This document shows positions 1 to 32,000 of a stretch of 32,000 nucleotides of DNA, piece after piece; position 1 is the first letter of the stretch, and each line of letters opens with the position of its first letter. Source of the stretch: Alkalilimnicola ehrlichii MLHE-1. Lineage in GTDB: Bacteria > Pseudomonadota > Gammaproteobacteria > Nitrococcales > Halorhodospiraceae. Both the position numbers and the translations under genes were made by a program. The notes under the pieces were generated by a model that was not told the DNA's origin, made no database searches, and saw nothing but the letters and a program-made list of their open reading frames with translations. The stretch spans positions 330,001 to 362,000 of the forward strand of contig NC_008340.1 in assembly GCF_000014785.1 (NCBI RefSeq). The letters are read 5' to 3'.

Positions 1-2
1 AG

Positions 3-1235
3 CAGCTCAATGACGGCGAGGTGCCGATCTACGAGCCGGGCCTGGAGGACATGCTCGCCTGCAACATGGATGAGGGCCGGCTGCGCTTCACCACGGACGC
101 CGCCGAGGGCGTGGCTCACGGTCAGTTCCAGTTCATCGCCGTGGGCACGCCCCCGGACGAGGACGGGTCGGCGGATCTCAGCCACGTACTGGCAGTGGCC
201 CGCACCATCGGCGAGCACATCGACGACTACCGGGTGGTGGTGGACAAGTCCACGGTCCCGGTGGGCACGGCCGACCGGGTCCATGCCGCCATCCTCGAGG
301 CAATGGAGGCGCGCGGCGTGGATGTGGCCTTCGATGTGGTTTCCAACCCGGAGTTCCTCAAGGAGGGGGCCGCCATTGAGGACTTCATGAAGCCGGATCG
401 CATCATCGTCGGGGCCGAGAACCCGGCGGCGGTTGCCCTGATGCGGGACCTCTACGCCCCGTTCAACCGCAACCACGACCGGCTGATCTTCATGGACGTG
501 CGCTCGGCGGAGCTGACCAAATATGCCTCCAACGCCATGCTGGCCACCAAGATCAGCTTCATGAACGAGCTGTCCAACCTGGCCGAGCGTCTGGGAGCGG
601 ACATCGAGGAGGTGCGCCGGGGCATGGGCTCTGATCCGCGCATCGGTTACCACTTCATCTATCCCGGCTGTGGCTACGGCGGCTCCTGTTTCCCGAAGGA
701 CGTGCAGGCGCTGGCCCGCACCGCGCGCCAGGCGCACTACGAGCCGGAGCTGCTGGATGCGGTGGAGGCGGTGAACCACCGCCAGAAGCGCCATTTGGTG
801 CGCCGTATCCGCCACTATTTCGAGGACAACCTGGAGCGGCGCACCTTTGCCCTCTGGGGCCTGGCCTTCAAGCCCAACACCGACGATATGCGCGAGGCGC
901 CCTCGCGGGTGATCATGGAGGCGCTCTGGGATGCCGGTGCCCGGGTCCGCGCCTACGACCCCGAGGCGCAGGACGAGGCCGCCAGACTCTACCCCGATGA
1001 GGCCGGGCTGGAGCTCTGCGGCAGCCCCTATGATGCCCTGGAGGGGGCGGATGCATTGATCATCTGCACCGAGTGGCAGGTTTTCCGCAGCCCCGATTTC
1101 GACCGTATGCGGCGGCTGCTAAGCGAGCCGGTGATCTTTGACGGCCGTAATCTCTACGACCCGGAGAAGATGCTGGCCGCAGGCTTCGTCTACTATGGTA
1201 TCGGCCGGGGCGAGAGCGTCGATACGCTCATCTGA
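3..1235 (+). CDS. ugd: UDP-glucose 6-dehydrogenase, 5'-truncated by the window edge
   Basis: The frame is open from base 3 ([18 protein letters not shown]...) to the TGA at 1233-1235. Family-typical motifs are present: [11 protein letters not shown] (catalytic Cys region), [17 protein letters not shown] and FDGRNLYDP. The N-terminal Rossmann segment lies off-window. Confidence 0.9.
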
Positions 1236-1242
1236 GGCGGGT

Positions 1243-2904
1243 ATGAGCGACAGTGCGGTACCGCGACTGACCGAGTCCGCCGCCTGGCAGGCGCTCGGGG
1301 CACGGGCCGGTGATCTGCGTGGCTGGCGGCCGCCGCTGAAGGGCACGCAGGGCGAGCAGCGTTTCCGTCGTTTCAGCCTGCAGTTGGACGGGCTGTTTTT
1401 CGACTACGCCCGCCAGCCGGTGGATGAGACCACCCGCGATCTGCTGTTGGAGCTGGCCCGCGAGCGGCGGCTTCCGGAGCGGATCCGGGCCCTGTTCGCG
1501 GGGGAGCCGGTGAATGCCACCGAGGGCCGGCCGGCGCTGCACACCCTGCTGCGCGCGCCTGAGGGGTCGGCCTTCCCGGTACACGGGGCCGATGCCCGGG
1601 CGGCGGTGCGCACCGAGCTGGCGCGCATGACCCGTTTCGTCGACCGTGTGCACCGGGGTCTGGTCCACGGCTGGGACGACCGGCCCTTCACCGATGTGGT
1701 CAACCTGGGTATCGGCGGCTCGGAGCTTGGCGCGGCGATGGCGGTCCAGGCGCTGTCGCGGTTCCATCAGCGCGAGGCGCCGCGGATGCATTTCGCCTCC
1801 GGCTCCGACGGGGTGCAGCTGGAGGATCTGATCCGGCGGCTCGACCCGGCCACCACGCTTTTCATCGTGGCCTCCAAGTCCTTCACCACCAGCGAGACCC
1901 TGCTCAATGCCCGGGCGGCCCTGCACTGGCTGGAGGCCTGCGCACCGGAGGGGGCGCACCTGGCCCGCCACTGGGTGGGGGTGTCGGCCAATGAGGAGGG
2001 GATGGCCCGTTTCGGTATCCCGGAGGAGCAGCGGTTCCGCATTTGGGACTGGGTTGGGGGGCGCTATTCCGTGGCCTCTGCCATGGGACTGCCGGTGGCG
2101 CTCGCGGTGGGCATGCGGCATTTTCAGGATTTCCTCGCCGGCATGCACGCCATGGACCGCCATTTCGAGGAGGCGCCGCTGCCGGTGAATCTGCCGGTGA
2201 TCGCCGGTCTGCTCCAGGTCTGGTCGATCAACTTCCTCGGTGCCCACACCCACTGTGTGTTGCCTTACCACCAGCGCCTGGCCCGTCTGCCCGCCTGGCT
2301 GCAGCAGTTGGAGATGGAGAGCCTGGGCAAGCGGGTGGACAGCGGCGGTCGGCCGGTGGACTACCACACCGGCGCTGTGGTGTTCGGCGAGACGGGCTTC
2401 CACGCCCAGCACTCCTTTGCCCAGCTGCTGTTCCAGGGCAGTTGCCCGGTGGCCGTGGATTTCCTGATCAGCCGGGAGGATGCCTCCGGTCTTGCGGTCT
2501 TTCACGGTGTCGCCCAGGCGCAGGCGTTGGGGCAGGGCCGGGCGCTGATGACCGGGCGTGATCGTGCCACTCTGGCCGGTGAGATGATCCGCGCCGGGGT
2601 GGACGAAGAGCAGCGCCAGGCCCTATTGGCGCACCGGGAGATACCCGGTGGCCGGCCCAGTAACACGCTGGTCTTCCCCCGTCTGGATCCCTACAACCTG
2701 GGGCGCCTGATCGCCTTCTACGAGCACCGCACCTTCGTGCAGGCGTCGATCTGGGATATCAATCCCTTTGATCAGTGGGGGGTGGAGCTGGGCAAGCAAC
2801 TGACCCGGGCGCTGTTGCCGGCGGTGACCGGTGAGACGGACCCGGCGGCGGATCTCGACGCGAGTTCTTGCGGCCTGATCCGTATCCTGCGCGGGGCGGA
2901 TTAA
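1243..2904 (+). CDS. pgi: glucose-6-phosphate isomerase
   Basis: The ATG at 1243 (MSDSAVPRLTES...) lies 7 nt after the ugd stop. The longer track ORF from 1138 overlaps ugd. PGI motifs are present: NLGIGGSELG, FIVASKSFTTSETL, GGRYSVASAMG and EMESLGK. The stop is TAA at 2902-2904. Confidence 0.9.
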   Translation: MSDSAVPRLTESAAWQALGARAGDLRGWRPPLKGTQGEQRFRRFSLQLDGLFFDYARQPVDETTRDLLLELARERRLPERIRALFAGEPVNATEGRPALHTLLRAPEGSAFPVHGADARAAVRTELARMTRFVDRVHRGLVHGWDDRPFTDVVNLGIGGSELGAAMAVQALSRFHQREAPRMHFASGSDGVQLEDLIRRLDPATTLFIVASKSFTTSETLLNARAALHWLEACAPEGAHLARHWVGVSANEEGMARFGIPEEQRFRIWDWVGGRYSVASAMGLPVALAVGMRHFQDFLAGMHAMDRHFEEAPLPVNLPVIAGLLQVWSINFLGAHTHCVLPYHQRLARLPAWLQQLEMESLGKRVDSGGRPVDYHTGAVVFGETGFHAQHSFAQLLFQGSCPVAVDFLISREDASGLAVFHGVAQAQALGQGRALMTGRDRATLAGEMIRAGVDEEQRQALLAHREIPGGRPSNTLVFPRLDPYNLGRLIAFYEHRTFVQASIWDINPFDQWGVELGKQLTRALLPAVTGETDPAADLDASSCGLIRILRGAD

Positions 2905-3773
2905 ACCGGGTCGGCCAGTCCCCGTCGTCCGGCGTAGTCGCGGGCGAACTGCCAGGCCACCCGGCCGCTGCGTGAGCCCCGTCCCAGGGCGTAGCGCAGT
3001 GCCTCGGCGCGGATCTGCTCCGGGTCGTCCGCGGTCGCTCCCAGCCGTTTCAGCCAGCTGAAGACGATCTCCAGGTAGGCCTCCTGATCGAAGGGGTAGA
3101 AGGAGAGCCAGAGACCGAAGCGCTCGGAGAGTGAGATTTTTTCTTCCACCGCCTCGCCGTGGTGGATCTCTCCGTCCACCAGGCGGGTCTGTTCGTTCTC
3201 GCTGTGGTATTCCGGAAGCAGGTGCCGGCGGTTGGAGGTGGCGTAGATCAGTACGTTCTCCGGTGCCACGCTGATGGAGCCGTCCAGGGCGGCCTTGAGG
3301 GCCTTGTAGCCGGGGTCGTCGGCCTCGAAGGAGAGGTCGTCGCAGAAGAGGATGAAGCGTTCGGGGCGGTCGGCCAGTTGTTCCAGCAGCAGGGGCAGGT
3401 CGGGCAGGTGGTAGCGGTCCAGTTCCACCAGCCGCAGGCCCTGGTCGGCGTAGCGGGTGAGCAGGGCCTTGACCAGAGAGGACTTGCCGGTGCCGCGGGA
3501 GCCCCAGAGCAGGGCGTTGTTGGCGGGCAATTGCCGGAGGAATTGGCGGGTGTTGCGATCGAGGGCGGTCCGCTGGCGGTCGATCCCCTTGAGCGCCTCC
3601 GGCGCGATGCGGTGGGGGTGGCGCACCGGCACTAGGCCGGCACGGTGGCCTTCGCGACTCCAGCGCAGGGCGCTCACCTGGTCCCAGGGGATGTCGGGTT
3701 GCGCCGGCAGCAGGGGTTCGAGGCGGTCGAGCAGTTGTTCCGCGCGATCCAGGAATTGCTTGAGTCGGTCCAT
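2901..3773 (-). CDS. DUF815-family AAA-type ATP-binding protein
   Basis: I chose the start at the ATG whose complement is 3771-3773 (MDRLKQFLDRAEQLL...). It is preceded by GGGAGGA 9 nt upstream on the minus strand. Walker A is GSRGTGKSSLVKA and a Walker B-like ILFCDDLSF is present. The 62-codon upstream extension in the track ORF runs through the octamer repeat and is probably not translated. Confidence 0.8.
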   Translation of the reverse strand: MDRLKQFLDRAEQLLDRLEPLLPAQPDIPWDQVSALRWSREGHRAGLVPVRHPHRIAPEALKGIDRQRTALDRNTRQFLRQLPANNALLWGSRGTGKSSLVKALLTRYADQGLRLVELDRYHLPDLPLLLEQLADRPERFILFCDDLSFEADDPGYKALKAALDGSISVAPENVLIYATSNRRHLLPEYHSENEQTRLVDGEIHHGEAVEEKISLSERFGLWLSFYPFDQEAYLEIVFSWLKRLGATADDPEQIRAEALRYALGRGSRSGRVAWQFARDYAGRRGLADPV

Positions 3774-3825
3774 GGTGTGCTGTCCTCCCGCGGCGGGTGT
3801 GTGGGAAGTTTGCCACAATTTCCGT

Positions 3826-3887
3826 GGTTGGCAGGTTGGCAGGTTGGCAGGTTGGCAGGTTGGCAGGTTGGCAGGTTGGCAGGTTGG
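3826..3887. repeat. Perfect 8-bp microsatellite (GGTTGGCA), 7 full copies plus GGTTGG
   Basis: Read directly from the sequence. Seven back-to-back GGTTGGCA units span 3826-3881, followed by GGTTGG at 3882-3887. The repeat lies 53-114 bp upstream of the DUF815 start codon. Confidence 0.97.
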
Positions 3888-3961
3888 GTAGAAGGGGTGT
3901 AGGGCAAAGGGGAGGACCGCAACATCGGGGAGGATCCGGTGGCTCGCCCCGGCCGTCACCG

Positions 3962-5094
3962 CCGCGGCTGCCCCGCCGCCCCCGTCACTGCGAGGAGGCG
4001 AAGCCGACGCGGCAGTCTACCGCCCTGGATCGCCACGGGCCTGCGGCCCTCGCGATGACGGGGGGCGCCGTCGCCCCCGTCACTGCGAGGAGGCGAAGCC
4101 GACGTGGCAGTCCACCGCTCTGGATCGCCACGGGCCTTCGGCCCTCGCGATGACGGGGGGGCGCCGTCGCCCCCGTCACTGCGAGGAGGCGAAGCCGACG
4201 TGGCAGTCTACCGCCCTGGATCGCCACGGGCCTTCGGCCCTCGCGATGACGGGGGGGCGTCGTCGCCCCCGTCACTGCGAGGAGGCGAAGCCGACGTGGC
4301 AGTCTACCGCCCTGGATCGCCACGGGCCTTCGGCCCTCGCGATGACGGGGGGGCGTCGTCGCCCCCGTCACTGCGAGGAGGCGAAGCCGACGCGGCAGTC
4401 TACCGCCCTGGATCGCCACGGGCCTTCGGCCCTCGCGATGACGGTGGGGGCGCCGCCGCCCCCGTCACTGCGAGGAGGCGAAGCCGACGCGGCAGTCTAC
4501 CGCCCTGGATCGCCACGGGCCTTCGGCCCTCGCGATGACGGTGGGGGCGCCGCCGCCCCCGTCACTGCGAGGAGGCGAAGCCGACGCGGCAGTCTACCGC
4601 CCTGGATCGCCACGGGCCGTCGGCCCTCGCGATGACGGTGGGGGCGCCGCCGCCCCCGTCACTGCGAGGAGGCGAAGCCGACGCGGCAGTCTACCGCCCT
4701 GGATCGCCACGGGCCGTCGGCCCTCGCGATGACGGTGGGGGCGCCGCCGCCCCCGTCACTGCGAGGAGGCGAAGCCGACGCGGCAGTCCACCGCCCTGGA
4801 TCGCCACGGGCCTTCGGCCCTCGCGATGACGGGGGGGCGCCGTCGCCCCCGTCACTGCGAGGAGGCGAAGCCGACGTGGCAGTCCACCGCTCTGGATCGC
4901 CACGGGCCTTCGGCCCTCGCGATGACGGTGGGGGCGCCGTCGCCCCCGTCACTGCGAGGAGGCGAAGCCGACGCGGCAGTCTACCGCCCTGGATCGCCAC
5001 GGGCCTTCGGCCCTCGCGATGACGGTGGGGAAGGCCTTCGGCCCTCGCCATGATGGGGGCGGGAAGGCATTTGACCCTCGTCATGACGGTGGGG
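3962..5094. repeat. Tandem array of 11 near-identical 95-97-bp units plus two degenerate half-units
   Basis: GTCACTGCGAGGAGGCGAAGCCGACG recurs at 3984, 4079, 4175, 4271, 4367, 4464, 4561, 4658, 4755, 4851 and 4948, giving periods of 95, 96 or 97 bp. The consensus unit is GTCACTGCGAGGAGGCGAAGCCGACGCGGCAGTCTACCGCCCTGGATCGCCACGGGCCTTCGGCCCTCGCGATGACGGTGGGGGCGCCGCCGCCCCC. Degenerate right-arm copies lie at 5031-5063 and 5064-5094. Confidence 0.97.
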
Positions 5095-5184
5095 CAAGGG
5101 GCCCCTCCCGTTGATCACGTGGGAGGGCCATGACAGCCGGTGGCCGCCGTGTTGAAATGGGTGTGGTCACGAGGAGCATCGCGA

Positions 5185-5898
5185 ATGAGTCGATATCACC
5201 CGGAAGAGCCGCGCCCCTGCGGGGCCTTTGTCACCGGTACCGATACCGGTATCGGTAAGACGGTGGTCGCCTGCGGGCTGGTGCGGGCGGCGCTGGACCG
5301 GGGGTTGGAGACGGTGGCGCTGAAGCCGGTCTCGGCGGGCTGTGAGGAGACGCCTGAGGGGCTGCGCAACGAAGACGCCGAGCTGCTTCGACGGCTGTTC
5401 GATCCGCCACTGCCCTACGACAAGGTCAACCCGGTGGCGTTGCGGGCCGCGGCGGCGCCCCACCTGGCGGCGGCGGAGGAGGGCATTCATATCCCGGTGG
5501 CGAATCTCGCCGCCCAGGCCCGTGCCTTTGCCCAGGCCTCGGACTTCGTGGTGGTGGAGGGCGCCGGGGGGTGGCGGGTGCCTCTGGATGACCACCACAC
5601 CATGGCTGATCTCGCCCTCGCCATGGATGTGCCGGTGGTGCTGGTGGTCGGTATCCGGCTCGGTTGCCTGAACCACGCGCTGCTGACCGCCGAGGCGGTG
5701 CGCCGCGACGGCCTGCCCCTGGCGGGTTGGGTGGCCAACCGCGTGGACCCGGACGATGGGCGCAGCGATGCCCAGGTGGGGGCGCTGCGCCAGCGGCTGC
5801 AGGCCCCCCTGCTGGGCGACCTGCCCTGGATGGACCGGTGGGACCCGTCGGCGGTGGCCGCCCGCCTGGACATCGAGCCCCTCCTCTCTGCCCTCTGA
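5185..5898 (+). CDS. bioD: dethiobiotin synthetase
   Basis: The ATG at 5185 (MSRYHPEE...) has GAGGAG at 5171-5176. The P-loop-like TGTDTGIGKTVVACGL and VVEGAGGWRVPL are typical of BioD. No other bio genes are in the window. Confidence 0.85.
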   Translation: MSRYHPEEPRPCGAFVTGTDTGIGKTVVACGLVRAALDRGLETVALKPVSAGCEETPEGLRNEDAELLRRLFDPPLPYDKVNPVALRAAAAPHLAAAEEGIHIPVANLAAQARAFAQASDFVVVEGAGGWRVPLDDHHTMADLALAMDVPVVLVVGIRLGCLNHALLTAEAVRRDGLPLAGWVANRVDPDDGRSDAQVGALRQRLQAPLLGDLPWMDRWDPSAVAARLDIEPLLSAL

Positions 5899-6104
5899 TC
5901 CCACCCCCAAGGCGTGGCCCACAAAGGGAAACCGCGTCTTATCTTTGCCCTTTACTCCGCACATTCCTGGGCTATGCTTCAGGAAAATGCCTGACATGAG
6001 GGTCGGGTATTGTCGTACGGTCAACGGAACCGTGTCGCCACCGGCTGCCAAACCACATCAATCATAAGGCCGGTAGGGCAACAACACCCGGAGGGGGTCG
6101 GAGG

Positions 6105-7040
6105 ATGAAAGCAGCTCTCTTGCTGTGCGGTGTCGGGCTGAGTGCCTTCAGTTCGGCCGCGTTGGGCGGTTTTTCTGCACTCAATATGCCGCGCGGGCCC
6201 ACAGCCCTCAGCCAGGATGTCTACGACCTGCACATGCTGGTGTTCTGGATCTGTGTGGCGATCGGGGTGGTGGTCTTCGGGGCGATCTTCTATTCGATCC
6301 TCACCCACCGGAAGTCGCGCGGGGTCAAACCGTCCCAGTTCTCGCACAGCACCCGGCTCGAGGTGGTCTGGACCATCATCCCCTTCGTCATCCTCATCGT
6401 CATGGCAGTGCCCGCCACCAAGACGCTGCTGGACATGGAGGATGTCTCCGACTACGACCTGACCGTCAAGGTCACCGGATACCAATGGCTCTGGCACTAC
6501 GAGTACATGGACGGTGATGCCGAGGGCACGGCCTTCTACAGCAGCATGGATCGCGACACGCGGCTGGCGCGTATCCGCGCCAACGGCCTCTCCCCCGCGG
6601 ATGTGGACAATTACCTGCTGGAGGTGGACAACCCGCTGGTGCTGCCGGTCGGCAAGCGGGTGCGCTTCCTGCTGACCTCCAACGACGTGATTCACTCCTG
6701 GTGGGTGCCGGAGTTCGGTTGGAAGAAGGACACCATCCCCGGCTTTGTCAACGAGGCCTGGGTGCAGGTGGACGAACCGGGTACCTACCGCGGCCAGTGT
6801 GCCGAGCTCTGCGGCCGCGACCACGCCTTCATGCCCATCGTGGTGGTGGTGAAGGAGGAGGAGGACTACCTGGCCTGGGTGGACGAGCAGGTCAACGGCG
6901 CCGGCGGGGAGCAGCTGGCGGCCCCCGGGCTGCCGGAGGTGCCGCGGCTGGGTGAGGCCACCGTGATGGGCCTGCTGGCCAATCTGAACGATGACATGCC
7001 CAGGGCGACCGTGCCCGAGGCTCGCGGGGGGGAGCGCTAA
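6105..7040 (+). CDS. coxB: cytochrome c oxidase (aa3-type) subunit II
   Basis: There is an N-terminal signal-like segment and two TM helices. The CuA site reads HSWWVPEFGWKKD...GQCAELCGRDHAFMP. No CxxCH motif is present, so there is no fused cytochrome c domain. The TAA at 7038-7040 is followed immediately by the coxA ATG. Confidence 0.9.
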   Translation: MKAALLLCGVGLSAFSSAALGGFSALNMPRGPTALSQDVYDLHMLVFWICVAIGVVVFGAIFYSILTHRKSRGVKPSQFSHSTRLEVVWTIIPFVILIVMAVPATKTLLDMEDVSDYDLTVKVTGYQWLWHYEYMDGDAEGTAFYSSMDRDTRLARIRANGLSPADVDNYLLEVDNPLVLPVGKRVRFLLTSNDVIHSWWVPEFGWKKDTIPGFVNEAWVQVDEPGTYRGQCAELCGRDHAFMPIVVVVKEEEDYLAWVDEQVNGAGGEQLAAPGLPEVPRLGEATVMGLLANLNDDMPRATVPEARGGER

Positions 7041-8621
7041 ATGAGTATCACGGTCTCCGAACTGGACTACGACAACCACAAGCCCCAGGGGTTTCTTGAC
7101 CGCTGGGTCCTGACCACCAGTCACAAGGACATCGGCACCCTCTACCTGGTCTTCTCTCTGACCATGTTCTTTGTCGGTGGGGCCATGGCCATGGTCATCC
7201 GCGCCGAGCTGTTTCAGCCCGGCCTGAGCCTGGTGGACCCGCACTTTTTCAACCAGATGACCACCATGCACGCCCTGGTGATGATCTTCGGGGCGGTCAT
7301 GCCGGCCTTCGTGGGCTTGGCCAACTGGTTGATCCCGATGCAGATCGGGGCGCCGGACATGGCGCTGCCGCGGATGAACAACTGGAGCTTCTGGCTGCTG
7401 CCGTTCGCCTTCCTGATGTTGCTGGCAACCCTGATCATGCCCGGCGGCGGCCCCGCTTCGGGGTGGACGCTCTACCCGCCCTTATCGCTGCAGACGGGCA
7501 TGGCCCTGCCCTTCCTGATCTTCGCCATCCACGTGGCCGGGCTGTCCTCCATCATGGGCGCCATAAACATCATCGTCACCATCCTCAACCTGCGGGCGCC
7601 GGGGATGACGCTGATGAAGATGCCCCTGTTCGTCTGGACTTGGCTGATCACCGCCTTCCTGCTGATCGCGGTGATGCCGGTGCTGGCCGGTGCGGTGACC
7701 ATGCTGCTCACCGACGCCTACTTCGGCACCAGCTTCTTCTCGGCCGCCGGCGGCGGTGACCCGGTAATGTACCAGCACATCTTCTGGTTCTTCGGGCACC
7801 CCGAGGTCTACATCATGATCCTGCCGGCCTTCGGCATCGTTTCGGCGATCATCCCGGCCTTCGCCCGCAAGCCGCTGTTCGGCTATGCCTCCATGGTCTA
7901 CGCGACCGCCGCCATCGCCTTCCTGTCGTTCATCGTCTGGGCGCACCACATGTTCACGGTGGGAATGCCCACGGCCGGTGTGCTGTTCTTCATGTACGCC
8001 ACCATGCTGATCGCGGTGCCCACCGGGGTGAAGGTGTTCAACTGGGTGGCCACCATGTGGCGGGGCGCCATGACCTTCGAGACCCCCATGCTGTTCAGCA
8101 TCGCCTTCGTGGTGCTGTTCACCATCGGCGGGCTCTCCGGGATCATGCTGGCCATCGCCCCGGCGGACTTCCAGTACCACGATACCTACTTTGTGGTGGC
8201 GCACTTCCACTACGTGCTGGTCACCGGCTCGGTGTTTGCCATCTTCGCCGCCGTCTACTACTGGATTCCCAAGTGGACGGGGGTGATGTACGACGAGTTC
8301 CTGGGCAAGGTGCACTTCTGGCTGTCGGTGGTCTCGGTGAACGTGCTCTTCTTCCCGCAGCACTTCCTGGGGCTGGCCGGCATGCCGCGGCGCACCGCCG
8401 ATTACGCCCTGCAGTTCGCCGAGTGGAACATGATCTCCTCCATCGGGGGCTTCGCCTTCGGCGTCAGCCAACTGCTGTTCCTGTATATCGTCATCAAGTG
8501 CATGCGCGGCCAGGGTGAGCCGGCCCCGGCCCGCTCCTGGGAAGGGGCCGAGGGGCTGGAGTGGGAGCTGCCCTCGCCGGCCCCGCACCACACGTTCTCC
8601 AAGCCGCCGGTGATCAAATGA
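7041..8621 (+). CDS. coxA: cytochrome c oxidase subunit I
   Basis: This is a 526-aa polytopic protein with hallmark heme-copper oxidase motifs: WFFGHPEVYI, WAHHMFTVG and HFHYVL. Confidence 0.97.
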   Translation: MSITVSELDYDNHKPQGFLDRWVLTTSHKDIGTLYLVFSLTMFFVGGAMAMVIRAELFQPGLSLVDPHFFNQMTTMHALVMIFGAVMPAFVGLANWLIPMQIGAPDMALPRMNNWSFWLLPFAFLMLLATLIMPGGGPASGWTLYPPLSLQTGMALPFLIFAIHVAGLSSIMGAINIIVTILNLRAPGMTLMKMPLFVWTWLITAFLLIAVMPVLAGAVTMLLTDAYFGTSFFSAAGGGDPVMYQHIFWFFGHPEVYIMILPAFGIVSAIIPAFARKPLFGYASMVYATAAIAFLSFIVWAHHMFTVGMPTAGVLFFMYATMLIAVPTGVKVFNWVATMWRGAMTFETPMLFSIAFVVLFTIGGLSGIMLAIAPADFQYHDTYFVVAHFHYVLVTGSVFAIFAAVYYWIPKWTGVMYDEFLGKVHFWLSVVSVNVLFFPQHFLGLAGMPRRTADYALQFAEWNMISSIGGFAFGVSQLLFLYIVIKCMRGQGEPAPARSWEGAEGLEWELPSPAPHHTFSKPPVIK

Positions 8622-8779
8622 ACCACGGCCTGGACACCCATGCGGGAGGGCGCGTGAACCAGCAACGTCGGCGGATGGACAGGGCCACCCGCCGCCGGGT
8701 CTTCATCTCGGTGGCGATCCTGGCGGCGGTGGCCTTCGGACTCTACCTGTATACGGTTATCAGCCATGTACGTGCGTGA
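8618..8779 (+). CDS. small single-TM membrane protein in the cox operon (possible oxidase small assembly protein)
   Basis: The ATG at 8618 overlaps the coxA TGA (ATGA overlap). The 53-aa product has an Arg-rich N-terminus followed by one hydrophobic helix (VFISVAILAAVAFGLYLYTVI). It overlaps the ctaG start by 14 nt. The call rests on position and coupling only. Confidence 0.45.
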   Translation: MNHGLDTHAGGRVNQQRRRMDRATRRRVFISVAILAAVAFGLYLYTVISHVRA

Positions 8780-9308
8780 ACAGATTCGGCACTGGCCCCT
8801 GGTCACCAAGCTGTTGGTGGTTTGCGCTCTGATGTTCGCCTTCGGCTACGCCATGGTGCCGATCTACCGGGTGGTCTGTGAGATCACTGGCCTTAACGGC
8901 TACCTGGACGCCGGGCCACGGGCCGCCGCCGCCGCGGTGGACCGGGTGGATACCAGCCGCAAGGTCACTGTGCAATTCGTCGGCCAGATCAATGGCAACG
9001 GGCCGTGGGAGTTCCGGCCCTCCGAGCGGAGCATGCAGGTCCACCCCGGCGAGATCTACACCACCACCTACTACGCGGCGAACAAGACCGGCAGCGCGCG
9101 GGCGGGCCAGGCCAGTTACAACATGACGCCGGGTACCGCGGCCCGCTACTTTGCCAAGCCCGATTGCTTCTGCTTCACCCGCCAGGAGTTTGCGGCCGAG
9201 GAGGGGCGCAAGATGCCGGTCACCTTTTTCATCGACCCGGATCTCCCGGAAGAGGTGAATACGGTCACGCTCTCCTACACGCTGTTCGATTTGGGGAGCG
9301 ACGGCTGA
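8766..9308 (+). CDS. ctaG: cytochrome c oxidase assembly protein CtaG/Cox11 (CuB insertion)
   Basis: There is an N-terminal TM anchor and the Cox11 domain with the copper-binding CFCF motif (KPDCFCFTRQEF). Confidence 0.9.
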   Translation: MYVREQIRHWPLVTKLLVVCALMFAFGYAMVPIYRVVCEITGLNGYLDAGPRAAAAAVDRVDTSRKVTVQFVGQINGNGPWEFRPSERSMQVHPGEIYTTTYYAANKTGSARAGQASYNMTPGTAARYFAKPDCFCFTRQEFAAEEGRKMPVTFFIDPDLPEEVNTVTLSYTLFDLGSDG

Positions 9309-9339
9309 TGGGGCATCGAATAAAGAGGAGTACAAGCCC

Positions 9340-10200
9340 ATGAGTAGCGCGCACGGGGGGTATTACGTCCCACACACTAGCTACTGGCCGATGGTCGGCT
9401 GCGCCGGGGTGATGGCCTTGGTGGCGGGCTTTGCCGCCTTCCTGGTGGGGGCGGGCTGGGGCCTGCCGCTGTCGCTGGCGGGGGTGGTCATCATCATCCT
9501 GATGATGATCGGCTGGTTCGGTGACGTGATCCGGGAGAAGCGCCAGGGGCTCTACAACGACCAGATGGAGCGCTCCTTCCGCTGGGGGATGATCTGGTTC
9601 ATCTTCTCGGAAGTGATGTTTTTCGGGGCCTTTTTCGGGGCCCTGTTCTACGCCCGGGTGTTCTCCATCCCGTGGCTCGGAGGGGATGACCCGGCGACCA
9701 GCCAGTTCATCTGGGATTCGGTGGTACTGAGTTGGCCCACCGCCGGGCCGGGCTTTCTGGACCTGGACTTCCAGGTGATGGGTGCCTGGGGGTTGCCGGC
9801 GCTCAATACCGCCATCCTCCTCACCAGCGGCGTGACCCTCACCATTGCCCACCACGCCATCAAGGAGGACCACCATCAGCGCGTGGTGTGGGGGCTGGTG
9901 GCCACCATTCTCCTGGGGACGCTCTTCCTGGGCATTCAGATGTACGAGTACGTCCACGCCTACCAGGACCTGAACCTGCGGCTGGACACCGGGATCTACG
10001 GCTCGACCTTCTTCATGCTCACCGGCTTCCACGGCCTCCACGTCTTTATCGGAGCGCTGATGCTGGCGGTGATGCTGGTGCGGGTGCTCAAACGGCACTT
10101 CAGTGCCGATGACCACTTTGGCTTCGAGGCGGCGGCCTGGTACTGGCACTTTGTGGATGTGGTCTGGCTGCTGCTCTTTATCTTCGTCTACGTCCTGTGA
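9340..10200 (+). CDS. coxC: cytochrome c oxidase subunit III
   Basis: AGAGGAG lies 9 nt upstream of the ATG. The product is a 7-TM protein with FHGLHVFIG and WYWHFVDVVWL motifs. Confidence 0.93.
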   Translation: MSSAHGGYYVPHTSYWPMVGCAGVMALVAGFAAFLVGAGWGLPLSLAGVVIIILMMIGWFGDVIREKRQGLYNDQMERSFRWGMIWFIFSEVMFFGAFFGALFYARVFSIPWLGGDDPATSQFIWDSVVLSWPTAGPGFLDLDFQVMGAWGLPALNTAILLTSGVTLTIAHHAIKEDHHQRVVWGLVATILLGTLFLGIQMYEYVHAYQDLNLRLDTGIYGSTFFMLTGFHGLHVFIGALMLAVMLVRVLKRHFSADDHFGFEAAAWYWHFVDVVWLLLFIFVYVL

Positions 10201-10224
10201 CGGCGGGAGGGTGACGGTGACGGG

Positions 10225-10452
10225 TCAGCCGACGTGCAGGGGCGAGGGGTTGGGCACCACCAGCCCGCTGGCGATGGCCACCAGCACCAGCACGAAGACC
10301 ACCACCGAGAGCCCGATGCGCCAAGTCAGGGCGCGCACCACGCGCCGCTGGTCACTGCCGTCCCGGCTGAGGGCGACGGCGGCCGCGCCCAGGTTCCAGA
10401 TGATGGCGAGCAGGGCGAGGACGACGAGACCCTTGAAGATGACGGTGGCCAT
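10225..10452 (-). CDS. twin-TM small protein (DUF2909-like)
   Basis: The 75-aa product has two hydrophobic helices. It sits on the opposite strand between coxC and SURF1. As I recall, the Pseudomonas aa3 cluster has a small gene in the same position. Confidence 0.65.
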   Translation of the reverse strand: MATVIFKGLVVLALLAIIWNLGAAAVALSRDGSDQRRVVRALTWRIGLSVVVFVLVLVAIASGLVVPNPSPLHVG

Positions 10453-10503
10453 GATGGGGTTGCGCTCCGTGGCATCGAAATCAGACCGCCATTATAGGAA
10501 ATC

Positions 10504-11271
10504 ATGGCCTCGCCCGCGCCACCGCTGATGCACGGGCTGCAGGTCGGGCGCTACCGGTTTCGGCCCGGGCTCTGGCCGACGGTGGCTTTCCTGCTGCTGC
10601 TGCCGGTGCTTCTCGGCCTTGGCTTCTGGCAGTTGGACCGGGCCGATCAGCGTCAGGCCGCGGTGGATGCCCTGGCCGAGGGCGAACGGGCGCCGGTGGT
10701 GCAGCTGGATCGCGAGCAGCCGGCCTATGACACCGTCCGCCACCACCGGGGCCAGGCCACCGGGGAACCGGTGGTGGACCGGGTGTTCCTGGTGGACAAC
10801 CAGGTGCATCAGGGGCGTCACGGCTACCGGGTGCTGCAGCCCTTCCGGCTTTCCGGCAGCGAGACCGTGTTACTGGTGGATCGTGGTTGGGTGGAGGCGG
10901 CCGAGGCGCGTTCGGAACTGCCCGCACCGGAGTGGCCCTCCTGGGGTGTGCTGGTGGAAGGGGTGATCGACAGCGGGCCGTCGGTGGGTCTGCGTCTCGG
11001 CGAACCGGCCGAGGAGCACGCTCGCTGGCCCCGCCGACTGCAGTATCTGGACTACGATTACGTGGCCGGGGAGCTGGACCGCCCGGTGGTGCCCTACCTG
11101 TTGCGGCTCAGCCCGGAGCATCCGGCGGCCCTGATCCAGGACTGGAGCCCCACCGTGCTGCCTCCGGAGCGGCATCGTGGTTACGCCCTGCAGTGGTTCG
11201 GGCTGGGGTTGGCGCTGGTGGTGATCTGGCTGGTGGTGAATCTGAAACGGGAGCGCGATGACAGAGCGTAA
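10504..11271 (+). CDS. SURF1-family cytochrome oxidase biogenesis protein
   Basis: There are N- and C-terminal TM helices. FWQLDRA and LVDRGWV motifs are typical of SURF1/Shy1. Confidence 0.85.
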   Translation: MASPAPPLMHGLQVGRYRFRPGLWPTVAFLLLLPVLLGLGFWQLDRADQRQAAVDALAEGERAPVVQLDREQPAYDTVRHHRGQATGEPVVDRVFLVDNQVHQGRHGYRVLQPFRLSGSETVLLVDRGWVEAAEARSELPAPEWPSWGVLVEGVIDSGPSVGLRLGEPAEEHARWPRRLQYLDYDYVAGELDRPVVPYLLRLSPEHPAALIQDWSPTVLPPERHRGYALQWFGLGLALVVIWLVVNLKRERDDRA

Positions 11272-11884
11272 GGTCGAGAGCCCGCCGCGCGGGCGCGGGC
11301 GCTGGCAGTTGGTGGCGATCGCGCTGCTCTTCTTCCTGCCGATCGCCGTTGCCTGGCTGCTGGTGGTTAGCGACTGGCGCCCGGACAGCCTGGGTAACCA
11401 TGGCGAGTTCGTCAGTCCGCCGGAACCGGTGGCGGTGGCCGCGCTCGCCCGGGAGGATGGCAGTGCGCTTCCGGCGCAGGCGCTGCGCGGGCGCTGGAGC
11501 ATGATGCTGGTGGTGGACGGGCCCTGCGATGAGGCCTGCCAGTCCGTGCTCGATACCCTGGTGCGGGTGCGGATCGCCCTCAACCATGATGCCGACCGGG
11601 TTCAGACCCTGCTGGTGCTTCCGGAGGCTGCTGAGCGGCCGGCCCTCAACGGCTTGGGGGAGAGCGAAAGCCTGAGCCTGCTGCGTCACCGGGGGGATGA
11701 GGGGATGGCCACCGGCGACGAGGCAGGCCCCTCCGGCTTACGGGTCCACCTGGTCGACCCCGCCGGCGAGCGGATGATGGTGTACCCCCTGCCGTTGGAC
11801 GGCAGCGGTGTCCTTTCGGACGTTCGCCGACTGCTGCGCGCGTCGGACCGGGAGGCGGAGCGCCGCCGCGAGGAGGGGGTGTGA
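11258..11884 (+). CDS. membrane-anchored hypothetical protein with a CxxxC motif (possible thioredoxin-fold/SCO-like oxidase biogenesis factor)
   Basis: It overlaps the SURF1 stop by 14 nt and the ctaA start by 1-4 nt. It has one N-terminal TM helix (WQLVAIALLFFLPIAVAWLLVV). The motif VVDGPCDEACQSV resembles the CxxxC copper site of SCO proteins. Confidence 0.6.
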   Translation: MTERKVESPPRGRGRWQLVAIALLFFLPIAVAWLLVVSDWRPDSLGNHGEFVSPPEPVAVAALAREDGSALPAQALRGRWSMMLVVDGPCDEACQSVLDTLVRVRIALNHDADRVQTLLVLPEAAERPALNGLGESESLSLLRHRGDEGMATGDEAGPSGLRVHLVDPAGERMMVYPLPLDGSGVLSDVRRLLRASDREAERRREEGV

Positions 11885-12969
11885 TGGGGGCTCGCGCGTT
11901 TCAGCGCCTGGCGCTGCTGCTCACCGTCTGGACCTTCATGGTGGTGGTGCTCGGGGCCACCGTGCGGCTGATGGACGCCGGCCTGGGTTGCCCGGACTGG
12001 CCCGGCTGCTACGGTCGGCTGGTGGTGCCGCAGAGTGAGCCGGCGATCAGTCAGGCCAATCTGGCCTTTCCCGAACGGCCGGTGGAGGTGGCCAAGGGGT
12101 GGTGGGAGATGGCCCATCGCTACGTGGCCGGCCTGCTGGGCTTGATGATCCTGGCGCTGGCGGTGCTCGCTTGGCGCCGTCGCCAGGACCCGTGGCAGCC
12201 CGTGGCCCTGCCTGTGGCGGTGGTGTTTGTGGTGCTCTTCCAGTCGGTCCTCGGGGCCTGGACCGTCACCTGGCAGTTGAAGCCCATCGTGGTGGTGGCC
12301 CACCTGTTGGGGGGGCTCGCGGTGCTCGCGTTGCTCTGGTGGACCTACCTGCGCAGCCGCCGGGTCGGCCTGGCCGCCGGCGCGCCGGCGGCCGGACCTG
12401 CGATGCGGGCGGGTGCACTGGTGGTGCTGGCCGCCGTGGTGGGGCAGGTTGCCCTGGGCGGCTGGGTGAGCGCTAATTATGCCGCGCTGGCCTGTACCGA
12501 TTTCCCCACCTGTAACGGTTCTTGGTGGCCGCGGGCCGATTTCGCCGAGGCCTTCGTGCTCTGGCGGGGCCTGGGCGTCAATTACGAGTTCGGCATCCTG
12601 GACAACCCGGCGCGGGTGGCCATTCAGCTGAGCCACCGGATCGGCGCGGTGGTGGTGGTGGGCCTGGTGGTGGCGTTTGCCATTGGCCTGTTGCGCGCCA
12701 GTTCCCACCGTGCGCTGCGCCGTGGGGCCTGGCTGCTGTTGGCACTGACCCTGGCCCAGTTTGCGCTGGGGGCGGCCAATGTGCTGCTGTCCCTGCCCCT
12801 AGGGCTGGCGGCGGCGCATACGGCGGGCGCTGCGTTGCTACTGTTGGCGACGGTGCACGTGACCCATCTGCTTTTCGCCCCCACCGCCGAGGCTGCGGCG
12901 GTGGGGGGCCGCTCCCGGTCGTCGCCGGCCCCTGCCGGCGGTGCGGTCCTGGAGCAGCCATCCGGTTAG
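11884..12969 (+). CDS. ctaA: heme A synthase (COX15/CtaA)
   Basis: The ATG at 11884 overlaps the upstream TGA (TGATG). A GTG at 11881 is an alternative start. GCPDWPGCYG and a multi-TM architecture with conserved His residues are present. Confidence 0.85.
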   Translation: MGARAFQRLALLLTVWTFMVVVLGATVRLMDAGLGCPDWPGCYGRLVVPQSEPAISQANLAFPERPVEVAKGWWEMAHRYVAGLLGLMILALAVLAWRRRQDPWQPVALPVAVVFVVLFQSVLGAWTVTWQLKPIVVVAHLLGGLAVLALLWWTYLRSRRVGLAAGAPAAGPAMRAGALVVLAAVVGQVALGGWVSANYAALACTDFPTCNGSWWPRADFAEAFVLWRGLGVNYEFGILDNPARVAIQLSHRIGAVVVVGLVVAFAIGLLRASSHRALRRGAWLLLALTLAQFALGAANVLLSLPLGLAAAHTAGAALLLLATVHVTHLLFAPTAEAAAVGGRSRSSPAPAGGAVLEQPSG

Positions 12970-12979
12970 GGGTATCGCC

Positions 12980-13909
12980 ATGAAGAGTCGGGCAGAGAGT
13001 GTGCAGGACGTTGTGACCCCCGCGGGTGGGGTGTGGGTCCATTGGCGGGACTACCTCACCCTGACCAAGCCGCGGGTGGTGGTGTTGATGGTCTTCACCG
13101 CCATCGTCGGGATGTTTCTGGCCAGTCCGGGGCAGGTGCCCTGGGTGGCGTTGACCGTGGGCAGCCTGGGGATTGCCCTGGCCGCCGGCTCCGCGGCGGC
13201 CCTGAACCACTTGGCGGATCAACGCATCGACGCCATCATGGCGCGCACCCGCCGCCGACCGCTGCCCTCCGGCCACCTGCGACCGCTACAGGTGCTGGGC
13301 TTTTCGTCCTTGCTCGGGGTGGCCGGGCTGGGGATGCTGGCGCTGTGGATAAATCCGCTGACCGCGGCGCTCACCTTCGCCTCATTGATCGGTTATGCCC
13401 TGGTCTACACCCTTTACCTCAAGCGCGCTACGCCGCAGAACATCGTGATCGGCGGGGCCGCCGGCGCAGCGCCCCCGCTGTTGGGCTGGACGGCGGTGAC
13501 CGGCAGTGTCGATGCCCATGCCCTGCTGTTGTTCCTCATTGTCTTCGTCTGGACGCCGCCCCACTTCTGGGCCCTGGCGGTGGCCCGGTTGAAGGACTAT
13601 GAGCGTGCGGACGTGCCCATGCTGCCGGTGGTCTACGGTGAGCGCTTCACCCGTTGGCAGATCCTGCTGTACACCGTGCTGTTGCTGGCGGTCAGCCTGC
13701 TGCCCTGGGCCACTTTCATGGGCGGGTGGCTGTACCTGGCGGCGGCGGTGGGCCTGGGTGGCTGGTACCTGATGTTGAACGTGCGGCTGCTGCTGACACC
13801 CGGGCCACGCCTGCCGATGCGGTCCTTCCGCTTCTCGATCATCTACCTCTTCGGGTTGTTTGCCGCCCTGCTGGTGGATCGGCAGTTGCCGGTATGGTTG
13901 GGCGCCTGA
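12980..13909 (+). CDS. ctaB: protoheme IX farnesyltransferase (heme O synthase)
   Basis: The ATG is at 12980 (MKSRAES...). UbiA-family motifs are present: YLTLTKPRVV and NHLADQRIDAIMARTRRRPL. Confidence 0.92.
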   Translation: MKSRAESVQDVVTPAGGVWVHWRDYLTLTKPRVVVLMVFTAIVGMFLASPGQVPWVALTVGSLGIALAAGSAAALNHLADQRIDAIMARTRRRPLPSGHLRPLQVLGFSSLLGVAGLGMLALWINPLTAALTFASLIGYALVYTLYLKRATPQNIVIGGAAGAAPPLLGWTAVTGSVDAHALLLFLIVFVWTPPHFWALAVARLKDYERADVPMLPVVYGERFTRWQILLYTVLLLAVSLLPWATFMGGWLYLAAAVGLGGWYLMLNVRLLLTPGPRLPMRSFRFSIIYLFGLFAALLVDRQLPVWLGA

Positions 13910-13925
13910 GGCGGGGGGCGGGTGC

Positions 13926-14324
13926 TTAGGCGGGCCAACGGCCGTCGGGCAGCCGCACCGCGTTACGTGGCACGCGATTCAGCCAGTAGATCCAGACCGG
14001 TCGTGGCGGGCCCTTCCCGGGCCGCGCCCGCACCACTTCGCGCCGGTACAGGCCGGCCTCCGGCCGATGCGGGGTCGCCCCCTCGTAGTCGTCCAGCAGC
14101 GGCAGCAGGCGTTTCGGCTGCAACAGGGTGACGATCCGGCCTTCGATTCGGCTGTCGCTGCGGGTGGCCGGGATGGCCCCGGGATAGGGGCCCAGGTCCA
14201 GTAGTTCGCCGCGGACCCAGGCCCGCGGCCCCATGAGCGCATAGCGATCCATGGCCTCCCGCACGGTGGGGTCCGGGGCGCCGTGGATCAGCGTGCCGTA
14301 GACGAAAAGCTCCCGTGGTCCCAT
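13926..14324 (-). CDS. gamma-glutamylcyclotransferase/AIG2-like family protein
   Basis: The N-terminal LFVYGTL, an internal GEL..LG.YPG and the DDYEG motif are typical of the GGCT-like fold. Confidence 0.7.
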   Translation of the reverse strand: MGPRELFVYGTLIHGAPDPTVREAMDRYALMGPRAWVRGELLDLGPYPGAIPATRSDSRIEGRIVTLLQPKRLLPLLDDYEGATPHRPEAGLYRREVVRARPGKGPPRPVWIYWLNRVPRNAVRLPDGRWPA

Positions 14325-14330
14325 GGGCGT

Positions 14331-14927
14331 TCAGTTGCCGTGGCGTTCGCCCCGTTCGACACGTTCCACCTCGCCTCGGTGCAGGATTACCAGGCGGTAG
14401 AAATGCTGGGGGCCGAAGTCATAGAGCCATTCCTCAACGATGCGTTCCGGGCCGCCGTACCAAGGAGCCCGTGGCGGGCTGGATCCGGCCCGGCGGCGGA
14501 TGGTCAGCGAGTCGGGCTCGCCGCAGCGGGCCACCAACTCCAACTCGCTCATGCCCGCGCGCAGATCGCGCGGCCGGCAACTGCCCGGGCTGTCCGGATT
14601 GAAGCCGTAACCGGCGGTCTCGATCTGGCGCAGGCGGCCGTGGCGGAACCGCAGTACGCGCATCAGGCGCTGCGGCCCGAGGTTGTAATACCAGACCTCC
14701 TCTTCGGCGATCCAGCCCCGTGCCGGCAGATAGCTGGACCAAACCATGCTGCGGTGATCGGGCTCGCCGCAGGCGGAGCGCACGTCGTAGTCCCGATCCC
14801 CGGTGGTGACCAGGCGGGCGCCGCAGCGCATGCTGGCCTCGGTCGGCGCTGCGACCGCCAACAGCACCAGGGCGATTAGGCCGAGGGTGAGGGTGTGGAG
14901 CATGGCATTGCGGTCAGGCGTATTCAT
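14331..14927 (-). CDS. secreted DUF2845-like protein (two tandem domains)
   Basis: The signal peptide is LGLIALVLLAVAAPTEA. Two copies of a C-G-x-LV/…-CGEPD module are present (MRCGARLVTTGD...ACGEPD and a later ARCGEPD). The alternative start is the ATG at 14903. Confidence 0.6.
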   Translation of the reverse strand: MNTPDRNAMLHTLTLGLIALVLLAVAAPTEASMRCGARLVTTGDRDYDVRSACGEPDHRSMVWSSYLPARGWIAEEEVWYYNLGPQRLMRVLRFRHGRLRQIETAGYGFNPDSPGSCRPRDLRAGMSELELVARCGEPDSLTIRRRAGSSPPRAPWYGGPERIVEEWLYDFGPQHFYRLVILHRGEVERVERGERHGN

Positions 14928-15204
14928 CGATCCCCAGGGAGGGGCGGTCGCGTGGTGCCGCCGGCGCCTGATCGTCGGTGCGCTGGTCACGGCGGACGGC
15001 GCTGTCCGTGGGCGCACCGGCCCGCCGCGGGCGCGACCCGGCGGTGAGCGGCCGGTGCTCGCGACGTTCCTCGCCGGTGTCCTCCTGCTGCCGGGGGTGA
15101 ACCACCGGGTAGGGGCTGACCGGCAGGATGCTTTCTATGGTGGGTGGCGTGCGCGGTTTGGCGGCGTTGCGCACCGGGTCCACCAGCGGTGGCACCTGCA
15201 GCAT
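14914..15204 (-). CDS. possible small Pro/Arg-rich protein (96 aa, no recognisable domain)
   Basis: The ATG at 15204 is preceded by GGGAGG with 5-nt spacing on the minus strand. Third codon positions are overwhelmingly G/C by eye, as in the real genes here. It fills the mlaA-DUF2845 gap. I recognise no homology. Confidence 0.3.
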   Translation of the reverse strand: MLQVPPLVDPVRNAAKPRTPPTIESILPVSPYPVVHPRQQEDTGEERREHRPLTAGSRPRRAGAPTDSAVRRDQRTDDQAPAAPRDRPSLGIDEYA

Positions 15205-15277
15205 GGGAACCTCCCGGCGCCGAGCGCCTACGACCTCATGCCCTTACCGGAAAGTGTACCCCATGCGCCGGTCGGCT

Positions 15278-16165
15278 TCAGTCCCAGTCGCCGTCACCTT
15301 CGTCCCACTCCTCGTCCCATTCATCGGACCACTCGTCATCCCATTCGTCGTCCCACTCGTCGTCCCGCCCGGTCAGACGCCCCGCACGTTGCTGCTGGTA
15401 GGCCTCGCGCATGAAGACATAGGGGTCGGCCCCCGACTCTTCCATGATCCGGGTGGCGGGCAGCAGGCGGGCCCGGGTGTCGATGATGTCCACGGCGGCC
15501 AGGGTCCAGCGCACGTCGCGCTCCTGGTCTGTCCAATGGGTGGGGCCGGTATACTCCCGGGTCAGGTACTGGACGCCCAACCCCGTGGCGTCGCGGATGT
15601 TGCTGGGCCCGAGGAAGGGCAGGACCAGGTAGGGGCCGGTGTCCAGACCCCAGGTGCCCAGGGTGAGGCCAAAGTCGGTCCGCTGGCGCTCCAGGCCTAG
15701 CCCGCCGGCGACGTCGAACAGCCCCAGCAGGCCGAAGGTGGAATTGAACAGGAAGCGCAAGGTGCCCTCGGTGGCGGCCCCGGCGTTGCCCTGCAGCCCG
15801 TGGTTTACCACGTTGACCGGTTCACCCAGGTTGGCAAAGAAGTTCGTGATCCGGTTCCGTCCCGGCTCCGGCACGGCCCTGACGTAACCGCGGGCCACCG
15901 GACGGGCCACGGTGCGGTCGAAGAAGTCGTTGAAGGCGAACACCACGCGGTTGTAGCGCTCCAGCGGATCCCGGGTGCGGGGTTCGCCCTCCCAGGCGGC
16001 CCAATCCTCGTCCCAATCGGTGGCCTCGGTCGCGGTACCGGCGTCCCCGGTGGCGCCGTCGCCGGGCGCCGTGGACGCCGGCGCCGGCCCGTCCCCACCG
16101 TTGGCGCAGGCGCTGAGCAGCAGCAGGGCGGCGAGCAGGGGCAACAGTCGGGTGGGCAATCTCAT
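15278..16165 (-). CDS. mlaA: MlaA/VacJ-family outer-membrane lipoprotein with an acidic Trp-rich C-terminal tail
   Basis: The lipobox is LLLLSAC. DPLERYNRVVFAFNDFFD and NFFANLGEPV are typical of MlaA. A GTG at 16168 is an alternative start. Confidence 0.88.
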   Translation of the reverse strand: MRLPTRLLPLLAALLLLSACANGGDGPAPASTAPGDGATGDAGTATEATDWDEDWAAWEGEPRTRDPLERYNRVVFAFNDFFDRTVARPVARGYVRAVPEPGRNRITNFFANLGEPVNVVNHGLQGNAGAATEGTLRFLFNSTFGLLGLFDVAGGLGLERQRTDFGLTLGTWGLDTGPYLVLPFLGPSNIRDATGLGVQYLTREYTGPTHWTDQERDVRWTLAAVDIIDTRARLLPATRIMEESGADPYVFMREAYQQQRAGRLTGRDDEWDDEWDDEWSDEWDEEWDEGDGDWD

Positions 16166-16194
16166 CACAGCAGGGTGTCCCTATCGATCGTGGC

Positions 16195-17262
16195 TCAGGG
16201 GTGGTTCGGCGGTGGTCGCCGGCCGGTCACCGCCGGCACGTGCATCATAGCCCAGGTCATGACCCCGGCGAGGATGGCCATCACCAGGATAGGGACCTGC
16301 CAGCCGCGGTCCCGCTCCAATTGGTAGATGGCGCCCGCGGCGGCCAGGTGCTGATCACCGTCGATGTGAAAACGGCTGACCGGCGCCTGTGGGCCCTCGT
16401 CGCGCATGGGGACACTGCGCCAGGGTGTCGGCCGGCCGTCGCGATTGCTCTCGTCGGCGACCCAAATCCCCTCGTCGCTGGCCGCCCAGACCCGGCCACG
16501 GGCGTCCGCGGCCAGATCGAGCACCCGGAAGCCATGCCGTCCGGTGCCCAGGGCCTGCCAGCGTTCCCCGGGTTGGGACTGCCACCAGGCGCCGCGGTCG
16601 CTGCCCAGGATGATGCCACCCTCCCGGCGGAGCAGGGAGAATCCACGGGCATGGCGGTGCAGACCCTCGCTGTTGGGACGCCAGTCGGCCCCCGGGTCTG
16701 GCCGGTAATAGGCGCCTTCCGCCACCGTCCCCACGTGGTCCCCGCCCTGGGTATCCCGGGCGTAGTGATAGATGTGGACCCCCGCCGGCAGCCCGCGGCT
16801 GTGGTCGGCGTGCCAACGCCCCTGGTCATCCCGCCGGTAGAGCCCCTGGTCGGGGCTAAGCAGGCGCAGGCCGTCCGGCAGAGGCTCGAACTGCAGCACC
16901 CACAGCCCCTCCGGCAGACCCCGCTCCACCGGTGCCCACTGGCGCCCGTCCGGCGAGGCGTACACCCCTCGGATGGTTCCGGCCAGCAGCCCATCACCGT
17001 CCGGCAGCAGCCAGGTGATCGCGGGCAGGCCGGTATTGTGCAGGCGCCACGGACCGCCCGGGTCACGTTCCAGCACGGCGCCGGATTGGGCCCCGGCGAA
17101 CAGGCGCCCGTCAGGGGCGGTGGTGAGGGCCATGAAGTGTTCGCCGGGATAGGGGCTGATCGGCACCCAGTGTTCCCGGTCGCCGACCCAGGCGGTGCCG
17201 GCGAGGTACAGCAGGCCGGCGACCAGGGCGGGCACACCGAGTTGCAGGGCCTTAGCGCTCAT
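16195..17262 (-). CDS. hypothetical protein: N-terminal and C-terminal TM segments flanking seven propeller-like repeats
   Basis: Seven repeats of about 40 aa follow the pattern hydrophobic-x-G...G-hydrophobic-Y/W...D-x-G-x-x-W (for example GVYASPDGRQWAPV, GLYRRDDQGRWHAD, GAWWQSQPGERWQAL). The start overlaps the stop of the upstream FAD oxidase by 11 nt. Confidence 0.6.
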   Translation of the reverse strand: MSAKALQLGVPALVAGLLYLAGTAWVGDREHWVPISPYPGEHFMALTTAPDGRLFAGAQSGAVLERDPGGPWRLHNTGLPAITWLLPDGDGLLAGTIRGVYASPDGRQWAPVERGLPEGLWVLQFEPLPDGLRLLSPDQGLYRRDDQGRWHADHSRGLPAGVHIYHYARDTQGGDHVGTVAEGAYYRPDPGADWRPNSEGLHRHARGFSLLRREGGIILGSDRGAWWQSQPGERWQALGTGRHGFRVLDLAADARGRVWAASDEGIWVADESNRDGRPTPWRSVPMRDEGPQAPVSRFHIDGDQHLAAAGAIYQLERDRGWQVPILVMAILAGVMTWAMMHVPAVTGRRPPPNHP

Positions 17263-18691
17263 CGCCGGGAATCAGCTTGCCGGGATTGAGCCGCTGATCC
17301 GGGTCCAGCGCGCGCTTGATGCTGCGCATCAGGTCCAGTTCCACCGGCGACTTATGGCGGCGCAGGGCATCGGCCTTGAGCAGGCCCACGCCGTGCTCGG
17401 CAGCGATGGAGCCGCCCATCTCGGTCACCAACTCATGGATCAGTTCGTTGTAGTGATCCCACCGGGCGAGAAAGACCTCCGGGGCCTCGCCTTCGGGCTG
17501 GCTGAGGTTGAAATGCAGGTTGCCGTCGCCCACGTGGCCGAAGGTGCAAAGGCGCACCCTCGGATCCTCGGCGCGGATCCGTGCCTCCGCGGCGGTCAGA
17601 AAGTCCGGGAGGCGCGAGGTGGCGACGGCGATATCGTGCTTGATGCTGGCGCCAGCGCGGCTCTGACCGCCCGGGATGCCCTCGCGTATGGCCCACAGGC
17701 GCCGCCCGTCCTGGGCATCCGCGGCCAGCACCGCGTCCAGCACCTCGCCCTGCTCCCGGGCAGTGGCCAGGCTTTCGCTCAGCGCCGCCCGCAGCCCGGC
17801 CCGGGGGCTGGGGCTGGCCAGCTCCACCAGCAGATACCAGGGGGCATCCTCCGGCAGTCGTGCCGGGGGGGCGCCGGCCTCCTCCCGGCCCAATCGGAAG
17901 GCGAGGGCGCTCATCAGCTCGCAGGCGGTGACGGTGTCACCGCTGTCCGCCTGCAGGCGGCGCAATAGGGCAATGGCCCGGCGCGGGTCGGTGACCGCCA
18001 CCAGGGCCGTCTGAATGTCCCGGGGCCGGGGGAAGAGGCGGAACACGGCGGCGGTGATGATGCCCAGGGTGCCTTCGCTGCCGATGAACAGATCGCGCAG
18101 GTCCAACCCGCTGTTGTCTTTGCGCAGTCCGCGCAGACCGTCCCAGACGCGGCCATCGGCGAGCACCACCTCCAGGCCCAGGGTGAGTTCGCGGGCATTG
18201 CCGTAACGCAGCACGTTGGTGCCGCCGGCATTGCTGCCCAGATTGCCGCCGATGCGGCACTGCGCCTCCGAGGGCAGGCTCAGAGGGAAGAGGCGGTCGG
18301 CCCCGGCGGCGGCCTGCTGGACGTCCACCAGCCGGCAGCCCGCCTCCACGGTGAGGGTGTTGTTCTCCGGGTCGATGGCGCGGACCCGGTCCATCCGCTC
18401 CAGGCTCAGTACCACCTGCCCTTGCTCGCTTTGCGGGGCCCCGCCCCCCACCAGGCCGGTGTTGCCGGACTGGGGGACAATGGCCAGGCCGAGTTCGGCG
18501 CAGCAGCGCACGGCGCGGCTCACCGCCTCGGTGGAATCCGGGCGCAGCACGCAGAGCGCCGCGCCGGGAAAGCGGCCGCGCCACTCGCGCAGGTAGGGTG
18601 CCATGGCGGGGCCGGGGCCGATCACCGCCTCGGCGCCGAGGCAGTCACGGAGTTGATCCAGGGGGGCGGTGGTTGTGGTGGGCATGGTCAT
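17252..18691 (-). CDS. FAD-linked oxidase (GlcD / D-2-hydroxyacid dehydrogenase family)
   Basis: The FAD-binding PCMH-type N-domain is present (IVPQSGNTGLVGG...). The C-terminal FAD-oxidase domain includes HVGDGNLHFN and AEHGVG. Confidence 0.88.
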   Translation of the reverse strand: MTMPTTTTAPLDQLRDCLGAEAVIGPGPAMAPYLREWRGRFPGAALCVLRPDSTEAVSRAVRCCAELGLAIVPQSGNTGLVGGGAPQSEQGQVVLSLERMDRVRAIDPENNTLTVEAGCRLVDVQQAAAGADRLFPLSLPSEAQCRIGGNLGSNAGGTNVLRYGNARELTLGLEVVLADGRVWDGLRGLRKDNSGLDLRDLFIGSEGTLGIITAAVFRLFPRPRDIQTALVAVTDPRRAIALLRRLQADSGDTVTACELMSALAFRLGREEAGAPPARLPEDAPWYLLVELASPSPRAGLRAALSESLATAREQGEVLDAVLAADAQDGRRLWAIREGIPGGQSRAGASIKHDIAVATSRLPDFLTAAEARIRAEDPRVRLCTFGHVGDGNLHFNLSQPEGEAPEVFLARWDHYNELIHELVTEMGGSIAAEHGVGLLKADALRRHKSPVELDLMRSIKRALDPDQRLNPGKLIPGDER

Positions 18692-18704
18692 TCCAGCGGT
18701 CCGG

Positions 18705-20138
18705 TCACAGATAAGGGCTCAGCAGCCAGAACAGGGCATCCCGGGCCTTCACCGGCAGAGTGCGCTCATGTAGTTGCGCGGCGTCGGCGGGCTCGCTCCT
18801 GTGCTGGGTCTCCCGGCAGTGTGCCACCATCTGCCCGGCAAAGCTGCGATCGTGCGTCTCCAGGGTGAGCTCAAAGTTCAGCCGCAGGCTGCGCGGGTCC
18901 AGATTGGCGGAGCCGATGTGGGTGTAATGCTCATCGATGATTAACAGTTTGGTATGGTTAAACGGTGCCGGCTGATACCAGACCTTCACCCCCCAGTGAA
19001 GCAGCTCCCAGAGCATGTGGCGACTGGCCCAGTCCACGTAAGGCAGGTTGCTGCGCCGGGGGAGCAGGATATTCACCTCTACGCCCCGAAGCGCCGCCGC
19101 CTGCAGGGCGGTGGTGAGGGGGCGGGGGGGCAGGAAATAGGGGGTCATGATCCATACGGACTCCCGCGCGGCGCTGATGGCCGCCACCATAATCATCAAC
19201 AGCCGGTCCAGATCTTCATTGGGGCCGTCGACAATGGCGCGGCAGGCCGCCTGGCCCTGGGGCTGAAGCGGGACGGGGGGCACGCTCTGTTCACTGCCGG
19301 TGGCGAAGGCCCAGTCCTCCAGAAAGACCTGCTCCAGGTTGGCCACCACCGGGCCGGTGACCCGGAAATGCAGATCCTGCACCGGGCGGCGGCCGGCCCC
19401 AACGCCGGTGAGGTGGTGCTCGCTGATGTTCATGCCGCCGGTGAAGGCCGTCTCGCCGTCGGCCACCAGCAGTTTGCGGTGGTTGCGCAGATTGACGTAG
19501 ATCTCCGGGGGCAGGAGTCGGGGCGCGAGGAAGCGGGCGTGGGGAATACCCTGACGGTAGAGCAGGCGGCTGATCCGGGGGAGGTGGGGGAAGGTGTACC
19601 ACTCGCCGAAGCCGTCCACCAGCACCCGCACATCGACCCCGCGCCGGTGGGCGTGGGCCAGGGCCCGGACGAAGCGCCGGCCGGTGGGGCTGTTGTTAAA
19701 GATGTAGGTGCTGAGATAGAGCCGGTGGCGGGCCTGGTCAATGGCCTGCAGCATGCGCGGATAGGCCTGCTCGCCGTTCTGCAGGGCTTCCAGGTGGTTG
19801 CCCTGGTAGAGCATCCGTCCGGTGATGGCATCGGCGCTGCGGACCAGTTCGGAACAACTGGCCGCACCGCCGGCCGGGCAGGGGGAGGCGTGTGCCGCCG
19901 GAACGTCCGGCACCTCGGCGCCCGGCGAGAGCAGCTTGCGGGCACGGGTGCGTACCCGGTTGATGCCGAAGAAAAAGTAGATCAGCGGGCCGGCTACCGG
20001 GAAGGCCAGGCAGACGGCGATCCACGCCATGGCCACGGAGGGCTCGCGTTTGTTGAGCAGGGCGTGGCCGGCGGCGATCGGACCGACCACGGCCTGGGCG
20101 ATACTCAGCAGAGCCAGCAGTAGGGTAAGCGGTTCCAT
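18705..20138 (-). CDS. cls: cardiolipin synthase
   Basis: There are two N-terminal TM helices and two HKD motifs (NHRKLLVADG... and NHTKLLIIDEHYTHIGSANLD). Confidence 0.9.
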   Translation of the reverse strand: MEPLTLLLALLSIAQAVVGPIAAGHALLNKREPSVAMAWIAVCLAFPVAGPLIYFFFGINRVRTRARKLLSPGAEVPDVPAAHASPCPAGGAASCSELVRSADAITGRMLYQGNHLEALQNGEQAYPRMLQAIDQARHRLYLSTYIFNNSPTGRRFVRALAHAHRRGVDVRVLVDGFGEWYTFPHLPRISRLLYRQGIPHARFLAPRLLPPEIYVNLRNHRKLLVADGETAFTGGMNISEHHLTGVGAGRRPVQDLHFRVTGPVVANLEQVFLEDWAFATGSEQSVPPVPLQPQGQAACRAIVDGPNEDLDRLLMIMVAAISAARESVWIMTPYFLPPRPLTTALQAAALRGVEVNILLPRRSNLPYVDWASRHMLWELLHWGVKVWYQPAPFNHTKLLIIDEHYTHIGSANLDPRSLRLNFELTLETHDRSFAGQMVAHCRETQHRSEPADAAQLHERTLPVKARDALFWLLSPYL

Positions 20139-20246
20139 GGCCTCCCGGTGTCCGGTTTGTGGTGGCCAGCCTCATTGACCGGTTACCCTACCACGCGCGG
20201 GGCTTGCGCGCCCCCTGACACAGCCAACCCGAAGGATAAAGCGACC

Positions 20247-21905
20247 ATGGCAGTACAGGCGAAATCCGGATTGCTCAAGGGGATGAACCCAACGGTCACC
20301 GTGGTGACGGTGGTGGTCATGCTGGTCTCGGTCATCCTCGGCGCCGGCTGGACGGAGCAATCCGCCGCTGCCATCAGCACGGCGCGTGAGACCCTGAACC
20401 CCTTCCTGGAATGGTACTACGTGGTGCTGGTGGCGGTGTTCTTCGTCTTTTGCCTGTGGCTGGGCGTGGGCCGGTACAAGAATGTGCGCCTGGGTGGCGA
20501 TACCGAGCGGCCGGAGTTCACCACCTTCTCCTGGGTGGCCATGCTGTTTGCGGCCGGAACGGGGGTGGGGATCATCTTCTGGAGCATCGCCGAGCCCATC
20601 ATGCACTTCGACTCCAACCCCTTCGCTGCCGACGGCAGCCCCGAGTCGGCGGCAGTGGCTATGCGCCTGACCTTCTTTCACTGGGGGCTCCCGGGGTGGG
20701 CGATCTTCGGGCTGGTGGGGCTGGTGCTGGCCTATTTCAGTTTCCGTCACAGCCTGCCGTTGACCGTCCGCTCGGCCCTCTACCCCTTCCTGGGGCACCG
20801 TATCCACGGCCCGATCGGTGATCTGGTGGACAGCCTGGCGGTGTTCGGCACGGTCTTCGGCATCGCGACGACCCTGGGGTTGGGGGTGCAGCAGATGAAC
20901 ACCGGACTGGGCCAGCTCTTCGGACTGGACACCACGCTCACCCTGCAACTGGGGGTCACCGCGGTGATCATGTTCATCGCCACGGCGTCGGTGGTCTCCG
21001 GGGTGAAGCGCGGGGTTCGGCTGCTCTCCGAGGCCAACTTCTGGCTGAGTGTGGTCATTGTGCTCTTTTTCCTGATCTTCGGCCCCACCCACTACCTGTT
21101 TGCGCTGACCATCGAGTCCACCGGCGAGTACCTGCAGAACCTGCTGGCCATGACCTTCTACACCCACGCCAACAAGGACACCGGCTGGCAGGCGGAGTGG
21201 ACAGTCTTCTTCTGGGGCTGGTGGATTGCCTGGTCGCCCTTCGTGGGCATGTTCATCGCCCGCATCTCCCGCGGGCGCACGGTGCGCGAGTTCATGCTCG
21301 GGGTGCTGCTGATGCCCACGGTGATCACCTTCGTCTGGATCGGGCTGTTCGGCGGCACCGCCCTGCACCAGGAGCTGTTCGGCGACGGTGGCGTGGTTGC
21401 GGCGGTGAGTCAGGATGTCTCGGTGGCCATCTTCCACACCATCGAGGGGATGCAATTGGGCCTTCTGGGGCAGGCGGCGGGGGTGCTGGTCACGGTCCTG
21501 ATCGCCACCTATCTGATCACCTCCGCCAATGCCGGCACCCTGGTCATCAACACGCTCCTGGCCAATGGGGACACCGATCCGCCCACCGGGCACCGGATCC
21601 TCTGGGGCGTGGTGCTGGCCCTGCTGACGGCGGTGCTCCTGGTGGCCGGTGGGCTGGAGACGCTGCAGGCGGCGGTCATTCTGGCGGGGCTGCCCTTTTC
21701 GTTAGTGATGGTGGCGATGCTGCTCGGTTTGGTGAAGGCCCTGGAGCAGGAGCGCTACGCACCGCGTCCCGGTGCCCGTACGCTGGCGCCGACCGAACCC
21801 TGGGTGGGCATGGACCAGGCCGGCGATACCCTGCACGAGCCCCGCGGCACGGCCGGGGCGGCCGGGGAGTACCAGCCCAGTGCCCGGACCGGCGCCGAGG
21901 GCTAG
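20247..21905 (+). CDS. BCCT-family (betaine/carnitine/choline) transporter
   Basis: The ATG at 20247 has AAGGA 10 nt upstream. The BCCT signature is WTVFFWGWWIAWSPFVGMFIARISRGRTVREF. The product is polytopic. Confidence 0.9.
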   Translation: MAVQAKSGLLKGMNPTVTVVTVVVMLVSVILGAGWTEQSAAAISTARETLNPFLEWYYVVLVAVFFVFCLWLGVGRYKNVRLGGDTERPEFTTFSWVAMLFAAGTGVGIIFWSIAEPIMHFDSNPFAADGSPESAAVAMRLTFFHWGLPGWAIFGLVGLVLAYFSFRHSLPLTVRSALYPFLGHRIHGPIGDLVDSLAVFGTVFGIATTLGLGVQQMNTGLGQLFGLDTTLTLQLGVTAVIMFIATASVVSGVKRGVRLLSEANFWLSVVIVLFFLIFGPTHYLFALTIESTGEYLQNLLAMTFYTHANKDTGWQAEWTVFFWGWWIAWSPFVGMFIARISRGRTVREFMLGVLLMPTVITFVWIGLFGGTALHQELFGDGGVVAAVSQDVSVAIFHTIEGMQLGLLGQAAGVLVTVLIATYLITSANAGTLVINTLLANGDTDPPTGHRILWGVVLALLTAVLLVAGGLETLQAAVILAGLPFSLVMVAMLLGLVKALEQERYAPRPGARTLAPTEPWVGMDQAGDTLHEPRGTAGAAGEYQPSARTGAEG

Positions 21906-22036
21906 CGCCGGTCCGGCCCCGGCGGGCCCGTGCGGCTCGGGCGGGTGTGGGGCCAAGAGGCTTGCTGCTGCAGGCGCTTAGCTTTAGACTTCAATAAAGT
22001 CAAGAACCCGCGGCATTCCGCTGCACGAGGTTGCCC

Positions 22037-22468
22037 ATGAACGATATGCACGAACACGAGCACGACGACATCGTCTCGCGCCTGCGGGACGCGGGCCTGA
22101 GACCCACGCGGCAGCGCCTGGCCCTGGCCGATCTGCTGTTCTCCCACGGCGATCGCCACGTGACGGCGGAATCGCTCTACGACGAAGCCCTCGGCCAGGG
22201 GGTGCGGGTGTCGCTGGCCACCATCTACAACACCCTGAACCAGTTCACCTCCTCGGGGTTGCTCCGTGAGGTGGTGGTGGACTCCGGCAAGTCCTATTTC
22301 GACACCAACACCGAGGCCCACCAGCACGTGTTCAACGAGGACACCGGGGCTATCGACGATGTCCAGCTGAGCCTGGATGCGGAGGAACTCGCCAGCCGCA
22401 TCGCTGTGCCCGAGGGGCATGAGATCACCGGCGTCGATGTCGTGGTGAGGCTGCGCCGCAGCCAGTGA
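22037..22468 (+). CDS. Fur-family transcriptional regulator (Cys-less, Irr/Mur-like)
   Basis: The winged-helix region is RPTRQRLALADLL...SLATIYNTLNQF. The metal-site region is SYFDTNTEAHQHVF. There are no CxxC pairs. The N-terminus contains HEHEH. Confidence 0.85.
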   Translation: MNDMHEHEHDDIVSRLRDAGLRPTRQRLALADLLFSHGDRHVTAESLYDEALGQGVRVSLATIYNTLNQFTSSGLLREVVVDSGKSYFDTNTEAHQHVFNEDTGAIDDVQLSLDAEELASRIAVPEGHEITGVDVVVRLRRSQ

Positions 22469-22567
22469 TCCCCCCGGTCCTGACCCCGCGCACCGTGCTC
22501 CGGGGGCAGGCCGCCCCCGTTCCCCTCCACCCCCGGGCTCGTATAGGATGCAGCTTTTGCCGGGGGA

Positions 22568-23398
22568 ATGGCCATGGCCGGTAGCCAGGGCGGCGTCGGT
22601 ATCTATGTGGATGCCGCCAACATCCAGATGAACGGCGGCTTCGGCATGCAGTACGACGTGCTGCGGGAGTTTGCCTGTCGGACCGGGGCCGAGCCCATCC
22701 GCCTCAATGCCTATGTGACCTACGATGAGCAGCGGGCCGAGCGCGACCGCGGCTACCACCAGCGGGTGAACAACTTCTTTCAGTCCATCCGCGAGTTCGG
22801 CTACAAGGTCATCATCAAGAAGTACCGCTGGTACCGGGACGAGGAGGGCAATGCCTACGCCAAGGCCAACGCCGACCTGGATATGGCGGTGGATGCCCTG
22901 CTGCAGTCGCAGAGCCTGACCCGGGTAATGATGGTCACCGGCGACGGGGACTTCGTTCAGGTGGTAAGGGCGCTGCAGAACCAGGGCTGCCGGGTGGAGC
23001 TGCTGGCCTTCGACAATATCTCCTCGGAGCTTCGCCGCGAGGCCGATGTGTTCGTCTCCGGCTATCTGGTGCCCGGCCTGCTGCCACCGCGTGAGCAGCA
23101 GGGGCGCCCGGTCTGGGGGGAGATGGGCTCACGGGTGCGGGGCATCTGCTATTACCACAGCCCGGACGGGTATGGGTTTCTGCGTTTCATGCGGCGGATC
23201 GCCGACCACCTCTGGGTGACCGACACCCGCCATCCCCACTCGCCTTACGCCTCGGCCTATTTCCGTGACAGTGACCTGCCCGCCAATCTCAAGCCCGGCG
23301 ATCTCCCAAGCCACGGCATCATCCTTGAGTTCGACATCCACCCCTCGTCGGTGAAGGAGGGGGCGCTGGAGGCCAGCGACATCCAGCGCGTGCGCTGA
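22568..23398 (+). CDS. NYN (LabA-like) nuclease domain protein with a C-terminal cold-shock-like OB domain
   Basis: NYN motifs are GIYVDAANI and MVTGDGDF. The C-terminal 90 aa contain SPDGYGFLRF...AYFRDSDL...GIILEFDI, which resembles a CSD/S1 fold. An ATG at 22574 is an alternative start. Confidence 0.75.
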   Translation: MAMAGSQGGVGIYVDAANIQMNGGFGMQYDVLREFACRTGAEPIRLNAYVTYDEQRAERDRGYHQRVNNFFQSIREFGYKVIIKKYRWYRDEEGNAYAKANADLDMAVDALLQSQSLTRVMMVTGDGDFVQVVRALQNQGCRVELLAFDNISSELRREADVFVSGYLVPGLLPPREQQGRPVWGEMGSRVRGICYYHSPDGYGFLRFMRRIADHLWVTDTRHPHSPYASAYFRDSDLPANLKPGDLPSHGIILEFDIHPSSVKEGALEASDIQRVR

Positions 23399-23408
23399 GC
23401 CCGGCCGG

Positions 23409-24365
23409 TCAGCGCCCCGGGTCCAGGGCCCGGGCCATCTCCCGCGCCACCTGGTCGAGCGCTTCGCGGCTGTCCACGTCGCCTGGCAACAGCGGCAGGC
23501 GCAACGGGTGCAGATCCGGGAAGTACTCATCGATACGTGCCAGCCAGCGGTGCTCCCGGGCCAGCCGCTCTCGGAAGAAGGGATCGGTGACGCCTTCAGG
23601 CAGGAGCTTGTTCACCACCAGGTGGCGCACGTGGATGTTCCAGTCGGCCAGCTCCCGGATGGCGTTGCGGGTCTCGGTGATGGGCAGGTATTCCGGGACG
23701 AGGACAAAGACAAAGGCGGTGGTCTGGTCATCCAACAGGATGTCACGCATGGCCGCGGCCCGCTGGCGGCGTCGGCTGAGCACGTCGTAGAGCGGGTCGT
23801 CCGGGACCTCGCCGTCGCCCAGCCAGTGGGAGTAGTCCCTGTTGCGTTTGTGGCGCCGCTTGAGCAGCCCGTCCACCCAGGTGCCCATGAGTTCGGGCAG
23901 GGTGAGCAGCCGTACCGTATGCCCGGTGGGGGCGGTGTCGAACACCAGCAGGTCATAGGCCTGGGACTCCTCCAGAATCAGGCTGACCATACGGTCGAAC
24001 AGGGCGGCCTCGGCGGCTCCGGGGGAGTGCGCGGCCAGGTCGATCTGGCGCAGGGCCTCGTCCAGCATGGTGGAGCGCACCGTGCGCCGGATATTCTCCT
24101 TGACCCCGTCCAGGTAGCGATGGGTCTCCCGATGGACGTCCACCTCGACGGCGTCCAGGTTGGGGGCGACGCGGGTGATGCCCTCGCCGCCGATGGGGGT
24201 GTGAAACAAGTCCGCCAGGTTGTGTGCCGGGTCGGTGGAGACCAGCAGCACCCGCCGGTCCTGGTCCGCCGCATAGAGGGCGAAGGCCGCAGCGGAGGTG
24301 GACTTGCCGACCCCGCCCTTGCCGGCGAAGAACACCACCTGCCGGTTCAGCAGTGCGTTATCCAT
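23409..24365 (-). CDS. ArsA/Get3-family P-loop ATPase (single-domain, no cysteines)
   Basis: The deviant Walker A is GKGGVGKST. STDPAHNL and the family signature DTAPTGHTVRLL are present. The 318-aa product contains no Cys residue. Confidence 0.88.
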   Translation of the reverse strand: MDNALLNRQVVFFAGKGGVGKSTSAAAFALYAADQDRRVLLVSTDPAHNLADLFHTPIGGEGITRVAPNLDAVEVDVHRETHRYLDGVKENIRRTVRSTMLDEALRQIDLAAHSPGAAEAALFDRMVSLILEESQAYDLLVFDTAPTGHTVRLLTLPELMGTWVDGLLKRRHKRNRDYSHWLGDGEVPDDPLYDVLSRRRQRAAAMRDILLDDQTTAFVFVLVPEYLPITETRNAIRELADWNIHVRHLVVNKLLPEGVTDPFFRERLAREHRWLARIDEYFPDLHPLRLPLLPGDVDSREALDQVAREMARALDPGR

Positions 24366-24374
24366 GGGCCCCCC

Positions 24375-24650
24375 TCAGCAGCAGCGGATGTGGTCCAGTG
24401 GGGAATGCTCCATACCCATGCGCCGGTGCCACTCGTGGAACTCCTCAATGATCAGCGGGTAGAGCTCCAGGGTGTGGTAGGAGACGGGGTTGGGCACCCC
24501 GAGCATCTCTGAAAAGCACATGAACAGGAACAGGTCGTCCTCATCCCGCAGCTCGCGGATGACCTCGGCCTCATGGCCGAGCCGCAGCATCCGGTCGTAG
24601 CGATAAAGCCAGCGGGCGATGGGGTTACGGGGTTCATTCGGGTCGCTCAT
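24375..24650 (-). CDS. small conserved-looking protein ending in Arg-Cys-Cys-stop
   Basis: The 91-aa ORF has GGGAGG 5 nt upstream of its ATG. It starts 51 nt after the cstA stop and ends 9 nt before the ArsA-like start. The C-terminus is ...LDHIRCC followed by TGA. Confidence 0.6.
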   Translation of the reverse strand: MSDPNEPRNPIARWLYRYDRMLRLGHEAEVIRELRDEDDLFLFMCFSEMLGVPNPVSYHTLELYPLIIEEFHEWHRRMGMEHSPLDHIRCC

Positions 24651-24671
24651 GGCGGCCTCCCAAATGGGCAG

Positions 24672-24694
24672 GGCGGGGGCCTGAGGCCCCCGCC
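24672..24694 (-). promoter_or_regulatory. Perfect 10-bp GC-rich hairpin between cstA and the CC-tail gene
   Basis: GGCGGGGGCC-TGA-GGCCCCCGCC on the plus strand, which is the same stem on the minus-strand RNA. It is not followed by a U-tract, so it is more likely an intercistronic stabiliser or attenuator than a full terminator. Confidence 0.5.
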
Positions 24695-24701
24695 GTGACG
24701 G

Positions 24702-26462
24702 TCACTCGGCTTCACGCGCCTCGCGCTCGGCGAGGCGCTTGAGTTCCTCCGGGTTGCGGAATAGGCGCACCGCCTCCAGCAGGATCCAGATGGCAAAGCC
24801 CAGGATGATGGCGCCGAGGATGAAGAGCAGCCACTGGGCATCGGCCTCACCGAGACCGGACCAAGTGAAGACCACCTGCTGGATCATGGCCCAGACGGTC
24901 ATGGTCAGCAGGAAGACCATGGGTACCAGGGTCGGCAGCGGGCTACGGCCCTGGCGGTAGAGCCAGAGCGAGATCAGCATCAGGGTGATGCCGGCCAGCA
25001 GCTGGTTGGAGGTGCCGAACAGCGGCCAGAGCAGGAAGCCGCCGGAGCCGAGGCCGCGGCCCCCGTCCGGCAGCAGGACCAGCAGGGCGGTCAGGAACAC
25101 GGCGATGAAGGTGGCCACGTAGCGCTGGGAGAGCTTAGGCGCGCCGTACTCCACCCCCAGCTCGCCGATGATGTAGCGCAGGAGGCGCACCGCGGAGTCG
25201 AGGGTGGTGGCGGCGAAGCTGACGATAATAATGGCCACGATGGTCTGGCCCACGGCCGCCGGGATGCCCAGCCCGGAGATCAGCTCTCCGGCGCCGCCGA
25301 CGAAGTTGCCCACCCCACCGGCGCCGGCGGCGGCGAAGCTGGAGTAGGCCTCGTGGAAGTCCGTGGTGCTGGCGAAGAAGGTGGCCACCGCCAGAATGGT
25401 GATCAACGCCAGTGTGCCCTCGCCCACGGCGCCCAGATAGCCAATGGTACGGGCATCGGTCTCCTTATTGAGCTGCTTGGACGAGGTCCCCGAGGCCACC
25501 AGCCCGTGGAAGCCGGAGATGGCGCCGCAGGCGATGGTGATGAACAGCAGCGGGAACCAGGACGTGGTGGCCTCGCTGTTGAAGGCGGGGGCGGTGACGG
25601 TGGGCGCGGCGACCAGCAGACCGCCGTAGAGCAGCAGCAGACCCACCACCAGCTGTTGGGCGTTGATGTAGTCGCGCGGCTGCAGCAGCTTCCAGACTGG
25701 CAGCGTGCTGGCGACGAAGACGTAGGCCAGCAGGATCAGGATCCAGATCAGGAACGATGCCCCCACGGCGTCCAGACCGAACATGACGTTGGTGGCCTGT
25801 TCGCCCCCCATCCAGCCCACCAGGTCGATCTGCAGCGCCGGCACGTAGGTCGCGACCACTGCCGCGCCGTACATTACCGCCAGCGCGACCAGTGAGGGGA
25901 TAAGCATGTTGCCCTTACGGCGCAGCACCGCGTACCCGATCCAGATGGCCAGCGGGATCTGAATGAAGACCGAGAGCACGGCTGCCGGGTTGCTGATGAA
26001 CAGGTTGGCGATGACCCAGGCGAAGACCGCGTTCACCATCAGCACGAGGATCAGGATGATAAACAGGAACAACAGCTTGGCCCGCCGCCCCACCAGCCGA
26101 TTGGCCAGGGTGCCGATGGACTGCCCCTTATGCCGCGCCGACAGCACCAGGGCACCGAAATCGTGTACCCCGGCGGCGAACACCGTGCCCAGCACCACCC
26201 AGAGCATGGCCGGCAGCCAGCCCCAGTACATGGCGATGGCCGGCCCTACGATGGGAGCGGCGCCGGCCACGGAGGTGAAGTGGTGGCCCCAGAGCACCCA
26301 TTTATTGGTGGGGACGAAGTCCACCCCGTCGTTGTAGCGGTTGGCCGGCGTGATGAAATTGGGATCGAGCCGGTAGATGCGCTCGGCCAGGAACTTGGAG
26401 TAGTAACGCCAGCCAAGGATGTAGATCAGGCCGGCAATAAAGGCAAGCCAAACTGCGTTCAT
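24702..26462 (-). CDS. cstA: carbon starvation protein A family transporter
   Basis: The 586-aa polytopic product has CstA N-terminal motifs: WGHHFTSVAGAAPIVGPAIA and GAVHDF-like (GVHDFGALV). Confidence 0.93.
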   Translation of the reverse strand: MNAVWLAFIAGLIYILGWRYYSKFLAERIYRLDPNFITPANRYNDGVDFVPTNKWVLWGHHFTSVAGAAPIVGPAIAMYWGWLPAMLWVVLGTVFAAGVHDFGALVLSARHKGQSIGTLANRLVGRRAKLLFLFIILILVLMVNAVFAWVIANLFISNPAAVLSVFIQIPLAIWIGYAVLRRKGNMLIPSLVALAVMYGAAVVATYVPALQIDLVGWMGGEQATNVMFGLDAVGASFLIWILILLAYVFVASTLPVWKLLQPRDYINAQQLVVGLLLLYGGLLVAAPTVTAPAFNSEATTSWFPLLFITIACGAISGFHGLVASGTSSKQLNKETDARTIGYLGAVGEGTLALITILAVATFFASTTDFHEAYSSFAAAGAGGVGNFVGGAGELISGLGIPAAVGQTIVAIIIVSFAATTLDSAVRLLRYIIGELGVEYGAPKLSQRYVATFIAVFLTALLVLLPDGGRGLGSGGFLLWPLFGTSNQLLAGITLMLISLWLYRQGRSPLPTLVPMVFLLTMTVWAMIQQVVFTWSGLGEADAQWLLFILGAIILGFAIWILLEAVRLFRNPEELKRLAEREAREAE

Positions 26463-26591
26463 GATCGTCGTCTCCCAGTGGGGGCTTATCCGTTTCTGGA
26501 CTATGGTTGTTGGAATCGTTGTTCAGGGACGGTTCTTGTCTAAAGTGGAGCCGTCTATGCTGCAATATGGAAGACCATTGCGCGGTATTAC

Positions 26592-26619
26592 CTTATATGG
26601 TCAAACCAGTTCGTGTAAA
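26592..26619 (-). promoter_or_regulatory. candidate sigma70 promoter for cstA
   Basis: On the minus strand: TTTACA (complement of 26614-26619), a 16-nt spacer, then TATAAG (complement of 26592-26597). It lies in the only AT-rich stretch of this region and implies a leader of about 120 nt. Confidence 0.4.
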
Positions 26620-26711
26620 TTGTAGGTGCGTCGCCCGGGTGATTGTAGAATCATGCTGCAGCTCGGAAGCGGCCTTCGCATTATTCAATGACTGACGAGG
26701 AGGGTGTAACT

Positions 26712-27152
26712 ATGGGCTCGATTGTCGTGGGGGTGGACGGCTCTGAAGGGTCCCGCCGTGCCCTGCTGGCTGCCCTGGAGGAGGCGCGGTTGCGTAAGTT
26801 GCCGCTGCGGACCGTCTACGTGCTGGATCGCCGGTACCTGGATCCGGAGTGGGGTGTGTTGGTGGCGCCGCCCATCAAAGAGCTGGAGAAAGAGGCCCGG
26901 GGTATTCTGGAGAAGCTCGTGGCCTCGGTGGCCGATCAGGCCAAGGGCGTGGACGTGCAACAGGAGGTGGTGTTGGCCGAGAAGCACGGTACCGCGCGCA
27001 CCCTCTTGGACCACGCCTCGGACGCCGAACTGTTGGTGGTGGGGAGCCGCGGCCACGGTGGCTTCGCCGGCCTGTTGTTGGGCTCGGTGAGCCATCAGGT
27101 CCTGCAGTTTGCCGACTGTCCAGTGCTGGTGGTGCCGCGCGGCGCACATTGA
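26712..27152 (+). CDS. universal stress protein (UspA family)
   Basis: The ATG at 26712 has GAGGAGGG 9-10 nt upstream. IVVGVDGS and VVGSRGHGGFAGLLLGSVS (ATP-binding type) are present. Confidence 0.85.
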   Translation: MGSIVVGVDGSEGSRRALLAALEEARLRKLPLRTVYVLDRRYLDPEWGVLVAPPIKELEKEARGILEKLVASVADQAKGVDVQQEVVLAEKHGTARTLLDHASDAELLVVGSRGHGGFAGLLLGSVSHQVLQFADCPVLVVPRGAH

Positions 27153-27163
27153 TGCCCAGCCCG

Positions 27164-27202
27164 CCCTCGCCCCGGCCTGCTCGGGGTGGGGGGCTTTGGG
27201 TT
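27164..27202 (+). terminator. possible intrinsic terminator after usp
   Basis: An imperfect 11-bp stem pairs 27164-27174 with 27182-27192 and includes two G-U pairs. The loop is 7 nt. The stem is followed by CTTTGGGTT, a weak U-tract. Confidence 0.3.
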
Positions 27203-28139
27203 AGTACTGCAGTTGTTTGCTGATCTGGATGGCCGTGGCCAGTGCCCGGCGACCGGCGTGGCCGTCCACCAGCGGCGTTCGCCCCTCCCGGATACATGCC
27301 GTGAAGTCGCGGATCTCCGCCATCAGGGCGTCGCCATCCTCGAACACCGACTCCTCGCTGATGATCTCCGGTATGCCCGGGAACATCTCCCGGTCACCGG
27401 GCCGGTGGTGGGTCAACACCCGGTTCTGGAAGTCCACGGAGACATAGCCGTGGGGCAGGAAGAGCCGCACCTTGCGCTCCACCTTCATGCTGACCCGGCT
27501 GGCGGTGACGTTGGCCACGCAGCCCCCGGGGAACTGCAGCCGGGCATTGGCGATGTCGGTGTCCTGGGTGAGCACCGGCACGCCCTTGGCATCGATCCGC
27601 TCCGGCGTCTCGTTGACCAGCGAGAGAATGATGTCGATGTCGTGGATCATCAGATCGAGGACCACGCTGACATCCGTGGCCCGCGGCTTGAACGGTGCCA
27701 GTCGGTGGCATTCGATGAACCGGGGCGGCTTGTTCTTCATGTCCAGGTCCATCAGCGCCGCATTGAACCGCTCCAGGTGCCCCACCTGGAGCAGGGCACC
27801 GTGCCGGTGGGCCAGTTCAATCAACTCGTCGGCCTCATCCAGGGTGGTGGTGATGGGCTTTTCCACCAGCACGTGGACCCCGGCGGAGAGCAGGTCCCGG
27901 GTGATCCGGTAGTGCAGCGACGTGGGTGCCGCCACGCTGACGGCGTCGACCTGGCCCAGCAGCGCCCGATGGTCGTCCAGCAGCGGTACGCCATGCTTGT
28001 CGGCCACCGCCCGGCCGGCGGCCTCGTCCACGTCCACCACGGCCACCAACTCACAGTCCGGCAGAGCGGCGTATTTGTCGGCGTGAAACCGCCCCAAGTG
28101 CCCGGTTCCGACCACGGCACAGCGCAGCTTGCCCGTCAT
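27201..28139 (-). CDS. Gfo/Idh/MocA-family NAD(P)-dependent oxidoreductase
   Basis: The N-terminal Rossmann motif is VVGTGHLGRFHA, and the EKP motif (VLVEKPI) is present. The substrate cannot be assigned from sequence alone. Confidence 0.85.
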   Translation of the reverse strand: MTGKLRCAVVGTGHLGRFHADKYAALPDCELVAVVDVDEAAGRAVADKHGVPLLDDHRALLGQVDAVSVAAPTSLHYRITRDLLSAGVHVLVEKPITTTLDEADELIELAHRHGALLQVGHLERFNAALMDLDMKNKPPRFIECHRLAPFKPRATDVSVVLDLMIHDIDIILSLVNETPERIDAKGVPVLTQDTDIANARLQFPGGCVANVTASRVSMKVERKVRLFLPHGYVSVDFQNRVLTHHRPGDREMFPGIPEIISEESVFEDGDALMAEIRDFTACIREGRTPLVDGHAGRRALATAIQISKQLQY

Positions 28140-28216
28140 CGCGGCTCCCTATGTTTGAAAGGTTGATAGGGCCGTCAGTATACCGGGACATCGGCCCCGC
28201 CGCAGGCCGTGTCGGG

Positions 28217-29473
28217 CTAGCCTGTGCGCTTGACCGCCTTTAACCCCTGGCGGTCCTCACCATCCAGAGCGGCCAGGCGGTCCTCCGCCTCGCTGATGTA
28301 ATCGCGGGTCAGGGGCACGGCCCGGCGGTCGCGGCTGAGCTGGATCTGGAAGACCATATGATCGAGGTGGCGGAAGGCCGCCTCGCTGGCCAGCAGGTAA
28401 TACTCCCACATGCGGCAGAAGCGCTCGTCATAGAGCGCTTTGATGCGCTCGCGGTTGGCGACGAAGCGGTCGTGCCAGGCGCGAAGGGTTTCAGCGTAGT
28501 GCAGGCGGAGGATCTCCACATCGGTGACCCAAAGGCGGGACTTCTCCACGGCCCGTAGCACCTCCGAGAGTGCCGGGCAGTAGCCGCCCGGAAAGATGTA
28601 CTTGGCGATCCAGGGGTTGGTGCGCGCCGGCGGGCTTATGCGGCCGATGGCGTGGATCAGGGCGATGCCGTCCGGTTTCAGCAGCCGGCGCAGATGGCCG
28701 AAGAACTCGCGGTAGTGGGTGACGCCGACATGCTCGAACATGCCCACCGAGACAATCCGGTCGTAGGGACCCTGGCGTTCGCGGTAATCCTGAAGCTCGA
28801 AGGCGACGCGATCATCCAGTCCGGCCTCCTGCGCCCGCGCCCGGGCGACCCGCAGTTGCTCGGTGGAGAGTGTGACCCCGGTGACGTTGACCGGGGCATA
28901 GCGGGCTAGCGACAGTCCCATGCCGCCCCAGCCGCTGCCGATATCCAGCACCTCTTGGCCCGGTTCCAGGCAAAGCTTGGCGGCGATGTGCCGCTTCTTC
29001 TTCTGCTGCGCGGTTTCCAGGCTTTCGTCGCCATTCTGGAAGTAGGCGCAGGAGTACTGCCGGTCCTCGTCCAGAAAGAGGTCGAACAGCTCGTCCGAGA
29101 GGTCGTAATGGTGGGCGACATTTCGCCGCGCCCGCCCCAGCGGGTTAAACTGGGCCAGATAGCGCAGTGGGCGTAACAACCGGCGTTGCACTTGGTGCCA
29201 GCGGGTTTGCTCCAGCTCCCGCAGGGCCCGGCAGGCGATGGCCAGGAGGTCGCGCAGGGTGCCCTCCTCGAGCTGGATGCGTTGGTCCATCCAGGCCTCA
29301 CCCAGTTCCAGGTCCGGTCGCACGCCGAGCCGGCGGACGGTCCGCCAGTCGTTGATGCGCAGGGTGACCTTCGGGGGGGCTCCGGGGCCGAATGTACGTT
29401 GCCGGCCATCCGGGAGGATGACCTTGAGCCGTCCCTCGGTCACAATGCGGTTCAACAGGTGTGCCAAAAGCAT
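28217..29473 (-). CDS. cfa: cyclopropane-fatty-acyl-phospholipid synthase family SAM-dependent methyltransferase
   Basis: The SAM motif is VLDIGSGWGG. HYDLSDELFDLFLD and IFPGGYCP are typical of CFA/mycolic-acid cyclopropane synthases. I prefer the ATG at 29473 (AAGGAG 6 nt upstream) over the GTG at 29479. Confidence 0.85.
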   Translation of the reverse strand: MLLAHLLNRIVTEGRLKVILPDGRQRTFGPGAPPKVTLRINDWRTVRRLGVRPDLELGEAWMDQRIQLEEGTLRDLLAIACRALRELEQTRWHQVQRRLLRPLRYLAQFNPLGRARRNVAHHYDLSDELFDLFLDEDRQYSCAYFQNGDESLETAQQKKKRHIAAKLCLEPGQEVLDIGSGWGGMGLSLARYAPVNVTGVTLSTEQLRVARARAQEAGLDDRVAFELQDYRERQGPYDRIVSVGMFEHVGVTHYREFFGHLRRLLKPDGIALIHAIGRISPPARTNPWIAKYIFPGGYCPALSEVLRAVEKSRLWVTDVEILRLHYAETLRAWHDRFVANRERIKALYDERFCRMWEYYLLASEAAFRHLDHMVFQIQLSRDRRAVPLTRDYISEAEDRLAALDGEDRQGLKAVKRTG

Positions 29474-29602
29474 CGCCACCTCCTTCGGCGGCCGGAGGCC
29501 TCCGGCCTGGTACCGCCGGCCGGCTGTCGGTTGTCAACTCAATCTGTTATTCAGGATAGATTCATTTCGTCGGTAATGCCGATACACAATCCGGGAGTGC
29601 CT

Positions 29603-30466
29603 GTGACGAACTCACCCTATATTGTTGATATCACCATGGATAACTTCCAGTCGGAGGTGCTGGAAGGGTCCATGCAGCAGCCTGTCCTGGTGGACTTCTG
29701 GGCCGAGTGGTGTGAGCCCTGCAAGACGTTGATGCCCCTGCTGGAAAAGTTGGCGGAGGAGTTCCGCGGCGCGTTCCGGCTGGCGCGGGTCAACTGCGAC
29801 GAGCAGCAGGCCATCGCCGCCCAAGTGGGGGTCCGCAGCCTGCCCACAGTCATCCTGGTATCACAGGGCCAGGTGCTGGATCAGTTCACCGGTGCCCTGC
29901 CGGAGGGGGAACTGCGCCGCTTTCTCGAGCAGCATGTAGAACCGCCGCAGGCCGATCCCCTGGAGCAGGCGCGCGAGCACTTGGCCGCCGGCGAGCCGCA
30001 GGCCGCCGTGCCCCTGCTGGAGGCGCTGCACGGGCAACGCCCGGACGACCAGGACGTGGCCCTGGAGCTGGCCCACGCGCTGATGCAGGCCGGGGAGCCG
30101 GATCGGGCCGAGGCCATCGTCGCGGAACTCCCCGATGAGGCCCGGCACGACCCGCGTTGCAAGGGCATCAAGGCCCGGCGGGCCTTCGCCGAGCAATTGG
30201 CTGATCTGCCCGGGCGTGAGGCCCTGGCCGCCCGTGTGGAGCAGGACCCGCGCGACAGCGAGGCCCGCCACGGCCTGGCCCTGCACCAGGTACTGGCCGG
30301 CGAGCACGACGCCGCCCTGGAGAACCTGCTCTGGATCGTTCGCCACGACCGGGCTTGGGACAACGACCGCGGTCGGCAGACGTTGTTGGCGGTCTTTGAT
30401 CTGCTCGGCGCCGACGACCCGCTGGTGCGTCAGTACCGCAGCCGGTTGTTCCAGAGCCTGTATTGA
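29603..30466 (+). CDS. thioredoxin-domain plus TPR-like protein (YbbN/CnoX-type co-chaperone)
   Basis: The GTG at 29603 has GGGAG 5 nt upstream, and the ATG at 29576 is an alternative. The N-terminal Trx fold has a canonical WCEPC active site. The C-terminal helical repeat region ends ...YRSRLFQSLY. The long track ORF from 29186 is antisense to cfa. Confidence 0.85.
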   Translation: MTNSPYIVDITMDNFQSEVLEGSMQQPVLVDFWAEWCEPCKTLMPLLEKLAEEFRGAFRLARVNCDEQQAIAAQVGVRSLPTVILVSQGQVLDQFTGALPEGELRRFLEQHVEPPQADPLEQAREHLAAGEPQAAVPLLEALHGQRPDDQDVALELAHALMQAGEPDRAEAIVAELPDEARHDPRCKGIKARRAFAEQLADLPGREALAARVEQDPRDSEARHGLALHQVLAGEHDAALENLLWIVRHDRAWDNDRGRQTLLAVFDLLGADDPLVRQYRSRLFQSLY

Positions 30467-30590
30467 CTCCGGTGACGGGGCCCGCGACGTTCTGCCAGGC
30501 ACCCGGCTTTGTACCGGCCGGCCCAATGGCGGTATTCTGTTGTGCAGATTTCATGCGGGCCGCGCGGCCGGCCGCCAGCGGGGTATCCAG

Positions 30591-31379
30591 ATGGCGCAAT
30601 GGCAGGGAGAACGGGTAGTGCAATTGGCAGGGTCGAGAGGCGCCTGTAGCGACTGCTCCCTGTTCAACCTTTGCCTCCCCAAGGGGCTGGACAACGAACA
30701 TGTCCAGCGTCTGGATGTGATCCTTCAGCGCCAGCGCCCGCTGGCCCGGGGGGATGTGCTCTACCGGGAGGGGGACGAGTTTCGCACCGTCTACGCGGTG
30801 CGGGCCGGGTCGCTTAAGACCTATACCATCTCCCGCGAGGGTGAGGAGCAGGTCACCGGCTTCCATATGCCTGGGGAGATGCTGGGGCTGGACGCGGTCA
30901 GTCTGGGGGCGCACCCCTGCGAGGCCAAGGCCCTGGAGACCTCCAGCATATGTGAACTGCCCTTCCACGAGTTGGAAGAGCTGGCCCGGGCCATTCCGGC
31001 GCTCCAGCGTCAGTTGCTGCGCTTGATGAGCAAGGAGATCTTCCAGGACCACGAAATGCTCCATGCACTGGCACGCCGTAACGCCGAGGAGCGCCTGGCC
31101 ATCCTGCTGCTGAACTTCTCCCATCGTTTTGCCCGTCGCGGGCTCTCCGCTACGCGTTTCCGCTTGCCCATGTCCCGCAGTGACCTGAGCAATTACCTCG
31201 GCCTGGCCCCCGAGACCATGAGTCGCCTGTTCAAGCGTTTCCAGGGGCAGGGCTGGCTGCACAGCCGCGGTAAGGAAATCACCCTCAAGGACATGGCCAG
31301 TCTGGAGCGCCTGGCCGGGCATTGCCAGGAGCGCCCCTGTGATCGGCCCGATCTGTCCCGCCCCTCAGGTGGCGGGTAG
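30591..31379 (+). CDS. fnr: FNR/ANR-type oxygen-sensing Crp-family regulator
   Basis: The ATG is at 30591 (MAQWQGER...). The N-terminal Cys cluster CSDCSLFNLC (C-x2-C-x5-C) plus a central Cys (GAHPCEAKA) match the [4Fe-4S] ligand pattern of FNR. A cNMP-like barrel is present, and the C-terminal HTH reads SRSDLSNYLGLAPETMSRLFKRF. Confidence 0.9.
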   Translation: MAQWQGERVVQLAGSRGACSDCSLFNLCLPKGLDNEHVQRLDVILQRQRPLARGDVLYREGDEFRTVYAVRAGSLKTYTISREGEEQVTGFHMPGEMLGLDAVSLGAHPCEAKALETSSICELPFHELEELARAIPALQRQLLRLMSKEIFQDHEMLHALARRNAEERLAILLLNFSHRFARRGLSATRFRLPMSRSDLSNYLGLAPETMSRLFKRFQGQGWLHSRGKEITLKDMASLERLAGHCQERPCDRPDLSRPSGGG

Positions 31380-31401
31380 CGGGCGGGCACCCACGTAATG
31401 A

Positions 31402-31428
31402 GGCCGCGGGCGAGAACGCCACGCGGCC
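31402..31428. terminator. weak hairpin between convergent fnr and hsp20
   Basis: GGCCGCG, a 13-nt loop, then CGCGGCC. There is no clear U-tract on either strand. Confidence 0.25.
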
Positions 31429-31453
31429 CCGGTTTACAGCAGGCAGGCCCCGC

Positions 31454-31906
31454 TTACTCCGACTTGACTTCAATGCGCTGCGCCGGTGGTGCCACCTTCT
31501 TGGGGACGGTGATCTCCAGCACCCCGTTGCGCGAGCGCGCCGCGATGTTGTCCGCGTCCACCGACTCGGGGAGTGCGAACCGGCGGTAGAAGGTGCCGCG
31601 GGCCCGCTCGACACGTTTCCACCCCTCTTCGCTCTCGGTGCTCTCGGACTCGCGGGAGCCCTTAATGGAAAGCACCCCCTGATCCATGCTGATCTCGATA
31701 TCCTCCGGGGCCACCCCGGGCAGATCGGCATGGATGTGGTACGCCTTGTCGTCCTCGGAGATATCCACCGCCGGCAGCCACTGGCCGGCCGACTCGGCAT
31801 TCTCGCCCTCGCCGGCGGTAATCATCCCGCGTTGTCCGAACATCCGGTCCAGGTCGGTCTGGATCTGGCGCAGGGTGGACCACGGGTCATAGCGCATGAT
31901 GGCCAT
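31454..31906 (-). CDS. Hsp20/alpha-crystallin family small heat-shock protein
   Basis: An alpha-crystallin domain is present (AVDISEDDKAYHIHADLPGVAPEDIEISMDQGVLSIKG...GTFYRRFALPESVD...NGVLEITVPK). The start is the ATG 8 nt downstream of AGGAGG (MAIMRYDPW...). Upstream in-frame GTG and ATG codons sit too close to the SD. Confidence 0.9.
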   Translation of the reverse strand: MAIMRYDPWSTLRQIQTDLDRMFGQRGMITAGEGENAESAGQWLPAVDISEDDKAYHIHADLPGVAPEDIEISMDQGVLSIKGSRESESTESEEGWKRVERARGTFYRRFALPESVDADNIAARSRNGVLEITVPKKVAPPAQRIEVKSE

Positions 31907-31970
31907 ATCCATCACCTCCTAAATTCAGGTCATTACCATGGTGTCCCCAGGGCGTCGCCCTCATTCCTGT

Positions 31971-31998
31971 AGATAGGGTGGCGCGGCCGTTTTTCAAG
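31971..31998 (-). promoter_or_regulatory. sigma32 (RpoH)-type heat-shock promoter for hsp20
   Basis: The minus strand reads CTTGAAA, then 13 nt (AACGGCCGCGCCA), then CCCTATCT. The E. coli sigma32 consensus is CTTGAAA-N13-15-CCCCATNT. It lies about 65 nt upstream of the hsp20 ATG, at the window edge. Confidence 0.6.
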
Positions 31999-32000
31999 TG

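Follow-up and report, generated by a model that had tools for sequence, protein, structure and literature searches.

The closest described counterpart of the repeats analyzed here is the Ssn system, in which GIY-YIG ssDNA nucleases are associated with NTS repeats (Chenal et al., Nat Commun 2025; PMC11893778). Ssn nucleases bind NTS-type hairpins in single-stranded DNA only, and bind neither RNA nor dsDNA. Their action is orientation-specific, with the cut placed a few nucleotides upstream of the hairpin. A GTC motif directly 5' of the palindrome is required for cutting, and binding requires the C directly on its 3' side, the base most critical for this step (PMC11893778). Apart from the Ssn paper, literature searches with the repeat DNA string, its spurious peptide, GIY-YIG combined with REPIN or MITE, and YhbQ/UPF0213/COG2827 returned nothing relevant.

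Other short repeats share individual features with the array that we analyzed in Alkalilimnicola ehrlichii MLHE-1, within a window of 32 kb (the whole stretch of DNA under analysis, to which all positions refer). Like REP/BIME elements, especially BIME-2, the array contains small palindromes in alternating orientation that are regularly spaced and clustered. Its units are doublets of inverted hairpins, as in REPINs, and its CT and TC arm types are reminiscent of the alternating Y/Z2 unit types of BIMEs. REP/RAYT systems resemble the present family in that their nuclease gene is single-copy and has its own repeats on both sides, as well as in the recognition, putative in our case, of hairpins in ssDNA. 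However, the REP/RAYT enzyme is an HUH Y1 transposase, whereas the enzyme linked to this family is a GIY-YIG nuclease; the REP head is of the GTAG type, whereas the arms of the array begin with GTC(A) and lack GTAG; and REPs are lineage-specific, whereas the family sequence is conserved across phyla. Correia/NEMIS MITEs are likewise short, non-coding, intergenic and multi-copy with inverted ends, but no target-site duplication was found for the present family, in which the selected structure appears to be the arm hairpin and not the pairing of termini. We consider it reasonably probable that the array represents 22 putative Ssn sites of the SRM/NTS kind (SRM, Ssn-related motif), clustered in a BIME-like manner and homogenised by recombination.

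Organization of the repeat array and its flanking genes

The 1.1-kb array lies between two divergent genes, as the initial annotation had proposed. It occupies 3984-5023 and comprises 11 units of 95-97 bp, arranged head to tail and 97% identical. Tandem Repeats Finder reported a single array at 3973-5030 with a period of 97, 11.0 copies, 97% matches, no indels and a score of 1941. With GTCACTGCGAGG as the anchor, the units start at 3984, 4079, 4175, 4271, 4367, 4464, 4561, 4658, 4755, 4851 and 4948. Each unit consists of a 76-bp doublet (two inverted hairpin modules of ~33 nt) and a GC-rich junction of 19-21 bp, in the order of a plus-strand arm, an 8-nt loop, a minus-strand arm and the junction to the next unit. 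Thus, the array contains 22 directional modules, 11 on each strand. When the 32 kb were scanned with a covariance model (R1), exactly 22 full-length arm matches were obtained, 11 per strand, with scores of 38.9-48.5 bits and none outside the array. Plus and minus arms alternate in all units with the 95-97-bp period, giving regularly spaced palindromes in alternating orientation.

The units were delimited by their anchored starts, the unit alignment and the R1 matches. In unit 1 (doublet 3984-4059), the plus arm at 3984-4018 (39.4 bits) and the minus arm at 4027-4059 (47.6 bits) enclose the central loop at 4019-4026 and are followed by the junction at 4060-4078 (GGGGGGCGCCGTCGCCCCC). The next three doublets lie at 4079-4154 (unit 2; arms 4079-4113 plus and 4122-4154 minus, junction 4155-4174), 4175-4250 (unit 3; arms 4175-4209 plus and 4218-4250 minus, junction 4251-4270) and 4271-4346 (unit 4; arms 4271-4305 plus and 4314-4346 minus, junction 4347-4366). 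Unit 5 occupies 4367-4442 (arms 4367-4401 plus and 4410-4442 minus) and is followed by the junction at 4443-4463 (GGTGGGGGCGCCGCCGCCCCC). Units 6, 7 and 8 have their doublets at 4464-4539 (arms 4464-4498 plus and 4507-4539 minus, junction 4540-4560), 4561-4636 (arms 4561-4595 plus and 4604-4636 minus, junction 4637-4657) and 4658-4733 (arms 4658-4692 plus and 4701-4733 minus, junction 4734-4754), respectively. They are followed by unit 9 at 4755-4830 (arms 4755-4789 plus and 4798-4830 minus, junction 4831-4850), unit 10 at 4851-4926 (arms 4851-4885 plus and 4894-4926 minus, junction 4927-4947) and the last complete unit, unit 11, at 4948-5023 (arms 4948-4982 plus and 4991-5023 minus). Only five positions vary among the eleven 76-bp doublets, all of them in loops or at unpaired positions. 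Three pairs of neighbouring doublets are identical (3 and 4, 5 and 6, 7 and 8); the doublet of unit 11 is also identical to those of units 5 and 6, and that of unit 10 to that of unit 2.

Degenerate partial copies, which we refer to as terminal stutter, adjoin the array on both sides. On the left, directly upstream of unit 1, the sequence at 3955-3983 (plus strand) shows part of the left terminus in degenerate form (GTCACCGCCGCGG...), together with a G+C-rich flank. On the right are two truncated and diverged copies on the minus strand, both consisting of the right arm only and both missed by R1: one at 5033-5054 (GGCCTTCGGCCCTCGCCATGAT), which lacks the inner half of the basal stem and contains a one-mismatch motif match at 5044-5054, and another at 5066-5087 (GGCATTTGACCCTCGTCATGAC). 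Tandem Repeats Finder detected a period-31 repeat row over this right edge (5002-5099). The previously proposed bounds of 3962-5094 also include the degenerate copies at both edges. Such partial terminal copies are also present elsewhere in the family, adjoining 65 of 603 ends (11% of doublet ends) as compared to 10.6 in shuffles.

The genes on either side, which were expected to be DUF815 and bioD, were confirmed by Pfam-matched products. The gene at 2901-3773 (minus strand) encodes a DUF815 AAA-type ATPase (PF05673), whose exact product occurs on public contigs with that Pfam family, and the gene at 5185-5898 (plus strand) is bioD, encoding a dethiobiotin synthase (PF13500/PF01656) with 100% identity to the protein of A. 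ehrlichii MLHE-1. Both diverge from the array. No sigma-70 promoters or intrinsic terminators were detected in the intergenic region by a scan of 3600-5400. Nothing suggests that the array is more than an accidental neighbour of these two genes.

Several other repeat types were considered and discarded. A CRISPR array was ruled out by the identical 'spacers', and integron attC sites by the absence of RYYYAAC/GTTRRRY cores. A coding repeat protein was also ruled out: with units of 95/96/97 bp the frame drifts, and homologues are confined to other arrays.

Structure and covariation of the arm hairpins

Each module begins with a 5' GTC and ends with a C. Between them, a 5-bp basal stem (ANNGC/GCNNT) leads through an internal loop to an apical stem that is capped by a GNA-type triloop. 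In the window, the basal stems are ACTGC/GCAGT or ATCGC/GCGAT, and the tips, with GAA-type triloops, are GGC-GAA-GCC and GGGCC-GAA-GGCCC. All stems listed in the initial annotation (GCGG-N7-CCGC, GGGCC-N3-GGCCC and GGGGGCG-N4-CGCCCCC) were found, along with the imperfect terminal inverted repeats. The accompanying view of the unit as one element with terminal inverted repeats holds with regard to its inverted ends, but two independently folding modules of ~33 nt fit the data better, as compensatory changes occur within arms. We have therefore replaced it by a model of two hairpin modules on the evidence of covariation.

The basal stem dinucleotides covary as TT/AA, TC/GA, CT/AG and TG/CA, with each pair inside one arm, and several pair types were also observed in the apical stem. 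At loci selected by protein only, 15 of 22 non-TT arms were fully complementary, compared to a permutation mean of 1.9 and a maximum of 7. Among 59 aligned arms, 86.6% of cells were paired versus 75.1% in shuffled alignments (0/500 reached this value), and the arm covariation score was 0.300 versus 0.123 when shuffled and at most 0.167 in slid controls. In the window itself, the compensatory changes disrupt the complementarity of the two termini of a unit, which can pair only if a C.A mismatch and a T.G wobble are tolerated; the stem of each arm, by contrast, is perfect. Covariation across hundreds of copies from many phyla thus supports two separate arm hairpins and not a single long hairpin between terminal inverted repeats.

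Thermodynamics alone does not favour the arm-wise fold. The arm hairpin is the predicted minimum-energy ssDNA fold of each window arm, but the predicted stabilities of single arms do not stand out (-5.4 and -8.4 kcal/mol; z = +0.15 and -1.9), and the best predicted fold of the 76-nt doublet is a single long hairpin. On the GTC-bearing strand, the loops show a preference for C(GNA)G, with GAA and GCA being the commonest, and C-G closes approximately two thirds to four fifths of the arms. C(GNA)G loops are known for their stability in DNA, and d(GCGAAGC)-type GNA mini-hairpins were reportedly characterized by Hirao and colleagues in the 1990s. The repeat arms have the same, mostly C(GNA)G, apical loops as these mini-hairpins; however, the loop is here only the tip of a larger module, for which nearest-neighbour predictions are unremarkable.

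Relationship to Ssn-related motifs and GIY-YIG nuclease genes

The NTS can be written as CGTCATT-CCCGCG-MAV-GCGGG-AATCYRG and the canonical arm of the present family as CGTCATT-GC...GC-AATCCAG, so that the conserved flanks are shared. In both cases, the motif is directional, is present in hundreds of intergenic copies and flanks single-domain GIY-YIG genes of ~94 aa. The two differ in that the family hairpin has two tiers, with an internal loop separating the 5-bp basal stem from the apical stem and its triloop, and that the family modules are organized in inverted doublets (60-92 bp), here forming a homogeneous tandem array of 11 copies. All 22 window arms retain GTC 5' of the palindrome, beginning with GTC + A(CT/TC)GC, as well as the C 3' of it (GCAGT-C, GCGAT-C). 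Among the 59 aligned arms, GTC is invariant but was fixed by the selection pattern, and column 34 is C in 59/59, where the selection pattern permitted either C or G. The published SRM string, HGTCWYN(0-2)YYVSBRHN(0-5)WNVSBRGN(0-2)RNCYNB, matches the NTS control but neither of the two window arms nor either canonical TTGCGAG arm; its sole match in the window, at 24486, is unrelated. Based on the shared flanks (CGTCAtt...aaTCCAG), gene linkage and protein homology, we regard the window arms as a putative distinct SRM class, an assignment that departs from the authors' own string criterion.

Four GIY-YIG genes (PF01541, E=8e-11) were found inside or between family elements. We retrieved 80 metagenome loci solely through the protein alignment. 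In these loci, the motif was present within 200 bp upstream of 61 of 78, and downstream of 55 of 67, single-domain GIY-YIG genes of ~95 aa, compared with ~4% expected by chance according to our estimate. Seven of the remaining protein-selected loci bear canonical NTS-type repeats (CGTCATTCCCGCGMAGGCGGGAATCCAG) in place of the family motif, and the proteins beside either type of repeat share more than 50% identity with one common query. Since close homologues are flanked by canonical NTS repeats, the family-linked proteins of ~95 aa are, as judged from homology, members of the Ssn family of site-specific ssDNA nucleases.

No GIY-YIG gene is present within the 32-kb window, and the name Alkalilimnicola does not occur among the best 120 of 7954 homologues of the protein from locus L234. 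On viral contigs, a search with a single GIY-YIG protein found no relatives, and the protein alignment yielded one viral locus only. The link of the repeat family to nuclease genes was absent from the initial annotation; of the roles considered there, the closest to our results are a 'protein-binding platform', on single-stranded DNA, and a 'hypervariable VNTR'.

Distribution of the repeat family

The arms had been noted as resembling a pan-bacterial element (GTCATTGCGAG...CTCGCAATGAC), and a pattern built on it indeed matches 107 stretches of viral contigs. For the variant termini of the window, at least 120 matching stretches were obtained in GTDB genomes; these belong to many phyla, including, among the matches listed, Proteobacteria, Bacteroidota, Chloroflexota, Acidobacteriota, Patescibacteria, Planctomycetota and Verrucomicrobiota. 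The contexts in which family elements are inserted are numerous and unrelated, with phage and GTA-like gene clusters among them. When the ORFs neighbouring short elements on viral contigs were clustered, only phage/GTA-type structural genes were obtained, with no enzyme or transposase family, by a short-element pattern that missed the full-length, gene-carrying form. As with the MITEs, there are longer relatives that have a gene between matching ends. A comparison of 318 elements across the fetched loci revealed no filled/empty site pairs but only self-overlaps, and no consistent direct repeats were noted at doublet ends.

Arrays or clusters of the family were also detected at five other loci (L120, with 5.2 copies, L166, L284, L156 and L234), and similar arrays are seen in other sources (P0001, P0002 and P0004). 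One of these, P0002, is a second array in the MLHE-1 genome, annotated as Mlg_2297, which carries array-specific variants. The expectation that such elements are normally dispersed single copies, which would make an array unusual, was thus only partly correct: arrays and BIME-like clusters recur, while eleven homogeneous copies are the largest number seen. The present array is an unusually large and regular cluster of a known kind of repeat, and not a new kind of element.

Alternative explanations

The array could also be an inert VNTR, in which a dead repeat copy was neutrally duplicated in tandem and is now maintained by unequal crossing-over or slippage only, with no present interaction with a nuclease (e.g., because ssn was lost or never present). 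The near identity of the units, including their junctions, and the identical neighbours are what a recent tandem duplication predicts, and the window has neither a GIY-YIG gene nor further copies in its 32 kb. On the other hand, the five polymorphic sites spare the stems and the GTC/C bases (by our calculation, the chance of sparing 36 stem positions is ~0.04, a weak argument), both arm types have perfect compensated stems, and the MLHE-1 genome contains the second array with its own variants; we therefore regard inertness as unlikely, while giving it some weight. A co-opted dsDNA or nucleoid element similar to E. coli BIME-2, acting through binding of gyrase or a nucleoid protein or through topological insulation of the DUF815 and bioD promoters, would agree with the divergent genes on either side and with the BIME-type architecture of alternating palindromes and ~100-bp period, as described for BIMEs (PMC2817692, PMC3333891). 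Such a role appears improbable, because the occurrence of the family in many unrelated contexts speaks against a locus-specific function and the scan of 3600-5400 revealed nothing resembling a promoter or terminator in the intergenic region.

Transcription of the array as a multi-hairpin RNA (mRNA stabiliser, sponge or sRNA precursor) seems very improbable. The RNA of a single unit is indeed predicted to fold well for both strands (-55.2 and -56.4 kcal/mol; z = -2.95 and -2.19), but the modules are present on both strands, the C(GNA)G loop preference resides on the GTC-bearing strand, and Ssn does not bind RNA (PMC11893778). In addition, no Rfam family reached the gathering score, either in the window, which was also scanned to E<=10, or in 12 loci carrying canonical copies; the only matches were of miRNA type and at chance level (E>2). 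The earlier proposal of an RNA role was thus not supported by the Rfam result, the strand distribution or the ssDNA-only partner enzyme family (PMC11893778). Finally, the copy number or the whole array could result from mis-assembly, as 97-bp repeats at 97% identity are hard to assemble and short-read contigs stop at both edges. We hold this to be extremely improbable: the unit variants are phased in non-periodic order, similar arrays occur in other sources, and the assemblies of SRR32708590, SRR32701048 and SRR9436228 all start exactly at 5001, the position of the first 31-mer that occurs only at the right border. Since three independent read sets break exactly there, the repeat is present at that border, which bears on its presence and not on copy number. 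The array is therefore not an obvious assembly artefact.

Proposed mechanism and implications

Under the preferred reading of the array as a cluster of putative Ssn sites, the modules would fold whenever the region becomes single-stranded (during replication, in recombination or in incoming DNA), and a cognate Ssn could then bind and cut them. If the cut is made a few nucleotides upstream of the hairpin, as in Neisseria, the expected cut sites on either strand would be located within the G+C-rich junctions. The array may have originated by tandem duplication of one doublet along with its flanks, and its homogeneity, expansion and contraction would be due to unequal recombination or slippage, possibly stimulated by Ssn breaks. 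Rather than regulating bioD or DUF815, it is most likely a by-product of the repeat/nuclease system, whether selfish or neutral.

A bolder and more tentative possibility, which we would not favour at present, is that the TTGCGAG-type doublets are non-autonomous, MITE/REPIN-like derivatives of a mobile 'arm - ssn - arm' unit, and would stem from a so far uncharacterised class of prokaryotic mobile elements whose driver is a GIY-YIG single-strand nuclease. Such a unit might move by an ssDNA cut just outside GTC, followed by copy-in or mis-repair beside an existing copy. Its footprints would be tandem arrays, abutting diverged doublets around ssn genes (as in L234) and truncated 'stutter' copies at the ends. 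If this proves true, the array would be a self-reinforcing hotspot of programmed ssDNA breaks and not a passive VNTR.

For genome annotation, such arrays yield spurious 'hypothetical proteins' (e.g., Mlg_2297) and interrupt short-read assemblies. The first description of the Ssn/NTS system dates only from 2025. The two-tier hairpin class of Ssn-linked repeats is missed by the published string, yet is widespread in genomes, metagenomes and prophage-like contigs. Selection acts on arm hairpins with several compensated 'specificity' types, which may offer ready-made enzyme/site pairs for the ssDNA tools proposed by the Ssn authors. The REPIN-like doublets and the BIME-like clusters of up to 11 units strengthen the parallel with REP/RAYT systems, as well as the idea that Ssn loci are, or once were, mobile.

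Structure and authenticity of the array

Tandem Repeats Finder detected a single array at 3973-5030, with 11.0 copies of period 97, 97% matches and no indels (score 1941). Anchored on GTCACTGCGAGG, it resolves into 11 units spaced 95-97 bp apart, which start at 3984, 4079, 4175, 4271, 4367, 4464, 4561, 4658, 4755, 4851 and 4948. The array occupies most of the 1.41-kb divergent intergenic gap between a DUF815 gene (2901-3773, minus strand; PF05673) and bioD (5185-5898, plus strand; PF13500/PF01656), within a window of 67.5% G+C. Degenerate partial copies lie at both edges: one resembling the left terminus (3955-3983) and two right arms in truncated form (5033-5054 and 5066-5087).

Each unit consists of a 76-bp core and a 19-21-bp junction rich in G+C, for example GG(T)GGGGGCG-CCGY-CGCCCCC, and every stem named in the initial annotation was found in the units. 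The core comprises a left arm of 35 nt (GTCACTGCGAGGAGGCGAAGCCGACGCGGCAGTCT), a central loop of 8 nt (ACCGCCCT) and a right arm of 33 nt (GGATCGCCACGGGCCTTCGGCCCTCGCGATGAC). Since the right arm reads GTCATCGCGAGGGCCGAAGGCCCGTGGCGATCC from the bottom strand, both arms are one kind of module in inverted orientation, together forming a doublet. In an alternative register, 44-nt palindromes centred on the junctions alternate with 52-nt cores; the array is thus a regular series of 22 modules, with 11 on each strand. Covariance model R1, built for the arm on a seed of 59 sequences that included two window arms, matched exactly these 22 modules in the 32 kb, at 38.9-48.5 bits, and nothing else.

The tandem array described in the initial annotation is real and striking, as judged from phased variants and from matching contig breaks in independent assemblies. 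The eleven 76-bp cores vary at five positions in a phased, non-periodic pattern, with identical cores in units 3 and 4, in units 5, 6 and 11, in units 7 and 8, and in units 2 and 10, and the junctions occur in several variants. In short-read assemblies from other sequencing runs, the DUF815 and BioD proteins are identical and the contigs break at both array edges; these contigs show break points, not copy number. Three of the assemblies begin exactly at 5001, where the 31-mers of the right border first become unique, as expected of a k=31 assembly graph if those genomes also carry the repeat there.

Other short repeats were observed nearby. At 3826-3887 there is a perfect microsatellite, (GGTTGGCA) x 7.8. 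It is situated upstream of DUF815, 53 nt from the start codon (minus strand, 3773), and might act as a phase-variable spacer within the promoter or leader of that gene; same-species short-read contigs stop within it, at 3855. CAACC-rich short repeats also follow a Limnohabitans array in one fetched locus (L166). Further along the window, imperfect 12-bp and 21-bp tandem repeats (TCGTCCCACTCG) are present at 15276-15366, at the 3' end of an MlaA-like ORF (15278-16168, minus strand).

Covariation supports two arm hairpins

In copies with canonical (TTGCGAG-type) arms, the four sites ATTGC, GCAAT, ATTGC and GCAAT are compatible with either one long hairpin or two arm hairpins; it is the variant copies that discriminate. 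Both window arms, the left one (ACTGC...GCAGT) and the right one (ATCGC...GCGAT), are perfectly compensated within themselves, and the termini pair mutually only via a C.A mismatch and a T.G wobble. Across the family, the terminal/inner dinucleotide combinations TT/AA, TC/GA, CT/AG and TG/CA occur far above permutation expectation. Of the 22 non-TT arms in protein-selected loci, 15 show full complementarity (permutation mean 1.9, maximum 7), and complementary arms account for 155 of 200 in the genome set, against a permutation mean of 68. In an alignment of 59 arms of 33 nt, the two-helix structure pairs 86.6% of cells versus 75.1% in shuffles, with 0 of 500 shuffles reaching the observed value, and the covariation score is 0.300 versus 0.123 in shuffles (slid partners, at most 0.167); double changes were seen in 5 of 10 pairs, with a shuffled mean of 5.0.

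The apical stem is Watson-Crick or contains tandem G.A, and its loop is most commonly GAA or GCA, with a C-G closing pair in about two thirds to four fifths of arms; this is a very stable type of DNA mini-hairpin. Predicted arm energies are ordinary, and the 76-mer is predicted to favour one long hairpin. Thermodynamics thus does not single out the arm fold, and the case for arm hairpins rests on covariation.

A widespread repeat family with other clusters

The likeness to a palindromic element of many bacteria, noted in the initial annotation, was borne out by database searches: GTCAYTGCGAG-N30-60-CTCGCRATGAC matches 107 viral-contig stretches, spanning G+C contents of 0.37 to 0.74. Window-type termini were found in at least 120 stretches of GTDB genomes, including, among the matches listed, Comamonadaceae, Methylocystis, Halorhodospira, Bacteroidota, Chloroflexota, Thermoanaerobaculia, Patescibacteria, Pirellulaceae and Verrucomicrobiota. 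The family consensus is GTCATTGCGAG-[small hairpin]-GAAGCAATCCAG-loop-CTGGATTGCTTC-[small hairpin]-CTCGCAATGAC, and Rfam holds no model for it. No promoter-like or terminator-like sites were detected in the intergenic region (scan of 3600-5400), which, together with the many unrelated contexts of the family, gives no sign of a regulatory role for bioD or DUF815.

Tandem or near-tandem clusters of the family are present in other genomes: L120 (5.2 copies of 63 bp), L284 (3.9 x 124 bp), L166 (at least six copies, at a contig end), L156, L094 and L066. A protein search with the translated window array retrieved further arrays that are annotated as if they encoded hypothetical proteins. Mlg_2297 (P0002), a 182-aa example from the same genome, is a family array with array-specific unit variants and hence a second locus, since its units differ from those of the window; another, a metagenomic 161-aa "protein" (P0001), is an array with identical cores and different junctions. 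With its 11 homogeneous units, the window array is the largest among those seen; short-read data underlie most public assemblies, which are unable to hold arrays of this sort. Truncated terminus copies lie beside 65 of 603 doublet ends, compared with 10.6 in shuffles (six-fold). Such "stutter" copies, which repeat an element terminus together with a few bases of flank at a period of about 25-33 bp, adjoin complete elements in, for example, L118, L036, L094, L135, L165 and L177, and in the window at 3955-3983 and 5033-5099.

Link to Ssn nuclease genes

In a Limnohabitans contig (L138, 502-786), the element loop contains a 95-aa ORF with a GIY-YIG domain (PF01541, E=8e-11), and three further fetched loci show the same arrangement or the gene between two complete doublets. 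For an unbiased set, 80 metagenome loci were fetched by alignment of four proteins alone, whose relatives made up 572 of 600 candidate stretches. The 11-nt terminal motif (at most one mismatch, within 200 bp of the gene) was present upstream in 61 of 78 of these loci and downstream in 55 of 67, with an estimated chance of about 4% per side. Arm-gene-arm and doublet-gene-doublet are the recurring architectures. The gene is enclosed by arms at a distance of about 40-60 bp from its ends in L138:502-786, L082:5552-5827 and about 20 of L233-L312; short doublets accordingly look like gene-less derivatives of an arm-gene-arm unit.

The closest solved structures to the GIY-YIG protein are UPF0213 proteins, the UvrC N-terminal domain, I-TevI and SLX1, and homologues at E≤1e-10 comprise at least 7954 database proteins. 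Most Ssn-like proteins of the public collection are on contigs of 1-3 kb, which fits assembly breaks at flanking repeats, so that Ssn loci would be under-represented in assembled metagenomes. Part of the conserved Ssn N-terminal coding sequence (..YIMAS.., ..TACATCATGGCGAGC..) resembles the arm 5' motif GTCANNGCGAG with one mismatch (for example L236:772, L240:1240, L242:1522), probably by coincidence.

Ssn, a GIY-YIG single-stranded DNA nuclease, binds a hairpin repeat termed NTS in Neisseria (CGTCATTCCCGCGMAVGCGGGAATCYRG), the general class being "Ssn-related motifs" (SRM) (Chenal et al., Nat Commun 2025, PMC11893778). It acts in a single orientation, cutting upstream of the motif, and is inactive on dsDNA or RNA; cutting depends most on three bases 5' of the palindrome and binding on the C directly 3' of it (PMC11893778). 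The repeats typically flank their own ssn genes, and those authors themselves pointed out the likeness to insertion sequences and REP/BIME-RAYT systems (PMC11893778). Arms of the window family share the NTS flanks CGTCATT...AATCCAG exactly and keep its GTC and 3' C. In seven protein-selected loci that have no TTGCGAG-type arms, the genes are 53-59% identical to the same query and are surrounded by canonical NTS-type repeats, which makes the family-linked proteins members of the Ssn family. The published degenerate SRM string matches neither the window arms nor canonical TTGCGAG arms, and the family is thus a distinct two-tier hairpin class of SRM, arranged as inverted doublets.

Possible origin and working

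At L234:1076-3230 (metagenome contig ERZ1645185 NODE-91), at least 12 abutting doublets with a period of about 100 bp lie on both sides of an ssn gene, in a BIME-like arrangement where each strand bears one arm type, TT on the one and TC on the other; the divergence of the units makes the cluster look like repeated insertion beside existing copies rather than recent duplication. In the window, each unit is one doublet plus a join of right and left flanks, a signature of tandem duplication instead of repeated insertion, and identical neighbouring units point to ongoing unequal recombination or slippage. None of the five polymorphic core positions falls in the stems, the GTC or the 3' C (chance of missing the 36 stem positions about 0.04, our calculation), hinting that the modules are still constrained, or simply young. 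A more tentative and less probable idea is that a mobile element driven by a GIY-YIG nuclease left these doublets and arrays behind as its footprints.

Judged by shared flanks, gene linkage and the homology of the linked proteins, the array belongs to the already known Ssn/SRM repeats with BIME-like clustering; what is new is a hairpin class that the published motif misses, its doublet organisation and an 11-unit homogeneous array. It offers 11 directional, putative Ssn-type hairpin sites per strand. Once the region became single-stranded, the modules would fold and be bound by a cognate Ssn, whose cuts would fall within the G+C-rich junctions, just upstream of every GTC, if cleavage occurs a few nucleotides upstream as in Neisseria.

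Follow-up and report, generated by a model that had tools for sequence, protein, structure and literature searches.

The cstA-cstX-arsA-homologue operon of Alkalilimnicola ehrlichii MLHE-1: a CstX-ATPase core behind a short-form CstA

Why should the gene of a CstA-type transporter be followed by genes for a 91-aa protein ending in Cys-Cys and for an ArsA/Get3-like ATPase with no cysteine at all? We addressed this question in a 32,000-nt window of A. ehrlichii MLHE-1 (contig NC_008340.1, positions 330,001-362,000), in which the locus is a cstA-cstX-arsA-homologue operon. All three genes are co-directional on the minus strand with gaps of 51 nt and 9 nt, as a preliminary description made from the sequence had read them. 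The first, cstA (24702..26462, minus), encodes a short-form CstA-family (TC 2.A.114) transporter of 586 aa (PF02554, 494 bits); cstX (24375..24650, minus) encodes the 91-aa protein, with the C-terminus ...DHIRCC-stop; and the third gene (23409..24365, minus) encodes 'Aeh1', a single-domain, Cys-free P-loop ATPase of the Get3/ArsA fold (318 aa; TIGR00345, 257 bits). The whole triad contains four cysteines (CstA C312; CstX C45, C90, and C91), so the sole vicinal pair is the C-terminal CC of CstX, which had also been claimed.

A Shine-Dalgarno sequence, GGGAGG, can be read 5 nt 5' of the cstX ATG (24656..24661, minus), and the 9-nt spacer GGGGGGCCC between the cstX stop (TGA) and the ATPase ATG (24366..24374, minus) is SD-like, implying that translation of the two genes may be coupled; these signals together support co-translation. 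The spacing of this gene pair is short in all clades (median ~25 nt in CstA-linked loci and ~1 nt in the PCC clade, with start codons picked heuristically). Within the 51-nt spacer between cstA and cstX lies a GC-rich hairpin with a 10-bp stem and a 3-nt loop (24672..24694, minus). The predicted fold of a 54-nt spacer at this site reaches -29.4 kcal/mol, with a z-score against shuffled sequences of only -1.6; the hairpin has no T-run, a terminator scan made no call there, and its significance is doubtful.

The preliminary description knew of no described mechanism for such a triad, and here it has to be corrected. Operons of the form cstA-cstX-arsA-homologue were reported in 26 bacteria and archaea by Castillo and Saier (2010, Int J Microbiol; PMC2963123), who proposed that the ATPase energises CstA and that CstX couples transport to ATP hydrolysis. 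In that study, Clusters 14-18 of the ArsA homologues represent these operons, and Cluster 17 (Table 1) includes Aeh1 (A. ehrlichii MLHE-1, 318 aa), i.e., the present ATPase, together with homologues from B. halodurans, Halorhodospira halophila, Chromohalobacter salexigens, and haloarchaea; the Cluster 17 members in SEED all cluster with CstA and a CstX of ~90 aa. The triad, the present ATPase gene included, has been known from comparative genomics since 2010. The terminal Cys-Cys was not noted in that account, and no link to YbdD, YjiX, and YjiA was drawn. What we contribute is the identity of CstX and its predicted soluble hairpin, the recognition of the CstX-ATPase pair as the core, and the parallel with E. 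coli btsT-yjiX-yjiA.

To see how far the arrangement is conserved, we counted neighbours in the best 80 genome loci, which cover Bacillales, Gamma- and Alphaproteobacteria, Gemmatimonadota, and Acidobacteriota (four or more phyla). The gene next upstream of the CC-star gene encodes CstA in 78/80 loci (one exception being a contig end), and the next gene downstream encodes the ATPase in 80/80, an adjacency far above chance; across the lineages of these loci, no neighbour genes beyond the triad are shared. The three genes are a genuine conserved module, as had been supposed, and we hold module-level statements on this operon to be very probably right. The pair extends further than the triad. In the PCC clade, a large soil clade, the ATPase is present in 76/76 loci and CstA in 0/44, against the statement of Castillo and Saier (2010) that CstX was never found without cstA; VCC, YCC, and CC-less clades have the pair as well. 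One divergent branch of DUF7990 retains the ATPase but has lost HxWH and, for the most part, CC, which shows that the thiol arm is not essential in every CstX-ATPase pair. The pair is the invariant core and CstA a clade-specific partner; here the pair is fixed behind a short-form CstA, all three inherited as one unit. The earlier view of the small protein as primarily a CstA accessory is too narrow for a family with clades that keep the pair but have no adjacent CstA.

CstX matches NCBIfam NF041419, 'cory-CC-star protein', with 121.3 bits (family cutoff 80), and this is also NCBI's own name for the 91-aa protein; the preliminary description had brought up the name for small CC-terminal proteins beside ArsA-family ATPases. 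Its precomputed Pfam family is PF25952 (DUF7990). The CstX of the 2010 operon paper is DUF7990/cory-CC-star. Like the family, the window protein ends in CC-stop beside an ArsA-family ATPase; NF041419/PF25952 is a family name only, and the literature under the family names yielded no function, structure, or publication. In the AF2 model (pLDDT 79.5), residues 10-50 form a helix that leads through the PNP turn into helices at 55-77, and residues 78-91 are a disordered tail. The protein is acidic (pI 5.2) with a GRAVY of -0.52, and its maximum KD19 hydropathy of only 1.1 indicates that it is not a TM protein. By this model, CstX, a small, acidic, soluble protein, forms a helical hairpin whose flexible C-terminal arm of ~14 residues ends in Cys-Cys, whereas Castillo and Saier (2010) scored it as single-TMS. 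We found no relative of it in the PDB by fold or by sequence. Residues D39, P53-N54-P55, P65, H72, W74, H75, R77, G79, S83-P84, and C90-C91 are invariant in both clades. Terminal CC is present in 120/120 of the closest homologue clusters, in 20/20 aligned PCC-clade members, and in 87/150 DUF7990 family representatives, most of the others looking like fragments or frameshifts.

The ATPase scores 250 bits with PF02374, its TIGR00345 score is above the cutoff of 135, and it reaches only 144 bits against the ArsA equivalog, far under the 650-bit cutoff. GKGGVGKST (residue 15) and DTAPTGHT (residue 143) are intact and there is neither a Cys among the 318 residues nor a CxxC, as the preliminary description had read it; no Cys column is conserved across 79 orthologues, which leaves the ATPase without ArsA or Get3 thiols. 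GKGGVGKxT, STDPAH, SPGxxEAAL, FDTAPTGHTxRLLxLPE, and PExLPIxET are all conserved among orthologues, and judged from these motifs the enzyme is catalytically intact. ATPases of the PCC clade often have a Cys just past the P-loop, so that 'Cys-free' is a clade trait and no rule for such ATPases.

Among solved structures, Chlamydomonas ARSA1 (5zme) and archaeal Get3 (3zq6, 3ug6) come nearest, with ArsA and eukaryotic Get3 next. That the closest sequences belong to bona fide tail-anchored (TA) targeting Get3 proteins raises the possibility of Get3-type targeting, with the ATPase delivering CstX, its membrane-embedded or tail-anchored client, for insertion beside CstA. The segment from switch II to PExLPIxET is of Get3 length (65-87 aa) in these ATPases, against what we take to be ~49 aa in ArsA. 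CstX also has a moderately hydrophobic stretch, LFLFMCFSEMLGV, and its single-TMS score (PMC2963123) would fit such a client. However, CstX lacks a TM-length hydrophobic segment and is predicted to be soluble, and its polar, flexible C-terminus is the opposite of a tail anchor. The insert of Get3/TRC40 is hydrophobic or Met-rich, whereas that of the present ATPases is highly charged (median 14 K/R and 12 D/E) and Met-poor; CxxC is missing, no Get1/Get2-like gene lies nearby, and neither a TA client nor a Get1/2 partner is evident. We regard targeting as very improbable. The ATPase also resembles 'Group 9' (Bodensohn et al. 2019, PMC6593721), a set of uncharacterised single-domain homologues of Get3 in bacteria, which have no CxxC and no alpha-crystallin domain and occur in Firmicutes, Proteobacteria, and Actinobacteria. 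The present ATPase differs from both Get3/TRC40 and 'Group 9' in having a specific soluble small protein, CstX, as its putative partner.

The other obvious comparison is arsenite efflux by ArsA-ArsD-ArsB, where an ATPase with the same fold and the same GKGGVGK and DTAPTGHT motifs is partnered with a secondary transporter. ArsD, like CstX, is a small partner protein with vicinal cysteines, although CstX is all-helical in its model and unrelated to ArsD. ArsA is a tandem-domain protein of ~580 aa and the present ATPase has a single domain; ArsA C113, C172, and C422 are absent from it, as from single-domain homologues generally (PMC2963123). No ars genes are found near the A. ehrlichii operon, and CstA is an importer.

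The model of Castillo and Saier, in which the ArsA homologue docks on CstA to give an ATP-driven or boosted pump, as in ArsA/ArsB, with CstX as a physical coupler, rests, as published, on operon context and on congruent trees across 26 genomes, the present locus among them (PMC2963123). Distance correlations among the three proteins (r = 0.78-0.92, CstX being the slowest-evolving) are highest between ATPase and CstA (r = 0.92), also as partial correlations (ATPase-CstA 0.78, CstX-CstA 0.38, CstX-ATPase 0.16), and ArsA-ArsB is a real precedent (PMC12415280). Hosts of the CstA-linked clade are mostly haloalkaliphiles (Halalkalibacterium, Alkalibacillus, Halorhodospira, Natronospirillum, Halomonas, Idiomarina, and haloarchaea), in which low proton-motive force would favour ATP coupling. 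On the other hand, CstA and BtsT of E. coli work as secondary symporters driven by the PMF and need no ATPase (PMC7730263), the CstX-ATPase pair has no adjacent transporter in a large clade (0/44 loci), CstX is modelled as soluble rather than as the assumed 'single TMS' linker, and the NTPase of the E. coli twin described below is a COG0523 metallochaperone-type GTPase, no transport energiser. We consider ATP-driven pumping rather unlikely.

Across the N-terminal 376 aa, the A. ehrlichii CstA shares 35% identity with E. coli BtsT; it scores 248 bits against the E. coli CstA equivalog (far under the 1188-bit cutoff), and lacks EcCstA segments 1-27, 393-400, 424-441, and 610-640; E. coli CstA and BtsT are long-form (701-716 aa). 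The sole Cys of the A. ehrlichii protein, C312, is part of the signature IACGAISGFH; like H60, H61, and H319, it does not vary among 63 linked CstA orthologues and is shared by E. coli CstA/BtsT. As the preliminary description stated, YbdD (..ARCC) and YjiX (..MRCC) are encoded directly downstream of E. coli cstA and btsT, respectively. The second locus has btsT, a 49-nt gap, yjiX (67 aa, ..RCC), a 10-nt gap, and yjiA (318-aa P-loop GTPase), and is an architectural twin of cstA-cstX-ATPase: a CstA-family transporter, ~50 nt, a small soluble protein with (R/K)-Cys-Cys at its C-terminus, ~10 nt, and a 318-aa SIMIBI-class P-loop NTPase. In contrast, E. coli cstA-ybdD has no NTPase gene. Sodalis has the same triad, and an Orbales-like genome probably does too: DUF466 and CobW were called there, and the expected place of CstA is a 2.7-kb stretch without a called gene. 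The YjiX AF2 model has the plan of CstX (helix, G-x-P turn, helix, flexible RCC tail), and both proteins have two invariant His upstream of the CC tail.

The preliminary description saw no other resemblance between the small proteins, and at the sequence level we agree: BLASTP gives E = 0.065, the hhalign alignment covers no more than the final 8 columns (9% probability), CstX has no match to PF04328 (DUF466) even at E<=10, and the likeness of the present ATPase to YjiA is confined to the P-loop. Homology between CstX and DUF466 is not demonstrable, so function can be transferred from YbdD by analogy only. YbdD is genetically needed together with CstA for pyruvate uptake (PMC5847655), and on pyruvate, DUF466 genes and cstA-like genes show cofitness (bioRxiv 10.1101/072470). 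DUF466 variants ending in Cys-Sec (PMC4607533; NCBIfam 'KCU-star') point to chemistry at the tail.

The best explanation we can offer joins the operon with an ATPase-switched CstX acting on CstA, and as a whole we hold it with rather less than even confidence. Like Get3, ArsA, and MinD, the ATPase would act as an ATP-dependent dimerisation switch, with CstX, instead of a metalloid or a tail-anchored protein, as its dedicated client. Through binding and release of CstX, the ATP cycle would time the action of the CstX thiol arm (invariant C90/C91, probably with H72/H75) on the cytoplasmic face of CstA. In CstA, the single invariant Cys312, with H319, is a candidate contact; engagement of the arm would activate or gate pyruvate/peptide uptake. 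By analogy, CstX would be the functional counterpart of RCC-tailed YbdD/YjiX, and the ATPase would hold the role of the COG0523 GTPase YjiA. This specific mechanism is tentative, and the partial correlations count against it in that they do not favour CstX-ATPase (0.16) over CstX-CstA (0.38).

The same residues also allow a metal or redox reading, in which two CstX tails (2 x Cys-Cys + His72/His75) provide the Cys-free ATPase dimer with soft-metal or zinc ligands in trans, the pair working as a metallochaperone of the SIMIBI type or as a sensor of thiol redox state and the CstA linkage being secondary, e.g., for metal- or redox-dependent control of the transporter. SIMIBI NTPases that handle metals at dimer interfaces include ArsA, Get3 (zinc), the COG0523 family (YjiA), UreG, and HypB. 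The invariant H72-x-W-H75 beside the flexible arm and C90-C91 on it, the metal-binding GTPase YjiA and the two invariant His plus CC of YjiX in the E. coli twin, the persistence of the pair without CstA, and Sec for Cys in DUF466, which suggests redox chemistry (PMC4607533), are all consistent with such a unit. HxxH and CC are jointly present in 71 representatives and jointly absent in 34, but these joint counts are not phylogenetically independent, and CC is retained in 7 sequences that lack the full His pair; moreover, no metal-related gene is consistently linked at the loci examined and the 4-Cys clasp is pure inference. We judge this reading unlikely.

For the DUF7990 clades without an adjacent cstA, the ATPase-switched mechanism predicts that the same pair acts on an unlinked target. 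In UniRef, many members of the CstX family still carry the propagated name 'DNA helicase'.

On the minus strand of the window, cstA (24702–26462, 586 aa) is followed after 51 nt by cstX (24375–24650, 91 aa, with the tail ...DHIRCC ahead of a TGA stop) and, after a further 9 nt, by the gene for an ArsA/Get3-fold ATPase (23409–24365, 318 aa). Every feature that the preliminary description had reported for this triad (genes, gaps, ATPase motifs, absence of cysteine from the ATPase, and the Cys-Cys tail of the small protein) is present, and an NCBI protein of A. ehrlichii MLHE-1 (P0001) matches the 91-aa product with 100% identity. A Shine-Dalgarno sequence, GGGAGG, lies 5 nt ahead of the cstX start, and the cstX TGA is separated from the ATPase ATG by GGGGGGCCC, a proximity that implies coupled translation. 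Between the cstA stop and the cstX Shine-Dalgarno sequence lies a GC hairpin with a perfect 10-bp stem and a 3-nt loop (24672–24694, minus strand), which has no T-run and does not differ significantly from shuffled sequences (z = –1.6). No sigma-70-like promoter was detected upstream of cstA, and no Rfam family matched the locus. The triad encodes four cysteines in total: C312 in CstA, and C45, C90, and C91 in CstX.

The triad is already known from comparative genomics, this exact gene included, and is named in NCBIfam and Pfam. Castillo and Saier (Int J Microbiol 2010; PMC2963123) described, from bacteria and archaea, 26 operons that combine cstA with a cstX of ~90 aa and a single-domain arsA homologue of ~330 aa. 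In Cluster 17 of their Table 1, the window ATPase gene appears as "Aeh1, Alkalilimnicola ehrlichei MLHE-1, 318 aa", together with members from B. halodurans, Halorhodospira, Chromohalobacter, and haloarchaea, and the window's 91-aa ORF between a 586-aa CstA and a 318-aa ATPase fits their definition of cstX. They noted that the single-domain homologues lack C113, C172, and C422 of ArsA, and they proposed that the ATPase energizes CstA with CstX as a coupler; the earlier remark that no described mechanism was known for the triad is not supported. Their paper is silent on the CC tail, and our literature search found no mention of DUF7990 or cory-CC-star. What is added here is the equation of CstX with DUF7990/cory-CC-star, a correction of its presumed transmembrane nature, the recognition of a CstA-independent core pair, and a twin system in E. 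coli, btsT-yjiX-yjiA.

CstX scores 121.3 bits against the NCBIfam model NF041419, "cory-CC-star protein" (cutoff 80), so that the RefSeq name for small CC-terminal proteins beside ArsA-family ATPases applies here, and the precomputed assignment of the identical protein P0001 places it in Pfam PF25952 (DUF7990). The family is compact and very conserved, comprising 178 clusters at 50% identity among 1.84 billion representatives. Residues invariant in both main clades are D39, P53-N54-P55, P65, H72, W74, H75, R77, G79, S83-P84, and C90-C91. A CC terminus, whose conservation had been proposed as a check, is found in all 120 closest clusters and in all 80 genome loci analyzed; the preceding residue varies across the family (RCC, PCC, SCC, GCC, VCC, or FCC), with Cys-Cys-stop constant except in divergent members. 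Although HxxH and CC co-occur (Fisher p = 1e-14), the sequences counted are not independent of one another phylogenetically, and we rejected this as proof of a metal site. The idea that the pair is a metallochaperone or a redox unit, with ligands supplied in trans by the tails of CstX, appears unlikely to us. Many cory-CC-star proteins are named "DNA helicase" in UniRef (among P0001, P0025, P0046, P0393, and P0480) and some JGI entries read "predicted Kef-type K+ transport protein"; both names look like propagated misannotations.

In its AlphaFold2 model (pLDDT 79.5), CstX has a long helix (residues 10–50), the invariant PNP turn, helices over residues 55–77, and a 14-residue disordered tail that bears the CC. 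The protein is acidic (pI 5.2; GRAVY –0.52), and hydropathy analysis found no hydrophobic stretch of transmembrane length (maximum KD19 hydropathy 1.1). CstX is accordingly modeled as a soluble helical hairpin with a flexible CC arm, whereas Castillo and Saier (2010) described a protein with a single transmembrane segment; we read the mismatch as a correction of the published description and not as a ground for excluding the window protein from CstX. The same hydropathy and structure model largely rule out CstX as a tail-anchor client, and they disfavor Get3-style membrane targeting of CstX by the ATPase, which we regard as highly improbable. A search of the PDB by fold and by sequence returned no solved relative of CstX (best E = 4.5).

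The ATPase retains every catalytic motif of Get3/ArsA, including the deviant Walker A GKGGVGKST at residue 15 and the switch II motif DTAPTGHT at residue 143. It belongs to the GET3/ArsA/TRC40 subfamily TIGR00345 (257.3 bits, cutoff 135, with both motifs). Among solved structures it is nearest to Chlamydomonas ARSA1 and archaeal Get3, and next to ArsA and eukaryotic Get3. It has no cysteine at all, as had been claimed, and hence no CxxC for a Get3-type zinc-bridged dimer; nor is any cysteine column conserved among 79 orthologues. The segment corresponding to the TRC40-insert resembles that of Get3 in length (65 aa, and 87 aa in the FRCC clade), but it is charged and contains few Met residues. 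Identity with ArsA (TIGR04291) was ruled out: the protein has one domain in 318 aa against the tandem ~580 aa of ArsA, reaches 143.6 bits where the cutoff is 650, lacks the metalloid-binding C113, C172, and C422 (E. coli numbering), and has as neighbors CstA, an NYN-domain protein, a universal stress protein (Usp), and a Fur-family regulator, with no ars context (arsB/acr3, arsR, arsD, or arsC). Nor do the compared loci share any conserved ars gene.

The window CstA is a short-form member of the CstA family (PF02554, TC 2.A.114; 494 bits) with 35% identity to BtsT over the N-terminal 376 aa. Its score with NF011590 is 247.6 bits, where the cutoff is 1188, and orthology to CstA of E. coli, a pyruvate/H+ symporter, was rejected. 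It shares H60, H61, C312, and H319 with E. coli CstA and BtsT, and its sole cysteine, C312 in IACGAISGFH, is invariant in the family, E. coli included.

We scanned one genome per species and found 431 genomes with a close CstX relative, of which the best 80 loci were analyzed; these span Bacillales, Gamma- and Alphaproteobacteria, Gemmatimonadota, and Acidobacteriota. Adjacency across phyla, one of the checks suggested at the outset, is nearly complete among them: CstA lies directly upstream of CstX and co-directional with it in 78 of the 80 (one exception being a contig end), and the ATPase directly downstream in 80 of 80, co-directional in 79. The three proteins co-vary (r = 0.78–0.92), with CstX evolving slowest; mirror-tree partial correlations did not discriminate which partner is closer to CstX. 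No further gene is common across lineages in either main clade. Five apparent natural fusions considered as Rosetta-stone evidence (P0247, P0346, P0336, P0312, and P0360) are frameshift or assembly chimeras of CstA, CC-star, or ATPase, and confirm adjacency only. In Halorhodospira abdelmalekii (L001:6264–7295), the ATPase gene lies on the opposite strand, convergent with CC-star and overlapping its stop; this is the only such case in the 80 loci and may reflect either an assembly artefact or an inversion at this locus. A second CstA paralogue directly downstream of the ATPase was seen at three loci (L028:7481–9097, L029:7439–9103, and L056:7249–8874), the order CstA-CstX-ATPase-CstA2 occurring in Natronospirillum and a Vicinamibacteraceae MAG.

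The conserved core is the CstX-ATPase pair, independent of CstA, and not the triad. In the PCC clade, a second large group of CstX relatives (tail ...LPCC; L083–L166, mostly soil and sediment metagenomes), the CstX gene abuts the ATPase gene at all 76 loci with enough sequence, none of 44 loci has CstA upstream, and no other gene takes its place. This contradicts the published view that CstX never occurs without cstA (Castillo and Saier 2010). The pair is also held in a ...GVCC clade (L169) and a ...YCC clade (L170). Even in a divergent DUF7990 branch (L171:3326–4245, L172:94–575, and representatives P0319–P0390), where HxWH is lost with W74 only kept and the terminal CC is mostly absent (tails such as ...QQYHF and ...DYDLDA), an ArsA/Get3-type ATPase gene still lies immediately downstream. 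In PCC-clade ATPases, the residue that aligns with S24, directly behind the P-loop, is often a cysteine (34 of 36 sequences covering it), so that a cysteine-free ATPase is a trait of the CstA-linked clade. The preliminary interpretation, in which the ATPase would chaperone, insert, or regulate the CC-tailed protein as an accessory factor of CstA, is partly supported: the association of the small protein with the ATPase stands, and to see it primarily as a CstA accessory is too narrow, given the pairs kept where no CstA adjoins. At L169:2–508, a gene overlapping the CC-star start encodes a product of at least 160 aa with an internal GSGCCG and no match in Pfam or NCBIfam. Locus L171, which has 69% GC and a DUF8107 gene, may be haloarchaeal.

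We tentatively hypothesize that the ATPase controls the CstX thiol arm, a reading that seems possible to us, short of probable. Several features suggest that CstX is the client of the ATPase: the operon is co-inherited and appears to be co-translated, CstX and the ATPase are obligately paired, CstX is putatively soluble and bears a flexible CC arm, the ATPase keeps its ATP-dimerization switch intact and has no thiols of its own, and the single cysteine of CstA is family-invariant. The ATP cycle would then control the engagement of the arm (C90/C91, probably with H72/H75) with CstA, and this engagement would activate or gate uptake. The published alternative, in which the ATPase powers CstA and CstX couples the two, can invoke the ArsA-ArsB precedent and the haloalkaliphile bias among hosts, but E. 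coli CstA and BtsT are driven by the PMF (PMC7730263) and CstX-ATPase pairs exist without CstA; we consider it rather unlikely.

Control of the CstX arm by the ATPase would parallel the action of YbdD/YjiX with YjiA. In E. coli K-12, btsT is followed after 49 nt by yjiX (67 aa, ...MRCC) and after a further 10 nt by yjiA, which encodes a 318-aa COG0523 P-loop GTPase; cstA-ybdD (...ARCC) also occurs, with no NTPase. The RCC-tailed YbdD/YjiX proteins are indeed encoded directly downstream of cstA and its paralogue, as the preliminary description stated. Sodalis also has a CstA-DUF466-CobW triad, and so, probably, does an Orbales-like genome, in which DUF466 and CobW are called and a 2.7-kb stretch at the expected place of CstA has no called gene. 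Constitutive uptake of pyruvate needs both YbdD and CstA (PMC5847655), and on pyruvate cstA-like genes show cofitness with DUF466 (10.1101/072470). Campylobacterales have DUF466 proteins that end in Cys-Sec (PMC4607533), which suggests redox chemistry at the tail. The predicted plan of YjiX matches that of CstX: a helix, a G-x-P turn, helices, and a flexible tail ending in RCC.

The likeness between CstX and DUF466 is one of context and tail only: both are small, end in (R/K)-Cys-Cys/Sec, and are encoded directly downstream of a cstA-family gene. Homology is not demonstrable (BLASTP E = 0.065). PF04328 matched none of 38 CstX-family members at E ≤ 10, hhalign aligned an 8-column tail only (9% probability), and no DUF466 protein was among the best 150 matches in an exhaustive CstX profile search, in agreement with the earlier remark that the two share no other resemblance. 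The window ATPase and YjiA share the P-loop alone (BLASTP fragment, best E = 1.7), and the former has no cobW Pfam match; sequence similarity to the COG0523/YjiA G3E GTPases is thus not supported beyond that fragment. We treat the two systems as functional analogues and not as one family. More speculatively, and doubtful in our own estimate, DUF7990/CstX and DUF466/YbdD-YjiX may have converged on one device, a helical hairpin with a flexible C-terminal arm ending in (R/K)-Cys-Cys or Cys-Sec, each recruiting a different SIMIBI-class NTPase (a Get3/ArsA-type ATPase or a COG0523 GTPase). This would be a general nucleotide-switch-driven thiol/selenol "swinging arm" controlling or energizing CstA-family secondary transporters, with other targets in CstA-less DUF7990 clades. 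If so, it would be a general mechanism so far unrecognized, and would supply the first specific client for a large group of uncharacterized bacterial Get3 homologues.

Two questions meet at this locus: how CC- or CU-tailed microproteins serve CstA-type pyruvate/peptide transporters, and what function the abundant bacterial Get3/ArsA-like ATPases have when they neither pump arsenite nor target tail-anchored proteins. To our knowledge, no mechanism has been described for YbdD, which is genetically required in E. coli. The triad, published in 2010 and without experimental follow-up since, is best seen as a well-posed problem for experiment, not as a discovery, and the refinements given here (a soluble CC-tailed CstX, the invariant pair, and the parallel E. 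coli triad) allow concrete and cheap experiments. If the ATPase does act through a thiol arm to energize or gate a secondary transporter, this way of controlling a transporter would be new, and it could matter particularly in haloalkaliphiles, where the PMF is limiting.

The window triad is much closer to that of Halorhodospira (CstA 74–76% identity) than to those of other Gammaproteobacteria (comparisons with L001, L004, L010, and L057). Identity to alkaliphilic Bacillales is 64–71% for CstA and 60–77% for CC-star, and to a genome labeled A. ehrlichii AK92, which is among these other Gammaproteobacteria, it is 51% for CstA, 54% for CC-star, and 40% for the ATPase. This affinity with Halorhodospira and Bacillales over other Gammaproteobacteria suggests, from sequence identities, that the whole triad has been horizontally transferred across phyla among haloalkaliphiles.

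The surrounding genes for a PLD/cardiolipin-synthase-like protein (18705–20138, minus strand), a BCCT betaine/choline transporter (20148–21905, plus), a Fur-family regulator (22031–22468, plus), a GFO/IDH/MocA oxidoreductase (27201–28139, minus), and a cyclopropane-fatty-acid synthase (28217–29479, minus) look like an osmotic and membrane stress neighborhood. The gene for the NYN-domain protein (276 aa; 22568–23398, plus strand), convergent with the ATPase gene and ending 10 nt from its stop, is not conserved across the other loci. The Usp gene (26688–27152, plus strand) and cstA are divergently oriented and separated by 225 nt of lower GC content, and a Usp gene also flanks cstA in Halorhodospira (L004).
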